Assembly: GCA_963782055.1 (NCBI GenBank)
Contig: CAWAIF010000003.1
Coordinates: 1,792,001-1,856,000, forward strand
Length of the DNA: 64,000 nt
Source: an uncultured delta proteobacterium
Lineage (GTDB): Bacteria > Myxococcota_A > Polyangia > Polyangiales > Polyangiaceae
Direction of reading: 5' to 3'
The notes beneath the pieces are model-generated. The model saw only the letters and a list, made by a program, of their open reading frames with translations. It did no database searches and was not told the origin of the DNA. Made by a program: the position numbers and the translations under genes. Below, in pieces: positions 1 to 64,000 of the stretch. Numbering within the stretch: position 1 is the first letter of the stretch; each line of letters opens with the position of its first letter.

Positions 1-127
1 CCGGCGCTCGCGTCGCGGGAGCCGTCGTCGATCGCGATCACCTCGTCCACCTCCGGCTCGGCCAGCACGCCGGCGAGCGCCTCGGCGAGCGTCGCCTCGG
101 CGTCGCGGTACGGCAGAAGGACCGAGA

Positions 128-131
<4 letters not shown>
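1..131 (-). CDS. Glycosyltransferase family 2, N-terminal fragment (runs off window)
   Basis: Hand translation from GTG at 131: VISVLLPYRDAEATLAEALAGVLAEPEVDEVIAIDDGSRDAS, a typical GT2 N-terminus (SVxxPxxN/D...xDDGSxD). GTGA overlap with the upstream stop. Confidence 0.8.
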
Positions 132-2428
<2,297 letters not shown>

Positions 2429-2503
2429 GGCGGGCGCTCGGCTCTCGCAGTGTAGTCCGGACGGTGCCGGCGTTGTAGCGATGCCCCCGGGCGGGGCGGC
2501 CGG

Positions 2504-3064
2504 TCACGCGCGCATCGCGGCCAGAGCGTCCGCCCAGCGCGCGAGCTCGTCCAGCATGACGGCCGCCGCCTTCTCCATCCCCTCCTCCCCCTTGAACACG
2601 CCGCCGTCCATGAGCCGCGAGAAGAAGGGGATGGTGACCGCCTCCGGGATGGGCATGATCTTCAGGGTGCTCAACACGCCCTTGGTCATCTGCACCGCGC
2701 GCGTCCCGCCGGAGACGCCTCCGTAGCTCACGAAGCCGGCCACCTTGTACGACCACTCGTGAAAGAGGTAGTCGATCGCGTTGAGGAGCGCCGGCGGCGC
2801 GCCGAAGTTGTACTCCGGCGTGACGAAGACGAAGGCGTCGAGGGCCGCCACCGCCGCGCTCCACCGCCTGGTGTGATCGTGCTGGTAGTCGCGGAAGCGC
2901 GGGTGCTTCGGTTCATCCAGGAGCGGCAGGTTCCACTCCGCGAGGTCGACGAGCTCGACCTCCATCTTGCCGTGGACCTTCGCCCTCTCGAAGAACCAGC
3001 GCGCGACCGGCAGCCCGACCCGCCCCGGCCGCGTGCTCGCGATGACGATTCCCAGCTTGCGCAT
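2504..3064 (-). CDS. NAD(P)H-dependent FMN reductase
   Basis: Start reassigned to MRKLGIVIASTRPGRVG; FVTPEYNFG..LLNAID and VSYGGVSGG motifs. Confidence 0.88.
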   Translation of the reverse strand: MRKLGIVIASTRPGRVGLPVARWFFERAKVHGKMEVELVDLAEWNLPLLDEPKHPRFRDYQHDHTRRWSAAVAALDAFVFVTPEYNFGAPPALLNAIDYLFHEWSYKVAGFVSYGGVSGGTRAVQMTKGVLSTLKIMPIPEAVTIPFFSRLMDGGVFKGEEGMEKAAAVMLDELARWADALAAMRA

Positions 3065-3157
3065 CGAACGGTGCTCCTCTGTCCGGCTGGCGAAACGGTC
3101 GCCATCCCGCGCGCCGCCGTTCGCGCGAGGGGCGCGGCATGATACGCCACGCGAGCG

Positions 3158-4042
3158 ATGAAAGCGCTCCGAACGCCCGACGCCCGCTTCGCCGACCTCC
3201 CCGACTTCCCCTTCGCGCCGCACTACCTGGACGTGGGGGACGACCTGCGCATGCACTACGTCGACGAGGGCCCGCGCGACGGACGCCCGGTCCTCATGCT
3301 CCACGGCGAGCCCTCGTGGTCCTTCCTCTACCGCAAGATGATCCCGGTGTTCGCGCAGGCGGGCTTCCGGGCCGTCGCGCCGGACCTCATCGGCTTCGGC
3401 CGGTCGGACAAGCCGGTGCGCAAGGCCGACTACACCTACGCGCGGCACGTCGCGTGGGTGAAGGCGCTGATCGACGCGCTCGATCTGCGTGAGGCGACGC
3501 TCGTCGCGCAGGACTGGGGCTCGCTCGTCGGCCTGCGCCTCGCCGCGGAGAACGAGGAGCGCTTCGCGCGCATCGCGATCGCCAACGGCTTCCTGCCCAC
3601 CGCCGATCGGGCCGTGCCCAGGGCCTTCCACGTCTGGCGTGCCTTCTCGCGATACGCCCCCGTCCTTCCCGTCGGACGCATCGTGGCCTCCGGGTGCGTG
3701 ACCAAGCTCTCCCCGCGCGTGCGCGCCGCCTACGACGCCCCCTTCCCGTCGGGCGCGTACAAGGCGGGCGCTCGCATCTTCCCGTCGCTCGTCCCGGTGG
3801 ACCCGTCCGACCCCGCCGTCCCCGCCAACCGCGCGGCGTGGGAGGTGCTCGGGCGCTGGGAGAAGCCCTTCCTCACCCTCTTCGGCAAGAACGATCCCAT
3901 CCTCGGCAAGGCGGATCGCCCGCTCCAGGAGCACGTGCCCGGCGCGAAGGGCCAGCCGCACGAGCGCTTCTGGGGCGGCCACTTCGTCCAGGAGGATCGC
4001 GGCGACTACCTGGCGAGCGCGATCGTCCGCTGGCTCGGCTGA
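3158..4042 (+). CDS. Haloalkane dehalogenase (alpha/beta hydrolase)
   Basis: [39 protein letters not shown] nucleophile motif, GHFVQED. Confidence 0.9.
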
Positions 4043-4061
4043 CCGACGCGGCCAGCGTCGC

Positions 4062-5546
4062 TCACCACTTCCCGGCCGTGAGGCGCATCAGCCCGATGTC
4101 CAGCCTCGCGAGCGGCACCTTGATCGCGCGGTACGGCTCGGTGGATGGGCTGAGGGTGAGGTCGAAGACGTCGTCGCCGGAGGCGTCCACCTCGGTGAGC
4201 ACGCGCGGCTCCTGCGGGCTGCCGCCCCAGCCGACGACGCTCTCGCCGTCGGGGTAGCGGCGGAAGCTGCCCTGGAACTGGCTCTTCGCCTTGCCGAGGA
4301 CCTGCCACGCGACCGTCGCCGTGCCCTTGCCGTGGTCGATGGCGTACTCGACGCCGCGGGCGACGCCGGCCGTCGTGGTGTGATCGTCGAAGAGGGTGAC
4401 GTCGCCGTTGGCGAGGATGCGAGCGTCGTGCTGCTTGGTGAAGGCGACCTGCGGGTCGCCGACGATCTGGATGTGCGCCGCGCCGTCCCTGGCGGGCGGC
4501 GTCCCGCCCAGCTTCCACGCGATCTTCCCGGTCTGCCTGTCGATGTAGATGACGCCGTCCAGCTGGCGGAAGGAGACGAGCAGGTTGCCGCTCGCGTCCA
4601 CGTCCACCGAGTTGCAGTGGAAGACGTCGCGCACGGTCTTGCCTCCCACGATGCTCGAGAGCACGACCAGCGACTCGGTCACCGGGTCGACGTGGTCGGA
4701 GGCGAGCCACGACCACACCAGGTTGCCCCCGGGGTCGATCTCCTGCACCTCGCAGTCGGCCATGGTCTCGTCGGAGCCCAGCTTGCCCAGGCCGGTGAGG
4801 TCGACGTGCTGCTCGATGGGGTAGGTGAGCAGGACGTGGTCGCCGCCGGGGAGCAGCCGCAGGTCGTGCCCGTCCGTCGGAGTGCCGACGGCCTTCACCG
4901 TCTGCACCGGGTCCCCGTTCAGCGAGAGGATCTCGAAGGCCTCCGCCGGATTGGTCCCGAAGGTCCCCGACGCCGTTGGCATCAGCGAGATGGTGTCGGT
5001 CGCGAGGGCGTCGACGTCCAGCACGCGGGTGCCGCGCGCGTACCAGACCGGCGTCCCGTGCGTGTCGAGCACCATGCCGTAGGTCGGCGACTCGAGCAGG
5101 TAGTAGCCCGGGGTGGGCTTGCCGCTCGGGTACGACGGGCCGAGCACGGGGAAGTCGTGCGGCAGGCACCGGATCCAGTAGTCGTTCGCCGCGACCACGG
5201 CCTGGTCCTCGAGCAGGTCGTACGGGGTCGAGGTGGTGCCCGTCGCGTCGGTGACCGTCACGGTGAGCGGGTTGTCCCCCGCGGCGCAACGGACATAGTA
5301 GTCGTGGATGTCCGGCGAGAAGGGCGGGACCAGCGTGAGGGGGGAGACGGAGATCTCGAGCGCAGCCGCGTCCCCATCGGGCGTCGCGTCGGCGGCCGCG
5401 TCCGGTCGCGCGGCTTCCGTCGACGCGTCGGTCACGCCGGCGTCGGCGGAGCTCGCGGCGGGGTCGTCCCCGCACGCGGCGAGCAGCGTCGCGATCACCA
5501 GGAAGTACGGGGACGGCGACCCACGCGGCACACCATAGCGTACCAC
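4062..5546 (-). CDS. Arylsulfotransferase (ASST)-like beta-propeller lipoprotein
   Basis: Lipobox LAAC; DVFHCNSVD..GNLLVSFR, KQHDAR and TLFDD motifs typical of the arylsulfotransferase family. Start uncertain. Confidence 0.7.
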   Translation of the reverse strand: MVRYGVPRGSPSPYFLVIATLLAACGDDPAASSADAGVTDASTEAARPDAAADATPDGDAAALEISVSPLTLVPPFSPDIHDYYVRCAAGDNPLTVTVTDATGTTSTPYDLLEDQAVVAANDYWIRCLPHDFPVLGPSYPSGKPTPGYYLLESPTYGMVLDTHGTPVWYARGTRVLDVDALATDTISLMPTASGTFGTNPAEAFEILSLNGDPVQTVKAVGTPTDGHDLRLLPGGDHVLLTYPIEQHVDLTGLGKLGSDETMADCEVQEIDPGGNLVWSWLASDHVDPVTESLVVLSSIVGGKTVRDVFHCNSVDVDASGNLLVSFRQLDGVIYIDRQTGKIAWKLGGTPPARDGAAHIQIVGDPQVAFTKQHDARILANGDVTLFDDHTTTAGVARGVEYAIDHGKGTATVAWQVLGKAKSQFQGSFRRYPDGESVVGWGGSPQEPRVLTEVDASGDDVFDLTLSPSTEPYRAIKVPLARLDIGLMRLTAGKW

Positions 5547-5672
5547 GCTCGAATACCCCGGCCCGCCCTCACCGGATCGTCGCTGGGCGCCGCCGTGGCG
5601 TGGCCTGCGGGGCTCCGCCGGGCATGAGACGAGGTACTCTTGGCGGGTAGCGCCCTCGCGAAAGGACCCCCC

Positions 5673-5972
5673 ATGCGTCTGTTCGGACCTGCGATCTTCG
5701 GTGTCATGCTGGCGGCCGCGTGCAGCAGCAACGGGGCCTTCGACGTCGGGAAGGATTGCACCAGCGACTCCGACTGCGGCGACGCCAGGTGCGTCGACGT
5801 CAGCGTCCCCGGCGACGCCGGTTGCGTCACCCAGAAGCAGTGCTTCTACCCGTGCACGACGGACAGCGACTGCGCCGGAAAGAAGTTCGGCAGCTTCGAC
5901 ACGCCGATCTGCTCCAACGGCGGTGCGGGCGGCTGCCCGCTGCTCACCCCGACCTGCACCTCCGCGCCCTGA
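5673..5972 (+). CDS. Small Cys-rich lipoprotein
   Basis: MRLFGPAIFGVMLAAAC lipobox; CTSDSDC and CTTDSDC repeats. Confidence 0.65.
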   Translation: MRLFGPAIFGVMLAAACSSNGAFDVGKDCTSDSDCGDARCVDVSVPGDAGCVTQKQCFYPCTTDSDCAGKKFGSFDTPICSNGGAGGCPLLTPTCTSAP

Positions 5973-5985
5973 TGCCGCTCGGGCG

Positions 5986-6378
5986 TCACTGCGCGTGGGC
6001 CACGCAGAGGCCCTGATCGCACGACGCGGCGAACGCCGAGCCGAGCTGGCCGAGCTCGTCCACCGCCGGGCTCGGCGGGCACTTGCACACCTTGCACGAG
6101 GTGTTGTCCGCCGTCTGCGTGCTCTCGAAGGTGCTCGCCTGATCGCCGCGGATCCCCTCCTTGACGATGGACCCGCAGCAGTCGGCGACCCGATCGACCA
6201 CGGTGCAGTCGGCCGCGCTCTGGCACTGCCGCTGGGCGTCGGCGCGCGGATCGCCGTAGCAGCCGGCGTCCTGGCCGCTCGCGGCGTCGGCGCCGGCGTC
6301 GGCCGCCGCGGTCTGGCCGCCGCAGGCCGCGCAGAGGAGGGTTGCCGTCAGCCACGCCAGCCGCACGCTCGGTCTCAT
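5986..6378 (-). CDS. Small Cys-rich lipoprotein
   Basis: MRPSVRLAWLTATLLCAAC signal; CQSAADC..CC..C..C..C pattern. Confidence 0.6.
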   Translation of the reverse strand: MRPSVRLAWLTATLLCAACGGQTAAADAGADAASGQDAGCYGDPRADAQRQCQSAADCTVVDRVADCCGSIVKEGIRGDQASTFESTQTADNTSCKVCKCPPSPAVDELGQLGSAFAASCDQGLCVAHAQ

Positions 6379-6407
6379 GGTCCGAGCATAGGCCAGGACG
6401 GGTCGGT

Positions 6408-6818
6408 TCAGAACTTGATGAAGAAGAAGGCGACGGCGACCCAGTCGGCGCGGATGCCCCGGGCGTAGCCGATGGTGGAGTGGCTCGCGTTCTCCACGGT
6501 CCCGTCCGACTTGACGTAGCCGATGGTGGAGTGGCTGCTGTTCTCCACGGTCCCGTCCGACTTGACGTAACCGATGGTGGAGTGGCTCCCGTTCTCCACG
6601 GTGCCGCCGCGCACGTAGCCGATGGTGGAGTGGCTGCCGTTCTCGATGGTCCCGTCCTGCTTGATGTAGCCGACGGTGGAGTGGCTGGCGTTCTCGATGG
6701 TGCCGTCCGCCTTGATGTAGCCGTGGGTGGAGTGGCTTCCGTCCTCCATCGTCTGCGCGAGCGCGGGGCCCGCGGAGAGGAGGACGGTGAGCAGGGCGAG
6801 GGGCAGGGTGTTCTTCAC
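6408..6818 (-). CDS. Secreted 17-aa tandem-repeat protein (beta-flower-like)
   Basis: Signal peptide, then about 5.5 repeats of GT(I/V)EN(A/G/S)SHST(I/V)GY(I/V)KxD. Confidence 0.7.
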   Translation of the reverse strand: MKNTLPLALLTVLLSAGPALAQTMEDGSHSTHGYIKADGTIENASHSTVGYIKQDGTIENGSHSTIGYVRGGTVENGSHSTIGYVKSDGTVENSSHSTIGYVKSDGTVENASHSTIGYARGIRADWVAVAFFFIKF

Positions 6819-6826
6819 GGGCTCTC

Positions 6827-7396
6827 CTACGGCAGACCGCTCCGGGACCTTCCCCCGAGGTGGGCGCTAGCGAGCGGTGCGCTCCCCGGCACTTGCTCCT
6901 CCTCCTCGCCGGCCTCTTCCAGCCGTCCCATGTGCGCGTCCCCGGAGGCGGCGATGCGGTAGCCGGCGGGCTGCGCCTTGCCCAGCGCGGAGGAGAGGCC
7001 GCGGAAGACCCCGTGCGCGAGCACCTCCGGCGGCAGGCCAACAGGCTTGGAGGTGAGCAGCATCCTGGCCGCTTGCCACACGAGGAAGATCAGCATCGGG
7101 AAGACCAGCATCGCGCCGAGGATGACGGCCGCGACGATGCGCTGGTCCTGCCACGGGCGCACGTCCAGTCGCACGCGTGTCCCCGACTCCTCCGGCTCGA
7201 CGCGCACGATAATCTCGCGCCCGGGCATGCCGGCCATGTGCGCCGTGTAGCACCCGGGCAGCGGGTTCTGGATGGTCTCGCCGAGCGCCTGGGCGAGCAC
7301 CTGCGGCAGCACCGCGAGCACCGCGTCCTCCGAGAGCCCGTAGACGCGTGACTCGGTGTAGGTCGAGTCCGAAACCGGTCGTCCCTGCGCGGCCAC
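6827..7396 (-). CDS. Hypothetical membrane protein
   Basis: ORF with one hydrophobic segment (IVAAVILGAMLVFPMLIFLVW). Confidence 0.5.
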   Translation of the reverse strand: MAAQGRPVSDSTYTESRVYGLSEDAVLAVLPQVLAQALGETIQNPLPGCYTAHMAGMPGREIIVRVEPEESGTRVRLDVRPWQDQRIVAAVILGAMLVFPMLIFLVWQAARMLLTSKPVGLPPEVLAHGVFRGLSSALGKAQPAGYRIAASGDAHMGRLEEAGEEEEQVPGSAPLASAHLGGRSRSGLP

Positions 7397-7441
7397 GGCG
7401 CATCATGGCCCGGGCCGCCGGTCGATTCAACCGGCGCGCCG

Positions 7442-8335
7442 CTACGCGAAGGCGTCGACCAAGAACCGCACGAAGGCGCGCGCGTTGGCCGAGGTCGCGC
7501 GGGCGGCGGTCGTCAGGGCGCGGATGTCCGGACCCGCCGTCGACGCCGCCGCGAGGACCTCCACGAGCAATCCCTCGCGGAGCTGCTCCTCCACCATGAA
7601 GTCGATGGCCTGGAAGATGCCCATCCCCGCCGTCGCCGCCTGGAGCAGGAAGGCCGCCTGATCGAGCAGCAGGTTGCCCGCGACCGCCACGCCGGAGGTC
7701 CGCGTGCCGTCGGAGAAGGTCCAGTCGCGCGGCCTGCCGTTCGGCCCGACGAAGCGCAGGCAGTTGTGCCGGGCCAGATCGTCCGGGTGCTTCGGCACGC
7801 CGCGGCGCGCGAGGTACCCGGGGGAGGCGATCGTCACCCAGCGCGTCTTGCGCAGCAGCCGGGAGACGAGGGTGGAGTCTTCCAGCGCACCCATGCGGAT
7901 CGCCACGTCGTAGCTCTCGACGGCGAGGCGCGCGATGCGATCGCTCAGGTCGATGCGGAAGGAGAGGCGCGGGTACTGCGCGACGAGGCGGGGCAGGTTC
8001 GGCACGACGAAGGGTGCGAGGATGAAGGGGAGAGTCACCGCGACCTCCCCGTGCGGCTCGCGGCGCGTGGCGTGCATCGCCTCACGCGCGCCCTGCACAC
8101 CGAGCACCGCTGGCCGGCACCGCTCGAGGAAGGTCTCGCCCTCGCGCGTGAGGCGGACGACGCGCGAGCTGCGCTCGAGCAGGCGCACGCCCAGGTCGTC
8201 CTCCAGCCTGCGCACCGCCTTGCTCACGGCGGCGGTGGTGACGCCCAGGCTCGCTGCGGCGCGGCCGAAGCTGCGCTCCTCCGCGGTGCGGACGAAGGGG
8301 AGGATCCCTGCGAAGAGGTCGGGGCGGACCTTCAT
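7442..8335 (-). CDS. LysR-family transcriptional regulator (CrgA-like)
   Basis: N-terminal HTH SFGRAAASLGVTTAAVSKAVRRLEDDLGVRLLERSSRVVRLTREG; divergent from the oxidoreductase. Confidence 0.92.
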   Translation of the reverse strand: MKVRPDLFAGILPFVRTAEERSFGRAAASLGVTTAAVSKAVRRLEDDLGVRLLERSSRVVRLTREGETFLERCRPAVLGVQGAREAMHATRREPHGEVAVTLPFILAPFVVPNLPRLVAQYPRLSFRIDLSDRIARLAVESYDVAIRMGALEDSTLVSRLLRKTRWVTIASPGYLARRGVPKHPDDLARHNCLRFVGPNGRPRDWTFSDGTRTSGVAVAGNLLLDQAAFLLQAATAGMGIFQAIDFMVEEQLREGLLVEVLAAASTAGPDIRALTTAARATSANARAFVRFLVDAFA

Positions 8336-8436
8336 GGTGGCCGGGGCGCGTTCATCGTCAACTTCTGCTCAACGATAGGTTTCCCCATAGCGACTGGTCA
8401 ACCCACGCGACGTGCTTACCCTGGGTCTCGAAGGAG

Positions 8437-9129
8437 ATGAACACCATGAACATCGGCGTGCTCGGAACAGGGATCGTGGCCAAGAGCATCGCGGGGAAGC
8501 TCGCCTCGCTCGGACATTCGGTGAAGCTGGGGACGCGCGACCCGGCGGAGACGCTGAAGCGCAGCGAGCCGGACATGGCGGGCGGTCCGCCCGTGCGTAC
8601 GTGGCTGGAGGCGCAGCCGAAGGTGTCGCTGGTGCCCTTCGCCGAGGCGGCGAAGCACGGGGAGGTCGTGTTCAACGCCCTCTCCGGACAGGGCGCGCTC
8701 GCGGCGCTGGAGCTCGCCGGCAAGGACAACCTGGCGGGCAAGGTGATGGTGGACATCACCAACCCGCTGGACTTCTCGAAGGGCATGCCGCCGTCGCTGA
8801 CGATCGCCAACACCGACTCGCTCGGCGAGCAGATCCAGCGCGCCCTGCCGAAGACGAAGGTGGTCAAGACGCTGAACACCCTCAACGCCTTCCTCATGGT
8901 CGACCCTGCGTCGCTGGCCGGCGGCGATCACAGCATCTTCGTGAGCGGCAACGACGCCGGGGCGAAGGGTGAGGTCACCAAGATCCTGAAGGAGTGGTTC
9001 GGCTGGAAGGACGTCATCGATCTGGGTGACATCTCCACCGCGCGCGGGACGGAGATGTTCGTCGCGCTCTGGGCGCGCCTCTGGGGGGCGCTCGGGTCGC
9101 CGTCGTTCAACATCAAGGTCGTGCGCTGA
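8437..9129 (+). CDS. NADP oxidoreductase, F420-dependent family
   Basis: IGVLGTG Rossmann fold, VDITNPLDFS, SLGEQIQ..P..KVVKTLNT, IDLGDISTARGTE; GGAG RBS. Confidence 0.85.
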   Translation: MNTMNIGVLGTGIVAKSIAGKLASLGHSVKLGTRDPAETLKRSEPDMAGGPPVRTWLEAQPKVSLVPFAEAAKHGEVVFNALSGQGALAALELAGKDNLAGKVMVDITNPLDFSKGMPPSLTIANTDSLGEQIQRALPKTKVVKTLNTLNAFLMVDPASLAGGDHSIFVSGNDAGAKGEVTKILKEWFGWKDVIDLGDISTARGTEMFVALWARLWGALGSPSFNIKVVR

Positions 9130-9265
9130 GCCGCGCGGCTCAGCGCTTCTCGCACGGGGCGCCGGCGGCGCGCCGCATCGCGCAGGCCATCTCCGACTCG
9201 CCCGGGCAGCAGGGCGACGGCGGTGGCTTGCGCGCGGCGCTCGCCGCCGGCGACGGCCCCTCACG

Positions 9266-9718
9266 TCACACGAGGCGCTTCTCGTAGACGTTGTCGCACC
9301 AGTCGTTGTCCAGCTCCTCGACGAGCACGAAGCCGTTGCGCTCGTAGAGACGGCGCGCCTCCACGAAGCGCCGCGAGGAGTCCAGCCAGATGCGTCCGTA
9401 GCCGGCAGCGCGGGCGAACACCTCTGCGCGCGCGTAGAGGCCGCGACCGACGCCGAGGCCCCGGGCGGACTTGCTCACGTACAGGCGCTTGATCTCGCAC
9501 GTCGCGCCCTCGCGCGGCCGGACCGCGACGGTCCCGGCGACGGCGCCGTCGATCTCCGCGACCCAGAAGCCGGCGCGCGCGCCCGCGTAGGTGGCGGTCA
9601 CGTCGGCCAGATCGCGCCGCAGGCCGCCGACGTCCGCCGTGAAGCCGTACTCGGCGAGGACTCCGCTCACCAGGTCGACCACGGCGTCGTGGTCTTGCGG
9701 GCGGTAGTCGCGGATCAC
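9266..9718 (-). CDS. GNAT-family N-acetyltransferase
   Basis: CEIKRLYVSKSARGLGVG acetyl-CoA motif and ARRLYERNGF; start reassigned to GTG (VIRDYRP). Confidence 0.85.
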   Translation of the reverse strand: MIRDYRPQDHDAVVDLVSGVLAEYGFTADVGGLRRDLADVTATYAGARAGFWVAEIDGAVAGTVAVRPREGATCEIKRLYVSKSARGLGVGRGLYARAEVFARAAGYGRIWLDSSRRFVEARRLYERNGFVLVEELDNDWCDNVYEKRLV

Positions 9719-9828
9719 CGTCGCATCCGTCCGTGGCAGGCGGCGCTCGTCACGAGCCGGGTGACGGCGGTGTAGCCCATGCGCCGAGTGTAGCCCTGCC
9801 CCCTGGTCCCGTGTGGTAAGCAACGGCC

Positions 9829-10866
9829 ATGCGAATCTGCATCCTGGGCGCCACGGGTCTGGTCGGTCGGGAGAGCCTCTCGCTCGCCGGGCGGGCGTGG
9901 CCGGGCGCCGAGCTGGTGCTCTACGCGAGCCGCGACCAGACGATGGAGCACGAGGGCAAGTCGCTCCCGGTGTGGGCCGCTGCGCAGCTGGAGACCGCCG
10001 GCGCGCCGCGCGGAGACCTGGCGCTCGTGGCGCTCGACGACGATCACAGCAAGCGGTACGTGCCGCGCCTGCTGGAGCTCGGCTACCGCGTCGTCGACAA
10101 GAGCAACACCTACCGCATGGACCCGAAGGTGCCGCTGGTGGTCGGCGGCGTGAACACGGCGGAGGTGCGCGACGACGTGCGGCTGGTCGCCAACCCCAAC
10201 TGCACCACCATCCCCTTTGCCCTCGCGCTTGGTCCGCTGCAGCGTCGCTTCGGCCTGGCCGCGGCGACGGTGAGCACCTACCAGGCTGTGAGCGGCGCCG
10301 GCCTCGCCGCCCTGGACGCGTTCCTCGCCGAGTCGAAGGTGGGCTACGCCGAGGTCGAGAGGCTCGGCGTGGCGTTCGACGTGGCGCACTACGCGGCGAA
10401 CGTGGTCCCCCACGACGGCAAGACCGACGAGAGCGGCTTCTCCGGGGAGGAGCGCAAGCTCGTCCAGGAGAGTCGCAAGATCCTGGCGCTGCCCGAGCTG
10501 CCCGTCTCGGCGCAGTGCTGTCGCGTGGCGGTCGCGGTCGGGCACTACCTGAACGCGTGGGTCACCCTCGGAGAGCGCGCGGAGCTGGAGGCGATCGCGG
10601 CCACGCTGGGCGACGCCGCGCAGAGCCCCTTCGTGCGCTACCACCCCGGCGCGACGGGCGGCGGCATCACCACGCTGGCGTGCGTTCGCGATCGCGATCG
10701 CGCCCTGGTGGGCCGGCTGCGGCGGGATCCGCGCGACGCGAGCGGGCGCAGCGTGTGCCTCACCATGGCGGCGGACAACCTGCGCCTGGGCGCGGCCACC
10801 AACGCCGTGCGCGTCGCCAGCCGCTGGTTCGCCTCGCAGGACGCCGACCTCGCCGCGCCCCGCTGA
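9829..10866 (+). CDS. asd: Aspartate-semialdehyde dehydrogenase family protein
   Basis: ILGATGLVG, VANPNCTT with the catalytic Cys, STYQAVSGAG, EERKLVQESRKIL, DNLRLGAATNAV. Confidence 0.75.
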   Translation: MRICILGATGLVGRESLSLAGRAWPGAELVLYASRDQTMEHEGKSLPVWAAAQLETAGAPRGDLALVALDDDHSKRYVPRLLELGYRVVDKSNTYRMDPKVPLVVGGVNTAEVRDDVRLVANPNCTTIPFALALGPLQRRFGLAAATVSTYQAVSGAGLAALDAFLAESKVGYAEVERLGVAFDVAHYAANVVPHDGKTDESGFSGEERKLVQESRKILALPELPVSAQCCRVAVAVGHYLNAWVTLGERAELEAIAATLGDAAQSPFVRYHPGATGGGITTLACVRDRDRALVGRLRRDPRDASGRSVCLTMAADNLRLGAATNAVRVASRWFASQDADLAAPR

Positions 10867-10923
10867 AGCAAGAGGTGCCGTCACCGTGTGACGCGCGCGC
10901 GCTGGGGTGCGACACTCCCGCCC

Positions 10924-11709
10924 ATGAGCCCACGCGTCACCATCGAGAAGGAGGGGCACGTCCTCTCCATCGGCGTCAACCGGCCGGAGAAGCGCAACGC
11001 CTTCGACCTGCAGACCATCGACGAGCTCGGGAAGGCCTACGCCGCCTTCGCGGAGGACGACGACGCGCGCGTCGCGGTGCTCTTCGGTCACGGCCCGCAC
11101 TTCTCCGCCGGGCTGGACCTCGCGGAGGTCGGTCCGGCGGTCGCCGCGAACGGGCCGGACGCGCTCGCCGGCGGGCACGACTACAATCCCTTCGGCATGT
11201 GGGGGAAGCTCGCGCCCAAGCCTGTCGTGATGGCGGTGAGCGGCATCGCCTTCACCCTCTCCATCGAGCTCGCCCTCGCGTGCGACATCGTCGTCGCCGC
11301 CGAGGACGTGCGCTTCCGGCAGCTGGAGATCGGCCGCGGCATCCTGCCCTTCGGCGGGGCGACGGTCCGCGCGCCCGCGCAGCTCGGGTGGGGCAACGCG
11401 ATGCGCTTCCTGCTCACGGCCGAGGAGTTCGGCGCGGCGGAGGCGCTGCGCATCGGCCTGGTGCAGGAGGTCGTGGCGCCGGGCGAGCACGTGACGCGCG
11501 CCCGCGCGATCGCGGCGACGATCGCGAAGCAGGCGCCGCTCGGCGTGCGGGGCACGCTGGAGAACGCGCGCATCGCGCGCGAGAAGGGGCTGGACGCGGC
11601 GCGCGAGCACCTGAAGACGATGCTGCCGAAGCTGATGACGAGCGAGGACGCGGCGGAGGGGCTCGCGAGCTTCCTCGAGCGCCGCGAGGCGTCGTTCCGC
11701 GGCCGCTGA
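10924..11709 (+). CDS. Enoyl-CoA hydratase / crotonase family protein
   Basis: NRPEKRNAF, HFSAGLDL, ELALACDIVVA, EIGRGILPFGG, EGLASFLERR. Confidence 0.9.
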   Translation: MSPRVTIEKEGHVLSIGVNRPEKRNAFDLQTIDELGKAYAAFAEDDDARVAVLFGHGPHFSAGLDLAEVGPAVAANGPDALAGGHDYNPFGMWGKLAPKPVVMAVSGIAFTLSIELALACDIVVAAEDVRFRQLEIGRGILPFGGATVRAPAQLGWGNAMRFLLTAEEFGAAEALRIGLVQEVVAPGEHVTRARAIAATIAKQAPLGVRGTLENARIAREKGLDAAREHLKTMLPKLMTSEDAAEGLASFLERREASFRGR

Positions 11710-11743
11710 TCTCGCGCGTGTGCCGTGATACCGTCCGTGAACG

Positions 11744-13330
<1,587 letters not shown>

Positions 13331-13342
13331 CCGCGCGCGGCT

Positions 13343-14047
13343 TCACGCCAGCTCGAGGACGATCTCCGGCGCGCCGGGCGGCCCGTAGGGCCCTTCGAAG
13401 CGCACCAGCCGCAGCGGCCCCTCGCCGTTCTTCGCGTACCAGATGTGGTACTTCGGCAAGAACGGTCGGACCATCCGCGTGATGACGCTCCCCAGCTTCA
13501 CCCAGTCGTTGATGTCCGGGTACATCACGAGCTCGGTCGTCTCGAAGCGGCCCGCGGGCACCGTCACGTCGGCGCGCTTCTTCGCCACCTCGTAGTAGAC
13601 CTTGGCGACGAAGCGATCGCAGATCCACGCGTAGAGGGAGCGGCGCTCGGCGTCGAGCGGGTGGCCGCGCAGGAGGAAGGGGAGCATCGTCTCGGGGTAG
13701 GTGGCCTCCGGGAGCTTCGGCACCGCCGAGCCGAAGTCGGCGTGCTCCTGCCGGAGCGCTTCGCCGCCGGCGTCACGCAGCGCGCGCGTGAAGCGGGTCG
13801 GCCGCAGCGCGGGCGCCGTCGCGAAGCTGCAGCGCTCGTCGAAGTGGCCGCTGGCGACGGGCATCTGGACGCTCAGCTCGCCGATGCCGTCGGCGAGCGA
13901 CCAGGTGACCGTCGCTGCCTCCCGCGACGTGAAGAGGTCACTCGCGTCCAGCGCGGTGTGGAAGGCGCGGGTCTCGCGCGGCCGCACGCGGTAGCGCGCC
14001 GTGACCGGCTCGGAGTGGAAAGGGTTGTGGATGGGTTGAGGGACCAC
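13343..14047 (-). CDS. Hypothetical protein (DUF3108-like VTVPAGxF motif)
   Basis: Protein-like C-terminal part of ORF 13343-14740, containing DVTVPAGRFET. Start is a guess. Confidence 0.5.
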   Translation of the reverse strand: MVPQPIHNPFHSEPVTARYRVRPRETRAFHTALDASDLFTSREAATVTWSLADGIGELSVQMPVASGHFDERCSFATAPALRPTRFTRALRDAGGEALRQEHADFGSAVPKLPEATYPETMLPFLLRGHPLDAERRSLYAWICDRFVAKVYYEVAKKRADVTVPAGRFETTELVMYPDINDWVKLGSVITRMVRPFLPKYHIWYAKNGEGPLRLVRFEGPYGPPGAPEIVLELA

Positions 14048-14161
14048 GGCTTCACCGAGCACCGTCGCACAGCGCGGGCCGTCGTGCGAGACGCACTCCA
14101 CGCGCTCGAGGACCGTCCGATTGTCGAGGACGGCCGGTGCCTGGCCTGGTAGGTTCCGGCG

Positions 14162-14533
14162 ATGAAAGACGAGCGCATCAAGTTGTTCCGCACCGCGCTG
14201 GAGGGGCTGCTGGAGTCTCTGGACGCCACGGTGCGGGTGAACCGTTGGACGGGGGCGGAGAGCATCCCGGAGCCCCTGATGGAGAGCGCGTCGCGTCTCA
14301 TGGAGCGCCTCGGCACGGCCGACAGGCTCGCGGCGAGCACCTTCAACGGGTCGCCGAACGACAACGCGCGCGTGAAGGTCATCTGTGCGTCGCTGCGTCG
14401 TCTGGACGCCGCCTACGTGGCGTACCGCCAGCGCTTCGAGGCGGAGCCCTCTGCGCGCGAGCTCGCCGCGACGACCCTCAACGCGGAGCTGGACGAGGTT
14501 CGGTCCGCCGCCGCGGCCGCCCAGTCCGCCTGA
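14162..14533 (+). CDS. Hypothetical helical protein
   Basis: ATG ORF with host-like codon usage and amphipathic helices. Confidence 0.6.
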   Translation: MKDERIKLFRTALEGLLESLDATVRVNRWTGAESIPEPLMESASRLMERLGTADRLAASTFNGSPNDNARVKVICASLRRLDAAYVAYRQRFEAEPSARELAATTLNAELDEVRSAAAAAQSA

Positions 14534-14549
14534 GCCGAGCGATCCTGAT

Positions 14550-14876
14550 CTAGAGGGCGCGGACGGCGGAGAGCACCTTCGCCACCGCCTCCCAGTCCAC
14601 GTTGAGCTCGTCCAGCGAGCGCTGCTCGGTCCACATGCGGCCGACGGCGCGGAGGGCTTCCATGCGCGTGTTGCCCCACTCGGCGAACACCGGCTTGTCC
14701 TCCGGCGAGCGGCCGGCGCGCGCCTCCACGTGCCACTCACCCGCGTCGTCCTCGCTCTTGCGGGGTGTCATCGTGACCGTCAGCCGCACGCCCTCGCAAC
14801 GCATCTCGTAGACCATGGCGTCCCTCGCGCGGAACTGATTGGTGATCGCGAGCGAGGGCTTGTCCTTGTCTTTCAT
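14550..14876 (-). CDS. Hypothetical protein
   Basis: ATG ORF preceded by AAGGA; protein-like composition. Confidence 0.6.
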   Translation of the reverse strand: MKDKDKPSLAITNQFRARDAMVYEMRCEGVRLTVTMTPRKSEDDAGEWHVEARAGRSPEDKPVFAEWGNTRMEALRAVGRMWTEQRSLDELNVDWEAVAKVLSAVRAL

Positions 14877-14922
14877 GGGTTCCTTGTCACGGGCAGACGA
14901 AGGCTACCATGGTGGCGCGGCG

Positions 14923-15294
14923 TCAGCACGCGCCGTCAGGGTGTGGGAAGGCGTCGTCTTCGCTCTCGCCCTCGCGAGGCTTGAGGCAGGCGAAGTCCTT
15001 CTCCACCAGGATGCGCAGCGTGGTCGCGCCGGCGACCTGCTCCGCGTCGAAGCCCACCTGATCGGTGTCGCAGAAGGCGCGCGCCACCGCGTCTGGGACG
15101 GTGACGAGCACGCGGCCGGAGACGAACGTCGCCGCCACGCCGGGCGCGTCGGCGCTGCGCACCAGCGCGTAGACCAGCTCGGCGCCGGGCGCGAACACGG
15201 CCCGGTCCTCGACGCGACCGGACTCCCGCAGCGCGGCGACCTCACCGCGAGTGAGGCGCAGACGGAGGGAGCTGCCACGGATCCTGAGCTTCAT
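14923..15294 (-). CDS. Conserved hypothetical protein (MKLRIxGxSLRLRL family)
   Basis: MKLRIRGSSLRLRLTRGEV ... LRILVEKDFACL ... DAFPHP pattern, recognised as a widespread small conserved family. Confidence 0.7.
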   Translation of the reverse strand: MKLRIRGSSLRLRLTRGEVAALRESGRVEDRAVFAPGAELVYALVRSADAPGVAATFVSGRVLVTVPDAVARAFCDTDQVGFDAEQVAGATTLRILVEKDFACLKPREGESEDDAFPHPDGAC

Positions 15295-15335
15295 CGCCCG
15301 GCAGTGTAGTACGGTCGAACGCAGAAGGAGGAACG

Positions 15336-16754
15336 ATGCACTGCACCTCGTGCGGCACCCCCATCCCCTCGGCTGTCGAGCAAGCTCCCTTCTGCGCCTT
15401 CTGCGGCACGCGCCGCTCGGAGGTCTCGGAGGGGCAGGCGAAGCTCGTCGTGGCGCTGGCTCAGGCGTCGGCCGCGAAGAAGAAGGACGCCATCGCCCAC
15501 GCGAAACGCGAGCACCAGGGCGAGGCGGAGAAGCCCTTCACCGTCAGCTCGTCAGACCTGTGCATGGCGTTCGACCCGCAGGCGGGGTTCGCCCTGATCG
15601 GCGTGTCCGCCCCCGACCACGAGGAGCCGCGACTGCGCGCCTACGACATGGTCAACAAGCGCGTCGCCTGGGAGTCGCTCGTCGGCCAGAAGGAGATCAA
15701 GGACGTCGACGACGAGCGCCTCGCCGTGCGCGGTCGCAACGTCTACGTCTCCCTCGGCCGCACCATGCGCGCGCTCGACCTGTTCACCGGGCAGCCCAAG
15801 TGGGGCGCGGAGTTCTCCGACAAGCTGAAGCACGACTACCCCTTCACCGCCGAGCGCGGCCTCCGCATCCTCGACACCGCGCCGGTCGGTCAGCGCGGCG
15901 CCGTCCTGACGATGACCGAGGACTACACGCTGACCGCCTTCGATCGCGACACCGGCCAGCCGCTCTGGCGAGAGGTCCGCGAGCGCCTCCCCAGCGGCGC
16001 CTACGGGCTGCCCGGCTCCGGCATGGTCTTCTTTTGCGAGCCCAACCAGCTCATCAACCCCTTCCAGCAGAAGCCGGTCGCCACCTTCGACGGGCGCATC
16101 GAGCGCTGCGACATCGAGGGCCAGTACGGCATCTGGCAGGTCAGGCACTGGGGCTGGCGCGACCGCGAGGGCATCGCGCTGCACGACTTCGCGACGAACA
16201 AGGAGGTGCTCTTCCAGGCCATCGACAACATGGAGGACGACGTGCAGAGCGTCATGGGGCACGGGCGGGTCTTCTGCGCGCTGGAGAGCGGCGCCAAGCT
16301 CTTCGCCGCGCCTCACGGCAAGCCGGTGGAGCTGGTGCCGACCTTCCACATCCGGTCGATGGTGATGTGCGGCCCCACCCTCTTCGTCCTCCTGGAGAAG
16401 GCGCACGGCACCGACTACCGCCGCGTCGTGGGCGTCGACCCGGCGACGCTCGCCGTCCGCTTCGACCTCGGGGAGCTGACGACCGAGCCGGACGACGACT
16501 GGACGCTGCAGATGTGCACCAACGGGCAGGTGCTCGTGCTCGTCACCAGCCCGACCGACAACGACGACAACTGCGAGCTCTGGGGCATCGATCCCGGAGG
16601 CCGCCAGCTCTGGAAGCGGGCGGTGGGCCGCTGGCGGGGTCACTACTTCCTGGGCGGCCACGTCGTCGTGTACTCCGGCGACCAGGGCTGGCAGCTCCTG
16701 CGCCCCGAGAGCGGGGACGTGGTCGCCGCGTACTCGCGCGGGGGTGGCTGGTGA
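15336..16754 (+). CDS. Zinc-ribbon plus PQQ-like beta-propeller protein
   Basis: CxxC...CxxC N-terminus; ALDLFTGQPKW and AFDRDTGQPLW propeller repeats; AGGAGG RBS. Confidence 0.7.
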   Translation: MHCTSCGTPIPSAVEQAPFCAFCGTRRSEVSEGQAKLVVALAQASAAKKKDAIAHAKREHQGEAEKPFTVSSSDLCMAFDPQAGFALIGVSAPDHEEPRLRAYDMVNKRVAWESLVGQKEIKDVDDERLAVRGRNVYVSLGRTMRALDLFTGQPKWGAEFSDKLKHDYPFTAERGLRILDTAPVGQRGAVLTMTEDYTLTAFDRDTGQPLWREVRERLPSGAYGLPGSGMVFFCEPNQLINPFQQKPVATFDGRIERCDIEGQYGIWQVRHWGWRDREGIALHDFATNKEVLFQAIDNMEDDVQSVMGHGRVFCALESGAKLFAAPHGKPVELVPTFHIRSMVMCGPTLFVLLEKAHGTDYRRVVGVDPATLAVRFDLGELTTEPDDDWTLQMCTNGQVLVLVTSPTDNDDNCELWGIDPGGRQLWKRAVGRWRGHYFLGGHVVVYSGDQGWQLLRPESGDVVAAYSRGGGW

Positions 16755-16782
16755 CGGTCGCCTCCCGCGGAGGCGGGCGGCC

Positions 16783-17280
16783 ATGGTGACCCTCTCGCGC
16801 AGGGTCTCCGCGATGATCCGTACCGCCCGCATCCTTTGGGCGGCGCTCCTCTTCTCCACGCTCATCCTGCTCTTCGTACTGATCCAGGTCCGCGCGCACG
16901 GTGGCGGGAGCCCCGCGCCGCCGGACCCTGTGATGAAGCTCGGGCTCGGCGTGGTCGCCCTGGCGACCGCGATCGTGGCGGTGCTCTTCCCCCGCAGCGC
17001 CCTGAGGCAAGGCCTGCGCCGGATCGACCACTCCACCCTGAACACGGTCGACGCCGCGCTGCGGGCGGCGTTCCCCGTCTACCAGACCACGTTGATCCTG
17101 GGGATGGCGCTCGCGGAGTCGGTCGCCCTCTTCGGCTTCGTGCTCGTCTTCCTGGGAGAGCCCCTCCTCACCGGAGCGCCCTTCTTCGTCGTGGCGTGGG
17201 GGATCATGCTCAGCAAGGCCCCGTCCGCCCGCGGGCTCGTCCGCGCCTTCGAGCGGGCCACCGGCGCGATCCTCCGGTAG
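16783..17280 (+). CDS. Hypothetical membrane protein (about 4 TM)
   Basis: Four hydrophobic segments; ILGMALAESVALFGFV. Start uncertain (16783 or 16813). Confidence 0.6.
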   Translation: MVTLSRRVSAMIRTARILWAALLFSTLILLFVLIQVRAHGGGSPAPPDPVMKLGLGVVALATAIVAVLFPRSALRQGLRRIDHSTLNTVDAALRAAFPVYQTTLILGMALAESVALFGFVLVFLGEPLLTGAPFFVVAWGIMLSKAPSARGLVRAFERATGAILR

Positions 17281-17295
17281 CGCCCGCCGCGCGCG

Positions 17296-18117
17296 TCACG
17301 CGATGCGCTGCGGTCCGGCGTAGACGTTGAAGCGGTCGTCGCGCAGGAAGCCGACGAGCGTCATCCCCGTCTCCTCCGCCAGCGCCACCGCGAGGCTCGT
17401 CGGCGCCCCGACCGCCGCGAGCACCGGGACGCCGGCGACAGCCGCCTTCTGCACCAGCTCGAAGGCGGCGCGCCCGCTCACGAACAGGACGTGCCCCCGC
17501 AGCGGCACGTGGCCGGCGAGCAGCTCCGCGCCGACGACCTTGTCCACGGCGTTGTGACGGCCCACGTCCTCGCGCGCGCGGAGCAGCCCGCCGCCCGCGT
17601 CGAAGAGGGCGGCGGCGTGCAGGCCCCCCGTCGTGTCGAAGGCGGCCTGCGCGGCGCGGGCGCGCTCCGGAAGCATGTAGAGTACATGTGTCGCCACGCG
17701 CGCCCGGTCGCTGGCCACCGAGACGCCCCGCACGCGCAGCGCCTCGAGCGAGGCCTTGCCGCACACGCCGCAGCTGGAGGTCGTGTAGAAGTTGCGGCGC
17801 AGCCGCTCGCCCAGCGGCTCCACGCCCGGGGCGAGCGTCACGCGCACGTGGTGCGGACCGACGTGGCCGACGGCGGCGACGTCGGCGGCGCCGCGCAGCA
17901 CGCCCTCGGTGAAGAGAAACCCGGCGGCGAGCTCGGCGTCGTGCCCGGGCGTGCGCATGGTGATGGAGACCGTCTCGTCGCCGACGTCGATCCCCAGCGG
18001 CTCCTCCACCGCGACGCGGTCGCGCACCTCCTCCGACGCGCCGCCGCGGAAGGCGCGCACCGGCCGCTCCGCGGTCGCCTCGGTCAGGGAGGGCTCGGGC
18101 GTCAGCCGGCGTGTCAT
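17296..18117 (-). CDS. fdhD: Formate dehydrogenase accessory sulfurtransferase
   Basis: VEEPL, TMRTPG..ELAAGFLFTEG, SSCGVCG, TGGLHAAALF, REDVGRHNAVDK, SGRAAFELVQKA. Confidence 0.92.
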   Translation of the reverse strand: MTRRLTPEPSLTEATAERPVRAFRGGASEEVRDRVAVEEPLGIDVGDETVSITMRTPGHDAELAAGFLFTEGVLRGAADVAAVGHVGPHHVRVTLAPGVEPLGERLRRNFYTTSSCGVCGKASLEALRVRGVSVASDRARVATHVLYMLPERARAAQAAFDTTGGLHAAALFDAGGGLLRAREDVGRHNAVDKVVGAELLAGHVPLRGHVLFVSGRAAFELVQKAAVAGVPVLAAVGAPTSLAVALAEETGMTLVGFLRDDRFNVYAGPQRIA

Positions 18118-18659
18118 GCGGTCACGTCCCGGGGCGTGTCCCAGTCGCGGAGCTCGGCGTCCTCGCCCTCGCCGAGGGGGAGCTCCGTCGCGCCGGCGGC
18201 GTCGAGCAGCCCCTGCAGCGCGAGCTCGCCCCGCGCCGCGCGCGCCTCGGCGAGCGCGAGCACCCGCGGCGGATCGAAGGAGGCGAAGAGGGGCTCCCAG
18301 CGGCCGTCGCGCCGCGGCGCCACGACCGGGGCCTCGCTCGCGGCGACCAGCCGGGCGAGCAGGGCAGGGGAGACGAAGGGCATGTCGCACGCCACCGCGA
18401 TCGCGCGCTCCTCGCGGGCCGCGCGCAGAAGACCGACGAGGCCTCCGAGCGGGCCCAGGCCCGGCGCCGCGTCGTCCACGACCGGCAGATCCACCTGCGC
18501 GTACTCCGGGCGCCGGCCGACGAGCACCGGCCGCGCCCCCGCGTCGCGGAGCAGCCGCTGCCACCGCGCGATCAGCGTCAGCCCCTCCGGCGCGCGCAGC
18601 AGCCCCTTCGCGCGGCCCATGCGCGAGGAGCTTCCCCCGACGAAGATCCCGCCGATCAT
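18114..18659 (-). CDS. mobA: Molybdenum cofactor guanylyltransferase
   Basis: GGSSSRMGRAKGLL, GPLGGL, AVACDMPF, EPL, DTPRD; ATGA overlap with fdhD. Confidence 0.85.
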   Translation of the reverse strand: MIGGIFVGGSSSRMGRAKGLLRAPEGLTLIARWQRLLRDAGARPVLVGRRPEYAQVDLPVVDDAAPGLGPLGGLVGLLRAAREERAIAVACDMPFVSPALLARLVAASEAPVVAPRRDGRWEPLFASFDPPRVLALAEARAARGELALQGLLDAAGATELPLGEGEDAELRDWDTPRDVTA

Positions 18660-18667
18660 CGCGCGGC

Positions 18668-18907
18668 CTACGACGGCGACGCGCCGCCGAGCACCTCGCG
18701 CACCTTGGCGTGGCAGCGCTCGGCGATCTCCTCCGGCGACAGATCGTCCTCGTCCACCTCGTAGCTGAAGGCGATCCGCTTGCCGCCGGCGCTGGCCCAG
18801 CCGTCCAGCGTCACCCGGCCGTCCGCCTTCTTGCCGTAGGCGCTGATGCCGAGGCGATCGAGGATCTCCGCGGCGTCCCCGGCGAGCTTCAGGCGGTCCA
18901 CGGCCAT
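18668..18907 (-). CDS. Small hypothetical protein
   Basis: 79-aa ATG ORF directly upstream of and co-oriented with mobA. Confidence 0.5.
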   Translation of the reverse strand: MAVDRLKLAGDAAEILDRLGISAYGKKADGRVTLDGWASAGGKRIAFSYEVDEDDLSPEEIAERCHAKVREVLGGASPS

Positions 18908-18974
18908 GCCCGGAGTCTACACCGGCTCTTGGCGGGACGCCGGAACATGGGGGCGCTAGGATGGTCATCACCGC

Positions 18975-20810
18975 ATGCGTATCGTCCTGCTCTACCCCCC
19001 GCCCTGGAAGACCGCGCCGGCCGACGCGCCCGCGTACCCGAAGGGGGAGGGCCCGCCCGACGGCTACCGCCCGGGCGACCTGGACGCCGACTTCTACCAG
19101 ACGCCCTACGGCCTCTTCTCCCTCGGCGCGCAGGCCATCCGCGCGGGACATCAGGTCAAGCTCTTCAACCTCTCGGCGTTCGACTGGCCGCGGGTGCAAG
19201 AGCTGGTCGCGTCGATCGACGCGGACCTGTGGGGCATGTCCTGCTGGACGGCCAACCGCCGCGGCGTGGCGATGGTCGCGCGTCTCATCAAGGAGCAGCG
19301 CCCCGGCGCGCACGTCGTCGTGGGCGGCCCGCACGCCACCCCCTTCGCGAAGGAGATCCTGGAGCACTGGCCGGCGGTGGACACCGTCTCCACCGGCGAG
19401 AGCGACGACACCTTCCTCGAGCTCGCCTCGCGCCTGGAGAAGGGCGAGAGCCCGAAGGGCATCGCCGGCACCCTCTATCGCGAGGAGGGCGAGGTCCACC
19501 AGGGCCCGCGCCGACCGAACATCCCCGACCTGGACGTGCTCGCCTCCCCGCAGGACTACTTCGACACCCACATCCTGATGACCTCCCGCGGGTGCCCGTG
19601 GAACTGCACCTTCTGCGGCGCGGAGACGAGCTGGGGCCGCGGCTTCCGCGGCAACTCGGTGGGCTACGTGCTCGACGCGATGCAGAAGATCACCGCGCGC
19701 CTGCCGGTGAAGATGGTCCAGATCAAGGACGACACCTTCACCACCAACAAGAAGCGCGTGCTGGAGCTGTGCCGCGGCATCCGCGAGCGTAACCTGCAGT
19801 TCTTCTGGAGCTGCGACACCCGCGTCGACCTCCTCACCGACGAGCTGCTGCGCGAGATGCGCCTGGCCGGCTGCTCGCGCCTCTCGCTGGGCGTGGAGTC
19901 CGGCTCGCAGCGCATCCTGGATCTCATCGACAAGAAGATCACCCCGGACGAGATCATCGAGTCGACGCGCCTCGCCAAGCGGTACGGCGTGAAGGTCCGC
20001 TACTACATGATGCTGGGCAACCGCGGGGAGACGGCGGAGACCTTCCGCGAGACGCTCGCCTTCCTGGAGCGCGCGCAGCCGCACGAGTACATCTTCTCCT
20101 GCCTCTCGGTCTATCCGGGCACCCGCGACTTCCACGACGCGGAGAGAGAGGGCTGGCTGGACCGCGAGGTCTACTTCACCGACGACTTCCAGGAGCTCAA
20201 GACCCCCTTCGACGCCAGCGAGGCGGACACCGCGCTGATGAACGGCTGGTTCGCCGATCACAGCGGCCTGCGCACCGTGTACCGGGAGAGCGCGGCGGAC
20301 TACGCCGCCATCCTGGAGCGCCTCGGCGACTACCACGCCGCGCACATGGACCTCGGCGCCGCGTACTACCGCGAGAAGAAGTACGACCTGGCGGAGAAGC
20401 ATGTCCGCCGCGCTCTCGAGCTCGGCTACCCGCTGCCCGGACTCTGCCACAACCACCTGGCGTGCATCGCCAGGGCGCGCGGCGATCTGGACGGCATGAT
20501 GAACGAGTTCTCGACGGCGGCGAAGGTCGACCCGCAGCACTACGTCCTCATCCAGAACGTCAACGCGGCGCGCGCGTGGTTCAAGGCGGGCGGCCCGGGC
20601 AAGGGCCTGCCGCTGGAGCTGACGGTGCGCCACGACTTCCAGCTCCTGGAGCGCACCGCGCAGCCCACGCTTCCGGGGCCCCTGCCGGAGAACTACGCCG
20701 AGTGGGGCGAGGCGTCGCCCGCGGCGGACGCCGACGTACTCATCAAGACGCCGGAGCTGGAGGGGAGCAAGAAGCCGCTCGGGGACCGCCGCCGGCTGAA
20801 GGTGGTGTGA
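18975..20810 (+). CDS. Cobalamin-binding radical SAM protein with C-terminal TPR-like region
   Basis: B12-binding domain (VVVGGPHAT, GESD), SRGCPWNCTFC (CxxxCxxC), LGVESGS, then helical TPR-like repeats (AHMDLGAAYY..AEKHVRRALEL). Confidence 0.88.
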   Translation: MRIVLLYPPPWKTAPADAPAYPKGEGPPDGYRPGDLDADFYQTPYGLFSLGAQAIRAGHQVKLFNLSAFDWPRVQELVASIDADLWGMSCWTANRRGVAMVARLIKEQRPGAHVVVGGPHATPFAKEILEHWPAVDTVSTGESDDTFLELASRLEKGESPKGIAGTLYREEGEVHQGPRRPNIPDLDVLASPQDYFDTHILMTSRGCPWNCTFCGAETSWGRGFRGNSVGYVLDAMQKITARLPVKMVQIKDDTFTTNKKRVLELCRGIRERNLQFFWSCDTRVDLLTDELLREMRLAGCSRLSLGVESGSQRILDLIDKKITPDEIIESTRLAKRYGVKVRYYMMLGNRGETAETFRETLAFLERAQPHEYIFSCLSVYPGTRDFHDAEREGWLDREVYFTDDFQELKTPFDASEADTALMNGWFADHSGLRTVYRESAADYAAILERLGDYHAAHMDLGAAYYREKKYDLAEKHVRRALELGYPLPGLCHNHLACIARARGDLDGMMNEFSTAAKVDPQHYVLIQNVNAARAWFKAGGPGKGLPLELTVRHDFQLLERTAQPTLPGPLPENYAEWGEASPAADADVLIKTPELEGSKKPLGDRRRLKVV

Positions 20811-20820
20811 GCAAAGGCGC

Positions 20821-21936
20821 TCAGCGGAGGAAGTACAGGCCGACCGCGGCGCCGCTCGCGACGAGGCGCGCGATCTCCAGCGGCGGCGCCCAGCGCTTCG
20901 ACTCCAGGATGCCGCTCAGCGACGCGAGCGCGAGGGCGATCGACGCGCACAGGGCGAGCAGCACCACCATGGGAATGGCGGCGTGCCAGTTCATCACCGC
21001 CCCGGTCACCACCACCAGAAGTATGTATTGTGCAAGTACATACCGCCCCCGCGCGCGCGAGGGCCGCACGGCGTACTTCTCCCACGTCTCCGGGGAGACC
21101 TCCCTCGGCGGCGCCGCCGGCATCGCCTCCGGCTTCCACGCCGGCGACGCGACGACGACGCGCAGCTTCTCCAGCCCGGAGGCCGCGCGCATCATGCGGC
21201 CCATCTGGAAGAAGTACTCCACCTGCGCCCAGAGCGGGTTGAAGCTGCGGATGGGCTTCGTCACCCCGTAGACGCACGGCTCGACCTCCTCCTCGAAGGT
21301 GCCGAAGAGGCGGTCCCACACGATGAGGGTGGCCGCGTAGTTCTTGTCCAGGTACCGCGGGTTGATCGCGTGGTGGACGCGGTGGTGGTGCGGCAGGTTG
21401 AGCACCCACCCGAGCGGCCCGCCGACGCGCGGCACGAGCTGCGTGTGAATCCAGAACTGGTAGAGCGTGGAGAGGGCGTAGACCGTCGCGAAGACGAGCG
21501 GCGGGACGCCGACGAGCGCGAGGGGGAAGTGGAAGGGCAGGATGGTGAAGGCGGTGAGCACCGCCTGCCGCAGCGCCACGGCGAGGTTGTAGTCCTCGCT
21601 CTGGTGGTGCACCACGTGCGCCGCCCAGAGCAGGTTCACCTCGTGGCTCATGCGGTGCCACCAGTAGTAGACGAAGTCGACGGCGACGAAGGCGACCGCC
21701 CACTGCACCCACACCGGGCCGATGCTCACCATCCGGTGCGCGTAGACGAGCGCGTACGCGGCCAGCAGCGCCGCGCCGAGGAGCACCGCCTGGATCTGCG
21801 AGGCGATGCCGCACGACAGGTCGGCGATGGCGTCGACGAAGCGGTAGACCTTCCTGCCCTTCGCGCGCGCCCAGACGAGCTCGACCGCGATGAGCACGAA
21901 GAAGAAGGGGACCGCGAGGGCGATGGGGTTGACCAT
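20821..21936 (-). CDS. Sterol desaturase / alkylglycerol monooxygenase-like membrane enzyme
   Basis: His boxes YYWWHRMSH, WAAHVVHHQSEDYNL, QFWIHT, HHRVHH, and DKNYA..WDRLFGTF. Confidence 0.88.
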   Translation of the reverse strand: MVNPIALAVPFFFVLIAVELVWARAKGRKVYRFVDAIADLSCGIASQIQAVLLGAALLAAYALVYAHRMVSIGPVWVQWAVAFVAVDFVYYWWHRMSHEVNLLWAAHVVHHQSEDYNLAVALRQAVLTAFTILPFHFPLALVGVPPLVFATVYALSTLYQFWIHTQLVPRVGGPLGWVLNLPHHHRVHHAINPRYLDKNYAATLIVWDRLFGTFEEEVEPCVYGVTKPIRSFNPLWAQVEYFFQMGRMMRAASGLEKLRVVVASPAWKPEAMPAAPPREVSPETWEKYAVRPSRARGRYVLAQYILLVVVTGAVMNWHAAIPMVVLLALCASIALALASLSGILESKRWAPPLEIARLVASGAAVGLYFLR

Positions 21937-22045
21937 CCGTCCCTATTCCTAGCGCGTCCGGGGCCGATCGCGCGAGCGTACCAGCGGTCTGGCGAGGGGG
22001 CCGAGCTCTGCTATGGTGCGCGCCCTCGAACGGGAGGTTCTCACC

Positions 22046-23047
22046 ATGCGCAAGGCAATCCTTACGGGTCTCTTCGGAATCGGCGCGGCGATCGCGTGGG
22101 CGTGCGGCGGCGAGCAGCCGCAGGCCGAGCCCCCGCCTCCGCCTCCTCCGGTGGCGCCCACCGCGACGACCGCCCCCAGCGCCAGCGCGAGCGCCGCCCC
22201 GGCCGCGAGCGCGGATCCCCCCAAGGGACCCGCCCCCGCCTGGCACCTCGCCAGCTTCCAGACGCCGGAGAGCGTGCTCTACGACGACAAGGCGGACCGC
22301 TACCTCGTCTCCAACATCAACGGCAAGCCGCTGGACGTCGACGGCAACGGCTACATCTCTGTGGTCTCCCCCGACGGCAAGGTGACGACGGAGAAGTGGA
22401 TCGAGGGCGGCAAGAACAAGGTCACGCTCAACGCGCCGAAGGGCATGACCATCACAGGCGGCGTGCTCTACGTCGCCGACCTGGACACCGTCCGCACCTT
22501 CGACGCGAAGACGGGCAAGGCCAAGGCTGCCATCAAGATCAAGGGCGCCACCTTCCTCAACGACGTCGCCTCCGACGCCAAGGGCAAGGTCTACGTCTCC
22601 GACTCCGGCATGAAGGCGAACGCCAAGGGCGGCTTCGACCCGACCGGCACCGACGCCGTCTGGGTCATCTCCAAGGGCAAGGCCAAGCCGCTCGCCAAGG
22701 GCACCGACCTCGGCCGCCCCAACGGCGTGCTGTGGACGGACAAGGGCGTGTGGGTCGTGACCTTCGGCACCAACGAGCTGTACCGCCTCGACGACAAGGG
22801 CAAGATGCAGGACGTCACCAAGCTGCCCAAGGGCTCGCTCGACGGCCTCGTCATGCTCCCCGACGGGACGTTCCTCGTCTCCAGCTGGGAGTCGTCGTCG
22901 GTCTACCGCGGCAAGCCCGGCGGCACCTTCGAGGCGGTGATCACCGGCGTGAAGTCGCCGGCGGACATCGGCTACGACACCAAGCGCTCGCGGGTCATGG
23001 TGCCGGAGTTCATGGAGAACACCGTCGAGGCGTACGACGTGAAGTGA
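22046..23047 (+). CDS. SMP-30/gluconolactonase-like beta-propeller lipoprotein
   Basis: Lipobox AWAC, Pro/Ala linker, PESV, LNAPKGM, FLNDV, PNG, LDG, SPADIG. Confidence 0.8.
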   Translation: MRKAILTGLFGIGAAIAWACGGEQPQAEPPPPPPPVAPTATTAPSASASAAPAASADPPKGPAPAWHLASFQTPESVLYDDKADRYLVSNINGKPLDVDGNGYISVVSPDGKVTTEKWIEGGKNKVTLNAPKGMTITGGVLYVADLDTVRTFDAKTGKAKAAIKIKGATFLNDVASDAKGKVYVSDSGMKANAKGGFDPTGTDAVWVISKGKAKPLAKGTDLGRPNGVLWTDKGVWVVTFGTNELYRLDDKGKMQDVTKLPKGSLDGLVMLPDGTFLVSSWESSSVYRGKPGGTFEAVITGVKSPADIGYDTKRSRVMVPEFMENTVEAYDVK

Positions 23048-23056
23048 GGGGGGGAG

Positions 23057-23244
23057 CCCCTCCTGGCGCCATGCTCGGGCTCGTGCTCGCCTCCTCGCGC
23101 GCCGCCGGTGTATGCAGAATGCACATGTTCCGGCGCGCGAGGAGGCTTGCGCGCGAGCCCTGCGCGTGGCGCCTCCTCCCCACGGTGTCGCGCTCCGCGC
23201 GCCACACGGGGAGGAGGGTGCGCCGTCTCGCGCGGACCTCGGCG
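23057..23244. repeat. Structured ~185-bp intergenic repeat, copy 1
   Basis: Aligns by eye with 27551-27735; 109-nt hairpin at 23065-23173. Confidence 0.85.
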
Positions 23245-23272
23245 GTCCCTCTGCTCACTGGTCTCCCCGTGC

Positions 23273-23337
23273 GAACGCTCGCGCGTGCTCGTGCCCGAGT
23301 TCACGCAGAACGTCGTCGAGGCCTACGGCTCAAGTGA
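23273..23337 (+). pseudogene. Diverged duplicate of the last ~21 codons of the upstream gene
   Basis: ERSRVLVPEFTQNVVEAYG-..AAGTGA versus KRSRVMVPEFMENTVEAYDVK* (22982-23047). Confidence 0.8.
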
Positions 23338-23338
23338 G

Positions 23339-23385
23339 CTCCTCTCCCCCTCTCCCCCTCGGGGAGAGGGGGCCGGGGGGTGAGG
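23339..23385 (-). repeat. REP-like palindromic element, possibly a terminator
   Basis: Perfect 12-bp stem CCCCCTCTCCCC-ctc-GGGGAGAGGGGG plus a CCTCACCCC tail right after a TGA stop; related copy at 34289-34334. Confidence 0.75.
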
Positions 23386-25212
23386 TCACTTGGGCGTCGG
23401 GGGGACGACGACGGTGTTGATCGACTGCACGCTCGCGCCCGCGGGGTAGGCGTAGCTCACGTATTCCGAGTACTGCGCCGTGCCGCTGCCGCCGGTCACC
23501 TCGGTGCCCCAGCCCCACACCGTCAGCCCGAAGGGGCCGTCGCTGTGCGATTCGTGGGCGCCGTTGTCGCAGTTGCCCACGCCCTTGAAGTTGCCGGTGG
23601 CGATGTCGGCGGTCGTGTACTCGTACTCGCCGCCGCTGCCGACGGGCTTCCACCCGCCGATGACGCCTGCGCAGTCCAGGGTGACGTCCTTGAAGGTGTC
23701 GTCCTGCGCCTTCTTGCGGATGTAGACGAGGTTGGTCTCCGGGTACGTCGGATTGGTGAAGAAGACGTAGCGCGAGAGGTACTGCGCCGCCGGCACCACG
23801 TTGACGAACTCCGGGTCGCCGCGGTTGCTGAAGGCGGCGCCGCCGGTCATGTACGTGGCCACGTAGAAGGGGTGCTTGTCGTCCTGGCTCTTGACGACGA
23901 ACGGCCCGCTGGAGCGCACCTCGAAGGACTCGCCCTCGTTGACCGTCGGCTGCGCGCCGGTGGGCGACGGGTCCCAGGTGAGCTGCGTGCCGTCGACGGC
24001 GCCGGTGATGCGCGTGGGCGGCGTCTCGTCGATGTTGGGGTCGCGGTTGCGGTAGCGCCCGTAGACGTACTCGCTGCCGAGCGCGCGCACCGGGGGGATC
24101 TGCTCGTGGGCGCCGTCGCACGCGAGGGCGTCGATGTTTATGCACTGCTGCTCGCCCCACACGCCGACCGGCTTGTCCGCGCTGACGACCGAGCCGAGCA
24201 GGTCCGCCTGCTGCTCGATGCGCAGCACCTGCCCCTTGTTGAGCGCGTAGGTCTGCGGCTGCCCCTTCGTCGCCGCCGCCACGCCGGTGCCCGCGGTGAT
24301 GTCCGCGGTGGGCCGGATGGTGACGTTGGTGCTGTCGTCGGAGGCGACGATGGCGATGGCCGGGCTGAGCGTGTTGTTGCCGAGCGGGCGCGGGGTGATC
24401 GCGATGTAGTTCTTGTCCCACGTCGAGGTGGGCAACAGCAGCGTGGCGTCGGTGACCTCGCTGCGGCCGCCGCCGTACGGCAGGATGTCGTAGACGACCA
24501 CGGGCGCGGAGGCGACCACGTGCAGCGCCTGCCCGGAGGCGTTGGTGCCGGAGACCGGATCCGTCCACGCCGACGCGTTGGTGTCGGTCTCCGCGGCGGG
24601 CTCGCCGCAGTTGGTGCCAAGCCCGCCGTTGCCGTCGCGCAAGAAGACGATCGCCACCTTGCCCGGCGGGATCTGCCCGTTCTGCCCGAGCGCGGTGAGC
24701 TTGAGCGTCGGCCCGCTGCCCGTCGGCAGGTAGGCGTACTTGCTCAGGTCGATCTTGTTGCCCTTGGCGTCGGCGCTGATCGTCACGCCGCTCGTCCAGG
24801 TGTTGGCGACGTAGAGCGCGAAGCACCCCTTGCCGAAGATCATGAGCGGGTTGTGCGCGTAGTACTCGCACCCCACGCTGCTCTTGTTGGCGACCGCCGC
24901 GTCGCACGCCGCGATGCACTGCCCGCCGGCGCAGCCCTGCGTATCGGAGCACTTCTGCACGACGTTCCCGTGGCAGTCGACGAGGGAGTGCATGTCCCCG
25001 GAGCAGGTGGGCGCCTTGCCGCCGCAGTCGCCAGGACCCGTGGTGTCGCCGCCGAAGATGACGTCGTCGAGGCTGGGCGCGTCGTCGACCAGTCCGCCGT
25101 CGGTGCCGCCATCGTCGCCGAAGTTGGAGGGAGGAGTGGTGCCGCACTGCGCGAGGAGGAGGGCGCCGCCCAGACCCAGCCCCGCGAGCCCCAGGGAAGA
25201 GAGGATGCGCAT
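23386..25212 (-). CDS. IgGFc-binding-domain lipoprotein
   Basis: Lipobox LAQC; SSVGCEY, DATLLLPT, VSADKPVGV, EQIPPV.ALG..Y, SYAYPAG motifs. Confidence 0.8.
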   Translation of the reverse strand: MRILSSLGLAGLGLGGALLLAQCGTTPPSNFGDDGGTDGGLVDDAPSLDDVIFGGDTTGPGDCGGKAPTCSGDMHSLVDCHGNVVQKCSDTQGCAGGQCIAACDAAVANKSSVGCEYYAHNPLMIFGKGCFALYVANTWTSGVTISADAKGNKIDLSKYAYLPTGSGPTLKLTALGQNGQIPPGKVAIVFLRDGNGGLGTNCGEPAAETDTNASAWTDPVSGTNASGQALHVVASAPVVVYDILPYGGGRSEVTDATLLLPTSTWDKNYIAITPRPLGNNTLSPAIAIVASDDSTNVTIRPTADITAGTGVAAATKGQPQTYALNKGQVLRIEQQADLLGSVVSADKPVGVWGEQQCINIDALACDGAHEQIPPVRALGSEYVYGRYRNRDPNIDETPPTRITGAVDGTQLTWDPSPTGAQPTVNEGESFEVRSSGPFVVKSQDDKHPFYVATYMTGGAAFSNRGDPEFVNVVPAAQYLSRYVFFTNPTYPETNLVYIRKKAQDDTFKDVTLDCAGVIGGWKPVGSGGEYEYTTADIATGNFKGVGNCDNGAHESHSDGPFGLTVWGWGTEVTGGSGTAQYSEYVSYAYPAGASVQSINTVVVPPTPK

Positions 25213-25345
25213 GCCAAAAGGCGAGCAGACTGCAGGCGGGGCGTCAACCTGGCCGGCGGAATTTCCCCGCGCTGACGGGCGATCCTGACGCCGTGCGGCA
25301 CGACCGGGTTCGCTTGCGGCCGCACTTCGGCTACTGCTTCACGGA

Positions 25346-27535
25346 GTGACGCACCCCTCCGAAGCCCCCGCGAGCGAGCCGCCGAGCAGCGTCGAGGACG
25401 TGGCCGTGCTCGCCGGTGGCACGCTGCTCCGCGGCCTCGCGCCCGGGGACGTGCGCGCCATCCTGCAGCACTTCGACCAGGTGGCCTTCACCAAAGGGAC
25501 GGTGCTCGCGACGGAGCACGAGCCCGGCGAGCAGCTCTACGTCCTGCTGGAGGGCCGCGCGCGCGTGACGCGCAAGCAGGTGGAGCTGCGCGAGCTCGGG
25601 CCCGGCGACTGCTTCGGGGGGCTGTCGCTGGTCGGCGCCACGCAGGGCGCGGCCACGGTGGAGGCGGCGACGACCCTGCGCCTCGCCCGCCTGCCGCGCA
25701 CGCGATACGACGTGCTCTCCCGCGAGCACCCGCAGCTCGCGCTGCACATCGCGCTCGCCCTCGCCCGCCTCCTCGCCGGCGAGATCGACGCGATCGCCGA
25801 CAGCCTGGGGAGCCTGCTGCTCGAGCGCTCGCTGCCGCGCCGCGCGGAGGTGCACGTGAACGTCGACGGCGTCGCGCGCACGGTCCCCACCGGCGTGCGG
25901 CTGGACACGCTGCTGCCGGTGGAGACGGCCGGGGCCAAGGTGATGGGCGCGCTGGTCAACGGCAAGCCGGCCACGCTCTCCATGCCCGTCCTGTCCGACG
26001 TCACCATCACCCCGCTCACCCTGCGCTCACAGGAGGGCTTCGAGATCTACCGCCGCAGCGCGTGCCTCCTCCTGCTGGAGGCGGCCGCGACGATGCACCC
26101 GGAGATCGAGCTGGGCTTCAGCGCGCCGGTCGGCAGCTCGCAGGTGGTGCGCGTGCGCACGCCTAAGGTCGACCACGCGGAGCTCGGCCGGACTCTCACG
26201 CGCGCGATGAGGCACCTCGCCGCGGACGACGTGGCCTTCCGCGACGAGCTGTGGTCCACCGACGAGGCGCGCAACTTCTTCTCCGAGCGAGGCTGGCGGG
26301 ATGCCGCGCTGCTGCTGCGCATCGAGCGCGAGTCCACCGTGGTGCTGGTCACGTGCGGTCACGTCTACGCCCGGGAGCCCGGGCCGATGTTGCCGCGCGC
26401 CGGGCTGGTGAAGAGCTTCCGCATCCGCGAGCACCCCGACGGCCTGCTGCTCGACCTGGACCATGCCCTGCACGAGTCCGATCCGGTGCTGGCCGGCACG
26501 CTGGGCGGCCTGACGGCGCGCGAGCCGCAGTCGCCGCGCTTCGGCGGGGCGATGGCGCTCGAGCACCGCGCGTGGCTGGGCGCGATGGGCATCGAGAGCG
26601 TGGGCAGCTTCAACGACGCGTGCGTGTCCGTCTCCGGCCAGGTCAACCAGCTCGTGCGCGTGGCCGAGGGCTTTCACGAGAAGCACATCGGCAAGATCGC
26701 CGACGTCATCGCTGCGCGGCGGGACCAGGTGCGGGTCATCTGCGTGGCGGGGCCCTCCTCCTCCGGCAAGACCACCTTCATCAAGCGGCTCACCGTGCAG
26801 ATGGAGATCGACGGCATCCGTCCGGTGGGGCTCTCGCTCGACGACTACTACGTCGACCGTGACAAGACCCCGCGCGACGAGTCGGGTGCCTACGACTTCG
26901 AGGCGGTCGCCGCGGTGGACCTGGACATGCTGCACGCGCAGGTGCGCGGCCTGCTCGCCGGCGAGCAGGTGCAGACCGCGCGCTTCGACTTCCTCCTCGG
27001 CAAGAGCATGCCCGGCGGCGGCAAGACGGTGAGCATGGGCCCGACCGACATGCTCCTCCTCGAGGGGATCCACGGGCTCAACCCGGCGATCCTCGACGAG
27101 ATCGTCCCCCGTGAGCAGATCTTCAACATCTTCGTGCACCCGGCGAACACGCTCCCCCTCGACAGGCTCACCCCGGTGTCGTCGGAGGAGGTGCGCCTGC
27201 TCCGGCGCCTGGTGCGCGACCGCCACATGCGCGGCTACCACGCCGCCGACACCATCCTGCGCTGGCCCGCGGTCGTGCGCGGCGACGCGCTGCACATCTA
27301 CCCGTTCCAGCACCGCGCCGACGTCATCTTCGACTCGTCGCTGGTCTACGAGATGAGCGTGCTCAAGGCCTTCGCCGAGCGCTACCTGCTGGAGGTCCCG
27401 GAGGGCCACCCCTCCTACGCGATGGCGCTCCGCCTGCGGATGCTGCTCGACCGCTTCGTGACCATCTACCCCGAGCGCGTCCCGCCGACGTCCCTGCTGC
27501 GCGAGTTCATCGGCGGCAGCGGGTTCGAGTACTGA
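25346..27535 (+). CDS. cNMP-binding domain + ThrRS-N/TGS-like region + uridine/nucleoside kinase
   Basis: CNB motif (LYVLLEG..ELGPGDCFGG), ALVNG and IYRRS ThrRS-like region, Walker A AGPSSSGKTT, LSLDDYY, EGIHGLN, C-terminal SLLREFIGGS. Confidence 0.82.
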   Translation: MTHPSEAPASEPPSSVEDVAVLAGGTLLRGLAPGDVRAILQHFDQVAFTKGTVLATEHEPGEQLYVLLEGRARVTRKQVELRELGPGDCFGGLSLVGATQGAATVEAATTLRLARLPRTRYDVLSREHPQLALHIALALARLLAGEIDAIADSLGSLLLERSLPRRAEVHVNVDGVARTVPTGVRLDTLLPVETAGAKVMGALVNGKPATLSMPVLSDVTITPLTLRSQEGFEIYRRSACLLLLEAAATMHPEIELGFSAPVGSSQVVRVRTPKVDHAELGRTLTRAMRHLAADDVAFRDELWSTDEARNFFSERGWRDAALLLRIERESTVVLVTCGHVYAREPGPMLPRAGLVKSFRIREHPDGLLLDLDHALHESDPVLAGTLGGLTAREPQSPRFGGAMALEHRAWLGAMGIESVGSFNDACVSVSGQVNQLVRVAEGFHEKHIGKIADVIAARRDQVRVICVAGPSSSGKTTFIKRLTVQMEIDGIRPVGLSLDDYYVDRDKTPRDESGAYDFEAVAAVDLDMLHAQVRGLLAGEQVQTARFDFLLGKSMPGGGKTVSMGPTDMLLLEGIHGLNPAILDEIVPREQIFNIFVHPANTLPLDRLTPVSSEEVRLLRRLVRDRHMRGYHAADTILRWPAVVRGDALHIYPFQHRADVIFDSSLVYEMSVLKAFAERYLLEVPEGHPSYAMALRLRMLLDRFVTIYPERVPPTSLLREFIGGSGFEY

Positions 27536-27550
27536 AGCGCGGGGTAGGTG

Positions 27551-27735
27551 CCCCTCCCGGCGCCATGCTCGGGCTCGTGCTCGCCTTCGCGCGCGCCGTC
27601 GATGGGTGCAGAATGCAACAACGTCGGCGCGCACGAAGGCTTGCGCGCGAGCCCTGCGCGTGGCGCCCCTCCCCTCGATGTCGCGCTCCGCGCGCCATCG
27701 GGGAGGCTGGGTGCTTCCCTGTTCGGACCTCGGCG
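27551..27735. repeat. Structured ~185-bp intergenic repeat, copy 2
   Basis: Aligns with 23057-23244; 109-nt hairpin at 27559-27667. Confidence 0.85.
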
Positions 27736-27793
27736 CGGGGGACGAGGGGGGACATGGCCCTCCTCCGATTCTCCGAACGCGTTTGCACGTCGC

Positions 27794-27934
27794 GCGAGGG
27801 GGCTTCGTGCGGTGCCACGCCGAGCCGGCGGAAGGATCGCGCCAGCCTTCCTGGTGCCCACGGGGGATGCGTCACTGCGGCTGTCACGCTCCTTCCGCCA
27901 TGGAAGGGCATGGCACCGCACGAAGCCCCCTCGC
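27794..27934. repeat. 24-bp perfect inverted repeat pair overlapping the DUF559 start
   Basis: GCGAGGGGGCTTCGTGCGGTGCCA (27794-27817) is the exact reverse complement of 27911-27934. Confidence 0.9.
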
Positions 27935-28281
27935 TCTTTCTCCTTCACACGTACGCGCGCCGGATGCGGCGGGAGGGAGCTACGCGGTCGGAGGAGATGC
28001 TGTGGCGGGCGCTCAAGGGGCGGAAGCTGTGCGGGGTGAAGTTTCGGCGGCAGCATGTGGTCGCGGGGAGCTACATCGTGGACTTCGTCGCGCTGAGCCA
28101 TCGGCTGGTGGTGGAGGTGGACGGCGGGGTGCACCGGGAGCCGGAGCGGGCGGTGGCGGATGCGGCGCGGCAGGGGGTGATCGAGGGGCTCGGGTTTCGG
28201 GGCGTGCGGGTGGCGGCGGAGGTGGTGGAGCGAGACGTGGGCGCGGCGGTGGCGCAGGTGCGGGCGGCGCTGGCGCGGTGA
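27910..28281 (+). CDS. DUF559 / Vsr-like endonuclease-domain protein
   Basis: ARRMRRE.T.SE..LW..L, KFRRQH, YIVDF, LVVEVDGGVH, D..R...E.LGF..VR pattern. Confidence 0.85.
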   Translation: MAPHEAPSLFLLHTYARRMRREGATRSEEMLWRALKGRKLCGVKFRRQHVVAGSYIVDFVALSHRLVVEVDGGVHREPERAVADAARQGVIEGLGFRGVRVAAEVVERDVGAAVAQVRAALAR

Positions 28282-28602
28282 ACGCCGCCGGCGGCCACCC
28301 GGGCAGCTCCGGCACCTCGCGCTTCGCGTGCTGGGCTTCGGCACCTCGCGGCAGACGGTGCGGCGGCTCCTCCGAGTGGCGTCGCCTTCACGCGCACCAC
28401 GCTCGACCCCTGGCCGTGAGGGGGCCTCGCCGATATCGGCGACCCGCACCGCCGATATCGGCGGTCTCGACCAACCCCACTCCTCGTCGACGCGCGGCCC
28501 GGCGAGGGGCGAGCCCGTCGTGGCGCGGCGACCCCGGCTCTAGAAGATCGGCAACGTCGCCGATCTTTCGGCAACGTCGCCGATCGCGTCCTCCCCGGGC
28601 GT

Positions 28603-28988
28603 TCATTGCCCTCCCGAGAGCCGCACCAGCGTCCCGAGCACGTGATCGATCCGGTCCCGCAGCGCCACGTCCAGCGGCGGCACGTACCCGAGCGCCGCCC
28701 CGACCTCGAAGCACGCGAGCACCTCTCGCAGCGATCCGAGTGCTGAGGTCCGGCCGAAGGCCGGCCGACGGTCCGAAGGGCGCATGGACTGGTGTGATAC
28801 CGCGCCGCCCGGTTCGGCCCCCACGAGTACATCCCCTCCGCGACGTTGAGCGGCGCGCTGCTCAGCGCGCGCCGGCACTGCCACGCCAAATCCGCATCAC
28901 ACCGCTCCAGGTCGCGCACCCTCGGCGCCAGCGTCCGGACCAGATCCAGAAGCACGGGGTAGATTCTCAGATCGCATCCTCCTTGCAT
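28603..28988 (-). pseudogene. Four-helix-bundle protein (23S rRNA IVP/bAvd-like) interrupted by a 47-bp insertion
   Basis: DLAWQCRRALSSAPLNVAEG...ARYHT in one frame and ALGSLREVLACFEVGAALGY in another. Removing 28744-28790 fuses them in frame. Confidence 0.8.
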
Positions 28989-29191
28989 CGCCCGCGCACC
29001 GCGCGCGGGCGCCACCCGCCCCGACCCCGCCGCGCGCAGGAGTCCGGAAGGCTGCGAGCGGAGCGAGCACCGCCCGGAGCCACGCGCAGGGCGCGGAGCG
29101 CCCGAGCTGGCGAGGAGGGCCCCGGCCTTGCGGACTCCGAGCACGGCGGGAGGATCGACATCCCGAGCGGCCCCTCCCTCTCCGCCGCGGT

Positions 29192-29334
29192 CCGCCCGCG
29201 CCCGCGCCCGCCCTCGCGCCCGCCCCCGCGCTCGCCCTCGCGCTCGCCCCCGCGCCCGCGCCCGCCCTCGCGCCCGCCCCCGCGCTCGCCCCCGCGCTCG
29301 CCCCCGCACCCGCCCTCGCCCTCGCGCTCCCGCC
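29192..29334. repeat. Degenerate hexamer tandem array (C(C/T)CGC(G/C))
   Basis: About 140 bp of cccgcg/ctcgcc/cccgcc units between the cytochrome c stop and the four-helix-bundle gene. Confidence 0.8.
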
Positions 29335-30207
29335 TCACCGCGCGCCGGGATCGTACTTCCGAGCCTTCATCGCCTTCAGGTACGCGATCAGGTGATCCAG
29401 GTCCGCGTCGCTCAGATCCGGGTGCGGCGGCATGTTCCCGTACCGGAACGTCAGCGGGTCCCTGATGTACGCCCGGATCTGCGCCTCCGGCCGGTACTCG
29501 GTGATGTTCTGCGGCACGTTGAGGTCCGGCCCGACGTGGCCGCCCTCCCGGTTGATCGCGTGGCAGCGGATGCACCGGTCGCGGAACAGCCCGTAGCCGA
29601 TCTCCGCGGGCGCGTCGGCGGGCAGATCGCCCGGCGACGTGTGCGGAAACGCCTTCTCGAACGGCGTCATGTCGATGGAGGCGAGCTGCCACGGTCGCGG
29701 GTAGGTCTCCTCGTTCGCCTGCGACGGCTTGCTCCACACCAGGTAGAAGGGCCCGGGGCTCACGTGCTGCGGGCCGATGGGCTCCCACCCGGGCACGTCC
29801 AGATCGGCGAAGGCGACGTACGCGCCGTCTTCCAGCGCGAGCTCCCCGCGGATGGGGACGGTGAAGCCGTCGCTCGCGCGGAAGACGTACTCGCGCTTGC
29901 CCAGGTCGGAGACGCCGGCGAAGCCGAGCTCCAGCACCTTGCGCAGGGGCAGCGCGCGGAAGCGCTTCGGCTTCTGGTAGTAAGGGTCGAAGAGCGTCAG
30001 CGTCTCCGCCGGCACCTTCGCCTCCATCTGGGCGAGCGTCAGCGAGCGCAGCGGCGCGCCGTCGCGGGTGAAGGCGAGCGACGCGCCCGCGTCAGGCGGC
30101 GGGGTGGCCGCGTCCGGAGCGGCGGGCGCGCCCTTGCGCGAGCATCCCGGCGCGATCGCCGCCAGGCATGCCGCCGCAACCAGCAACCCGCGCGCCGCCC
30201 GCCTCAC
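29335..30207 (-). CDS. Lipoprotein: molybdopterin-oxidoreductase-like N-domain plus monoheme cytochrome c
   Basis: Signal ending APGC; ASDGF and GPFYLVW..PWQLASI region; CIRCH heme motif, GPDL, distal MP, LIAYL. GTGA overlap with the upstream gene. Confidence 0.75.
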   Translation of the reverse strand: MRRAARGLLVAAACLAAIAPGCSRKGAPAAPDAATPPPDAGASLAFTRDGAPLRSLTLAQMEAKVPAETLTLFDPYYQKPKRFRALPLRKVLELGFAGVSDLGKREYVFRASDGFTVPIRGELALEDGAYVAFADLDVPGWEPIGPQHVSPGPFYLVWSKPSQANEETYPRPWQLASIDMTPFEKAFPHTSPGDLPADAPAEIGYGLFRDRCIRCHAINREGGHVGPDLNVPQNITEYRPEAQIRAYIRDPLTFRYGNMPPHPDLSDADLDHLIAYLKAMKARKYDPGAR

Positions 30208-30845
30208 GCGCCCTCCTCCCGCGGCGCGCGCCAGAGCACGAAGGCCACGAAGAGCGCGTAGTACATGACGTTGGCTGCGATGCGCGGCGCATATCCGGCG
30301 TCGCTCCCTGTCTTCAGCAGGATGGCGTCGGCCCCCGCCCACAGCCCGTACTGCGCCAGCTCGAAGGCGGTGATCTCCCGCGCGACCTTGCGCGAGGCCT
30401 CCGGGAGGCGCCCCGCGCGCGCCAGCATGATCGCCGCGAGCAGCACGAAGAGCAGCTCGTAGACCAGGTACACCACGCGCTCGTTCGCGAAGGCCCGCGG
30501 GGACGCCAGGGCCAGCACGTGCGACACGACGGGCACGACGAAGGCGAGGCCCACCGCGCGCAGCAATCGCGCCTTCCCACCCGCGACGTGCTCGTAGGCG
30601 ACGAAATACCGCAGGTCCCCGGCGATGACGAAGACGACCCCGGCGGCGGTCGCCGCCGCGGTGCCCGGCGGGATGGGCGACCACGGCCCGGTCAGCGCCG
30701 CGTCGGCGGCGATCTCCAGGGCGAACACCACGCCGAAGATGCGCCGGAAGCCGCGGAGCCGCAGGGCGAAGACGAGCGTCAGCAGGCTCGCCAGCCAGGG
30801 GAGCGCGGGAATCACCGCGGGGCTATCGTAGATTGTCTTCCACAT
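30204..30845 (-). CDS. Hypothetical integral membrane protein
   Basis: MWKTIYDS... with about 6-7 hydrophobic segments; coupled to the cytochrome gene. Confidence 0.6.
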   Translation of the reverse strand: MWKTIYDSPAVIPALPWLASLLTLVFALRLRGFRRIFGVVFALEIAADAALTGPWSPIPPGTAAATAAGVVFVIAGDLRYFVAYEHVAGGKARLLRAVGLAFVVPVVSHVLALASPRAFANERVVYLVYELLFVLLAAIMLARAGRLPEASRKVAREITAFELAQYGLWAGADAILLKTGSDAGYAPRIAANVMYYALFVAFVLWRAPREEGA

Positions 30846-31914
30846 GCAGGCCGAAGCACGACCCCCCAACCCGGAGCGTGAAGCGCGCGCGAGCGTCGAG
30901 GAGCTCGGGCGCCGGGCGCGGTCGATCCCGCAGGAGATTGCCCGGGCTCTGGCCGCGCCGCCACCCCTTCTGTCGGCGGAGCTCGCCGCGGGGCCGTGGG
31001 TGGTCTCCGGCATCGGCGCCTCGGAGGGCCCGGCCCGGCTGCTCGCCGCGCTGCTGCGCGACGTGGGTGCGCGCGCCGAGTTCTCCCCCGCGTCCAGCTT
31101 TTTGGAGCCGGGCGGCGCGTCCGGACGGGTCCTCGCGGTGGTCTCGCAGCGCCTCTCGCCCAACGCGCGCCTGCCGCTGGGCCGGCGCGCCGACTTCGAC
31201 GCGTGCTTTTTGCTGACGACCCTGGCGCCGGAGCGCGACGCGGTGGCGGCGTCGCTCGCGGCTTCCGGGGTACGCGTCATCTCGCACGGGCCGGTGCGCG
31301 AGGACCGCCTCTTCCTGCGCGTCGTCGGCCCCGCGGTCGCCTATGTCGTGGCGATGCGCCTCGCCCTCGCCGCGGCGCACGCGCTCGGCGTGACGCCCGC
31401 GTGGGAGGCGGGGCTCGCCTCTCTCCCGGAGGTGCTCGGCGGCGCGGCGCCGCGTGCGCGGGCGGCCCTCGCCGAGCACGATCCGCGCGCGCTGTTCGAG
31501 ACGGCGGGCCTGGTCACGAGCGGCCCCTGGACGACGGCGAGCGAGGGCCTGCGCCTCAAGCTGGTGGAGGGACTGGGCCTCGGGAGCGTCGGCCTGTGGG
31601 ACGTGTGCGGCGTCGCGCACGGGCCGCTGCAGACGTTCTACGAGCGCAAGGCGACGCTGCTCGCGCTCGTCCGCGCGGGCGAGACGGGCACGCGCGAAGT
31701 GTGGGACCGGCTGGAGCGCGTGCTGGATCCTTCGCGGCACACCGTGCTGCGGCTCGTCGCCGAGCTGCCGCCCCCGCTCTCCATCGTGGAGCACGACGCG
31801 CTCCTCGACCACGTGCTGCTCGCCGCGGTGGAGGCTTTCCCCCACAATCTGTGCACCTGGCCGGCCCAGGGCGCGGACGCCCCCATCTACAATCTCGGCT
31901 CCGATCTGCTCTGA
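30844..31914 (+). CDS. SIS-domain (sugar isomerase/GlmS-like) protein, divergent
   Basis: VSGIGASEG, VVSQRLSPN, LKLVEG and HGPLQ resemble the two SIS domains. Confidence 0.5.
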   Translation: MQAEARPPNPEREARASVEELGRRARSIPQEIARALAAPPPLLSAELAAGPWVVSGIGASEGPARLLAALLRDVGARAEFSPASSFLEPGGASGRVLAVVSQRLSPNARLPLGRRADFDACFLLTTLAPERDAVAASLAASGVRVISHGPVREDRLFLRVVGPAVAYVVAMRLALAAAHALGVTPAWEAGLASLPEVLGGAAPRARAALAEHDPRALFETAGLVTSGPWTTASEGLRLKLVEGLGLGSVGLWDVCGVAHGPLQTFYERKATLLALVRAGETGTREVWDRLERVLDPSRHTVLRLVAELPPPLSIVEHDALLDHVLLAAVEAFPHNLCTWPAQGADAPIYNLGSDLL

Positions 31915-31993
31915 ACGCGGAGCGCCCGCGCGGGCCGGCGCGCGCCGCTCCGGTGAGGTTGCGGTGCGCGCCGGATCCGCGCACCCTGCTTGC

Positions 31994-34288
31994 ATGCGAG
32001 GCACCACGCTTGCTCTGGTCGCGATGGTGACCACCGCCGCCGCCCTCTGCGGCCTCTACGCGTGCAGCGGAGACGACACCCAGGCGGCCAGCGACGCCGG
32101 CGCCGACCAGACCGCCGACACCAACGTGGGACCGGCGCCGGGGTGCGTCGTCTCCCCGACGCCGGCGCCCTTCCCGACGGGGCAGTGCAACGTCCCGCAG
32201 CCCGCGCAGCCGGACTCCTTCGACGAGGCGCTCGGGAAGGTCGGGCTCGATCGTTGTAGTATGCAACAAGACCCCTCCAAGATGGTCGACGCGGTCATGG
32301 CCGTCCTGGACAAGCGGCAGATGCCCGACTTCCGCCCGCTGCTGCAGTACCCGCTGCGCCTGCCGGCGTACGGGGCGGAGACCGCGAAGTGGCTGGACGA
32401 CGCCATGGCCGGCAAGACGCCCGTCGCCAGCGCCATCGCCGCCGCCGCCGCGCGGAGGGGCGCGCCGGTGACCGACTGCGCGGACCCCGCGTGGTCCGTC
32501 GTGGACGGCGAGGACCAGGCGCCGCTCGCGACCACGCTGGGCGAGATGGCCAGCGCCTTCGGCGCGGACTTCGATCACGACGCGACGGCCCAGGCGACCG
32601 CCGGGCTCCCCATCGACCTGCGCCGCGCGCTGGTGCCGGTGATGCGCGCGATGACGCAGGCGTCGCAGGACATCGCCGCCGCGCGCGCCCCCGCGGAGGG
32701 GAAGTTCGCGGCCCTCTTCAAGCTGGCGCCCGACTGGATCATCGGCACCTACTCGTACAACTGGTCCACCGGCCTGCTGCCGGCCTTCGACGCGGTGGAC
32801 GTCAACGCGATCACCCGCGCGTCGCTCTACGTCGCCAGCACGGTGGAGAGCGCGGACCTCGCGCGCTTCCGCGGCGCGACCTTCGACCCCGTCGAGGTGG
32901 ACACTCCGCTCGGGTCGCTGGTGATCCACGGCGCGGGCAAGGACGACTACGAGCCGGGCTCCGCGGCGGAGAAGGCCTTCTTCCTGCTCGACACCGGCGG
33001 CGACGACACCTACCGCGTGCCGGTGGGCTCGGCGAGCTACGACCACTCGCTCTCGGTGTCGGTGGACCTCGCGGGCAAGGACACCTACGGGTACGTGGAG
33101 AAGGCGGACCCCGCGGACAACGTCGGCCACCGTCTGCCGAGCGACGGCGCGGGGCGCCAGCAGGGCCTGACCCGCTCGCGCGTGGCGCGGCAGGGCGGCG
33201 CGCTGCTCGGCGTCGGCCTCCTCTGGGACCTCGGCACCGACGACGACACCTACCAGTCGCTCGCCGTCTCGCAGGGCACCGGCGTCTTCGGCGTGGGCGT
33301 GCTCTACGACGAGGGCGGCAACGACAGCTACAAGTCGGAGGCGCTCTCGCAGGGCGCGGCCGGCTTCGGCATCGGCCTGCTGCTCGACGGCGCCGGCAAC
33401 GACCACTACCTCGTCTACGCCGCGTCGGAGGGCTTCGGCTTCACGCAGGGCGTGGGCGCGCTGGTGGACGAGTCGGGCGATGACACCTACTACTCCGACC
33501 CCGGCGATCCCGCCGTCGGCGGTGACGCCATCTACGCCAACGCGCAGCTTCCCGGCGTGGGCAACACCTCGATGACCCAGGGCTGCGGCGAGGGCCACCG
33601 CCCCGACGCGCCGGAGCCCGGCTACCAGTTCGCCGGCGGCATGGGCATCCTGCGCGACGCCGCGGGCAACGACAGCTACACGACCAGCGTCTTCGGCCAG
33701 GGCTGCTCCTTCGCCATGGGCATCGGCCTGTTCCTCGAAGGCGGCGGGGACGACACCTACGAGGGCCTCTGGTACGTGCAGGGCAGCGCGGCCCACACCG
33801 GCGTCGTCTACTTCTGGGACCACGCCGGCAACGACGAGTACGATCCCACCTTCCCCATCCGCGCGACGAGCATCGGCGTGGGCCACGACTACTCGTCGGT
33901 CATCCACTACGACGAGGGCGGCGACGACGCCTACCACGGCCCGGGCCTCTCCATGGGCTGCGGCAACGCCAACGGCGTCGGCTTGCTCGTCAACGTGGGC
34001 GGCACCGACACCTTCAGCGCGCCCAACCAGAACTCTCTCGGCTGCGCCAACTCGACCGAGGTCTTCAAGACGCCGCGCAAGTCCATCCAGACCCTCGGCG
34101 TCTTCGTCAAGGCGGGCGGATCGGCGACCTACACCGTCGGCGGTATCGACGCGGGCTCGTACCCGGGCGGCGAGTGGAGCTACACCCCGAACAACACGCC
34201 GCTCGACGCCGGGCTGGACGGCCCGTTCTACGAGTACGAAAAGAGCATCGGCATCGATCGCCCGGACGGCTCGGCGACGCTGCCGTGA
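31994..34288 (+). CDS. Large lipoprotein with GxGxLxDxxGxDxY repeats
   Basis: Lipobox LYAC; about 9 repeats such as GVGVLYDEGGNDSY, GIGLLLDGAGNDHY and GILRDAAGNDSY. Confidence 0.75.
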   Translation: MRGTTLALVAMVTTAAALCGLYACSGDDTQAASDAGADQTADTNVGPAPGCVVSPTPAPFPTGQCNVPQPAQPDSFDEALGKVGLDRCSMQQDPSKMVDAVMAVLDKRQMPDFRPLLQYPLRLPAYGAETAKWLDDAMAGKTPVASAIAAAAARRGAPVTDCADPAWSVVDGEDQAPLATTLGEMASAFGADFDHDATAQATAGLPIDLRRALVPVMRAMTQASQDIAAARAPAEGKFAALFKLAPDWIIGTYSYNWSTGLLPAFDAVDVNAITRASLYVASTVESADLARFRGATFDPVEVDTPLGSLVIHGAGKDDYEPGSAAEKAFFLLDTGGDDTYRVPVGSASYDHSLSVSVDLAGKDTYGYVEKADPADNVGHRLPSDGAGRQQGLTRSRVARQGGALLGVGLLWDLGTDDDTYQSLAVSQGTGVFGVGVLYDEGGNDSYKSEALSQGAAGFGIGLLLDGAGNDHYLVYAASEGFGFTQGVGALVDESGDDTYYSDPGDPAVGGDAIYANAQLPGVGNTSMTQGCGEGHRPDAPEPGYQFAGGMGILRDAAGNDSYTTSVFGQGCSFAMGIGLFLEGGGDDTYEGLWYVQGSAAHTGVVYFWDHAGNDEYDPTFPIRATSIGVGHDYSSVIHYDEGGDDAYHGPGLSMGCGNANGVGLLVNVGGTDTFSAPNQNSLGCANSTEVFKTPRKSIQTLGVFVKAGGSATYTVGGIDAGSYPGGEWSYTPNNTPLDAGLDGPFYEYEKSIGIDRPDGSATLP

Positions 34289-34334
34289 CCTCACCCCCGG
34301 CTCCCTCTCCCTATGAGGAAGAGGGGGAGGGGAG
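34289..34334 (+). repeat. REP-like palindromic element, degenerate copy
   Basis: CCTCACCCCCGGCTCCCTCTCCC...GAGGGGGAGGGGAG immediately after a TGA stop; matches the reverse complement of 23339-23385. Confidence 0.65.
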
Positions 34335-34347
34335 ACGAGGCGAGAAC

Positions 34348-35568
34348 TTAGAGCAGCAGGTGGAGCTGGCCGAGGAGGGACCAGGACTCGATGCCCGCCT
34401 GGACGCCGCCGCGGAAGTCGTCGGTGTAGATGGCGTCCAGGCGCAGGTCCATGTGCGGCGCGAGAAACCACCACACCGTCGACCACGCGGACACCGAGGT
34501 GGTGTCGTCGACGAAGTTGCGGTTGTAGAGCTCCCCCGTCAGCATCACGTGGATGCCCTGGAAAGGCTCCAGGTCTGCCTGCACGTAGCTCGTCGCGCCG
34601 ACGTGGTCCTTCGCCATCGGCTGCGACTCGAAGATGAGGTCGCCCTCGGCCATCAGCACCAGCGGCTTCCACGGCGAGTAGCGCACGAAGGGTCCGTAGT
34701 TGTGCCGCCACACCGCCGTCTGAAGCGTGGGGTTCCGCTCCGAGTGCATGAGCTGTGCGCTCGCGCCGACCGCCAGCTTCTCGAGCGGCGCCCACTCCAC
34801 CAGCGCCGCGCCCCCGCGCTCCCGCAGCGCATCGTCGGGGATGGAGTAGTTGCCGAAGGCGGCCATCACCTCGCCGCGCAGCTTGTCCCCGGTGTACGAG
34901 AGGGCGACGCCTGTCTGCTGCTGGTCGTTGATGTTGGTGTTCGTCTCGAAGCGGGTGAAGAGGTTGTGCTCGATCGTCCGGATGCCGAAGGGCACGTCGA
35001 AGCGCCCCGCGCGCAGCAGGAACTGCTCATCGGAGCCGAGGTCGACGCCGAGCCACAGGCTGCGCGCGATGAGGTTGTCGCGCGGATCGGTGGTGAGCTT
35101 GGCGAAGAACGCCCCGTCGTGCGCGAAGCCGAGGCTCGCGTTGGCGCGGAAGCGCCCGACCTTCACCTGCCCGGCCATGTCCGCCTGCATGAGGATGGGC
35201 AACCGCCCCGACGGCGCGTTCGGGGCAGTCGGGAAGACGCCGAGCTCGGCGTACCGCCCGTCCGCCTGCAGCAGCAGCGCGTCCGGGAGCTGGAAGGCGC
35301 CGAACATGAAGTTGCCCAGCGTCCCGGGGTCCTCGTCCTCCGACGGCTTGCCGTCGTAGTGCATGCGCAGCAGGACCTCCTCCATCCCGCGGCCGTACCG
35401 GGTGAGCAGCCCGCCGCCCGAGGGGTCCGCGTGGCACGTGTTGCACTGCGTGTAGCCGTGCCGGATCATCCACGGGAACGCTTCGGCGCGGTGCGCGAGC
35501 CCCGTCACCAGGAGCAGCAGCGCGACGCCGAGGAGACGCGCGAGCAAGCGATGGGTCGCCCGGTGCAC
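34348..35568 (-). CDS. Putative outer-membrane beta-barrel with N-terminal CxxCH heme motif
   Basis: Signal peptide (AEA), CNTCH, GGGLLTRYGR, RAGRFDVPFG, alternating beta-strands, C-terminal QLHLLL. Confidence 0.65.
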   Translation of the reverse strand: MHRATHRLLARLLGVALLLLVTGLAHRAEAFPWMIRHGYTQCNTCHADPSGGGLLTRYGRGMEEVLLRMHYDGKPSEDEDPGTLGNFMFGAFQLPDALLLQADGRYAELGVFPTAPNAPSGRLPILMQADMAGQVKVGRFRANASLGFAHDGAFFAKLTTDPRDNLIARSLWLGVDLGSDEQFLLRAGRFDVPFGIRTIEHNLFTRFETNTNINDQQQTGVALSYTGDKLRGEVMAAFGNYSIPDDALRERGGAALVEWAPLEKLAVGASAQLMHSERNPTLQTAVWRHNYGPFVRYSPWKPLVLMAEGDLIFESQPMAKDHVGATSYVQADLEPFQGIHVMLTGELYNRNFVDDTTSVSAWSTVWWFLAPHMDLRLDAIYTDDFRGGVQAGIESWSLLGQLHLLL

Positions 35569-35596
35569 TGCCTTCAGCAGGCGCGTGGGGACGCGC

Positions 35597-36127
35597 TCAC
35601 TCCGTGGCGGCGAAGTGCACGTCGATGTCGATATCGGGCTTCACGGTGACGCCCAGGTACGACGGCACCTTGATCCCGAAGTCGCGGAAATCGATGTGCG
35701 CCCTGCCCGTCACGTCCACCTTCCCGCCGGCGTGGTGCGCGGCGTAGTGGAAGGAGACACGCTTGCTCTTGCCGTGGATCGTCATGGTGCCCTGCGCGTC
35801 CCCGGAGCCCTCCGTCTTGACGGACGCGCGGTCGACGACGAGGTCGGCGTTGGGATACTTGCCGACCTCCAGGTACTTCTCGCGCATGTGGTGATCGCGC
35901 AGGCCGATGCCGGTGGCCAGGTGCGCCAGCGGCACACGGATGGTGACGGTCGCGCCCTGGTCGATCACGTCCAGATCACTGGTGGTGCCGGTGAGGTGCA
36001 TGCCGGCGGGGCCGCGCGCGTGGAAGGCGACGGCGGGGGTGCCGGTGCGGGCGAGCTTGGCGTCGGCTGCGAGAGGAACGCAGAGGCCCATCGTGACGAG
36101 AACAGCGAGTCGTAGGGGTCGGTTCAT
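35597..36127 (-). CDS. YceI-family lipid/polyisoprenoid-binding protein
   Basis: TGIGLRDHHMR..YL...YP, GTMTIHG, DFGIKVP; signal peptide. Confidence 0.85.
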   Translation of the reverse strand: MNRPLRLAVLVTMGLCVPLAADAKLARTGTPAVAFHARGPAGMHLTGTTSDLDVIDQGATVTIRVPLAHLATGIGLRDHHMREKYLEVGKYPNADLVVDRASVKTEGSGDAQGTMTIHGKSKRVSFHYAAHHAGGKVDVTGRAHIDFRDFGIKVPSYLGVTVKPDIDIDVHFAATE

Positions 36128-36257
36128 GAACATCTCCAAAGGGGTTCTAGCACGCAACAAACCCAGAGGTAGGTACCGGCACCGGTGGGGGAGCAGGCGG
36201 CGCGGCGCATGAGGTGCGGATTTGCTTTGTGCGCGTGACGTGGAATACGAGCGAAGG

Positions 36258-37199
36258 ATGGCATCGGCCGCCGGCCTGCTGATCTTCGTCATCGCGTCGC
36301 GCGACGGCCGTGACGCCACGCTCGACGCCGCGGTCGCGGCGGCGCGGGAGACGCTCGGCGAGAACGCCACGGTTCAGGTCGAGGTCAGCCCCGCCGCCAG
36401 CGACCCCGGCATCGTCGCGCTGGAGGACGAGCGGCACGCCGGCGCCGTCGCCACGCTGCGCTGGGACCCCTCTCACACGAGCGCCACCATCCATCTGCAC
36501 CGTGCCCGCGAGGGGCGGTGGGTGGACCGGACGATCGTCTTTCGCGCGGCTGACGCGCCCGCCGAGCGGGGACGCACCATCGGCTTCGCCGTGGCGTCGA
36601 TGCTGCCGGAGCAGGAGCTTCCACGCGCGCCCGAGCACAGGATCATCATCGCGCCACCGCCACCCACAGCTCATCACCCGTTTGACGGTCCATGGCACGG
36701 TTCATTCGATGCGCAGGCCGTCGGCGCGCTCCCCTTCAGCGGGTACGGGGCAGGGGTGGGCGCCGACCTCTCCGGTCAGTGGTACCTCTCCCGGCTGGGC
36801 TTCCGGCTGGGCGCCGTCATCCGCGCGGGAGACGTGGCGCCCGCCCAGGCCACCTCCATCATGGTGTCGGTGGCCGCCGGCCTGGAGGTGCGCATCGTCG
36901 AGCCGGCCGCCGGGGAGCGCTTCGGGCTCGCCCTGCGCTTCGACATGCTGGCCACCTTCCTCTCCCTGCGGCATCTGGACGCCGACGACCCCTCGCCCGT
37001 CGTTCAGGACAGGTGGCTGCCGGGGGGCGATCTGGTGGCGGAAGGTACCTTCCAGCTCGGCCCCGCCACGGCGATCATCCTGGGGCTGGGGGCGGAGGCG
37101 TCGCTGGGGTCGACCAATGTCTACGTGGCGCGGAAGCCGGTGGCGACGATCGAGCCGATACGCCTGGTCGGGGAGCTGGGCCTGAGAGCCCGCTTCTAG
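36258..37199 (+). CDS. Hypothetical protein with a C-terminal beta-barrel-like region
   Basis: Pro-rich linker followed by alternating beta-strands ending GLRARF; upstream of the ECF sigma. Confidence 0.6.
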   Translation: MASAAGLLIFVIASRDGRDATLDAAVAAARETLGENATVQVEVSPAASDPGIVALEDERHAGAVATLRWDPSHTSATIHLHRAREGRWVDRTIVFRAADAPAERGRTIGFAVASMLPEQELPRAPEHRIIIAPPPPTAHHPFDGPWHGSFDAQAVGALPFSGYGAGVGADLSGQWYLSRLGFRLGAVIRAGDVAPAQATSIMVSVAAGLEVRIVEPAAGERFGLALRFDMLATFLSLRHLDADDPSPVVQDRWLPGGDLVAEGTFQLGPATAIILGLGAEASLGSTNVYVARKPVATIEPIRLVGELGLRARF

Positions 37200-37329
37200 C
37201 CGCCCGGGGCCTTCCACCCGTTGCTCGCTAACGATCTGGCTCAGCCTCGCGATATGACAGGAATATACGCGCCCGCGGGGCGGCCGATCCCAGCCTGATC
37301 GCCCTCGCCTCGGGGTACAGTAGAGGGGC

Positions 37330-38046
37330 ATGTCTCTCCCTGCGCGCCCCCCTCTGCGCCTGGTGCCCCCGCCCGAAGGCGAGTCCGGGACCGAGGTCGC
37401 ATCCGGACGGTCCGCCCGCACCTCCGACAGGGTGCCGGCCCCGTCGCGCCGGCACGCGCCCGCGCTCGATGACACCGAGCTCCTGACCGCCCTGCGCGTG
37501 GGTGACCCTTCCGCCGCCACCTCCCTGCACGACCGCGTCCGCCCGCAGGTCGACCGCACCATCTTCCGCCTGCTCGGCCGCCGCGACGTCGACCACGACG
37601 ATCTCGCCCAGCTCGCGATGATCGAGATCATCGGCAGCATCGATCGCTTCCGCGGCGACTGCTCCCTGGACGCGTGGACGGCGACGGTGACGGCCCACGT
37701 CGTCTACAAGCACCTGCGCCGCCGCAAGACGGAGCGCCGCATCTTCTCGCCGCCCTCGCCCGACGACATGAGCGTGGCCTCGCCCATCAGCGCCAGCCGC
37801 CAGGCGATGGTGCGCAGCGCGATGACGCGAGTGGTCCGTCACCTGGACGACATGGATGAGAATCGTGCCTGGACTTACCTGCTTCACGACGTCTGCGGGT
37901 ACGACTTACGCGAGATTGCACAGATCACGGGGGTCACAGTGGCAGCCGCACAAACGCGCCTCGTGAGGGGGCGCAAGGACATTCACGAGCGCATCGGTTC
38001 GGACCCCGAGCTCGCCAGCATCCTGGCGGAAACGGAGCGGGCATGA
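37330..38046 (+). CDS. ECF RNA polymerase sigma factor
   Basis: DDLAQ..IE...FRGDCSLDAW (region 2); GYDLREIAQITG..VAAAQTRL.RGR (region 4). Confidence 0.88.
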   Translation: MSLPARPPLRLVPPPEGESGTEVASGRSARTSDRVPAPSRRHAPALDDTELLTALRVGDPSAATSLHDRVRPQVDRTIFRLLGRRDVDHDDLAQLAMIEIIGSIDRFRGDCSLDAWTATVTAHVVYKHLRRRKTERRIFSPPSPDDMSVASPISASRQAMVRSAMTRVVRHLDDMDENRAWTYLLHDVCGYDLREIAQITGVTVAAAQTRLVRGRKDIHERIGSDPELASILAETERA

Positions 38047-39182
38047 CCTCGCCTCGCAATGCTCAGCTCGCCGCCGCGTTTCTGCGCACGCAGCGGGACG
38101 CTCTACCGGCGACGCCGCCTCACCGCGAGGTCCGCGCGCAGGCCATACTCGCGCTGCAGGAGGAGCTCGCCAAGCGTGCGAGGGCCCGCAAGCGCGCGCG
38201 CTGGGTCTTCGGCGCCGTCGCCGCGGCGGCCGCGGTCGCCATCACCGGCGGCGGCATGCTCGCCCTCCACATGCATCATGCGTCGAGCCTCGCCGCGTCT
38301 GCGCCGTCGACCCCCAAGCCCGCCGCCACGGTGGCGGTGATCGCGCATCCCACCGGCGACGTGACGGTGGTGGGTGGGGACGGCAAGCCGGAGGCCCTCA
38401 CCGACGGCAGCCTTCTGCGCGCGGGCAGCCATGTCGTGGCCCGCTCGCACGGCCGCGTCGTGCTCTCCTTCGCCACGGGCACCCAGCTCACCGCGGAGGA
38501 CGGCGGCGACGTGACGGTGATGGAGAACGGCAGCGTGCAGCGCCTGCTGCTCGCCAGCGGATCGTTGCAGGCCAAGGTCCACAAGCTCGGCCCGCACCAG
38601 CGCTTCCTGGTCAGCACCCCGGACGCGGAGGTCGAGGTGCGCGGCACCCAGTTCCGCGTCTCGGTCGTCGGGGCCGATCCGTCGTGTGGCGGCGGCACGC
38701 GCACGCGCGTCGTGGTCACCGAGGGCGTGGTGTCGGTGCGCAGCCACGGCGAGGAAGCGCGCGTGCCCGCGGGCTCGTCGTGGCCGCCCGGTTGCGTGGC
38801 GAGGACAGCGGTGGGCTCCACGGCGACCGCGCCCACGGAGCTCGCCGAGTCGACGTCGCCCCGGCCCAAGGCCGTCCCGCGGCCGGGTAACGCCGCGTCG
38901 CAGGCTTCCCGCTCCACCCTCACCGAGGAGAACGATCTGTTCGGCAAGGCCGTCGCCGCCCGCCAGCGCGGCGATGCACCGGGTGCGGTGGCCGCGTGGT
39001 CGACCTTCATCGCGAAGTACCCGAGCAGCCCCCTGGCGGAGAGCGCTGCCGTCGAGCGCATGAAGACGCTGCGCGGCGTGGACCGCGCGCGAGCGAGCGC
39101 GGCGGCGCGGCAGTACCTCGACGAGTACCCGTCCGGATTCGCGCGCGCGGAGGCCCAGGCCATCCTCGCGGAGGATCGGTGA
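38043..39182 (+). CDS. FecR-domain anti-sigma/sensor with C-terminal TPR-like domain
   Basis: TM helix; VSTPDAEVEVRGTQFRV and VTEGVVSV FecR motifs; KYPSSPLAE and YLDEYPSG; ATGA overlap with the sigma. Confidence 0.85.
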   Translation: MTSPRNAQLAAAFLRTQRDALPATPPHREVRAQAILALQEELAKRARARKRARWVFGAVAAAAAVAITGGGMLALHMHHASSLAASAPSTPKPAATVAVIAHPTGDVTVVGGDGKPEALTDGSLLRAGSHVVARSHGRVVLSFATGTQLTAEDGGDVTVMENGSVQRLLLASGSLQAKVHKLGPHQRFLVSTPDAEVEVRGTQFRVSVVGADPSCGGGTRTRVVVTEGVVSVRSHGEEARVPAGSSWPPGCVARTAVGSTATAPTELAESTSPRPKAVPRPGNAASQASRSTLTEENDLFGKAVAARQRGDAPGAVAAWSTFIAKYPSSPLAESAAVERMKTLRGVDRARASAAARQYLDEYPSGFARAEAQAILAEDR

Positions 39183-39820
39183 CCCTGCGGCGACCCTCCA
39201 CCAGGGTCGCCATCGCGCTGCTCGTCGCCGGGGGCCTCGCCGCCTGCAACGGCGAGTTCCACTTCGACGAGCCGGGGGACGCGGCTCTCCCCGAGCCGGA
39301 CGCCGGCGACGCGCAGACGGGCCGGCCGCGGTGCAGCACCGACGCCGACTGCGGGCTGTCCAGCCTCCACTGCGACACCGCCTCCGGCGACTGCGTCGCG
39401 TGCGTCACCGACACCAACTGCACCGACCCGGGCTTTCCGCGGTGCGACTTCGCCATCCACCGGTGCGTGGAGTGCGGCATCAGCACCGACTGCCCCGTCG
39501 GGGAGTACTGCGAGAACCAGACGCGCCGGTGCGTGCCGCGCTGCCAGGACCCCGACGAGTGCCCGCTCTCGCGGCCCTTCTGCGACAAGGTCAACGTGCG
39601 CTGCTACGAGTGCCTGACCGACACCGACTGCCTTCCGCTCCTGCTGCCGCGCTGCGACACCGCCGGCTTCATCTGTGTCCAGTGCATGACGGACGCCGAC
39701 TGCGGCTCAGGGCATCGCTGCGACACGCCCGACGGCGTGTGCGTCGATTGCCTCAGCAGTGACGACTGCCCCTACCCGGAGGCGTGCGATCCCGCCAAGG
39801 GCCGCTGCGTCACGCCGTAG
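39179..39820 (+). CDS. Cys-rich repeat lipoprotein
   Basis: GLAAC lipobox; repeated CxxCxxDxDC; GTGA overlap with fecR. Confidence 0.75.
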   Translation: MTLRRPSTRVAIALLVAGGLAACNGEFHFDEPGDAALPEPDAGDAQTGRPRCSTDADCGLSSLHCDTASGDCVACVTDTNCTDPGFPRCDFAIHRCVECGISTDCPVGEYCENQTRRCVPRCQDPDECPLSRPFCDKVNVRCYECLTDTDCLPLLLPRCDTAGFICVQCMTDADCGSGHRCDTPDGVCVDCLSSDDCPYPEACDPAKGRCVTP

Positions 39821-39970
39821 CGACGGCTCGCCGCAGACTTTACACGCCGGGGATCGTGCTTATCCGTTTGTTCGACAACGGCTGCGGAGCGCCCCCAGGG
39901 CGCACGCGATCAACGGCTCGAGCATAGGCCACGAGGGGGCGTCCCTCGCATGGCGTACGAGAGGTGTCTC

Positions 39971-40423
39971 ATGCGAATGACGGTGCTCAATGGGTTGCGG
40001 CGCGAGCCGCTCGCGGAGCTGGACGAGCTGCGCAGGGAGATGGATCGCTTCTTCGGAGGCGCGCTCGGCTTCTCGCCGCCCGCGTGGCCGGAGCCAGGCC
40101 TGCGCGAGCTGGCGGACCGCTACGAGCTCGCGCTGGACGTGCCCGGCCTCGTCGCCGGCGACGTCGAGATCAAGGTGGAAGAGGGCGTGCTGCGCCTGCG
40201 CGCCGAGCACAAGCCCGCCGCCGAGGAAGGAACGAAGGACGGCGACGACCTGAAGCTCGTCCGCAAGGAGCGCGCCGCGGTGCGCGTCGCCCGGAGCTTC
40301 GAGCTTCCGGCGCACGTCGACGTGGAGCGCATCGCCGCGACGCTGGACAAGGGCGTGCTCACCCTGACCGTCCCCAAGTCGGAGGCGGCCCGCAGCCGCA
40401 CCGTGGAAGTGAAAGGAGCCTGA
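39971..40423 (+). CDS. Hsp20/alpha-crystallin small heat-shock protein
   Basis: LDVPGL..D..I.V, RSFELP..VD...I.A.LDKGVLTLTVPK. Confidence 0.9.
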   Translation: MRMTVLNGLRREPLAELDELRREMDRFFGGALGFSPPAWPEPGLRELADRYELALDVPGLVAGDVEIKVEEGVLRLRAEHKPAAEEGTKDGDDLKLVRKERAAVRVARSFELPAHVDVERIAATLDKGVLTLTVPKSEAARSRTVEVKGA

Positions 40424-40425
40424 CG

Positions 40426-40734
40426 ATGAGCGCGGAGAAGGAGAAGCTGCTGGTCCGTCCCCCCACCGATGTGCTCGAGGGCAAGGACGCCTTCGTGCTG
40501 GTCGCCGAGGTGCCCGGCGTGGGGCCGGAAGATCTGGACGTGCGCGTCGACAAGGGCCTGCTCCTGCTGGACGCGAAGCGTGAAGGCCGCGTCGCCTACG
40601 CGCGGACGTTCCGGCTCCCCAAGGGGGTCGACGAGAACGCGATCGCCGCGACGCTGAAGGACGGCCTGGTGAGCATCCGCCTGCCGAAGGCGGAGAGCGC
40701 GAAGCCGCGGCTGGTCCCCATCGCCACGGGGTGA
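40426..40734 (+). CDS. Hsp20/alpha-crystallin small heat-shock protein, second copy
   Basis: RPPTDVLE, AEVPGV, YARTFRLP..VD...I.A.LKDGLVSIRLPK. Confidence 0.88.
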   Translation: MSAEKEKLLVRPPTDVLEGKDAFVLVAEVPGVGPEDLDVRVDKGLLLLDAKREGRVAYARTFRLPKGVDENAIAATLKDGLVSIRLPKAESAKPRLVPIATG

Positions 40735-40832
40735 CGCGGGCGCGCTTGACGCCCATCCGCCCCGCCGACCATTCTCGGCCTCCCGGCTGAGGTCCCGCGC
40801 TCGCGCAGGCCGACAGCCCGAAGGGCACGAAG

Positions 40833-41423
40833 ATGGAGTCGTCGAAGAAGCAGACCATCCTGGAGGCCGCGACGCGCGTCTTCGCCCGCCACGGCTTCAA
40901 GAAGGCCTCCATCGACGAGATCGCCCAGGCCGCCGGGGTGGCGAAGGGCACCGTCTACCTCGCGGCGACCTCCAAGGAGGACCTCTTCTACCAGGTCCTG
41001 CACCGGGAGGTCCGCGCCTGGGTGGCGGAGATTTCCCGGCTCATTGACCCCCGGACCCCCGCGGACCAGCTCCTGGCCGTCATGGCCCAGACGGGCATGG
41101 ACTACCTCGCCGCACACCCCCTGGTCGGCGACCTCCTCTTCGGTAAGACCGCGGAATTACTGCCCCGCTGGTCCGACCGCCTGCTCGAGCTCCGGACCAT
41201 CGGCCACGCGAATGTGGTGGAGGTCCTACGGATCGGCATCAAGCAGGGCATTTTCCGGGCGGAGCTGGACGTGGAGGCGGTGGCGGCCCTGCTCCAGGAC
41301 ATGCAGCTCTCGACGGTCGTGTTCTACCGGCACGTCGGGGAGGAGGCCCTGGATCGGCGGAAAATGGCGGGATTTGACCTGGTGTTGAACGGGTTGAGGG
41401 TCAGGGGAGGGGGAGGCGCGTGA
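40833..41423 (+). CDS. TetR/AcrR-family transcriptional regulator
   Basis: ILEAA..VF...GF..ASIDEIA..AGVAKGTVY....SKEDLF. Confidence 0.92.
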   Translation: MESSKKQTILEAATRVFARHGFKKASIDEIAQAAGVAKGTVYLAATSKEDLFYQVLHREVRAWVAEISRLIDPRTPADQLLAVMAQTGMDYLAAHPLVGDLLFGKTAELLPRWSDRLLELRTIGHANVVEVLRIGIKQGIFRAELDVEAVAALLQDMQLSTVVFYRHVGEEALDRRKMAGFDLVLNGLRVRGGGGA

Positions 41424-41515
41424 GGGCTAGCGGAGGGTGGGAGATCGCCCTATACTCAGCGCATCCGTGCCCCGCGTGAACGCTTGCAGGAGGGAGGGCA
41501 ACGGATGCCCTTTGT

Positions 41516-41522
41516 AGAGGAG
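41516..41522 (+). promoter_or_regulatory. Shine-Dalgarno site of the lasso precursor
   Basis: AGAGGAG ending 8 nt before the ATG at 41531. Confidence 0.7.
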
Positions 41523-41530
41523 AATGCTCG

Positions 41531-41695
41531 ATGACCGATCCCAACGCCGAGGTGAAGGAGGCTCCTGCGGAGCAGGAGACGCCGAAGAAGCGCCCGTACG
41601 TGGCGCCCCGGCTCGTGGAGCTGGGGAAGGTGCGGGATCTGACGGCGGCGGGCGGGGCTTCTAGCACCGATGGTGGTTTCACTCGACGCCCGTAG
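41531..41695 (+). CDS. Lasso peptide precursor (54 aa; absent from the ORF track)
   Basis: MTDPNAEVKEAPAEQETPKKRPYVAPRLVELGKVRDLTA-AGGASSTDGGFTRRP: YxxPxLxxxGxxxxxT leader motif, Thr at -2, core Ala1 with Asp8. Confidence 0.9.
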   Translation: MTDPNAEVKEAPAEQETPKKRPYVAPRLVELGKVRDLTAAGGASSTDGGFTRRP

Positions 41696-43112
41696 GCAAC
41701 TGTTGATCTCCGGTCCCTTCGGGCTGCCTCGACTCTACTACTCCGTTGGTGACCACCGTGTCGCGCCTGAGTTGGATCGTCTGAGGCGCATCACCGACGC
41801 AGAACCGGACGATGCAGGTCTCGCGGGCTGGTGCACCGGAATCCGTGACGCTGATGCCGGCACCACACTCTTCACCCGCCTCCGCCGGCTTCAACCGTTC
41901 GAGACCATTCCAGCATCCTCTGATGATGCGGGCCGTTCCGCGCAGATGCCCGTCCTGCCGTCCCGAGCGTGGGACCGTCGATCTCCTGCAGACCTGGCGA
42001 CTGAACTCCGCGCGCGTCTGTTCAGCGCCGTCGCGAGGATTACGAAGGGAGCCCACAGGGTGGCGGTGATGCTTGGGGGCCTAGACTCAAGCGCGGTACT
42101 CAGTATCTTGACGAGGCTCTTCCCACCGACTTCCCTCTTCGCCATCACTATCCTGTTTGAAGAGGGGGAGCGCGATGCTCCATATGCTGAGGCCTTGTGT
42201 CGCCACTTCGGCGTAAGATGGTATCCGTTACCCTTGTCGAGAGCGGTGCCGGTAGAGGCGTTTGTGGTGGCTGATGCTCACCCCTGCCTCTCGCCCCACG
42301 CCGGTAGCGAGCTTGGAGCTTTTCGGCTGGCCGCAGAGCTGGGCGCCGACGTTGTCGTCACGGCAACGCTTGGCGACGCGGCGTTCGGGGGAAATCTTGG
42401 CCAAATTGGCCGCCTCTACGCCCGCCGTCATCCCATCGCGGCCGCTCGCCTCGCGCTTCGCGCTCAGCTTCCGTGGCATCCGAGTCCGCTCCGACGTGTG
42501 CGCAGTTTGCTCGTTGCACCGAACATCCGCGACCGTATGCCCGAGGTTGTACGCCGGTGGCGCTCGCGCCGGCAATGGAGAGACAGGGCTCCTTGGGTTA
42601 CGCCCCACTTTTCGAGACTACTGGAGCGACATGAGCTTTCCGCCGCCAAGCCATACTTTATTAGTACTACGCCGGCGGCTTGGCTGCGAGAGCTGGTTGC
42701 AAACGTCGATGTGTTGACCGTCACGGCCGGGCTCTCGGCCTTCGCCCAAACCTCTGGACTTCGTTGGCGGGACGCGCTCTTTGATGTGCCTCTGCTCGCG
42801 TTTCTGGCTGCTATTCCCATCGAGCGGCTACTTGATTGCAACAAGTTTCGAGGCTTGCTTCGTCGAGCGATGGCGGGCTGGATGCCGGACCCTGTTCGCT
42901 TGCGGGCTGGCAAGGCATCCATGAACGGCCGCAAGCGACACTTCCGGGCTGACGACTTGAGGGCGATGGGGGAGTTTGCCCGAGCGAGACAACTCGCGAA
43001 GCGGGGGCTTGTCGACTCGGCGGCGCTGCGTGCTGCGTTCGAACACGCCGACGACATCTCGCCCATTTGGCGTTTTCTGGCTGCCGAAGCTTGGTTGCAA
43101 CGGGTGGCTTGA
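41670..43112 (+). CDS. Lasso cyclase (asparagine-synthetase-like, C protein)
   Basis: PFGLPRLYY, GGLDSS PP-loop, LGDAAFGG, LLRRAMAGWMPDPVRLRAGK, AEAWL; adjacent to the precursor. Start uncertain. Confidence 0.85.
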   Translation: MVVSLDARRQLLISGPFGLPRLYYSVGDHRVAPELDRLRRITDAEPDDAGLAGWCTGIRDADAGTTLFTRLRRLQPFETIPASSDDAGRSAQMPVLPSRAWDRRSPADLATELRARLFSAVARITKGAHRVAVMLGGLDSSAVLSILTRLFPPTSLFAITILFEEGERDAPYAEALCRHFGVRWYPLPLSRAVPVEAFVVADAHPCLSPHAGSELGAFRLAAELGADVVVTATLGDAAFGGNLGQIGRLYARRHPIAAARLALRAQLPWHPSPLRRVRSLLVAPNIRDRMPEVVRRWRSRRQWRDRAPWVTPHFSRLLERHELSAAKPYFISTTPAAWLRELVANVDVLTVTAGLSAFAQTSGLRWRDALFDVPLLAFLAAIPIERLLDCNKFRGLLRRAMAGWMPDPVRLRAGKASMNGRKRHFRADDLRAMGEFARARQLAKRGLVDSAALRAAFEHADDISPIWRFLAAEAWLQRVA

Positions 43113-43837
43113 TGACTGTAGCAGCTGGCATTCCCTGCCTGGTGAACAGCGTGGCCGGCGGATATTCCGCGGAGTGGCCGGGCTTGGGTAGTCTCCGCAT
43201 TCAGGGCTCTTCAACTGTTCACCATACCTATGTTGATGATGCAGTTGCCGCCGAGAAGTGGCGCCGCGGTCCCGCGATGGCCGTGGAAAGATACTTGCGT
43301 CGCACCGGCGTCGGATTTCACGCGTCGGCTGTCAGTTTGCCCAGTGGCCACGCCATTGTCTTCGCCGGGGCAAGCGGTGCCGGAAAGTCCACCGCCGCCG
43401 CGGTCTTGTGTCTTCGAATGGGAGCAAGCTTGCTGGCAGATGACGTCTGCATCGGCAAGATCGACCGCGGTCAACTCTGGATAGAGCCCTCGGAGTCGCA
43501 GCACTGGCTGGATGGCCCGGCGCGCGAGCGTCTCGCGTACCCGCGTGGCCAGGGTCCTAAGCGGCCAGTGGCCGCCAGCTCGCTGGCCCACGCCCCTATC
43601 CCGGCCGCGAAGCTTGTGGCGCTGCGTGATGATGGGCCCGTGCAGCCCGTGCGCCTTCGTGGCCTGGAGGCGCTGACCGCGATAGCAGCGGCGTCGATGG
43701 CTCCCCACGTGGATGCTGAGGCGCAGAGTCGAGCCGTCGAGGATCTGGATCGGTTCGTCGTGATCGGGCGGCTCGTGGAGGTGGTGGCCTGCTGTCGTCT
43801 CCCCGATGATCTCCTGCTGCGGAAACTGGTGGCGTGA
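43112..43837 (+). CDS. HPr-kinase-like kinase (lasso-associated)
   Basis: FHASAV, Walker A GASGAGKST, LLADD; TGATG coupling to the cyclase stop. Confidence 0.82.
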   Translation: MTVAAGIPCLVNSVAGGYSAEWPGLGSLRIQGSSTVHHTYVDDAVAAEKWRRGPAMAVERYLRRTGVGFHASAVSLPSGHAIVFAGASGAGKSTAAAVLCLRMGASLLADDVCIGKIDRGQLWIEPSESQHWLDGPARERLAYPRGQGPKRPVAASSLAHAPIPAAKLVALRDDGPVQPVRLRGLEALTAIAAASMAPHVDAEAQSRAVEDLDRFVVIGRLVEVVACCRLPDDLLLRKLVA

Positions 43838-44124
43838 TGGAACGGGCTCTGACTTCCGACCGCTTCCAGGTGGCTGAGCACGTGCACGCCCGCGAGTTCG
43901 ACGGGGAGATGGTCGTGCTCGATCTGCAGTCAGGCACCTACTTCGGCCTCGACGAAGTGGGAGCCTTCTGCTGGCAGGCGCTGGGCGCCGGTCGTGCGGT
44001 CTCCGAGGTTGCGGGAGAGATCGCGGCCGTCTACGACGTCTCCCGAGACGAGGCTCTTCGGGATCTTCTAGCCTTGGCCGACGAATTATTGCAGCGGCAC
44101 CTCGTCCAACGGAGGGCACCATGA
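43837..44124 (+). CDS. PqqD-family RiPP recognition element (lasso B1)
   Basis: DGEMVVLDL.SGTYFGLDEVG..CW..L ... YDVS......DL..L..EL; TGATG coupling. Confidence 0.92.
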   Translation: MERALTSDRFQVAEHVHAREFDGEMVVLDLQSGTYFGLDEVGAFCWQALGAGRAVSEVAGEIAAVYDVSRDEALRDLLALADELLQRHLVQRRAP

Positions 44125-44507
44125 GCGGCCTGCACGTCGCCTCACGATTGGCGCTGCGGCTTCTTCGCCCACGCCAGGCTTTTCGGGTGGTGGCCGCCCT
44201 GGGGCGCCTCGTGCCCTCGCTCGACCGCACGGAGGCCGAGGCCTACGCGGTGAACCTGTCCGGGAGGGGCAGCTGCCTCTCCCGATCCGTCGCGGTGGCC
44301 GCTCGTCTTCCCGGCGCGAAGGTCATGATCGGCGTGGCGCCCGTCGGGTACGGGGCGGTGCGCGCCGCGCTCTACGGGGCAAGGCGCGGGGAGGTGCTCA
44401 AGGCGCATGCCTGGGTCGAGGTGGATGGGCGCCCCCTCGCAGGACAGCGGCCCCTGGGCAAGGTTCTGGCGACGCTCGAGGTAGCTCGACCAGTCACCGA
44501 TTCATGA
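44121..44507 (+). CDS. Lasso leader peptidase (transglutaminase-like, B2)
   Basis: CLSRS catalytic Cys, IGV, AHAWVE His motif; ATGA overlap with B1. Confidence 0.88.
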   Translation: MSGLHVASRLALRLLRPRQAFRVVAALGRLVPSLDRTEAEAYAVNLSGRGSCLSRSVAVAARLPGAKVMIGVAPVGYGAVRAALYGARRGEVLKAHAWVEVDGRPLAGQRPLGKVLATLEVARPVTDS

Positions 44508-44537
44508 TATCCTGGACGCGTCGGGAAGGAGCTTTCC

Positions 44538-45443
44538 ATGAGGAACTTGTCACGCATCGCAGCGATGGCTGGAGGGATCGTGGCCTGCAACGTCATCGCC
44601 TGGACGTCGATGGTGGGTTGCAGCGGAGACGACAACGCAATCCCCGATGGGGGCGATGCGGCCCCTGACAACACCCAGATAGATGTCTTCGTGCCCGACG
44701 TGCAGGGCCAGGACGTCGTGGGCGACGAGGACGCTGGCACCAACCCCGACGCTCCCTATGACGCAGCGTCTCTCCTAGCCTTCCCCGCCGAGGAAGCGCT
44801 GGCGAGCTGTGGTCGTCTCCGGACGTGCTGCTACGGCGCCGACGCTGGGGTCGCTCTCACCAAATGCATTGGACATGTTAGTCCACTTGGGATCAATGGC
44901 ACCCTCGTGGAATTGAGTCTCCCAGGCGTGCTTGATGGCGGGCATCTTCACCTGGATGAGACGACGGCAAACTCCTGTCTCGCAGCACTCAGTACCTTCT
45001 CGTGCCCGGTGATGCCGGAGTCCGAATACCGGAACGTCACACAGAATTGCTACGGGGCCGTGTCCGGTACCCTTCCCATCGGGGCTCAGGGGTGCAAGAC
45101 GAGCGTTGAGTGCGTGCCGGGAGCGTACTGCGCTGCTGCGACTGCGCCCGACGGCGGTCCCACGAAGGAGTGTTATGTTGTTGGCGATGCCGGCTCGCCC
45201 TGTACCGCATCCAACATCCAGTGCATGTACCGCGGGTATCTAGGCCAGAACCAGCTTCGTTGTGCCATTGACGGTGGGTCCACGGGGACATGTGGTCCCC
45301 AGCTCCAGAACGGTGCGAAGTGCAACTACTCCTTCGACTGTCTGTCGCAAACCTGCGACGAGACGGGCCATTGCGGTACTGCCTTCACACTGACGGATCC
45401 GGGGACTTGCGACTACCTCTTCTACAGCGACGCCGGGCTCTAG
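44538..45443 (+). CDS. Cys-rich lipoprotein
   Basis: AAGGAG RBS, MVGC lipobox, about 20 Cys; lower GC like the lasso genes. Confidence 0.75.
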   Translation: MRNLSRIAAMAGGIVACNVIAWTSMVGCSGDDNAIPDGGDAAPDNTQIDVFVPDVQGQDVVGDEDAGTNPDAPYDAASLLAFPAEEALASCGRLRTCCYGADAGVALTKCIGHVSPLGINGTLVELSLPGVLDGGHLHLDETTANSCLAALSTFSCPVMPESEYRNVTQNCYGAVSGTLPIGAQGCKTSVECVPGAYCAAATAPDGGPTKECYVVGDAGSPCTASNIQCMYRGYLGQNQLRCAIDGGSTGTCGPQLQNGAKCNYSFDCLSQTCDETGHCGTAFTLTDPGTCDYLFYSDAGL

Positions 45444-45461
45444 TCCGTCCCGTCGACGTCG

Positions 45462-47066
45462 ATGACGTCTCGCCTCACCGCACTGCGCCGAGCAGGTCCC
45501 TGGACCGCGCTCGGCGCGGCGCTTTTGTTCACCGAGCGCGTCGCCATCTTCGCCGCCGCCTCCGGTCTCGCCGCGCGGAGCGCCCGCGCCGCGCTCATCG
45601 CCGGGGCCGGCGCCTCCGCACTCCACCTGACCCGCTCCGCCTTCGGCTCCCTCGCCCGCACGCGGAGCCAGGCGGCGCTCTACGACGAGGCGCTCACCGC
45701 CGTGCTCGAGGGGGACGTGCTGGCGGTACAGGGCGAGAAGCTCCAGGCGACGCTCTTCTCGGCCATCGACGCCGCCGCGCGTGTCGGCGCCACCGCCGTT
45801 CCCTCGCTCATCGGTGACGGGCTCGCCGCCGCCGTCCTCGGCGTGTGGGTCGTCGCGGGCACGCCCACCGCGACCTGGGCCGTCGCGGGCGCCGCGCTCG
45901 CCGCGGGCCTCGTCCTCGCCCTGATCTCCCGTCGCGTCGCCGGCGCCGCCTCCGACCGGTTCTGGGCCGCGCACGAGCGCGTCGCGCGGCACCTCGTCGA
46001 CGGCGTGGACGGGCGCGTCGACCTCGCCGCGAGCGGTGAGGTCCCCGCCTTCCGCGAGGGCCTGCAGAGCGCCGTCTCGTCGCAGCGCTCCGTCGCGCGC
46101 CGCGCGGCCATGCTCGAGGCCTTCGCGGGACGTGCGCCCATGGCCGCCGCGGTCTTCGCCGCGCTGGGGGCCGTCCTCGCGCTTCATCCGTCGCTCGCCG
46201 GGACCGGCCTGGCGCACCTGATCGTGCTCGCCGGCGTCATGCCGCCCTTCGCGGGGCTCGCGATGTCCCTCGCGCAGGTGGCGCGCGCTCGCGGTCCGCT
46301 CCGCGCGCTGGACGCTCTCCTCCGCTCTCCGCGCATGGACGCAGGCGGTTCCTCGCAGCCTGCCGTGGCGGCCATCGATCTCCGGGGCGTGACCGTCCGC
46401 TACGGCGAGACGGTCGCCCTCGACGGGGTGACCATCCACCTGGAGCCGTCCGGCGTGCACGTACTCGTGGGTCCCAACGGGTGTGGAAAGACGACGCTCC
46501 TCGGCGTGCTCGCCCGGCTCGTTCGACCGTCCGACGGCGAGATCCTGGTCGGGGGCGACACGCTGGATGCGCTCGACCTCCGCGCCTGGCGTGCATCGCT
46601 CGGCTACCTCTCGCAGCGCCCGTACCTCCCGGTGCGCTGCTCGGTCCGCGTCGCGATGCGCTTCGTCGCCCCGCGCGCGGACGACGAGGCGCTGCGGGCT
46701 GCGCTGCGGCGGACGCGCGCGTGGGAGGTGCTCGCGAAGAAGTCGCCGGACGATCCGCTCTCCACCCCGGTCGACGGCCTGTCCGCCGGCGAGCGCCAGC
46801 GCGTCGCCCTCGCCCGCGTCCTGGTGCGCCAGCCTCGCGTGCTCCTGCTCGACGAGCCGGACGCCAACCTCGACGCCGAAGGCCGCGCGCTGCTCGTCCG
46901 GCTGCTCCGCGAGCTGGGGGAGTCGTGCTGCGTCGTCTGCGCGGCGCATGGCCGAGAGATCCGGGAAGCCGCCGATGTTCTGGTCCACCTCGAAGCAGGC
47001 CGGGTGGGCAGCGAGGAGCAGCCGCACCGTCCCCTCACCTCCGGGCGGCTCGCCTCGTCCGCGTGA
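45462..47066 (+). CDS. ABC exporter, fused TMD-NBD
   Basis: Several TM helices, Walker A GPNGCGKTT, signature LSAGERQR, Walker B LLLDEP, H-loop. Confidence 0.88.
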   Translation: MTSRLTALRRAGPWTALGAALLFTERVAIFAAASGLAARSARAALIAGAGASALHLTRSAFGSLARTRSQAALYDEALTAVLEGDVLAVQGEKLQATLFSAIDAAARVGATAVPSLIGDGLAAAVLGVWVVAGTPTATWAVAGAALAAGLVLALISRRVAGAASDRFWAAHERVARHLVDGVDGRVDLAASGEVPAFREGLQSAVSSQRSVARRAAMLEAFAGRAPMAAAVFAALGAVLALHPSLAGTGLAHLIVLAGVMPPFAGLAMSLAQVARARGPLRALDALLRSPRMDAGGSSQPAVAAIDLRGVTVRYGETVALDGVTIHLEPSGVHVLVGPNGCGKTTLLGVLARLVRPSDGEILVGGDTLDALDLRAWRASLGYLSQRPYLPVRCSVRVAMRFVAPRADDEALRAALRRTRAWEVLAKKSPDDPLSTPVDGLSAGERQRVALARVLVRQPRVLLLDEPDANLDAEGRALLVRLLRELGESCCVVCAAHGREIREAADVLVHLEAGRVGSEEQPHRPLTSGRLASSA

Positions 47067-47087
47067 CGAGCCGCCGCGGCCGCCGCG

Positions 47088-48413
47088 TCACCGTTCCCTC
47101 ACCTCCGGACACACCGGGCTCACCTCCCGCCCCGTCCCGCGCCCCACCGTCACCTTCTCCGGCTCTCCAAACGCCGCGATCAGCGCAAAATGCTCGTACC
47201 GGCACGGGGTCACCTCCAGCGCCGGGACCCCGCGCGCCCGCAGCTCCAGACCCCGGTCGATCTGCGCGTCCCGGCGCTCCGTCGGGCCGTTGCCCGGCAC
47301 CTCCCGCCACCGGCCCGCCACCCCGCTCAGCCACGCCACCCCGCCGATCACCACCGCCGCCACGAGCCACGCCTCCCGCCCGGGCCGGCCGTGGATCCCC
47401 GCCACCACCAGCGTCCGCGCGCCGTCCGCACCGGCGCACGCGAGCACCGCGAAGAGCGTCATCATCGCGCGCGCCGGATGGTGCGTGGGCGCGGCGTCCG
47501 CCAGATCGCCCGCCACGAGGAAGACCATGACCAGCAGCGCGCCGGCGAGCGGCAAGGCCCAGCGCGCGCGGAAGGCCCTCGACCGCAAGCACAGCACCGC
47601 CGGGATGGCGGCCAGCGGGATCTCCGGCGCCCCGTCCAGCGCCGCGCGCGGGTAGGCGAGCAGACGATCGACCAGCGGGCCTCCGCCGCCCAGCGCCTTG
47701 CGGTAGTTCGTGACGCGCGCCAGGAAGTGCACCGGGCTGCCGTGCGCGTGCGCGTTCCACGCCATCCAGGCGAGCGGTCCCAGCGCCGCCAGCGCCGCCG
47801 CCGTCGTCAGGCCGCGCCTCTCGCCGCGCTCCGCCTTCATCGCGCGCCACCCCGCCACGCACGCCACCATCGCCGCGATGGGCCACGCCTCGTAGCGCGA
47901 CAGCGCCGCGACCAGCGAGAACGCGCCGGCCGCCGTCAGCGCCGCCGGGCGCCGGTCCGCCAGCAGCACCAGCGCCGCCGCCGCGAGCAGCCCCGCCCAT
48001 CCCTCGGGCACCGTCGCCACCCCGAGCCACACGCTCCACGGGGTCAACGCCGCGAGCCCCGCGCCCAGCAGCGCGGAGATGCGCGGCACCTGCACCGCTC
48101 GCATGGCGCCGTAGAGCACCAGCGGCGCGGCGGTCCCGAGCACGAACGCAAGCCCGCGCGCGGTCGCCAGCGACCGCCCGAACGCCATCATGGTCGCTCC
48201 CGTCAGCCAGAAGGGCAGGGGAAGCCAGCTCGTGCCGCTCGGGTCCAGCCGCGGCGCGTGCGCGAAGCTCTCGGCGATGACCGTGCGCGCGTAGTCGTCG
48301 TCCGACACCTGCGCGAAGCCCGCGTGCAGGACGTAGAGCATCGCCCCCGTCCGGGCGAGCAGCAGCGCGAGCGCGCCGAGGTCGAGCGCCGGCGGCGCCG
48401 CGGCCCGCGTCAC
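47088..48413 (-). CDS. Polytopic membrane protein, GT-C glycosyltransferase-like
   Basis: DDDYAR first loop, WLPLPFW, RYEAW, many TM helices; start at GTG coupled to secG. Confidence 0.6.
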   Translation of the reverse strand: MTRAAAPPALDLGALALLLARTGAMLYVLHAGFAQVSDDDYARTVIAESFAHAPRLDPSGTSWLPLPFWLTGATMMAFGRSLATARGLAFVLGTAAPLVLYGAMRAVQVPRISALLGAGLAALTPWSVWLGVATVPEGWAGLLAAAALVLLADRRPAALTAAGAFSLVAALSRYEAWPIAAMVACVAGWRAMKAERGERRGLTTAAALAALGPLAWMAWNAHAHGSPVHFLARVTNYRKALGGGGPLVDRLLAYPRAALDGAPEIPLAAIPAVLCLRSRAFRARWALPLAGALLVMVFLVAGDLADAAPTHHPARAMMTLFAVLACAGADGARTLVVAGIHGRPGREAWLVAAVVIGGVAWLSGVAGRWREVPGNGPTERRDAQIDRGLELRARGVPALEVTPCRYEHFALIAAFGEPEKVTVGRGTGREVSPVCPEVRER

Positions 48414-49063
48414 GTCACGGGGCGGACGCGCTCGTCGCCGGGGGCGGCGCGGGTGCGGTGGCGGTGGTCGTCGCGACCACGTGCGGGGCGCTGGCGGTGG
48501 CCGCGGGCGGCGCCGCGGCGTGCGTGGCCGCGGCCGCGGCATGCGTCGGAGCGGGGGCAGGCGCCGAACGCGTGCGTCGGGGTCGGCGGCGCGGGCGCCT
48601 TGGCGGACGGCGCCGGTGCGGTGGCCGAGGGAGCCGGCGCGGTCGCGCTGTCCGACGGCGCGCTCACCGGCGGCGCAGGGGTCGACGAGGGAACGCCCAG
48701 GTCGATGGGCGGCTTGGCCCCCGACGGGACGGCGCTCGTCTCCGGGTGCTCCTTGTGATGGGTGCCGCGCTCCGCCTTCTTCTCCTTCTCCAGCTCGAGC
48801 TTCGCCGCGAGGGCGCGGTCGGCGGAGGAGGAGCGGTACGCCAAAGACACGCTGGTGAGCATGAACATGGTGGCGGCGATGGCGGTGGCCTTGGTGAGGA
48901 TGTTGCCCGCACCGCGCCCACCGAACACCTGGGTCGCGCCGCCGCCGCCGAAGGCGGCGCCGAGGCCTCCGCCGCGGCCCTGCTGCAGGAGCACCACGCC
49001 GATGAGCACCGCGGCCACCAGGACGTGCAAGATCTTGAGTAAGGTATCGAGGACGCTGCCCAT
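48410..49063 (-). CDS. secG: Preprotein translocase subunit SecG with long Pro/Ala tail (tail apparently frameshifted)
   Basis: VLLQQGRGGGLGAAFGGGG..QVFG.RGAGNILTKAT; follows tpiA with TGATG coupling. Confidence 0.88.
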   Translation of the reverse strand: MGSVLDTLLKILHVLVAAVLIGVVLLQQGRGGGLGAAFGGGGATQVFGGRGAGNILTKATAIAATMFMLTSVSLAYRSSSADRALAAKLELEKEKKAERGTHHKEHPETSAVPSGAKPPIDLGVPSSTPAPPVSAPSDSATAPAPSATAPAPSAKAPAPPTPTHAFGACPRSDACRGRGHARRGAARGHRQRPARGRDDHRHRTRAAPGDERVRPVT

Positions 49064-49839
49064 CAAAGGCTCCTGCCGATGGCTTCGGCGGCGTTGGCGA
49101 TAGCACCGAATGACCCGGCGTCCAAGCTCGCCCCGCCGATGAGCGCCCCGTCCACGTCCGGCTGGCCGAGCAGGGCGGTCGCGTTGTCCGGCTTGACCGA
49201 GCCCCCGTAGAGCACCCGCGTGGCCTCCGCGAGCTCGGCCGTCACCCCGCCGAGCCACCCCCGGATGGCGGCGTGGACCTCCTGGGCGTCCTGAGGTGCG
49301 GCGTTCTTGCCGGTCCCGATGGCCCAGACCGGCTCGTAGGCGATGGCAGCCGACACCGTCGCGTCCGCCAGCGCGGGCAGGAAGGCCGAGACCTGCCGGT
49401 GGACCACCTCGAGCGTCTTGCCCGCCTCGCGCTCGGCCAGAGTCTCGCCCACGCAGACGATGGGCACGATGGATTGGGAGAAGGCGGAGGCGACCTTGGC
49501 GGTCACCGAGGCGTCCGTCTCGCCGAAGAGCTGGCGGCGCTCGCTGTGACCCAGGATGACCCAGCCCGCTCCGGACTCCTTGATCATCGGGCCGCTGACC
49601 TCGCCGGTGAACGCGCCCTGCGGCTTGTCGTGCATGTTCTGGGCGGCGAGCTTCACGCTCGAGCCCTCCAGCTCGTGCGCCACGGCGGCGAGGGCGGTGA
49701 ACGGCGGCGCGACCAGGAGGTCCACGCCGGGGACCTGAGCGGCGAGGTCGCGGACCTGGGCCGCGAGGCGGACGCCCTCCAGGCCGCCGTGGAACATCTT
49801 CCAGTTGCCCGCGATGAGGGGGCGGCGCTTCGGGCTCAC
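49063..49839 (-). CDS. tpiA: Triosephosphate isomerase
   Basis: AGNWKM, GAFTGE, ILGHSERR, AYEPVWAIGTG, LYGGSV, GALIGGASL. Confidence 0.96.
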   Translation of the reverse strand: MSPKRRPLIAGNWKMFHGGLEGVRLAAQVRDLAAQVPGVDLLVAPPFTALAAVAHELEGSSVKLAAQNMHDKPQGAFTGEVSGPMIKESGAGWVILGHSERRQLFGETDASVTAKVASAFSQSIVPIVCVGETLAEREAGKTLEVVHRQVSAFLPALADATVSAAIAYEPVWAIGTGKNAAPQDAQEVHAAIRGWLGGVTAELAEATRVLYGGSVKPDNATALLGQPDVDGALIGGASLDAGSFGAIANAAEAIGRSL

Positions 49840-51035
49840 CCTCGCAGAACCTCGATGCCGGGCAGCTTCTTCCCCTCGATCAGCTCGAGCGAGGCGCCGC
49901 CGCCGGTGGAGATGTGACCCATCTTCGCGGCGATGTCGCCGCCGGCGGCGTGGACGGCCGCCGCGCTGTCGCCCCCGCCCACCACGGTGAACGCCTTCGA
50001 CGCGGCGAGCGCCGCGGCCACGCCGAAGGTACCCTTCGCGAAGGGCGCCTTCTCGAAGAGGCCCATCGGGCCGTTCCAGAAGACGGTCTTGGCGGTGGCG
50101 AGGCGCTTCGCGAAGAGCTCGACGGTCCTCGGACCGATGTCCAGGATCATCTTGCCCTCGGGGACGGCGGAGACGTCGACAATCGCACCCTCGGTGGCGT
50201 CCAGGCCGTCCGCCACGACGGCGTCGACCGGCAGCAGCACCTCCACCTTCCGCTCGCGCGCCTTCTCCAGGAGCGTGCGGGCGAGGGCGAGCTTGTCGCC
50301 CTCCACCCTGGACTTCTTGACGTCCTTGCCGGTCGCCGCGAGGAAGGTGTTGGCCATCGCCCCGCCGATGACGAGCGCGTCGACCTGCGCGAGCAGCGCC
50401 TCCACGACCGCGATCTTGTCGGAGACCTTGGCGCCGCCCAGCACCGCCACGTAGGGCTTGTCCGGCCCGAGCACCAGCTTGCCGAGCGCGTCGATCTCCT
50501 TCTCCAGCAGGAAGCCGCAGCCGCAATCGCGGAAGAGCCGCGCGACGGCGTGCACGCTGGCGTGGGCGCGGTGCACCGCGCCGAAGGCGTCGTCAACGTA
50601 CACGTCGGCCAGGGACGCGAGCTCCTTCGCGAAGCCCTCGTCGTCCTTCTCCTCCTCCGCGTGGAAGCGCAGGTTCTCCAGCAGGCACACCTGACCGTCG
50701 CGCAGGTCGAAGACCACCTTCTTCGCCGCGTCGCCCACGCAGTCCTCCGGGACGTGGACCTCCGCGCCGAGCAGCTCGGCGAGGCGCTCGCCCGCGGGGA
50801 CGAGGGAGAGCGCGGGGTCCGGCCCCTTCTTCGGGCGCCCCAGGTGGCTGGCGAGGATCACCCGCGCCCCGCGCTCCATCGCGTGCTGGATCGTGGGCAG
50901 CGCCGCGCGGATGCGGGTGTCGTCGCTGACGTCGCCGTCGGCCATCGGCACGTTGAAATCCACGCGCAAGAACAGCCGCTTGTTCTCGATGGGGAGGTCG
51001 CGGACGGTCTTGATGCCTTCGAGCGGGTTGGCCAT
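49836..51035 (-). CDS. pgk: Phosphoglycerate kinase
   Basis: RVDFNVP, SHLGRP, LENLRF, DAFG..HRAHAS, GGAKVSDK, WNGPMG, HISTGGGASLE. Confidence 0.96.
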   Translation of the reverse strand: MANPLEGIKTVRDLPIENKRLFLRVDFNVPMADGDVSDDTRIRAALPTIQHAMERGARVILASHLGRPKKGPDPALSLVPAGERLAELLGAEVHVPEDCVGDAAKKVVFDLRDGQVCLLENLRFHAEEEKDDEGFAKELASLADVYVDDAFGAVHRAHASVHAVARLFRDCGCGFLLEKEIDALGKLVLGPDKPYVAVLGGAKVSDKIAVVEALLAQVDALVIGGAMANTFLAATGKDVKKSRVEGDKLALARTLLEKARERKVEVLLPVDAVVADGLDATEGAIVDVSAVPEGKMILDIGPRTVELFAKRLATAKTVFWNGPMGLFEKAPFAKGTFGVAAALAASKAFTVVGGGDSAAAVHAAGGDIAAKMGHISTGGGASLELIEGKKLPGIEVLRG

Positions 51036-51048
51036 GGCGCGCCCCCGC

Positions 51049-52065
51049 TCACATCTTGGAGACGACCAGCTCGGCCAGGTCAATCATGCGGTTGGAGAAG
51101 CCCCACTCGTTGTCGTACCAGCTGAAGACCTTCACGAAGCGGTCTCCCATGACCTGGGTGAGCGTCGCGTCGAAGATGGAGGAGCGCGGATCGCCGATGT
51201 AGTCGCTGGAGACGAGCGGCTGCTCCTCGTAGCCGAGGATGCCCTTCATCGCGCCCTCGGAGGCGGCCTTCATCGCCGCGTTCAGCGCGTCCTTGGTGAC
51301 GGGCTTCTCGGTCTGGACGGCGAGATCGATGAGGCTGACGTCCATCGTCGGGACGCGGATGGCCTGGCCGTCGAACTTGCCCTTCAGCTCCGGGATGACC
51401 TCGGCGAGCGCCTTGGCGGCGCCGGTGGAGGTGGGGATCATGTTCTGCGCGGCCGCGCGGGCGCGCCGCAGATCGCCCTTGCGGTGCGGGGCGTCCAGGA
51501 CGTGCTGGTCGTTGGTGTAGGAGTGGATGGTCGTCATCAGGCCGTGGACCACGCCGAAGTTGTCCCGGAGGACCTTGGCCACCGGCGCGAGGCAGTTGGT
51601 GGTGCACGAGCCGTTGGAGACGATGTGGTGGTTGGCCGGATCGTAGCTGGCGTGGTTGACGCCCATGACCAGCGTGGCGTCCTGCCCCTTGGCGGGCGCG
51701 CTGATGATCACCTTCCTGGCGCCGGCGTCGAGATGCGCGCTGGCCTTCTCCCTGGTGGTGAAGAGGCCGGTGCACTCCAGCACCACGGCCGCGCCGACGT
51801 CCTTGAGGGGCAGCTTGGCGGGGTCCTTCTCGGCGGTCACCTTGATGTGCATGCCGCCGATCTCGATGCCGCCGTCCACGGCCCGCGCCTTCGGGTTCGC
51901 GCGCCCGTGCACCGTGTCGTAGTTGTAGAGGTGGGCGAGGGTCCGGGCGTCGGTGAGGTCGTTGACCAGCACGACCGGCAGGTCAGAGGCCTTGCGCGCA
52001 ACCATGGCGCGGACGAGGCACCGGCCGATGCGGCCGAAGCCGTTGATGGCGATCTTGGTGGACAT
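51049..52065 (-). CDS. gap: Glyceraldehyde-3-phosphate dehydrogenase
   Basis: INGFGRIGR, SCTTNCLAP, TSTGAAKA, RVPT, WYDNEWG. Confidence 0.97.
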   Translation of the reverse strand: MSTKIAINGFGRIGRCLVRAMVARKASDLPVVLVNDLTDARTLAHLYNYDTVHGRANPKARAVDGGIEIGGMHIKVTAEKDPAKLPLKDVGAAVVLECTGLFTTREKASAHLDAGARKVIISAPAKGQDATLVMGVNHASYDPANHHIVSNGSCTTNCLAPVAKVLRDNFGVVHGLMTTIHSYTNDQHVLDAPHRKGDLRRARAAAQNMIPTSTGAAKALAEVIPELKGKFDGQAIRVPTMDVSLIDLAVQTEKPVTKDALNAAMKAASEGAMKGILGYEEQPLVSSDYIGDPRSSIFDATLTQVMGDRFVKVFSWYDNEWGFSNRMIDLAELVVSKM

Positions 52066-52269
52066 CAGGGGCAGCTCCTTCCGAAGGGGTCGCGGAGCCT
52101 AGTCCGCTGCCCGGTGTCAGGCAACCCCGGGGGGACAGGCAGACGCTCCTGCACCCCGCAGGGGGGTGCAACGCGTGCGCCGCGCGCAGGGGATTCGCAC
52201 GGGAGCGAGCGGCTTCTGCCGGCGATCCTGCGCGAACCGCGTGGGCACGAAGGTGGCTAGCGCAAGGGT

Positions 52270-53544
52270 ATGGCCAGCCCCTACGAGGTCGCGCGGCTCG
52301 GCGGCCCGACCTTCGCGACCCCCCTGCCGACCCCCGCTCCCGGCTTCGTGGAGGACGGCGTCCGCGTCGTCCTCGACCCCGTCCTGGCCGTGCAGCACGC
52401 CGACGTGGCCTCCTTCGAGAAGGCTGGCCCCCGCGCCCGCCTGGCGTTCGAGGCGAGCGATGCCCGGGTCGGCATCGTCACCTGCGGGGGCCTCTGCCCG
52501 GGCATCAACAACGCGGTGCGGGCGCTCTTCATGGAGCTGCACCACGGCTACGGTGTGCCGGAGGTGTTCGGCTTCCGCTTCGGGCTGGAGGGGCTCGTGC
52601 GCGGCGAGCCCTCGCGGCTGACCCCGGCGCTCCTGCGGCCGGCGCACCGGATGGGCGGCAGCATCCTGGGGACCTCGCGCGGGCGGCAGCAGGTGAGCGC
52701 GATGGTGGACACGCTCGTGCGGCTGGGGTTGAACGTGCTCTTCCTCGTCGGCGGCAACGGGACGCTTCGTGCGGCCGACGCCTTGCACCAGGAGATCACC
52801 CGCCGCGGTTTGCGCATCGGCGTGGTGGTCCTGCCCAAGACCATCGACGACGACGTGCCGCTTCTGGACAAGACCTTCGGCTTCGCGACGGCCGTGGAGC
52901 ACGCGCGCGCCGCCATCGACGCGGCCCACGTGGAGGCGACGGGGGCGCGCCACGGCATCGGGATCGTGAAGCTGATGGGGCGGGACGCGGGGTTCATCGC
53001 GGCCACCGCGACGCTCGCCAGCGCGGAGGTAAACTTCTGCATGCTGCCGGAGTACCCCTTCGCGCTGGGAGGAGATCAGGGACTGCTGGCGGCCCTGGAG
53101 GAGCGCGTCGTGCGGCGAGGCCACGCCGTCGTGGTCGTCGCGGAGGGCTGCGGGGCCGCGCTGGTCGGCCCCGGCGCGCCGCGCGACCCCTCGGGGAATC
53201 TGCGCTACGCGGCGCCGGAGCTGGACATCGGGACGCACCTGCGCGACGCGGTGAAGGCGCACTTCGCGGCCTCCGGCGTGCCGGCGACGGTCAAGTACAT
53301 CGACCCGAGCTACACCATCCGCGCCGCCCCGGCGAACGCCGCCGACGCGGTCTACTGCGCGCACCTCGGTCGCCACGCCGCGCACGCGGGGATGGCGGGT
53401 CGGACCGGGGTGCTGGTCGGGCGCGTGCACGGCCTCTTCGTGCACGTGCCCGTGCCAATGGCGATGCGCGACACCCGGCACGTGGAGGCCGATCTCTGGC
53501 AGGCGGTGCGGGAGGTCACCGGCCAGCCGGCCCTGGGCGCCTGA
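52270..53544 (+). CDS. pfkA: ATP-dependent 6-phosphofructokinase (long, group X-like)
   Basis: TCGGLCPGINN, GGSILGTSRG, GGNGT, PKTIDDD, KLMGRDAG, KYIDPSYTIR. Confidence 0.88.
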   Translation: MASPYEVARLGGPTFATPLPTPAPGFVEDGVRVVLDPVLAVQHADVASFEKAGPRARLAFEASDARVGIVTCGGLCPGINNAVRALFMELHHGYGVPEVFGFRFGLEGLVRGEPSRLTPALLRPAHRMGGSILGTSRGRQQVSAMVDTLVRLGLNVLFLVGGNGTLRAADALHQEITRRGLRIGVVVLPKTIDDDVPLLDKTFGFATAVEHARAAIDAAHVEATGARHGIGIVKLMGRDAGFIAATATLASAEVNFCMLPEYPFALGGDQGLLAALEERVVRRGHAVVVVAEGCGAALVGPGAPRDPSGNLRYAAPELDIGTHLRDAVKAHFAASGVPATVKYIDPSYTIRAAPANAADAVYCAHLGRHAAHAGMAGRTGVLVGRVHGLFVHVPVPMAMRDTRHVEADLWQAVREVTGQPALGA

Positions 53545-53557
53545 GCCGGGTGGCGCG

Positions 53558-53971
53558 TCAGGGTCGGGCGGGCGCCCCGGCCTGGACGGCGTAGCTCTCG
53601 ATCCGGGCGGGATGCTCCGGGACGCCGCCGGTGAGGCCGCGCAGGACGTCCAGCGTGGAGAGCATGCCCAGCGCGACGCCGTGGGCGTCCACGACGACGA
53701 GGTGGTGGAGGTCGCCCGCCACGAGAAGCTGCGCCGCCTCCTCGAGGCTGGCGCTCGCGCTCACCGTCTGCAGGATGCTGGACATGTGGACGGGGCCGCT
53801 GCGGTCCGCCAGCTCGCGCAGGGTGATGAGGCCGACCGGCTTGTGGTCGTCATCGAGCACCGGGACCGCGCTCAGGCGGAGCTCCATCATGGGGCCGAGG
53901 GCGATCTCCAGGCGATCGCCGTCGCGCACGTAGACGAGGCGGGGGTTCATGAAGTCCGCGGCTGTCGCCAT
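53558..53971 (-). CDS. CBS-domain protein
   Basis: SAVPVLDD..PVGLIT..EL and HHLVVVD..LGMLSTLDVL tandem CBS motifs. Confidence 0.8.
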   Translation of the reverse strand: MATAADFMNPRLVYVRDGDRLEIALGPMMELRLSAVPVLDDDHKPVGLITLRELADRSGPVHMSSILQTVSASASLEEAAQLLVAGDLHHLVVVDAHGVALGMLSTLDVLRGLTGGVPEHPARIESYAVQAGAPARP

Positions 53972-54163
53972 GCTCGCGCAAGCTGCAAGAAGAAGACCGC
54001 AAGAGATTCGCTGAGGATCCGCTGAGGATCCGCGTCGCCCCGCCCGCGGAGGCTGCACGCCTTGCGGTGCGCCGCAACCTGCGCATCAGGCCCACAAAAG
54101 CCGAACCGCGCGCATGCCCTGGAGCATAGCGCGCGGCCGGCGGCGCAGCGACGTCTGGAGGCG

Positions 54164-56104
<1,941 letters not shown>

Positions 56105-56336
56105 GTGTTTACCTCGAAAACGGGCGCGGTCCTTCTAGACGTACCATCGATCCCCCGTGGCTTCCACTCGGCCAGGGACAGGTCGTCCCTCACGCGCTCC
56201 GGCCGGCTCCGGGCTGCGGCGGGGCATGCCTCTGGCCGCCCTCCCAACGTCCGCCACGGCCGGCCCATGCGCTCTTCTTGACCTTTCTTCACGGTTCGGC
56301 CGGCGGGGGTGCCGGACCAGGGGCTCTCCACGTGCC

Positions 56337-57185
56337 TCACGGCCGCCGAAGACGCTTGGATCCAACCTGCGTCGTCTGGGCGGTCGCGACAAGGCCCCCC
56401 GGAAGAAGCACGCGACCGCGCGGCGAGCTCGAGGCGGCGAGGCGCGCCAGCGCGTCCAGGGTGGCTCGTGGCAGCGGGTATGCGGGCGCGTCCGGGTCGC
56501 GCGCCTCCCCGAGCTGATCGGCCAGGGCGCAGAGGTGAAGCACGACGGTGGGGCTGAGCGACTCCAGCAGCGGGAGCACCTCCTTGCGCACGCGCACCCG
56601 CAGGAAGCGGGCGTCCTCGTTGGAGGGGTCCTGCGCGAAGGGGACGCGGTGTCGAGCCAGGTGGGCCAGCACGTCGAGCTTCCGCGCCCGGATGAGCGGC
56701 CGGACCAGCGGTCCGGCGCGCGGCGGGAGCACGGCGAGGCCGCGGGGGCCGGCGCCTCGCAGCAGGCGCAAGAGGACGGTCTCCGCGCGATCGTCGGCGT
56801 GGTGGGCCAGGGCGATGAAGCTCGCGCGGTGCTTCGCGGCGGCCTCCCGGAGGGCCGCGTGGCGCGCCTCCCGCGCTCGGGCCTGAAGGTTGCCCCCTGG
56901 CGCGACGCGCAGCGCCGTGCGGGCGAAGGGCACCTGCAGGGTCGCCGCGAAGTCGCGGGCCAGGTCCAGCTCGGCCGACGCGCCGGCGCGTAGCCCGTGG
57001 TCCACGCCGTGGGCGAGCACCTCCAGCCCGGCAGGCCGCCGCAGGGCCGCGAGCACGTCGAGCAGCGCCATGGAGTCCGGACCGCCGCTCACCCCGCACA
57101 GGATGCTCGCGCCTCGCCCGACGCCCGCCTCGCGAAGCGCCCGGCGCGCCAGGGTGATCAGCGTGGGCGGGTGCGACGAGGTCAC
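56337..57185 (-). CDS. tilS: tRNA(Ile)-lysidine synthetase
   Basis: SGGPDS, DHGLR, HHADDRAET, RPL, DPSN; conserved position upstream of ftsH. Confidence 0.92.
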   Translation of the reverse strand: MTSSHPPTLITLARRALREAGVGRGASILCGVSGGPDSMALLDVLAALRRPAGLEVLAHGVDHGLRAGASAELDLARDFAATLQVPFARTALRVAPGGNLQARAREARHAALREAAAKHRASFIALAHHADDRAETVLLRLLRGAGPRGLAVLPPRAGPLVRPLIRARKLDVLAHLARHRVPFAQDPSNEDARFLRVRVRKEVLPLLESLSPTVVLHLCALADQLGEARDPDAPAYPLPRATLDALARLAASSSPRGRVLLPGGLVATAQTTQVGSKRLRRP

Positions 57186-57370
57186 TGCAGCTCGAACTCC
57201 TTGCAGAAGACGATCTCGGGGGCGGCGAGCGGCAGGCGGTGCTCGCCGGTGGGGTAGCCGTGGCTGCACGCGGCGCGCTCGGCGTCGAAGTGCGCGCAGT
57301 CGTCGCAGCGAAAGCGCAGGTCGAAGCGCTCTGCCTCCCGGCGCAGCGTGGCGTCCACCCGCGTCCTCAC
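57182..57370 (-). CDS. Small four-Cys protein (about 62 aa)
   Basis: FRCDDCAHFD...CSHGYP...FCKEFE; GTGA overlaps with both neighbours. Confidence 0.6.
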   Translation of the reverse strand: MRTRVDATLRREAERFDLRFRCDDCAHFDAERAACSHGYPTGEHRLPLAAPEIVFCKEFELQ

Positions 57371-58665
57371 GACGCCCCGCGCTCCAGCACCACCACCGAC
57401 TCCAGGTGGCTCGTGTAGGGGAACATCTCGAACGCCTCGACGGCGCGGACGCGGTAGGCGCCGGCCAGGATGTCGAGGTCCCGCGCGAGGGTCGCCAGGT
57501 CGCACGAGACGTAGACGACGTGCCGCACGTGGCTCGCGACGAGCGCCTCGGCCGCCTGGCGCGCCCCCGTCCGCGGCGGATCGAGCACGACGAGCTGGGC
57601 TCTCGGGATGGGGAAGGCGCCGGCGTCGGCGCAGGTGACGCGGGCCTCCAGCCCCCGGGCGCGGAGGTTGCGCCGCGCCGCCTCGCACGCCGCCTCGTCC
57701 GACTCCACCGCCACGAGCTGCGCGGCGCCGCGCGCCAGCAGCACCGTGAGGTTGCCGGCGCCGGCGTACAGCTCCACCGTCCGCGCGCCCTGCGGCGCCA
57801 GGGCGGCGACGCGTCCGGCGAGCACGCGGTTCATCGCCTCCTGCGCCTGCGAGAAGCCTCCGGGGGCGAGCTCCAGCGGCGCGCCGTCGGCCCCGGCGAT
57901 CCACGGGGTGGGGTCGCCGATGACCGCCGGGCGGGTGGTCTCGCCGCACCACACCCGCACGCCCTGCAGCGCGCCGCCCTTCACCGCCTCCTCGAACCGC
58001 GCGAAGCACGCGGCGGGGAGCTCGCGCGACCAGCGGAGGTCCATCACCGGCTGCCGGGCCTCGTCACGAAGCGCCCCGAGGGCGATCGACGCCTCGCCGT
58101 CCCCCACGGCGCCTTCCAGGACCGCGGCGAGCTGCAGCCGCGCGGCGTCCAGCGCGGGGGCGAGCACCACGCACACGGGGACGTGCACCGGCTCGTGCGT
58201 GCGCGCGGCGAAGATGCCCACCTTCGCCCGACCGCCGCTGGCGCGGGCGTGGAGGCGGGCGCGGGTGCGGTACCCGAGGTCCTGCGGCGCGAGGTGGTAG
58301 GCGACGGGCACGTCGCGCCCGGCGGCCGGGAGGGCGGCGCGCAGGTGCAACAGGTGCAGGCGCTGCTGCGCCTCGCGCGCGATCGGCATCCAGTCGCAGC
58401 CACCGCACGCCTCGGCGTAGGCGCACGGCGACGGCACGCGGTCGGGCCCGGGCTCCTCGATGGTCTCGATGACCCCCCGCGCCGGTCGCCGCGCCATGTC
58501 CACCCGCACGCGCAGCCGGTCACCGGGCGCGGCCTGGCGCACCAGCACCGCGCGCCGCTCGCCCTCACGCGTGACGTGCGCCACGCCCTCGCCGCTCGGC
58601 GCGACGCCGGTGATCTCGACCGAGACCCGCTCCGCCGCGTCCTTGTCGTGCCTGGGCTTCGTCAC
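57367..58665 (-). CDS. RlmD/TrmA-family RNA (uracil-5)-methyltransferase with TRAM domain
   Basis: C.....CGGC Fe-S motif, FSQ, ELYAGAGN, LDPPRTG, YVSC, MFPYTSHLE. Confidence 0.9.
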   Translation of the reverse strand: MTKPRHDKDAAERVSVEITGVAPSGEGVAHVTREGERRAVLVRQAAPGDRLRVRVDMARRPARGVIETIEEPGPDRVPSPCAYAEACGGCDWMPIAREAQQRLHLLHLRAALPAAGRDVPVAYHLAPQDLGYRTRARLHARASGGRAKVGIFAARTHEPVHVPVCVVLAPALDAARLQLAAVLEGAVGDGEASIALGALRDEARQPVMDLRWSRELPAACFARFEEAVKGGALQGVRVWCGETTRPAVIGDPTPWIAGADGAPLELAPGGFSQAQEAMNRVLAGRVAALAPQGARTVELYAGAGNLTVLLARGAAQLVAVESDEAACEAARRNLRARGLEARVTCADAGAFPIPRAQLVVLDPPRTGARQAAEALVASHVRHVVYVSCDLATLARDLDILAGAYRVRAVEAFEMFPYTSHLESVVVLERGAS

Positions 58666-58678
58666 GGTCCTCGCCCTC

Positions 58679-60280
58679 TCACTTGCTGCACGCGTACAGC
58701 GCGTAGCCGCCCGCCGGGTCGCTCGGGAGCAGGCCCGACTTGCGGCTCGTCCACGCCACGAGCACCTTGGAGTCGGTCGCGAGCACCGCGACCGGCCCAT
58801 CGTGGAAGGTCCGGGGAACGCGCGGGTCGTCCGCGGCGCGCACGTCGCGCAGCTCGGTCGGGCTGGAGCCGCCGACACCATCGACGACGCTGATCTGCAG
58901 CGTGTCCTTCTGCTCGATCACGGCGAACGCGCGGTCCTGCGCGACCGCCAGGTCCAGCGCCTCCACGCCGGTGATGTCGGCCGCCACCAGCCCCAGCTCG
59001 TACGAGGCCCCGGACTGCCCGACGTCGTACGCGCGCAGCGCCTCGTCCTGGCCCTGGCCGGTGCCGTTGGTCAGCAGCAGCGCGCGCCCCCCGAGCGCCG
59101 CCAGCGCGGCCAGCGTGCCCTCCGGCTGATCCACGGGTGCGCCGAGGTCCTGCGGATCGGGTGACTGCGGCAGGACGAAGACGCGCGCGCCGTCGCCGCC
59201 GCCGGCGTCGGCGTCGATCTTCCCCAGCGTGGCCACGGCCAGCGAGGTGGCGCCCCGGGCGATCTGCACGCCTTTGTCCTGCGGCGCACCGAACGCGCTG
59301 GTCACCTGCGTCGTCACGCTGGTGCCGTCGGTGAGCGCCATCGTGGACGCGCCGTTCTGGCGGTACACCACCAGGTACTTGCCGCCCGCCGCCGCGGGCG
59401 CCACCGGGTGCGGGGAGACGCCGATCTCCGGCGGGGAGTTGTACAGGTAGGTGTGGCGATCGAGCACGTTGCCGTCGCCGTCGAGCGAGTACAGCTCCAG
59501 GCCGCTCCGGTTCTGGCAGGGCGGTCGCGCGAAGACGAGCAGCCCACCGGAGGAGTCCAGCGTCACCCCCACCGCGTCGAGGGTCGTCTCGCTCGGGCAG
59601 TGGCCGTCGACGTCCTGCTGCGTCGCGCCCAGGATGCCGCCCGCGTCGTCGAGCGACTCGATCGTCAGGCGCATGGAGCCGTCGCCGGGCTGGTACTCGG
59701 TGTACGCGACGAGGAAGCCCGCGGTGGTCACGGCCAGCGCGGGCGCCGAGACGAGCGGTCCGTCATCCATCGGGTCGGCGAGCGGGCCGGCGGCGAGCAG
59801 TCGCATGGAGCAGGCGGCGCCCACGGCCGGGTCCGGCGGCGGCGGCGGGACGCAGCGACCGAGGTAGCAGACCGCGCCGGAGGCGCACGCCGAAGCGTCG
59901 GGACCGTCGACGAGGGAGAGCGGGACGGCGACCGAGCCGCCGCGCGTCACGTCCTTCGGGACGCAGCCCGCCGCCACCACGCCGCAGTCGTCGCGCCGGA
60001 CGACGGCGGCGAAGCCGTAGCTCCCGCTCGGGAGGAGCCCCAGCCCCGCGGGCCCGTCATCCGCCTTGTAGGAGACCCGCGCCGTCGCGCCGGCCTGCGG
60101 GAGGCCGCCGGAGAGCTGCGAGGGTGGGGGGCACGCCCCCTTCGGAAAGGCGGCGATCTCGATCCACGCAGCCTGGTCCAGCGCGTCCTGCGGCACGTCG
60201 AGGGTCACCGAGACGCCGGGCGGATCGCACGAGCTGACGAAGAGGAGAGCGGCGAGCGCCGTGGCGCTCCGCAGGATCAT
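58679..60280 (-). CDS. Hypothetical lipoprotein
   Basis: MILRSATALAALLFVSSC lipobox; ATGA overlap with the kinase stop. Confidence 0.7.
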   Translation of the reverse strand: MILRSATALAALLFVSSCDPPGVSVTLDVPQDALDQAAWIEIAAFPKGACPPPSQLSGGLPQAGATARVSYKADDGPAGLGLLPSGSYGFAAVVRRDDCGVVAAGCVPKDVTRGGSVAVPLSLVDGPDASACASGAVCYLGRCVPPPPPDPAVGAACSMRLLAAGPLADPMDDGPLVSAPALAVTTAGFLVAYTEYQPGDGSMRLTIESLDDAGGILGATQQDVDGHCPSETTLDAVGVTLDSSGGLLVFARPPCQNRSGLELYSLDGDGNVLDRHTYLYNSPPEIGVSPHPVAPAAAGGKYLVVYRQNGASTMALTDGTSVTTQVTSAFGAPQDKGVQIARGATSLAVATLGKIDADAGGGDGARVFVLPQSPDPQDLGAPVDQPEGTLAALAALGGRALLLTNGTGQGQDEALRAYDVGQSGASYELGLVAADITGVEALDLAVAQDRAFAVIEQKDTLQISVVDGVGGSSPTELRDVRAADDPRVPRTFHDGPVAVLATDSKVLVAWTSRKSGLLPSDPAGGYALYACSK

Positions 60281-62709
60281 TGCACCATCGGAATGGTTCG
60301 CCGCTCCACCTTCCCGCCGATGATGATGACGGAGATCGTCTTGTCCACGTGGGGGTTGTTGGCCACCAGGCGGATGCGGTGTCGCCCCACGGGCAGCGGC
60401 TTGTTGACGATGGGGCAGTGACCCATGTTCGTGCCGTTGTCGTACCACTGGTCGCACGGGGGCAGCGTGATGACGTAGAGGTAGCCCGTCTCGCCCTTGG
60501 CGGTGCCGCTCACCGTGTGGTGCGTGACGGTGGGGACCGTGTGCGTCACGGTGGTGGCCGCCGTCGCCGTGACGGTTGCGGTGGCCGTCGGCGCTGCGGA
60601 CGCGCTCGCCGTCGCCGAGGGCTCGGCCGCGGTGGCGGAAGGCGGCGGCGCCGTGGACGCCGTCGCGCTCGGCGTGGCGCTGTCTCCAGGGGCGGGCGTC
60701 GCGGCGATCGCCACCGAGAAGGCGGCCCGCGCGGCGCTGAAGGGCCCGTTGCCCGAAGCGACGACAGCCCCCGCGGTGGTCGCGGTGGTCTCCGGTGCCG
60801 TCGCGGTCTTCGCCGTCTTGCCGGGCGCCACCAGCACGTAGACGAGGGTGAGCACCAGGAGCGCCGCGACACCCGAGGCGACGCCCACCGCCCACATCGG
60901 GATGCCCCGCCGGACGGGGCGAAGGAGCGCGGTGGCGCCGGGCGAGATGGTGGGGCCCATCCCCGGGACCTGTCCGGGGTAGGCCGGCGGGGGAGGCTGC
61001 GGCGGACCCATGCGCGGGTCCTGCGGGTTGAAGGTGGGCGCGAAGCCGGGCGGCATGAACCCTCCCGGCGGCCCAGGCGGCGCAGGCGGCGGCGCCCCGG
61101 GGCCCACCACCACCGGCGGAAGGTCCACCGGCTGATCGCTGGCGCGCGCGGGCACCGCGCGTGGAGGCACCGCGACCGCCGCGTTCATCGCGACGCGCGT
61201 AGGCATCTCGTCGTAGGTGGGCGGCGGCATCCCCGCGGCCGGCCGCGGACGCCCATCGGGATCCGCCTTGGCCTCGGTGATGATGGTGGCGTCGTCGTCG
61301 TCGTCGAAGTCCTCCTCCTCCGTCGGCGTCGGCGCCATGATGGTCGGCCCGTCGTCCTCCATCGTGTCCAGGTCGGCGAGCTGAGGGGCGGCGGCGACGG
61401 GAGCCGGCGGCCGCCCGGCACCGAGCGGCATCGTCTGGCCCAGCTTCGCCGGTGGGCGGAGCGTGTCCGGCTTGGGTGGCTCCGGCCGTCGGCCTGCCGC
61501 CGGTCGCGGGACCGGCGCACCCGCCGCCGGGACCGCCGGCCGGGCGGCCTGCGGCGCAGGCTGCACCTCCGAGTTGTAGGTCTGCAGCGAGCCATCCAGG
61601 TCCGGCACGTTGGCGCCGAGGGCATCCAGGCTGATCGTCTGCGTGACCTCCGCCGCCCATCGCAGGTGCGCCTCCCGCTTCTGGATGCGGTCGGCGAAGA
61701 TGGACGTCACGTACGACGCCACCTCGTCGCTGGCGATGAACAGCCCGCGCTTCATCAGCATCGACTGCAGGGCGCGCGAGAGCTCGCGCGCGGTGCGGTA
61801 GCGCTCGTTCTTGTTCTTGGCGAGCGCCTTCATCGCGATCTTCTCGAGGTCGAGCGGGTAGCCCCGCACGAGCGTCGAGGGCCGCGGCACGTTGCACTCC
61901 TGCACCTTGGCGAGGGTGTCCAGGTCGCTCTCCATGCGGAAGAGTCGCTGCCCCGTCGTCAGCTCCCAGAGCACCACGCCCAGCGCGAAGACGTCCGTCC
62001 GCCGGTCGATCGGCTCGCCCGCCACCTGCTCCGGCGACATGTACGCCAGCTTGCCCTTGAGCGTGCCCGCGCGCGTCGAGCTCATGCGCGAGCTGAACTT
62101 GGCGATGCCGAAGTCGACGACCTTGGTGTTGCCGTCGTAGCAGACGAAGAGGTTGTGCGGCGTGACGTCGCGGTGGACCAGGTTCAGCTTCTCGCCGTTC
62201 TTGCCGTACAGCTCGTGCGCTGCGTGCAGGCCCTCGGCGGCGTCGGCGATGACGCGGCAGGCGATCTCCGGCGGCATCGGCGCGCCGAGCTCCTCGGTGC
62301 GGCGCATGACCTCCCGCAGCGGCTCGCCGTGCAGGTACTCCATCGCGATCCAGTAGGTGTCGTCGTGCTTGCCCAGCTCGAACACCGTCGCGACGTTGGG
62401 GTGGGAGATGCGCGCGGCGACGCGCGCCTCGTCCAAGAACATCTGGATGAAGCTCTCGTCCTCCACCAGGTGCGCGTGGATGCGCTTGATGGCGACCCAC
62501 TTCTGGAAGCCGCCCGGCCCGTCCATGCGGCCCAGGTGCACGCTCGCCATGCCGCCGATGCCAATCTCGTCGACGACGCGGTAGCGGCCAAGGAAATACG
62601 TCCCCACCTGGCTGGGTGGGTTCTGGTCCGGCAGGACCGGCGCGGATGCCTGCATCGGGCGTGCGCCGGGCGGCGGCGGGTTGGGGCGCGGGGCTCGATC
62701 GTGCGGCAA
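60277..62709 (-). CDS. Membrane Ser/Thr protein kinase with Pro/Thr-rich linker and PEGA-like C-terminus
   Basis: GIGGMASV, AIK, HRDVTPHN, DFGIAK, GKLAYMSPEQ, DVFALG; TM helix. Start may be the ATG at 62655. Confidence 0.93.
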   Translation of the reverse strand: MPHDRAPRPNPPPPGARPMQASAPVLPDQNPPSQVGTYFLGRYRVVDEIGIGGMASVHLGRMDGPGGFQKWVAIKRIHAHLVEDESFIQMFLDEARVAARISHPNVATVFELGKHDDTYWIAMEYLHGEPLREVMRRTEELGAPMPPEIACRVIADAAEGLHAAHELYGKNGEKLNLVHRDVTPHNLFVCYDGNTKVVDFGIAKFSSRMSSTRAGTLKGKLAYMSPEQVAGEPIDRRTDVFALGVVLWELTTGQRLFRMESDLDTLAKVQECNVPRPSTLVRGYPLDLEKIAMKALAKNKNERYRTARELSRALQSMLMKRGLFIASDEVASYVTSIFADRIQKREAHLRWAAEVTQTISLDALGANVPDLDGSLQTYNSEVQPAPQAARPAVPAAGAPVPRPAAGRRPEPPKPDTLRPPAKLGQTMPLGAGRPPAPVAAAPQLADLDTMEDDGPTIMAPTPTEEEDFDDDDDATIITEAKADPDGRPRPAAGMPPPTYDEMPTRVAMNAAVAVPPRAVPARASDQPVDLPPVVVGPGAPPPAPPGPPGGFMPPGFAPTFNPQDPRMGPPQPPPPAYPGQVPGMGPTISPGATALLRPVRRGIPMWAVGVASGVAALLVLTLVYVLVAPGKTAKTATAPETTATTAGAVVASGNGPFSAARAAFSVAIAATPAPGDSATPSATASTAPPPSATAAEPSATASASAAPTATATVTATAATTVTHTVPTVTHHTVSGTAKGETGYLYVITLPPCDQWYDNGTNMGHCPIVNKPLPVGRHRIRLVANNPHVDKTISVIIIGGKVERRTIPMVQ

Positions 62710-62718
62710 AGAGTGCTC

Positions 62719-63693
62719 CTACGGACTTGGTTGAATCTGCGCCGGACCGACCAACACCTGGTCGGGGGTCCGGAGCAGGAAGTAGCCGGCGGTCGCCCCC
62801 CCGGCGGCGAGCAGGGCGCCGCCGATGACGTATGGCCAGGGGCCGGACCAGAAGCCGCCGTGGTGCGGCTCGGGTGCGTCGCCGGTGGCCACGGGCTCCG
62901 GCCGCACCTCGACGTGCTGCTCCGCGAACCCGAGCTGGTTGTCGTGCGCGTCGAGGGCGTCGACGTGGATGCGCAGCCGCGCCCCCGGCAGGGTCATGGT
63001 GCCGGGCACGCGGAAATGCACCACCGTGGAGGCCGGGTTCTCGAAGCGGTAGGTCTTCTTGGTCGTCGGGTCGGTGGCGGTCATGCCGAGCCGGGTGATG
63101 GCGGCGACCTCCGAGGGGTCAAGGAGCACGTTGACCGCGAAGGCCGCGCCGGAGTCCACCTCCGCCGGCGCGCTCGCCTCGAAGCGGATCGGCGCCAGGT
63201 GCTGCTCGCGCACCGTGTCCGCGAGCGCCGTCGCCTTCTTGCCCGTCTCCGGGGGCACGACAAAGTCGGGGTCGATGATGACCGCCACGCGGAAGGCCTC
63301 GATCGCGCCGTGCTTCTTGCCGAGCACCGCGCGGAGCGCGCCGATGCGCACGTAGCACTCCAGCGTCTCCTCGCGGTTCAACCCGCCCTTCTCCAGCGCG
63401 TGGGCGTACTCCGGCGCCGCGCGATCCAGCTCGCCGTCGTCCCAGGAGGTGCGCGCCTTGGCGAGCGCCTCCGCGCCCGCGGCCTCCTTCCTGGAGGTCC
63501 CCTGCGCGTGGGTGAAGCCGGCCGCGCCGAGCAGCACGGAGGCCACGGCGGCGGCGGCGACGCCCCGCCTCGCCGCGGGACACGGCCCCCGCGACGCGCC
63601 GAGGAGGCCGGCCACAGGCCGACGACATGCGAGGCCGATCGAAGGAAACACCGGTCGTAAAGGGTATCGGCGTTGACCAGGGCGCGCAAGCAA
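62719..63693 (-). CDS. Hypothetical TPR-containing protein with C-terminal membrane anchor
   Basis: TPR-like helices (GELDRAAPEYAHAL, AIEAFRVAVIIDPDF) and a C-terminal WPYVIGGALLAAGG segment. True start probably downstream. Confidence 0.6.
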   Translation of the reverse strand: MLARPGQRRYPLRPVFPSIGLACRRPVAGLLGASRGPCPAARRGVAAAAVASVLLGAAGFTHAQGTSRKEAAGAEALAKARTSWDDGELDRAAPEYAHALEKGGLNREETLECYVRIGALRAVLGKKHGAIEAFRVAVIIDPDFVVPPETGKKATALADTVREQHLAPIRFEASAPAEVDSGAAFAVNVLLDPSEVAAITRLGMTATDPTTKKTYRFENPASTVVHFRVPGTMTLPGARLRIHVDALDAHDNQLGFAEQHVEVRPEPVATGDAPEPHHGGFWSGPWPYVIGGALLAAGGATAGYFLLRTPDQVLVGPAQIQPSP

Positions 63694-63798
63694 CGGAGCC
63701 TGCGTGGGAGGCGCGGCACGCGCCTGGCGCCGTGGGCGGGGGGTAGTCCGCCGGGCGAGGGTTACCCACGTTGTGGGAGCACGCTCAGCGAGGTTCTG

Positions 63799-64000
63799 TC
63801 ACGGAAATGCCTGGGCGGGCTGGCCGCGCTCGAAATAGAAGCGGAAGGACCCCTGGAGGTGGCCGCGGCACGGGGGAGGCGGCCCCACACCGCCCGGGCA
63901 CTCGTCGCGCGGATCCGCCAGGTAGACGTCGAAGGTGGCCTCGGTGAGGCGCTTGTCGGCGTCTCCCTCGTCGGGGTTGCCGTCGAACAGGGAGGAGAAG
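63799..64000 (-). CDS. C-terminal fragment of a hypothetical protein (enters from outside the window)
   Basis: Open frame FSSLFDGNPDEGDADKRLTEATFDVYLADPR...FRFYFERGQPAQAFP* with host-like codons. Confidence 0.6.
   Translation of the reverse strand, partial: FSSLFDGNPDEGDADKRLTEATFDVYLADPRDECPGGVGPPPPCRGHLQGSFRFYFERGQPAQAFP

Follow-up and report, generated by a model that had tools for sequence, protein, structure and literature searches.

Results

Organization of the gene cassette

The locus described here lies in a 64,000-nt stretch of DNA (the window) and comprises seven genes in the order A-C-K-B1-B2-lipoprotein-D, all with open frames (Table 1). The initial annotation had placed five co-oriented genes at 41531–44507, and all five core ORFs (A, C, K, B1 and B2), read from the sequence, were found there intact on the plus strand. 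That interval had been taken as the complete cluster, which left out the lipoprotein and exporter genes. Translational coupling had also been described, and holds at the C/K and K/B1 junctions (both TGATG) and at B1/B2 (ATGA); A and C are joined instead by a 26-nt overlap, with the cyclase ATG lying inside the core codons for Asp8-Gly9. The ORFs of A, K, B1, B2 and the lipoprotein, which were the five looked up, match public gene calls exactly, and cyclase C is P0001.

Table 1. Positions of cassette features within the window.
Feature	Coordinates	Strand	Size and supporting evidence
Ribosome-binding site, AGGAG	41518..41522	+	8 nt 5' of precursor ATG; read from sequence
A, precursor	41531..41695	+	54 aa; NF033521 above cut-off; residue positions, masses; 67 related loci with like precursors
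C, macrolactam synthetase of asparagine-synthetase fold	41670..43112	+	480 aa; PF00733, model fold
K, HPrK-like precursor kinase (predicted)	43112..43837	+	241 aa; motif, weak family matches
B1, PqqD-type RiPP recognition element	43837..44124	+	95 aa; PF05402
B2, transglutaminase-like leader peptidase	44121..44507	+	128 aa; PF13471, Cys52 and His96
Cys-rich predicted lipoprotein	44538..45443	+	301 aa; conserved cassette member
D, ABC exporter (probable peptide exporter)	45462..47066	+	membrane domain and ATPase; PF00005

Within the 7.58-Mb genome, the sole above-cut-off matches to PF13471, PF05402 and NF033521 (one each from totals of 7, 2 and 3 matches) all fall in one 3-kb stretch, and the only lasso locus found is that at 41531–44507. 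A genome scan using C alone as query yielded no relative among 471 candidate stretches. A PF14907 nucleotidyltransferase match lies ∼0.65 Mb away, outside the cassette, and one query for a PRMT-like methyltransferase, which 22 related loci contain, found none in the source genome. No sigma-70-like promoter was found for the cassette, terminator-like sites occur at chance level, and no Rfam family was matched in the window. Soil DNA from one run covered 7/30 bins, thinly.

The split-B, kinase-containing, lasso-type cluster of a myxobacterium that had been proposed is borne out (the best named pgk match, at 72%, is a Polyangiaceae MAG). Judged from sequence, the seven-gene cassette is probably a class II, split-B lasso peptide cluster with a kinase, and its product is a prediction.

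Precursor and processing proteins

Precursor A consists of a 39-aa leader followed by a 15-aa core, AGGASSTDGGFTRRP, and scores 24.7 bits against NF033521 (cut-off 19). Its leader carries Tyr-17, with Pro-14 and Leu-12 (YxxPxL), and Thr-2, a geometry that agrees with characterised systems (compare PMC10368454). The core begins with a small residue, Ala1, has an Asp8 acceptor within positions 7–9 and a tail of seven residues, and is predicted to form an Ala1-Asp8 macrolactam ring; computed masses are 1417.670 Da for the cyclised and 1497.636 Da for the monophosphorylated product. Note that Gly occupies position 3 and Pro the C-terminus, and that both known phosphosites, a C-terminal Ser and a ring Ser3, are absent. 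The core had not been recognised, which agrees with our comparison to 91 related precursors, where likeness reached at best 8/15 positions.

An acceptor Asp or Glu at positions 7–9 was found in 61/63 precursors of four kinase clades and in 18/18 further clade-Y precursors. It is kept in nearly all precursors that adjoin a cyclase, and the cyclase-less radical-SAM precursors among those shown are without it. Fusion to an S74-like domain is seen in five clade-Y precursors; if that domain cleaves itself as predicted, the peptide left behind would end in Ser.

The profile check suggested in the initial annotation was passed by C (PF00733, 96.4 bits, cut-off 21), B1 (PF05402, 63.5 bits, cut-off 23.4) and, marginally, B2 (PF13471, 27.2 bits, cut-off 26). 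B1 and B2 fall under the cut-offs of NF033530, NF033536 and NF033537, which are NCBIfam models of narrower scope (B2 scores 24.1 against NF033537, cut-off 33). The catalytic residues of B2 are Cys52 and His96, and the Cys, His and Trp positions are invariant in 106/106 B2 proteins of the family. Exporter D matches PF00005 with 100.5 bits; it accompanies the cassette in syntenic loci and, in four congeners with no cassette at this site, was not found there. The family profile search found no signal-peptidase family among the cassette proteins.

A short cyclase

The model of C is well folded (pLDDT 92.3, pTM 0.92). Its residue 1 falls on E. coli AsnB residue 122 (324 aligned, Z 20.2, rmsd 3.5), and it shares the C-terminal ATP-pyrophosphatase synthetase domain with PDB entries 1ct9, 1jgt and 7ylz (Z 20–22). 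Thus ∼120 N-terminal residues of the asparagine-synthetase fold are missing while ATP-site residues are retained, with G136, G137, D139, S140, D236, R412 and K415 invariant in 60/60 aligned rows. The first 103–125 residues of the 1ct9, 1jgt and 7ylz chains have no counterpart in C; with neither an N-terminal Ntn glutaminase domain nor Cys1, C was ruled out as a glutamine-dependent amidotransferase or asparagine synthetase B, and it scores 50.9 against TIGR01536 (cut-off 267.1). No solved lasso cyclase appeared among the PDB structure matches, and phmmer matched C to no PDB entry. Scores against the curated lasso-cyclase models NF033535 (37.9, cut-off 525) and NF033561 (70.8, cut-off 300) are far too low; two other cyclases of the family also fall below these cut-offs, so the models seem not to cover this lineage.

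The N-terminus of C is ∼90 residues shorter than in most relatives, the distance from the precursor stop to the PP-loop being 128 codons compared with 200–237 in 15/17 loci; alternative starts would be CTG 41700 or TTG 41703. The PP-loop is one residue short and lacks its first Ser. These deletions, together with a short tail that begins Gly-Gly, raise the question of whether C is inactive or non-threading, in which case the product would be a linear phosphopeptide, like the LPPs discussed below, or a branched-cyclic peptide. Cyclase-less relatives of the machinery do exist (PMC13381572), and the account of the bsf locus of Bradymonas sediminis FA350 reports no mature lasso peptide from five heterologous hosts (PMC10368454). 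Against this, the short form recurs in P0002 (478 aa, 40% identical to C), P0007, P0016 and P0017, the short PP-loop is found in 12/60 aligned rows, some of them near-duplicates, the model is well folded, and the acceptor residue follows the presence of a cyclase as described above. We consider a defective cyclase unlikely and retain a ring-closing C.

The kinase and its predicted site

K contains the motif H70, G86-x-x-G89-x-G91-K92-S93, D110-D111, which supplies the complete His-Lys-Asp-Asp catalytic set (H70, K92, D110 and D111) and is conserved across an alignment of 90 family kinases. Matches to curated families all lie below cut-off (weak HprK_rel_A and Hpr_kinase_C matches; 23.1 against 200 for TIGR04352), and phmmer against the PDB returned P-loop matches only. 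K sits on a long branch and, in the alignment columns of its positions 180 and 191, is without the Arg and the acidic residue that clades Y and H typically have. Kinase trees were built as a quick tree and with FastTree, and deep branching is not settled in either.

The literature examined describes two phosphosites, a C-terminal Ser and a ring Ser3, the latter modified by BsfK (PMC10368454) and, as an internal Ser3, by LppK (PMC13381572). Core types divide among the kinase clades, although the compared loci are kin and the contrast therefore rests on few evolutionary events. For two clades from polysaccharide loci, 19/23 cores end in Ser, 23/23 place a Ser among their last three residues, and 0/22 have Ser or Thr three positions before the acceptor (acceptor-3); ring Ser/Thr is also present in 11/22 of the C-terminal-Ser cores. 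For clade Y, to which the window belongs, and clade H together, a C-terminal Ser occurs in 1/40 cores, whereas ring Ser/Thr occurs in 38/39 and stands at acceptor-3 in 24/39. A second set of clade-Y loci, chosen mainly via the lipoprotein, has a C-terminal Ser in 0/18 unfused cores and ring Ser/Thr in 18/18, placed at acceptor-3 in 7/18, at position 3 in 10/18 and at either in 15/18. A strict acceptor-3 rule was dropped, since the 24/39 seen at first fell to 7/18 out of sample.

This covariation makes it somewhat more probable than its opposite that K phosphorylates a ring Ser or Thr of the A core. With neither a C-terminal Ser nor Ser3 in the core, Ser5 is proposed as the most likely site; because the acceptor-3 rule weakened out of sample, it ranks as no more than the leading candidate of Ser5, Ser6, Thr7 and Thr12, and we put it forward tentatively. 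Some clade-Y kinases may still meet the classical site, since the S74-fused precursors could yield a C-terminal Ser.

Alternatively, a lasso peptide is made and is not phosphorylated, the substrate of K having been lost or being something else, such as the lipoprotein or a small molecule. The absence of both known sites from the core, the long branch of K with its missing clade-Y/H residues, and the S74-fused relatives that could regenerate a C-terminal Ser all speak for this. K nevertheless keeps all of its catalytic residues, purifying selection acts on the kinases of clade-Y relatives (dN/dS 0.05–0.54) even where the core has no C-terminal Ser, and ring Ser/Thr is near-universal in clades Y and H. 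An unphosphorylated product is accordingly given a low probability, and ring phosphorylation is preferred.

The linked Cys-rich lipoprotein

The lipoprotein contains 22 Cys and consists of a lipobox-like Cys28, an acidic linker, a helical disulfide domain and then Dickkopf/colipase-like modules; 16 Cys are invariant in 15 homologues. Its model (pLDDT 75.8) gave middling Dickkopf and colipase matches only when aligned with VIA-align (Dkk1 CRD2: Z 6.0, rmsd 2.5, 62 aligned), Foldseek returned nothing at E≤0.001, and ESM Atlas leads were all under 0.9.

The protein was found in 43/382 other genomes of the family. A copy adjoins lasso genes in 38/42 genomes checked; of the four exceptions, two run into the end of a contig. 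It tracks the lasso genes even where gene order is rearranged or the site is not by gap (L020, L059, L287, L292 and L305), and a comparison inside the genus recovered it from the three B2-positive genomes but from none of the three B2-negative ones. These patterns oppose the view that lipoprotein and exporter are mere neighbours, unrelated to the peptide, at an insertion hot spot by gap-pgk-tpi-secG. That view draws on lipoprotein paralogues unlinked to lasso genes (L300–L302 and L307–L310), on the 4/21 clade-Y loci without a lipoprotein and on the genome-like GC3 of the exporter (0.91); on balance we find it improbable, and treat both genes as cassette members. The linkage suggests, tentatively, that the peptide acts at the cell surface together with the lipoprotein, through binding, display or immunity.

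Distribution and evolution

A myxobacterial lasso cluster had been thought unusual. Matches to NF033537 (lasso B2) at E≤0.01 are instead present in 178/383 Polyangiaceae genomes, 139 of them above cut-off, and at E≤0.001 in 64/301 genomes of a phylum sample. No characterised or mature lasso peptide from Polyangiaceae or Myxococcales was found in the literature searched; large published precursor tables may list myxobacterial clusters.

The cassette adjoins gap-pgk-tpi-secG, and its gene order and flanks are seen again in other genera; a 1.8-Mb genome (G032) retains the whole gene set. Values of dN/dS were 0.04–0.54 for C, K, B1, B2 and the lipoprotein, calculated for eight pairs of relatives, the window genes having no close relative. 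Divergence in alignments A2 and A3 was too high for scanning them for patterns. From A through the lipoprotein GC3 is 0.66–0.81 (0.91–0.97 in flanking genes), and related cassettes likewise have a median GC3 of 0.74–0.78 compared with 0.84–0.87 for gap, pgk and tpi. Lower GC3 is thus general for such cassettes and is not a sign of decay here; with order and flanks recurring across genera, a recent horizontal island is not needed to account for it, and repeated cassette exchange at one site may have occurred. A silent or decaying island that yields no product in the source organism, to which the GC3 step, the failure to find the cassette at this site in four congeners and the long branches of the window proteins might point, is very unlikely given seven open frames, exact coupling, intact catalytic residues and the generality of the lower GC3.

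Comparison with known systems

The bsf locus of B. sediminis FA350, a deltaproteobacterial predator, likewise has split B1/B2, C, an HPrK-like kinase and an ABC exporter (PMC10368454), and as a published kinase-bearing cluster it speaks against the earlier view that a myxobacterial lasso peptide would be unusual. BsfK and K carry the same H-G-G-G-K-S-D-D motif, and both systems have YxxPxL at −17/−14/−12, a residue 1-Asp8 ring (predicted for the window) and no C-terminal Ser (PMC10368454). Ring phosphorylation is described for bsf (PMC10368454), whereas the ring site in the window is predicted from covariation. The bsf locus is described with Ile(−2), a nucleotidyltransferase and phosphorylation at Ser3 (PMC10368454). 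The window has Thr(−2) and Gly3; its cassette contains no nucleotidyltransferase and differs further in its shortened cyclase and its linked lipoprotein. Both marks of the bsf type are thus missing: residue −2 is neither Ile nor Val, and core position 3 is neither Ser nor Thr. In the FastTree phylogeny, Ile(−2)-type kinases from another family of the phylum form a clade (97) apart from that of the window (100).

The initial annotation had also assigned the locus to the paeninodin type. The gene types stand, as five core types and an exporter are shared with paeninodin, ThcoK, SyanK and pseudomycoidin systems (PMC9266682, PMC5067487, PMC8498205), and K has the catalytic His-Lys-Asp-Asp of their kinases (PMC9266682). 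The order and the substrate do not: paeninodin is arranged C-A-K-B1-B2-D (PMC5067487), and kinases of this group, which act on the linear precursor, modify a strictly conserved C-terminal Ser (PMC9266682, PMC5067487, PMC8498205), where the window core ends in Pro. Paeninodin-group clusters are often in polysaccharide loci (PMC13381572), unlike the window clade beside gap-pgk-tpi-secG. LPPs of Bacillota share an RRE, an HprK-like kinase whose target is an internal Ser and an MsbA-like exporter, and are described with a signal-peptidase-like protease and no cyclase (PMC13381572), in contrast to the B2, C and acceptor Asp of the window. The same source states the biological role of paeninodins and LPPs as an open question.

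Discussion

Following established lasso biosynthesis, B1 would first bind the YxxPxL leader. K, aided by B1, would then phosphorylate the linear precursor on a ring Ser or Thr, most likely Ser5, a step suggested by covariation. The remaining steps again take the established course: B2 would cleave after Thr(−2)-Ala(−1), C would adenylate Asp8 and join it to Ala1, enclosing the tail in the ring, where Phe11 and Arg13/Arg14 would be the likely plugs, and D would export the product. The scheme as a whole, a class II lasso peptide made by a seven-gene cassette and ring-phosphorylated by K, is in our judgement reasonably likely; genes, motifs, fold, conservation and linkage were observed.

Our survey shows that, across the family, the clade of the kinase, the type of core and the adjacent surface protein covary. 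As a speculation to which we attach little weight, clade Y might be a fast-diverging peptide-plus-receptor system of Polyangiaceae-type myxobacteria, in which a lasso peptide phosphorylated at a third kind of site (in the window, Ser5 of the ring) is exported, to be bound or displayed by a disulfide-rich surface lipoprotein of its own as a strain-specific signal or identity tag, and not as an antibiotic. If true, this would be the first biological role for kinase-tailored lasso peptides, and the lipoprotein is a concrete candidate partner. The locus is small and intact and encodes neither known phosphosite, which suits it to asking whether a third regiospecificity exists. With B2 matches in nearly half of its genomes, the family is a large unexplored reservoir, and the single cluster here is one among many.

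Gene content of the locus

All five open reading frames of the co-oriented gene set proposed in the initial annotation were found in place, with the junctions it had described (TGATG for C/K and for K/B1, ATGA for B1/B2). The precursor and cyclase genes overlap by 26 nt, and the core codons for Asp8 and Gly9 form the cyclase ATG. The Pfam models suggested for C, B1 and B2 each recognized their gene, the peptidase narrowly; B1, B2 and C all stay below the cut-offs of NCBIfam's narrower lasso models. Across the whole genome (7.58 Mb), the models for the leader, the RRE and the peptidase score over cut-off nowhere but in the cassette stretch, so that their grouping is not due to chance and this is the sole lasso locus found. 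Judged from sequence, the locus belongs with the split-B lasso clusters by every genetic criterion within Pfam's coverage. The description as a complete five-gene cluster was right as to the five genes, but the cassette also includes a lipoprotein and an ABC exporter (D).

Features of the cassette and its surroundings in the window
Feature	Coordinates	Strand	Observation
Upstream block	39950-41423		two small heat-shock-like genes (label from reading the sequence) and a TetR regulator, 5' of the cassette
A (precursor)	41531-41695	+	passes lasso leader model NF033521
C (macrolactam synthetase)	41670-43112	+	passes PF00733
K (HPrK-like kinase)	43112-43837	+	below every curated cut-off
B1 (RRE)	43837-44124	+	passes PF05402
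B2 (leader peptidase)	44121-44507	+	PF13471, 27.2 versus 26 bits, barely over
Membrane protein	47091-48404	-	conserved, polytopic, between exporter and secG; no Pfam match

The order A-C-K-B1-B2 had been equated with that of paeninodin-type clusters; paeninodin itself has C-A-K-B1-B2-D instead (PMC5067487). The window cassette resembles both paeninodin and bsf, the kinase lasso cluster of Bradymonas sediminis, in the way it would work, but its precursor has neither the C-terminal Ser of the former nor the Ile(-2) and Ser3 of the latter. It belongs to neither subtype.

Precursor and cyclase

The leader carries Tyr-17, Pro-14, Leu-12 and Thr-2. In the core, AGGASSTDGGFTRRP, Ala1 and Asp8 would be fitting for an 8-residue ring with a 7-residue tail, and the computed monoisotopic mass of the cyclised peptide is 1417.670 Da (1497.636 Da with one phosphate). 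By general lasso rules the tail would be threaded through the ring and plugged by Phe11 and Arg13/Arg14. The core had not been recognized initially, and the closest of 91 related precursors matches it at just 8/15 positions. Elsewhere, a tandem precursor pair has near-identical leaders and different cores (L092:9142-9635), and in a member of the window's genus (G002, L020:7721-7939) a precursor whose core is 8 residues long and contains no Asp/Glu is possibly broken, although C, K, B1 and B2 remain open.

In five precursors from three genera, all of the window's kinase group Y, the reading frame runs on into a Peptidase_S74-like domain of ∼100 aa (L025:8094-8570 and L139:9867-10388, both on the minus strand, L272, L273 and L274). 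The domain has the motif S-[ST]-x-[DE]-x-K, and PF13884 scored 22.7 and 19 bits (cut-off 22) in the two fusions tested. A literature search for S74-fused lasso precursors found no paper. Two further S74-like domains in the window's own genome (C3:2412282-2412590 and C3:6912210-6912518) are distant from the lasso locus.

The structure model of C (pLDDT 92.3, pTM 0.92) matches the fold shared by asparagine synthetase and beta-lactam synthetase (Z 20-22). It starts at about residue 122 of AsnB, so that the glutaminase part with Cys1 is absent. C is ∼90 residues shorter than most relatives: its PP-loop comes 128 codons after the precursor stop, versus 200-237 in 15/17 co-oriented loci. The PP-loop itself is shorter by one residue and lacks its first Ser. 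An inactive enzyme might look like this. Short cyclases recur, however (P0002, P0007, P0016 and P0017, 472-478 aa), as does the short PP-loop (12/60 aligned rows, some of them near-duplicates), and G136, G137, D139, S140, D236, R412 and K415 are invariant in 60/60 aligned cyclases. We read C as a compact, probably functional cyclase. A second asparagine-synthetase-like gene lies near the cluster in L123, L136, L145, L148 and L150, immediately adjoining the precursor in the last three.

Kinase and its predicted target residue

K retains H70, the P-loop residues G86-G89-G91-K92-S93, and D110-D111, a motif whose importance has been shown in BsfK (PMC10368454) and likewise in PadeK/ThcoK (PMC9266682). 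The target is the C-terminal Ser for paeninodin-type kinases (PMC9266682) and ring Ser3 for BsfK (PMC10368454). The window core has neither residue.

A quick IQ-TREE tree was built from 90 kinases, 21/111 loci being left out because the kinase was missing or broken. It has five groups; Y has support 98. In groups E1 and E2, which come from polysaccharide loci, 19/23 cores end in Ser and 0/22 have Ser/Thr three places before the acceptor (acceptor-3). The corresponding values for Y and H together are 1/40 and 24/39, with ring Ser/Thr in 38/39. The pattern was then put to an out-of-sample test on 40 further regions, picked chiefly by lipoprotein matches; 22 have a kinase, all placed in Y. Their unfused precursors (n = 18) show C-terminal Ser in 0/18, ring Ser/Thr in 18/18, and Ser/Thr at acceptor-3 in 7/18, at position 3 in 10/18 and at either in 15/18. 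The ring-site reading thus held, and the strict acceptor-3 rule, having fallen from 24/39 to 7/18, was rejected.

Several points count against a ring site. Ring Ser/Thr also occurs in 11/22 E-group cores, the loci compared are kin, deep nodes of the kinase tree lack resolution, and five group-Y precursors carry the S74-like domain, whose predicted self-cleavage would expose a C-terminal Ser. Our best guess for the phosphosite in the window core is Ser5, position 3 being Gly.

Distribution and related machinery

The initial annotation considered a myxobacterial lasso cluster unusual. This is contradicted by matches to NF033537 (lasso B2) at E≤0.01 in 178/383 family genomes, 139 over cut-off (tally including one unpublished genome, G307). 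Matches occur in 109/217 high-quality family genomes and, at E≤0.001, in 64/301 genomes of an even phylum sample. For comparison, 110 related loci were taken, 10 via a cyclase search and 100, picked for contig room, from 150 listed B2 matches (45 more lie beyond those listed). When profiles made from the window proteins were run on these loci and the window itself (111 in all), B2 was matched in 107, K in 94, B1 in 93 and C in 77; 68/111 have a leader with a short core. At genome level, then, a lasso cluster in a myxobacterium is ordinary. The kinase-tailored bsf cluster of Bradymonas sediminis has been published, its mature peptide never having been detected (PMC10368454). Among the papers covered by our literature search, none turned up with a characterised Polyangiaceae lasso peptide.

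Nineteen loci (L106:5380-8363 and 18 others, for example L093, L116 and L117) combine B1, B2, kinase and a radical SAM protein and gave no match for a cyclase. Members of one small ORF family are present in 19/19; in the 14 listed, the leader is lasso-like and the core, mostly Met-rich, lacks an Asp/Glu acceptor. By sequence these are putatively a non-lasso RiPP using lasso leader machinery; a literature search for such cyclase-less loci found no paper. A PRMT-like methyltransferase that matches PrmA and PRMT_C (L113:10348-11685, homologues in 22 loci) adjoins many clusters, often with Arg/Lys-rich cores; a search of the window's genome with one query did not find it.

Genomic setting and proposed role

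The product of the gene after B2 (301 aa) carries a signal peptide and a lipobox-like Cys28 and contains an acidic linker; of its 22 Cys, 16 are invariant across 15 homologues. Its model (pLDDT 75.8) combines a helical disulfide domain with modules like those of Dickkopf and colipase, with a middling best structural match (Z 6.0). The protein's nearest Atlas clusters are mostly from Myxococcota. With the window protein alone as query, it was found in 43/382 other family genomes. A copy adjoins lasso genes in 38/42 genomes checked (G307 excluded); two of the four others stop at contig edges, and unlinked paralogues occur. In the window's genus, searches found it in each of the three genomes that have B2 and in none of the three that lack a B2 match. 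Other kinase groups have different secreted proteins as neighbours, either Cys-rich or built of repeats (DUF4215, RCC1, Dicty_CTDC), so pairing with surface proteins recurs.

The ABC exporter behind the lipoprotein is present in syntenic loci; in four congeners none was found beside the membrane-protein gene, which is kept in genomes with and without the cassette. G025, G187 and G205 share the cassette order, with tetR 5' and secG-tpi-pgk-gap on the other side. The neighbouring pgk has its best named match (72%) in a Polyangiaceae MAG; together with the Atlas clusters of the lipoprotein, this points to Polyangiaceae as the probable family of the host. G003 has an empty site, its upstream sigma/FecR-like pair lying ∼600 bp from the membrane-protein gene. 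Since the tetR recurs in those three genomes and the upstream block is absent from G003 together with the cassette, it may regulate the cluster. Median identity to counterparts is 30-45% for cassette proteins versus 59-78% for the flanks, yet 8 pairs of relatives give dN/dS values of 0.04-0.54 (one gene pair saturated). A 1.8-Mb genome (G032:C1:344000-358000, L022; GC3 0.3-0.5) retains A, C, K, B1, B2, lipoprotein and exporter, complete but rearranged.

In the proposed path, B1 would bind the precursor leader, K would phosphorylate the still linear precursor at a ring Ser, B2 would take off the leader, C would shut the Ala1-Asp8 ring around the tail, and D would export the product. We think this path, taken whole, more likely than not. 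As to function, the lipoprotein linkage, cores that vary between strains and a cassette kept in a small genome lead us to favour a surface or signalling role, or a part in immunity played by the lipoprotein, rather than chance neighbourhood.

Follow-up and report, generated by a model that had tools for sequence, protein, structure and literature searches.

The open reading frame (ORF) at positions 41531-41695 on the forward (+) strand of the window, the 64,000-nucleotide stretch of DNA analysed here, is very likely the gene of a lasso-peptide precursor, since it combines a curated lasso-leader signature with an operon of maturation genes. The last 15 residues of its 54-amino-acid product are predicted from the sequence, with good confidence, to be released and tied into a lasso closed between Ala1 and Asp8.

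The ORF opens with ATG at 41531 and closes with the stop codon TAG at 41693-41695. A Shine-Dalgarno-like AGAGGAG, read from the sequence, lies on the same strand at 41516-41522, 8 nt 5' of the ATG. The coordinates, start and stop re-read as the first-pass annotation had given them; the ribosome-binding site it named is present, and the leader motif it described is found in the translation as Y23-V-A-P26-R-L28-x3-G32-x4-L-T38. That annotation also called the precursor hidden. The ORF is real, but it is not hidden, as an identical 54-amino-acid protein is already a called gene in a public protein collection. The NCBIfam model NF033521 (lasso_leader_L3) matches residues 23-41 with 24.7 bits (E 1.6e-5), against a curated cut-off of 19 bits. 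When all six frames of the complete 7.58 Mb genome are scanned with this model, the ORF at 41531-41695 is the only match above the cut-off, the other two matches scoring 12 bits, and none of 14 control genomes contains a match over the cut-off. The precursor frame has a GC3 of 0.80 versus 0.53 in the overlapping ORF at 41524, which fits the coding-frame bias expected in the host genome.

Relatives of the precursor are numerous. A word-indexed protein homology search with the precursor returned only the protein itself; such a word index is too coarse for 54 residues, making the search blind to relatives. When 1.84 billion representatives were searched exhaustively with phmmer (E<=1e-3), without use of the leader motif, 24 matches emerged, including the precursor itself. 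Sixteen of these are precursors of 49-71 amino acids, five are longer and contain several repeats resembling the leader, and two are apparently spurious repeats. Alignment of 17 precursors, the window's included, shows no variation at M1, Y23, P26, G32 and T38 and very little at P22 and L28, and 14 of the 17 match NF033521 at E<=0.01. The first-pass annotation had proposed looking for homologous precursors beside related cyclases. A motif scan found them in 27 of 29 such loci in this bacterial family, a set that leaves out locus L047 of genome G299; no precursor was found in L040 or L051.

These observations bear on the simplest alternative, that a GC-rich sequence happens to leave this frame open and no peptide is encoded there. 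The window's DNA (71.7% GC) is full of spurious ORFs, with 133 frames of at least 30 amino acids falling within 14 kb. However, the above-cut-off NF033521 match that is unique in the genome, its absence from all 14 controls and the GC3 of 0.80 together argue that this ORF did not arise by chance. The homologues at the same position in the 27 loci point the same way, as does the confinement of conservation to the precursor frame. The chance-frame explanation is thus extremely improbable and, on the sequence evidence, refuted in practice.

Two independent rulers place the cleavage site. According to Duan et al. 2023 (PMC10368454), the YxxPxL motif of lasso leaders always spans positions -17 to -12. 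If the core begins at Ala40, Y23, P26 and L28 of the window's precursor fall at -17, -14 and -12, and Thr38 falls at -2. The two rulers agree on a cut before Ala40, so that cleavage is predicted, and supported, between Ala39 and Ala40. The rule invoked in the first-pass annotation, cleavage two residues past the conserved Thr, is borne out by Thr38 and by the concurring YxxPxL spacing. The leader peptide would then comprise residues 1-39 (41531-41647, +), with Tyr(-17), Pro(-14), Leu(-12), Gly(-8) and Thr(-2). The predicted 15-residue core, AGGASSTDGGFTRRP, would occupy 41648-41692 (+), with an Ala1-Asp8 isopeptide ring and a 7-residue tail.

To compare cores, the window's precursor was combined with 28 precursors from the family loci and 16 from the protein library, giving a set of 45 in which core positions were counted from the Thr(-2)-x site. 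The first acidic core residue lies at position 8 in 34 precursors, at 9 in nine and at 7 in one, and is absent in one. The previously stated requirement for Asp or Glu at core positions 7-9 therefore describes 44 of the 45, and in the window's core Asp8 is the sole acidic residue. At core position 1, Gly is the commonest residue (23 precursors), followed by Ser (10), Ala (8), Thr (3) and Asn (1), and the minority standing of Ala1 (8/45) is a point against the proposed lasso. Cores are mostly 14-18 residues long, with a length of 15 in six precursors and of 14-16 in 18 of the 45; look-alike cores include AGSGGSSDGGMPMA (P0019) and GGRTGSPDGGFRRRRG (P0020). The ring acids and Ala starts of the relatives make AGGASSTDGGFTRRP with an Ala1-Asp8 ring a well-supported prediction. 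The 15-residue core, ring and tail GGFTRRP put forward initially are accordingly backed both by the leader spacing and by the 45 related precursors.

A cut one residue later, after Ala40, would instead yield the 14-residue core GGASSTDGGFTRRP with a Gly1-Asp7 ring and a mass of 1346.63 Da. Such a core would begin with Gly, the commonest first residue (23/45), and its ring has a precedent in huascopeptin (PMC12427821). However, this cut would shift Thr to -3 and Tyr, Pro and Leu to -18, -15 and -13, contrary to the spacing stated in PMC10368454, and the first acid of the relatives lies at 8 or 9 in 43 of 45 and at 7 in one. An Ala1 start is itself precedented by caulonodin VI (PMC12427821) and by seven other members of the family. 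The later cut is therefore very unlikely, and the 15-residue core is retained in what follows.

For the cyclised 15-mer, a neutral monoisotopic mass of 1417.6698 Da is obtained, which reproduces the earlier hand-calculated value of about 1417.67 Da, and one added HPO3 would bring it to 1497.6362 Da. The core contains no Cys, hence no disulfide, which is in line with a class II lasso. With Asp8 and the N-terminal amine consumed by the ring, two Arg stand against one free carboxylate, giving the mature core a net charge of about +1, or about -1 if monophosphorylated. The initial description of the peptide as cationic is thus right about the two Arg, yet at about +1 the label is weak. Its placement among the shortest lassos also holds in part: the peptide is small but not exceptional, as 15-mers of 8+7 architecture are known and huascopeptin has 13 residues (PMC12427821). 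The residues named initially as candidate plugs are Phe11, Arg13 and Arg14. Phe11 stands only two Gly beyond the ring, so that a very short loop is expected and the peptide might fail to thread.

The family set shows further features of its own. The last core residue is Met in 14 of the 45 precursors and Pro in eight, far above the expectation for a random C-terminus, and this excess may reflect a conserved step in the precursor family that recognises or trims the C-terminus. In locus L013 (9717-9938, -) of genome G002, which belongs to the same genus, a normal leader ending in Thr-His is followed by eight residues without Asp or Glu. As predicted from this sequence, a lasso ring is impossible for the L013 precursor as it stands. 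The gene may have decayed, the assembly may be wrong at this point, or the chemistry may be another one, suggesting that some clusters may be decayed or work differently.

The five longer proteins from the phmmer search (P0009, P0011, P0013, P0014 and P0030; 111-382 amino acids) carry two to five tandem modules resembling lasso leaders. In P0011, P0013 and P0030, the start of a Peptidase_S74 (self-cleaving chaperone) motif follows each module, with Pfam E-values of 1e-23, 5e-8 and 3e-16, respectively. These five proteins may be multi-core precursors freed by self-cleavage, and we know of no description of multi-core lasso precursors released in this way.

The precursor gene and six genes downstream of it form one predicted operon. 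The lasso cyclase gene (C; 41670-43112, +) encodes an asparagine-synthase-like protein (Pfam Asn_synthase, E 3.5e-27); its start is uncertain, lying either at ATG 41670, which gives a 26-nt overlap with the precursor, or at TTG 41703. This cyclase is a short form of about 470-480 amino acids, compared with 550-650 in many relatives. Its PP-loop reads LGGLDS, and this departure from SGGxDS weighs against the lasso reading, although the first position is variable in the family (S 15, G 14, V 5 and L 3, in a tally of 46 regular-expression matches in 32 loci, some of them off-target). Next comes an HprK-related P-loop kinase gene (K; 43112-43837, +), whose product gives weak HprK_rel_A and Hpr_kinase_C matches.

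B1, a PqqD-like (RRE) protein with a predicted role in leader recognition, is encoded at 43834-44124 (+; Pfam PqqD, E 2.3e-17), with a start at GTG 43834 or ATG 43837 and 43-54% identity to 18 homologues. B2 (44121-44507, +) is a transglutaminase-like protein and the predicted leader peptidase, matching Pfam Transglut_core3 with 27.2 bits (cut-off 26) and the lasso B2 model NF033537 with 24.1 bits, below its cut-off of 33. A Cys-rich predicted lipoprotein with a lipobox-like MVGC follows at 44538-45443 (+), and the last gene encodes an ABC exporter with fused permease and ATPase (D; 45462-47066, +; Pfam ABC_tran, E 1.6e-28). Neighbouring genes overlap at TGATG (C/K), GTGATG (K/B1) and ATGA (B1/B2), and the Cys-rich gene has its own ribosome-binding site, GAAGGAG. 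All four of C, B1, B2 and the ABC exporter have Pfam matches above the gathering scores, on the precursor's strand. None of the NCBIfam lasso models for C, B1 and B2 reaches its cut-off, all matches to them lying below, which points to divergent members of these families.

The Cys-rich lipoprotein, which matches no family in Pfam or NCBIfam, has a linker rich in Asp and 17 Cys that are invariant. Its structure model has a pLDDT of about 90 over residues 75-298, and a Foldseek search with this model gave no match at E<=1e-3. Residues ~178-255 of the model show weak VIA matches to Dickkopf (Z 6.0) and colipase (Z 5.2); both Z-scores are below the tool's own caution level, and the Atlas scores, at most 0.86, serve as leads only. 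The lipoprotein could be an immunity or export partner of the lasso peptide.

Directly 5' of the precursor lies a gene for a TetR-family regulator (40833-41423, +; Pfam TetR_N, E 2.4e-15), which may regulate the lasso cluster or be a mere neighbour. A TetR protein with 58-59% identity sits directly 5' of the precursor in two of 21 related loci (L059 and L061), and no TetR homologue at E<=1e-30 was found in five genomes of the same genus. An imperfect inverted repeat of 25 nt, 76% complementary, occupies 41449-41520 (+) between the TetR gene and the ribosome-binding site of the precursor. Its RNA fold is not significant (z -1.57), and the repeat could be an operator. Farther upstream, 2-4 kb from the cluster, the stretch 37330-39182 (+) holds an ECF-type sigma factor gene (Sigma70_r2, r4_2) followed by one for a FecR-like anti-sigma protein. 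A promoter and terminator scan detected no sigma-70-like promoters, and terminators at chance level.

Clusters of this type recur among related bacteria. Of 383 genomes from this bacterial family, 77 contain cyclase relatives with at most 35% identity, and the tally counts in the window's genome itself as well as the unpublished G299. The family is probably Myxococcota, to judge from two leads, an Atlas hint and the Bsf-type clusters present in a sample of the same phylum. Of 19 wider loci around related cyclases, 18 contain K, 17 contain B1, 12 the Cys-rich gene and 13 an ABC homologue, with most of the misses falling at contig ends. The ABC homologue usually stands beside the cluster, and in all 12 loci that have it the Cys-rich gene is next to B2. 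The same adjacency is seen in L013 and L014, which also carry kinase, B1, B2 and Cys-rich genes. The gene order A-C-K-B1-B2-(CysRich)-ABC is therefore a recurrent architecture in the family.

By sequence, the match of the kinase K to the HprK model is weak (23 bits versus a cut-off of 200), and a comparison with the PDB gave P-loop noise only. Its structure model (pLDDT 86.5, pTM 0.85) has PEP carboxykinases (E 7e-6, TM ~0.47) and HPr kinase (E 4e-5) as its best folds. Residues H85, G101, G106, K107, S108, D125 and D126 are invariant in 17 homologues. A profile of the K family retrieves the Bsf-type kinase of genome G409 (E 1e-20, model positions 49-210 of 216), and the pairwise identity of 52% is confined to 54 residues. 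With the same profile, relatives of full length also emerge from further families within the phylum. A phylum-wide tally of 144 in 301 at E<=1e-8 was rejected as a family count, being inflated by short matches to the P-loop only. A P-loop pattern from four kinases gave at least 11 distant loci among the matches listed, and in loci of Bacillus, Paenibacillus and Neobacillus distant relatives of K adjoin genes for PqqD and a cyclase. K is about as distant from the G409 kinase as from these Firmicutes lasso kinases. On this evidence K is a probable homologue of the Bsf-type kinase, but its site specificity cannot be read off from homology.

Two kinds of target are described for lasso kinases. The paeninodin-type kinases act on a Ser at the C-terminus (PMC8498205), whereas according to PMC10368454 BsfK, aided by B1, phosphorylates Ser3 in the ring portion of the linear precursor and depends on H148, G163, K169, S170, D186 and D187. 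The H-G-G-K-S-D-D motif required in BsfK is intact in K. The window's core ends in Pro, which makes phosphorylation of a C-terminal Ser impossible, and Ser stands at the core end in four of the 45 family precursors. The products heavier by 79.97 Da that the first-pass annotation suggested are thus reasonable, though not by way of a C-terminal Ser. By analogy, a Ser or Thr of the ring is the likely target of K, the candidates being Ser5, Ser6 and Thr7. Position 5 holds the commonest ring hydroxyl (Ser or Thr in 20 of 45 precursors), and among precursors with Ala(-1), like the window's, it does so in nine of 10. Ser5 is for these reasons our best guess for the phosphate site, with Ser6 and Thr7 as alternatives.

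The lasso might instead be left unphosphorylated, as a plain product of 1417.67 Da, with K acting elsewhere or serving as a non-catalytic partner. The weak HprK-model match would suit this explanation, as would the restriction of Bsf-type identity to a 54-residue stretch and the fact that no ring position holds Ser or Thr in all 45 precursors. It is countered by the invariance of every catalytic-motif residue in the 17 homologues, the translational coupling of the K gene between C and B1, the presence of K in nearly all of the wider loci and the recovery of the Bsf-type kinase by the K-family profile. Moreover, 44 of the 45 cores have at least one Ser or Thr between position 1 and the ring acid, and all 45 do if the whole 8-residue tail of L013 is counted. 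We consider an unphosphorylated product rather unlikely, and ring phosphorylation remains the preferred reading.

Characterised split-B systems suggest, by analogy, a maturation pathway. On the linear precursor, a Ser or Thr of the ring, with Ser5 as the best guess, would probably receive a phosphate from the HprK-like kinase with the help of B1. B2, guided by Thr(-2), would cut after Ala39. The ATP-dependent cyclase would then activate Asp8 and join it to the amine of Ala1 around the tail GGFTRRP, and the ABC transporter would export the product. The sequence itself establishes the ORF, its leader motif, the families to which precursor and enzymes belong, the arrangement of the operon and the conservation of the cluster in relatives. 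Expression, the point of cleavage, the ring and its threading, a phosphate and its position, export and any activity are inferred.

The stretch 40833-47066 of the window was compared with L059, L061 and L081 for conservation of the site. In G174 and G175, which belong to another genus, a cluster lies at the same chromosomal site as in the window, with TetR on one side and, on the other, 38-77% identical genes extending to phosphoglycerate kinase. The cluster proteins there are 31-47% identical to the window's, and the cores differ. In G005, of the same genus as the window, the right flank is syntenic and no TetR, lasso or ABC gene occurs within 14.5 kb. GC content is 0.61-0.68 across 41200-45400 versus 0.70-0.79 in both flanks, and GC3 of the cluster genes lies below that of the neighbouring genes. 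The shared site, the absence from G005 and the dip in GC point to an accessory, fast-changing or exchangeable cassette, apparently at a fixed site.

These features raise the question of whether the cluster, while intact, is silent or non-productive in this organism, as part of a recently acquired or decaying accessory island. The GC and GC3 differences, the empty syntenic site in G005 and the zero count of sigma-70-like promoters are in keeping with such a state. The bsf cluster offers a parallel, as PMC10368454 describes it as silent, with the mature lasso never detected from it; this silence is a warning for the window's cluster family too. On the other side, all seven ORFs are open with intact catalytic motifs, the ribosome-binding sites are good and the starts coupled, and the promoter scan covers the sigma-70-like type only. 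A silent cluster is a possibility to be taken seriously, although we lean towards a working pathway leading to the Ala1-Asp8 lasso.

Several known systems help to place the cluster. The pathways of chaxapeptin, sungsanpin, ulleungdin and citrulassin are not known to include a kinase, and the caulonodin VI system has a fused B. Among the closest likenesses is the bsf cluster of Bradymonas sediminis, which likewise has split B1 and B2, an HprK-like kinase and an ABC exporter (PMC10368454). Like BsfA, the window's precursor has no C-terminal Ser, carries YxxPxL at -17 to -12 and is predicted to form an 8-residue ring on Asp8, and the H..G..G.GKS..DD motif of BsfK is conserved in K. Unlike BsfA, it has Thr(-2) rather than Ile(-2), Ala1 rather than Gly1 and Gly3 rather than Ser3. 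The window's operon also differs from the bsf cluster in lacking a nucleotidyltransferase gene and in having the extra gene for a Cys-rich lipoprotein. The likeness of K to BsfK was gauged with the G409 kinase as a stand-in, through the 52% identity over its 54-residue core. In its Ile(-2), Thr2, Ser3, Ser10, Thr11 and C-terminal Asp, the G409 precursor agrees with the published residues of BsfA. Bsf-type loci of the same phylum carry Ile or Val at -2 and Ser3, which the window's Thr(-2) and Gly3 do not match.

Systems of the paeninodin type (PadeK, ThcoK and SyanK) resemble the window's in having an HPr-kinase homologue with an intact motif in a lasso cluster, and their kinases act on the linear precursor (PMC8498205). 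They differ in requiring a C-terminal Ser, where the window's core ends in Pro. In overall shape, the predicted peptide is like chaxapeptin, sungsanpin, ulleungdin and citrulassin, class II lassos listed in PMC12427821, which have 15 residues, a ring from residue 1 to Asp8, a 7-residue tail and no disulfide. Those four are, unlike the window's peptide, actinobacterial, with hydrophobic tails and unrelated cores. Caulonodin VI (PMC12427821) also begins with Ala and provides an experimental precedent for an Ala1 isopeptide, although it differs in its Ala1-Glu9 ring, its length of 19 residues and its alphaproteobacterial origin.

Among the papers listed by full-text literature searches across journals open without subscription, none presented a characterised lasso peptide from a myxobacterial lineage or a description of the window's lasso-cluster family. 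In its fullest form, the reading would be of a 15-residue lasso phosphorylated on Ser5 in the ring, the first from the myxobacterial lineage. This lasso would found a large family with a standard ring-site kinase and a disulfide-rich lipoprotein, an immunity or export partner without counterpart in known lasso systems. Taken as a whole, this remains a tentative and rather doubtful proposition.

Antibiotic and receptor-binding activities occur among lasso peptides, whose scaffolds are compact and very stable. The precursor described here predicts a concrete product, of 1417.67 Da or, if phosphorylated, 1497.64 Da, and adds a new member to a large, uncharacterised set of clusters of this kind found in related bacteria. 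In itself, the precursor is solid genome mining rather than a surprise, while the kinase target and the lipoprotein merit experiments. The comparison of loci exposes a conserved Cys-rich lipoprotein in this type of lasso cluster. The cluster family also pairs short Gly/Ser-rich cores with an HprK-like kinase in the absence of the C-terminal Ser used by classic lasso kinases, a pattern that broadens what BsfK, so far the one published example of ring phosphorylation, had shown.
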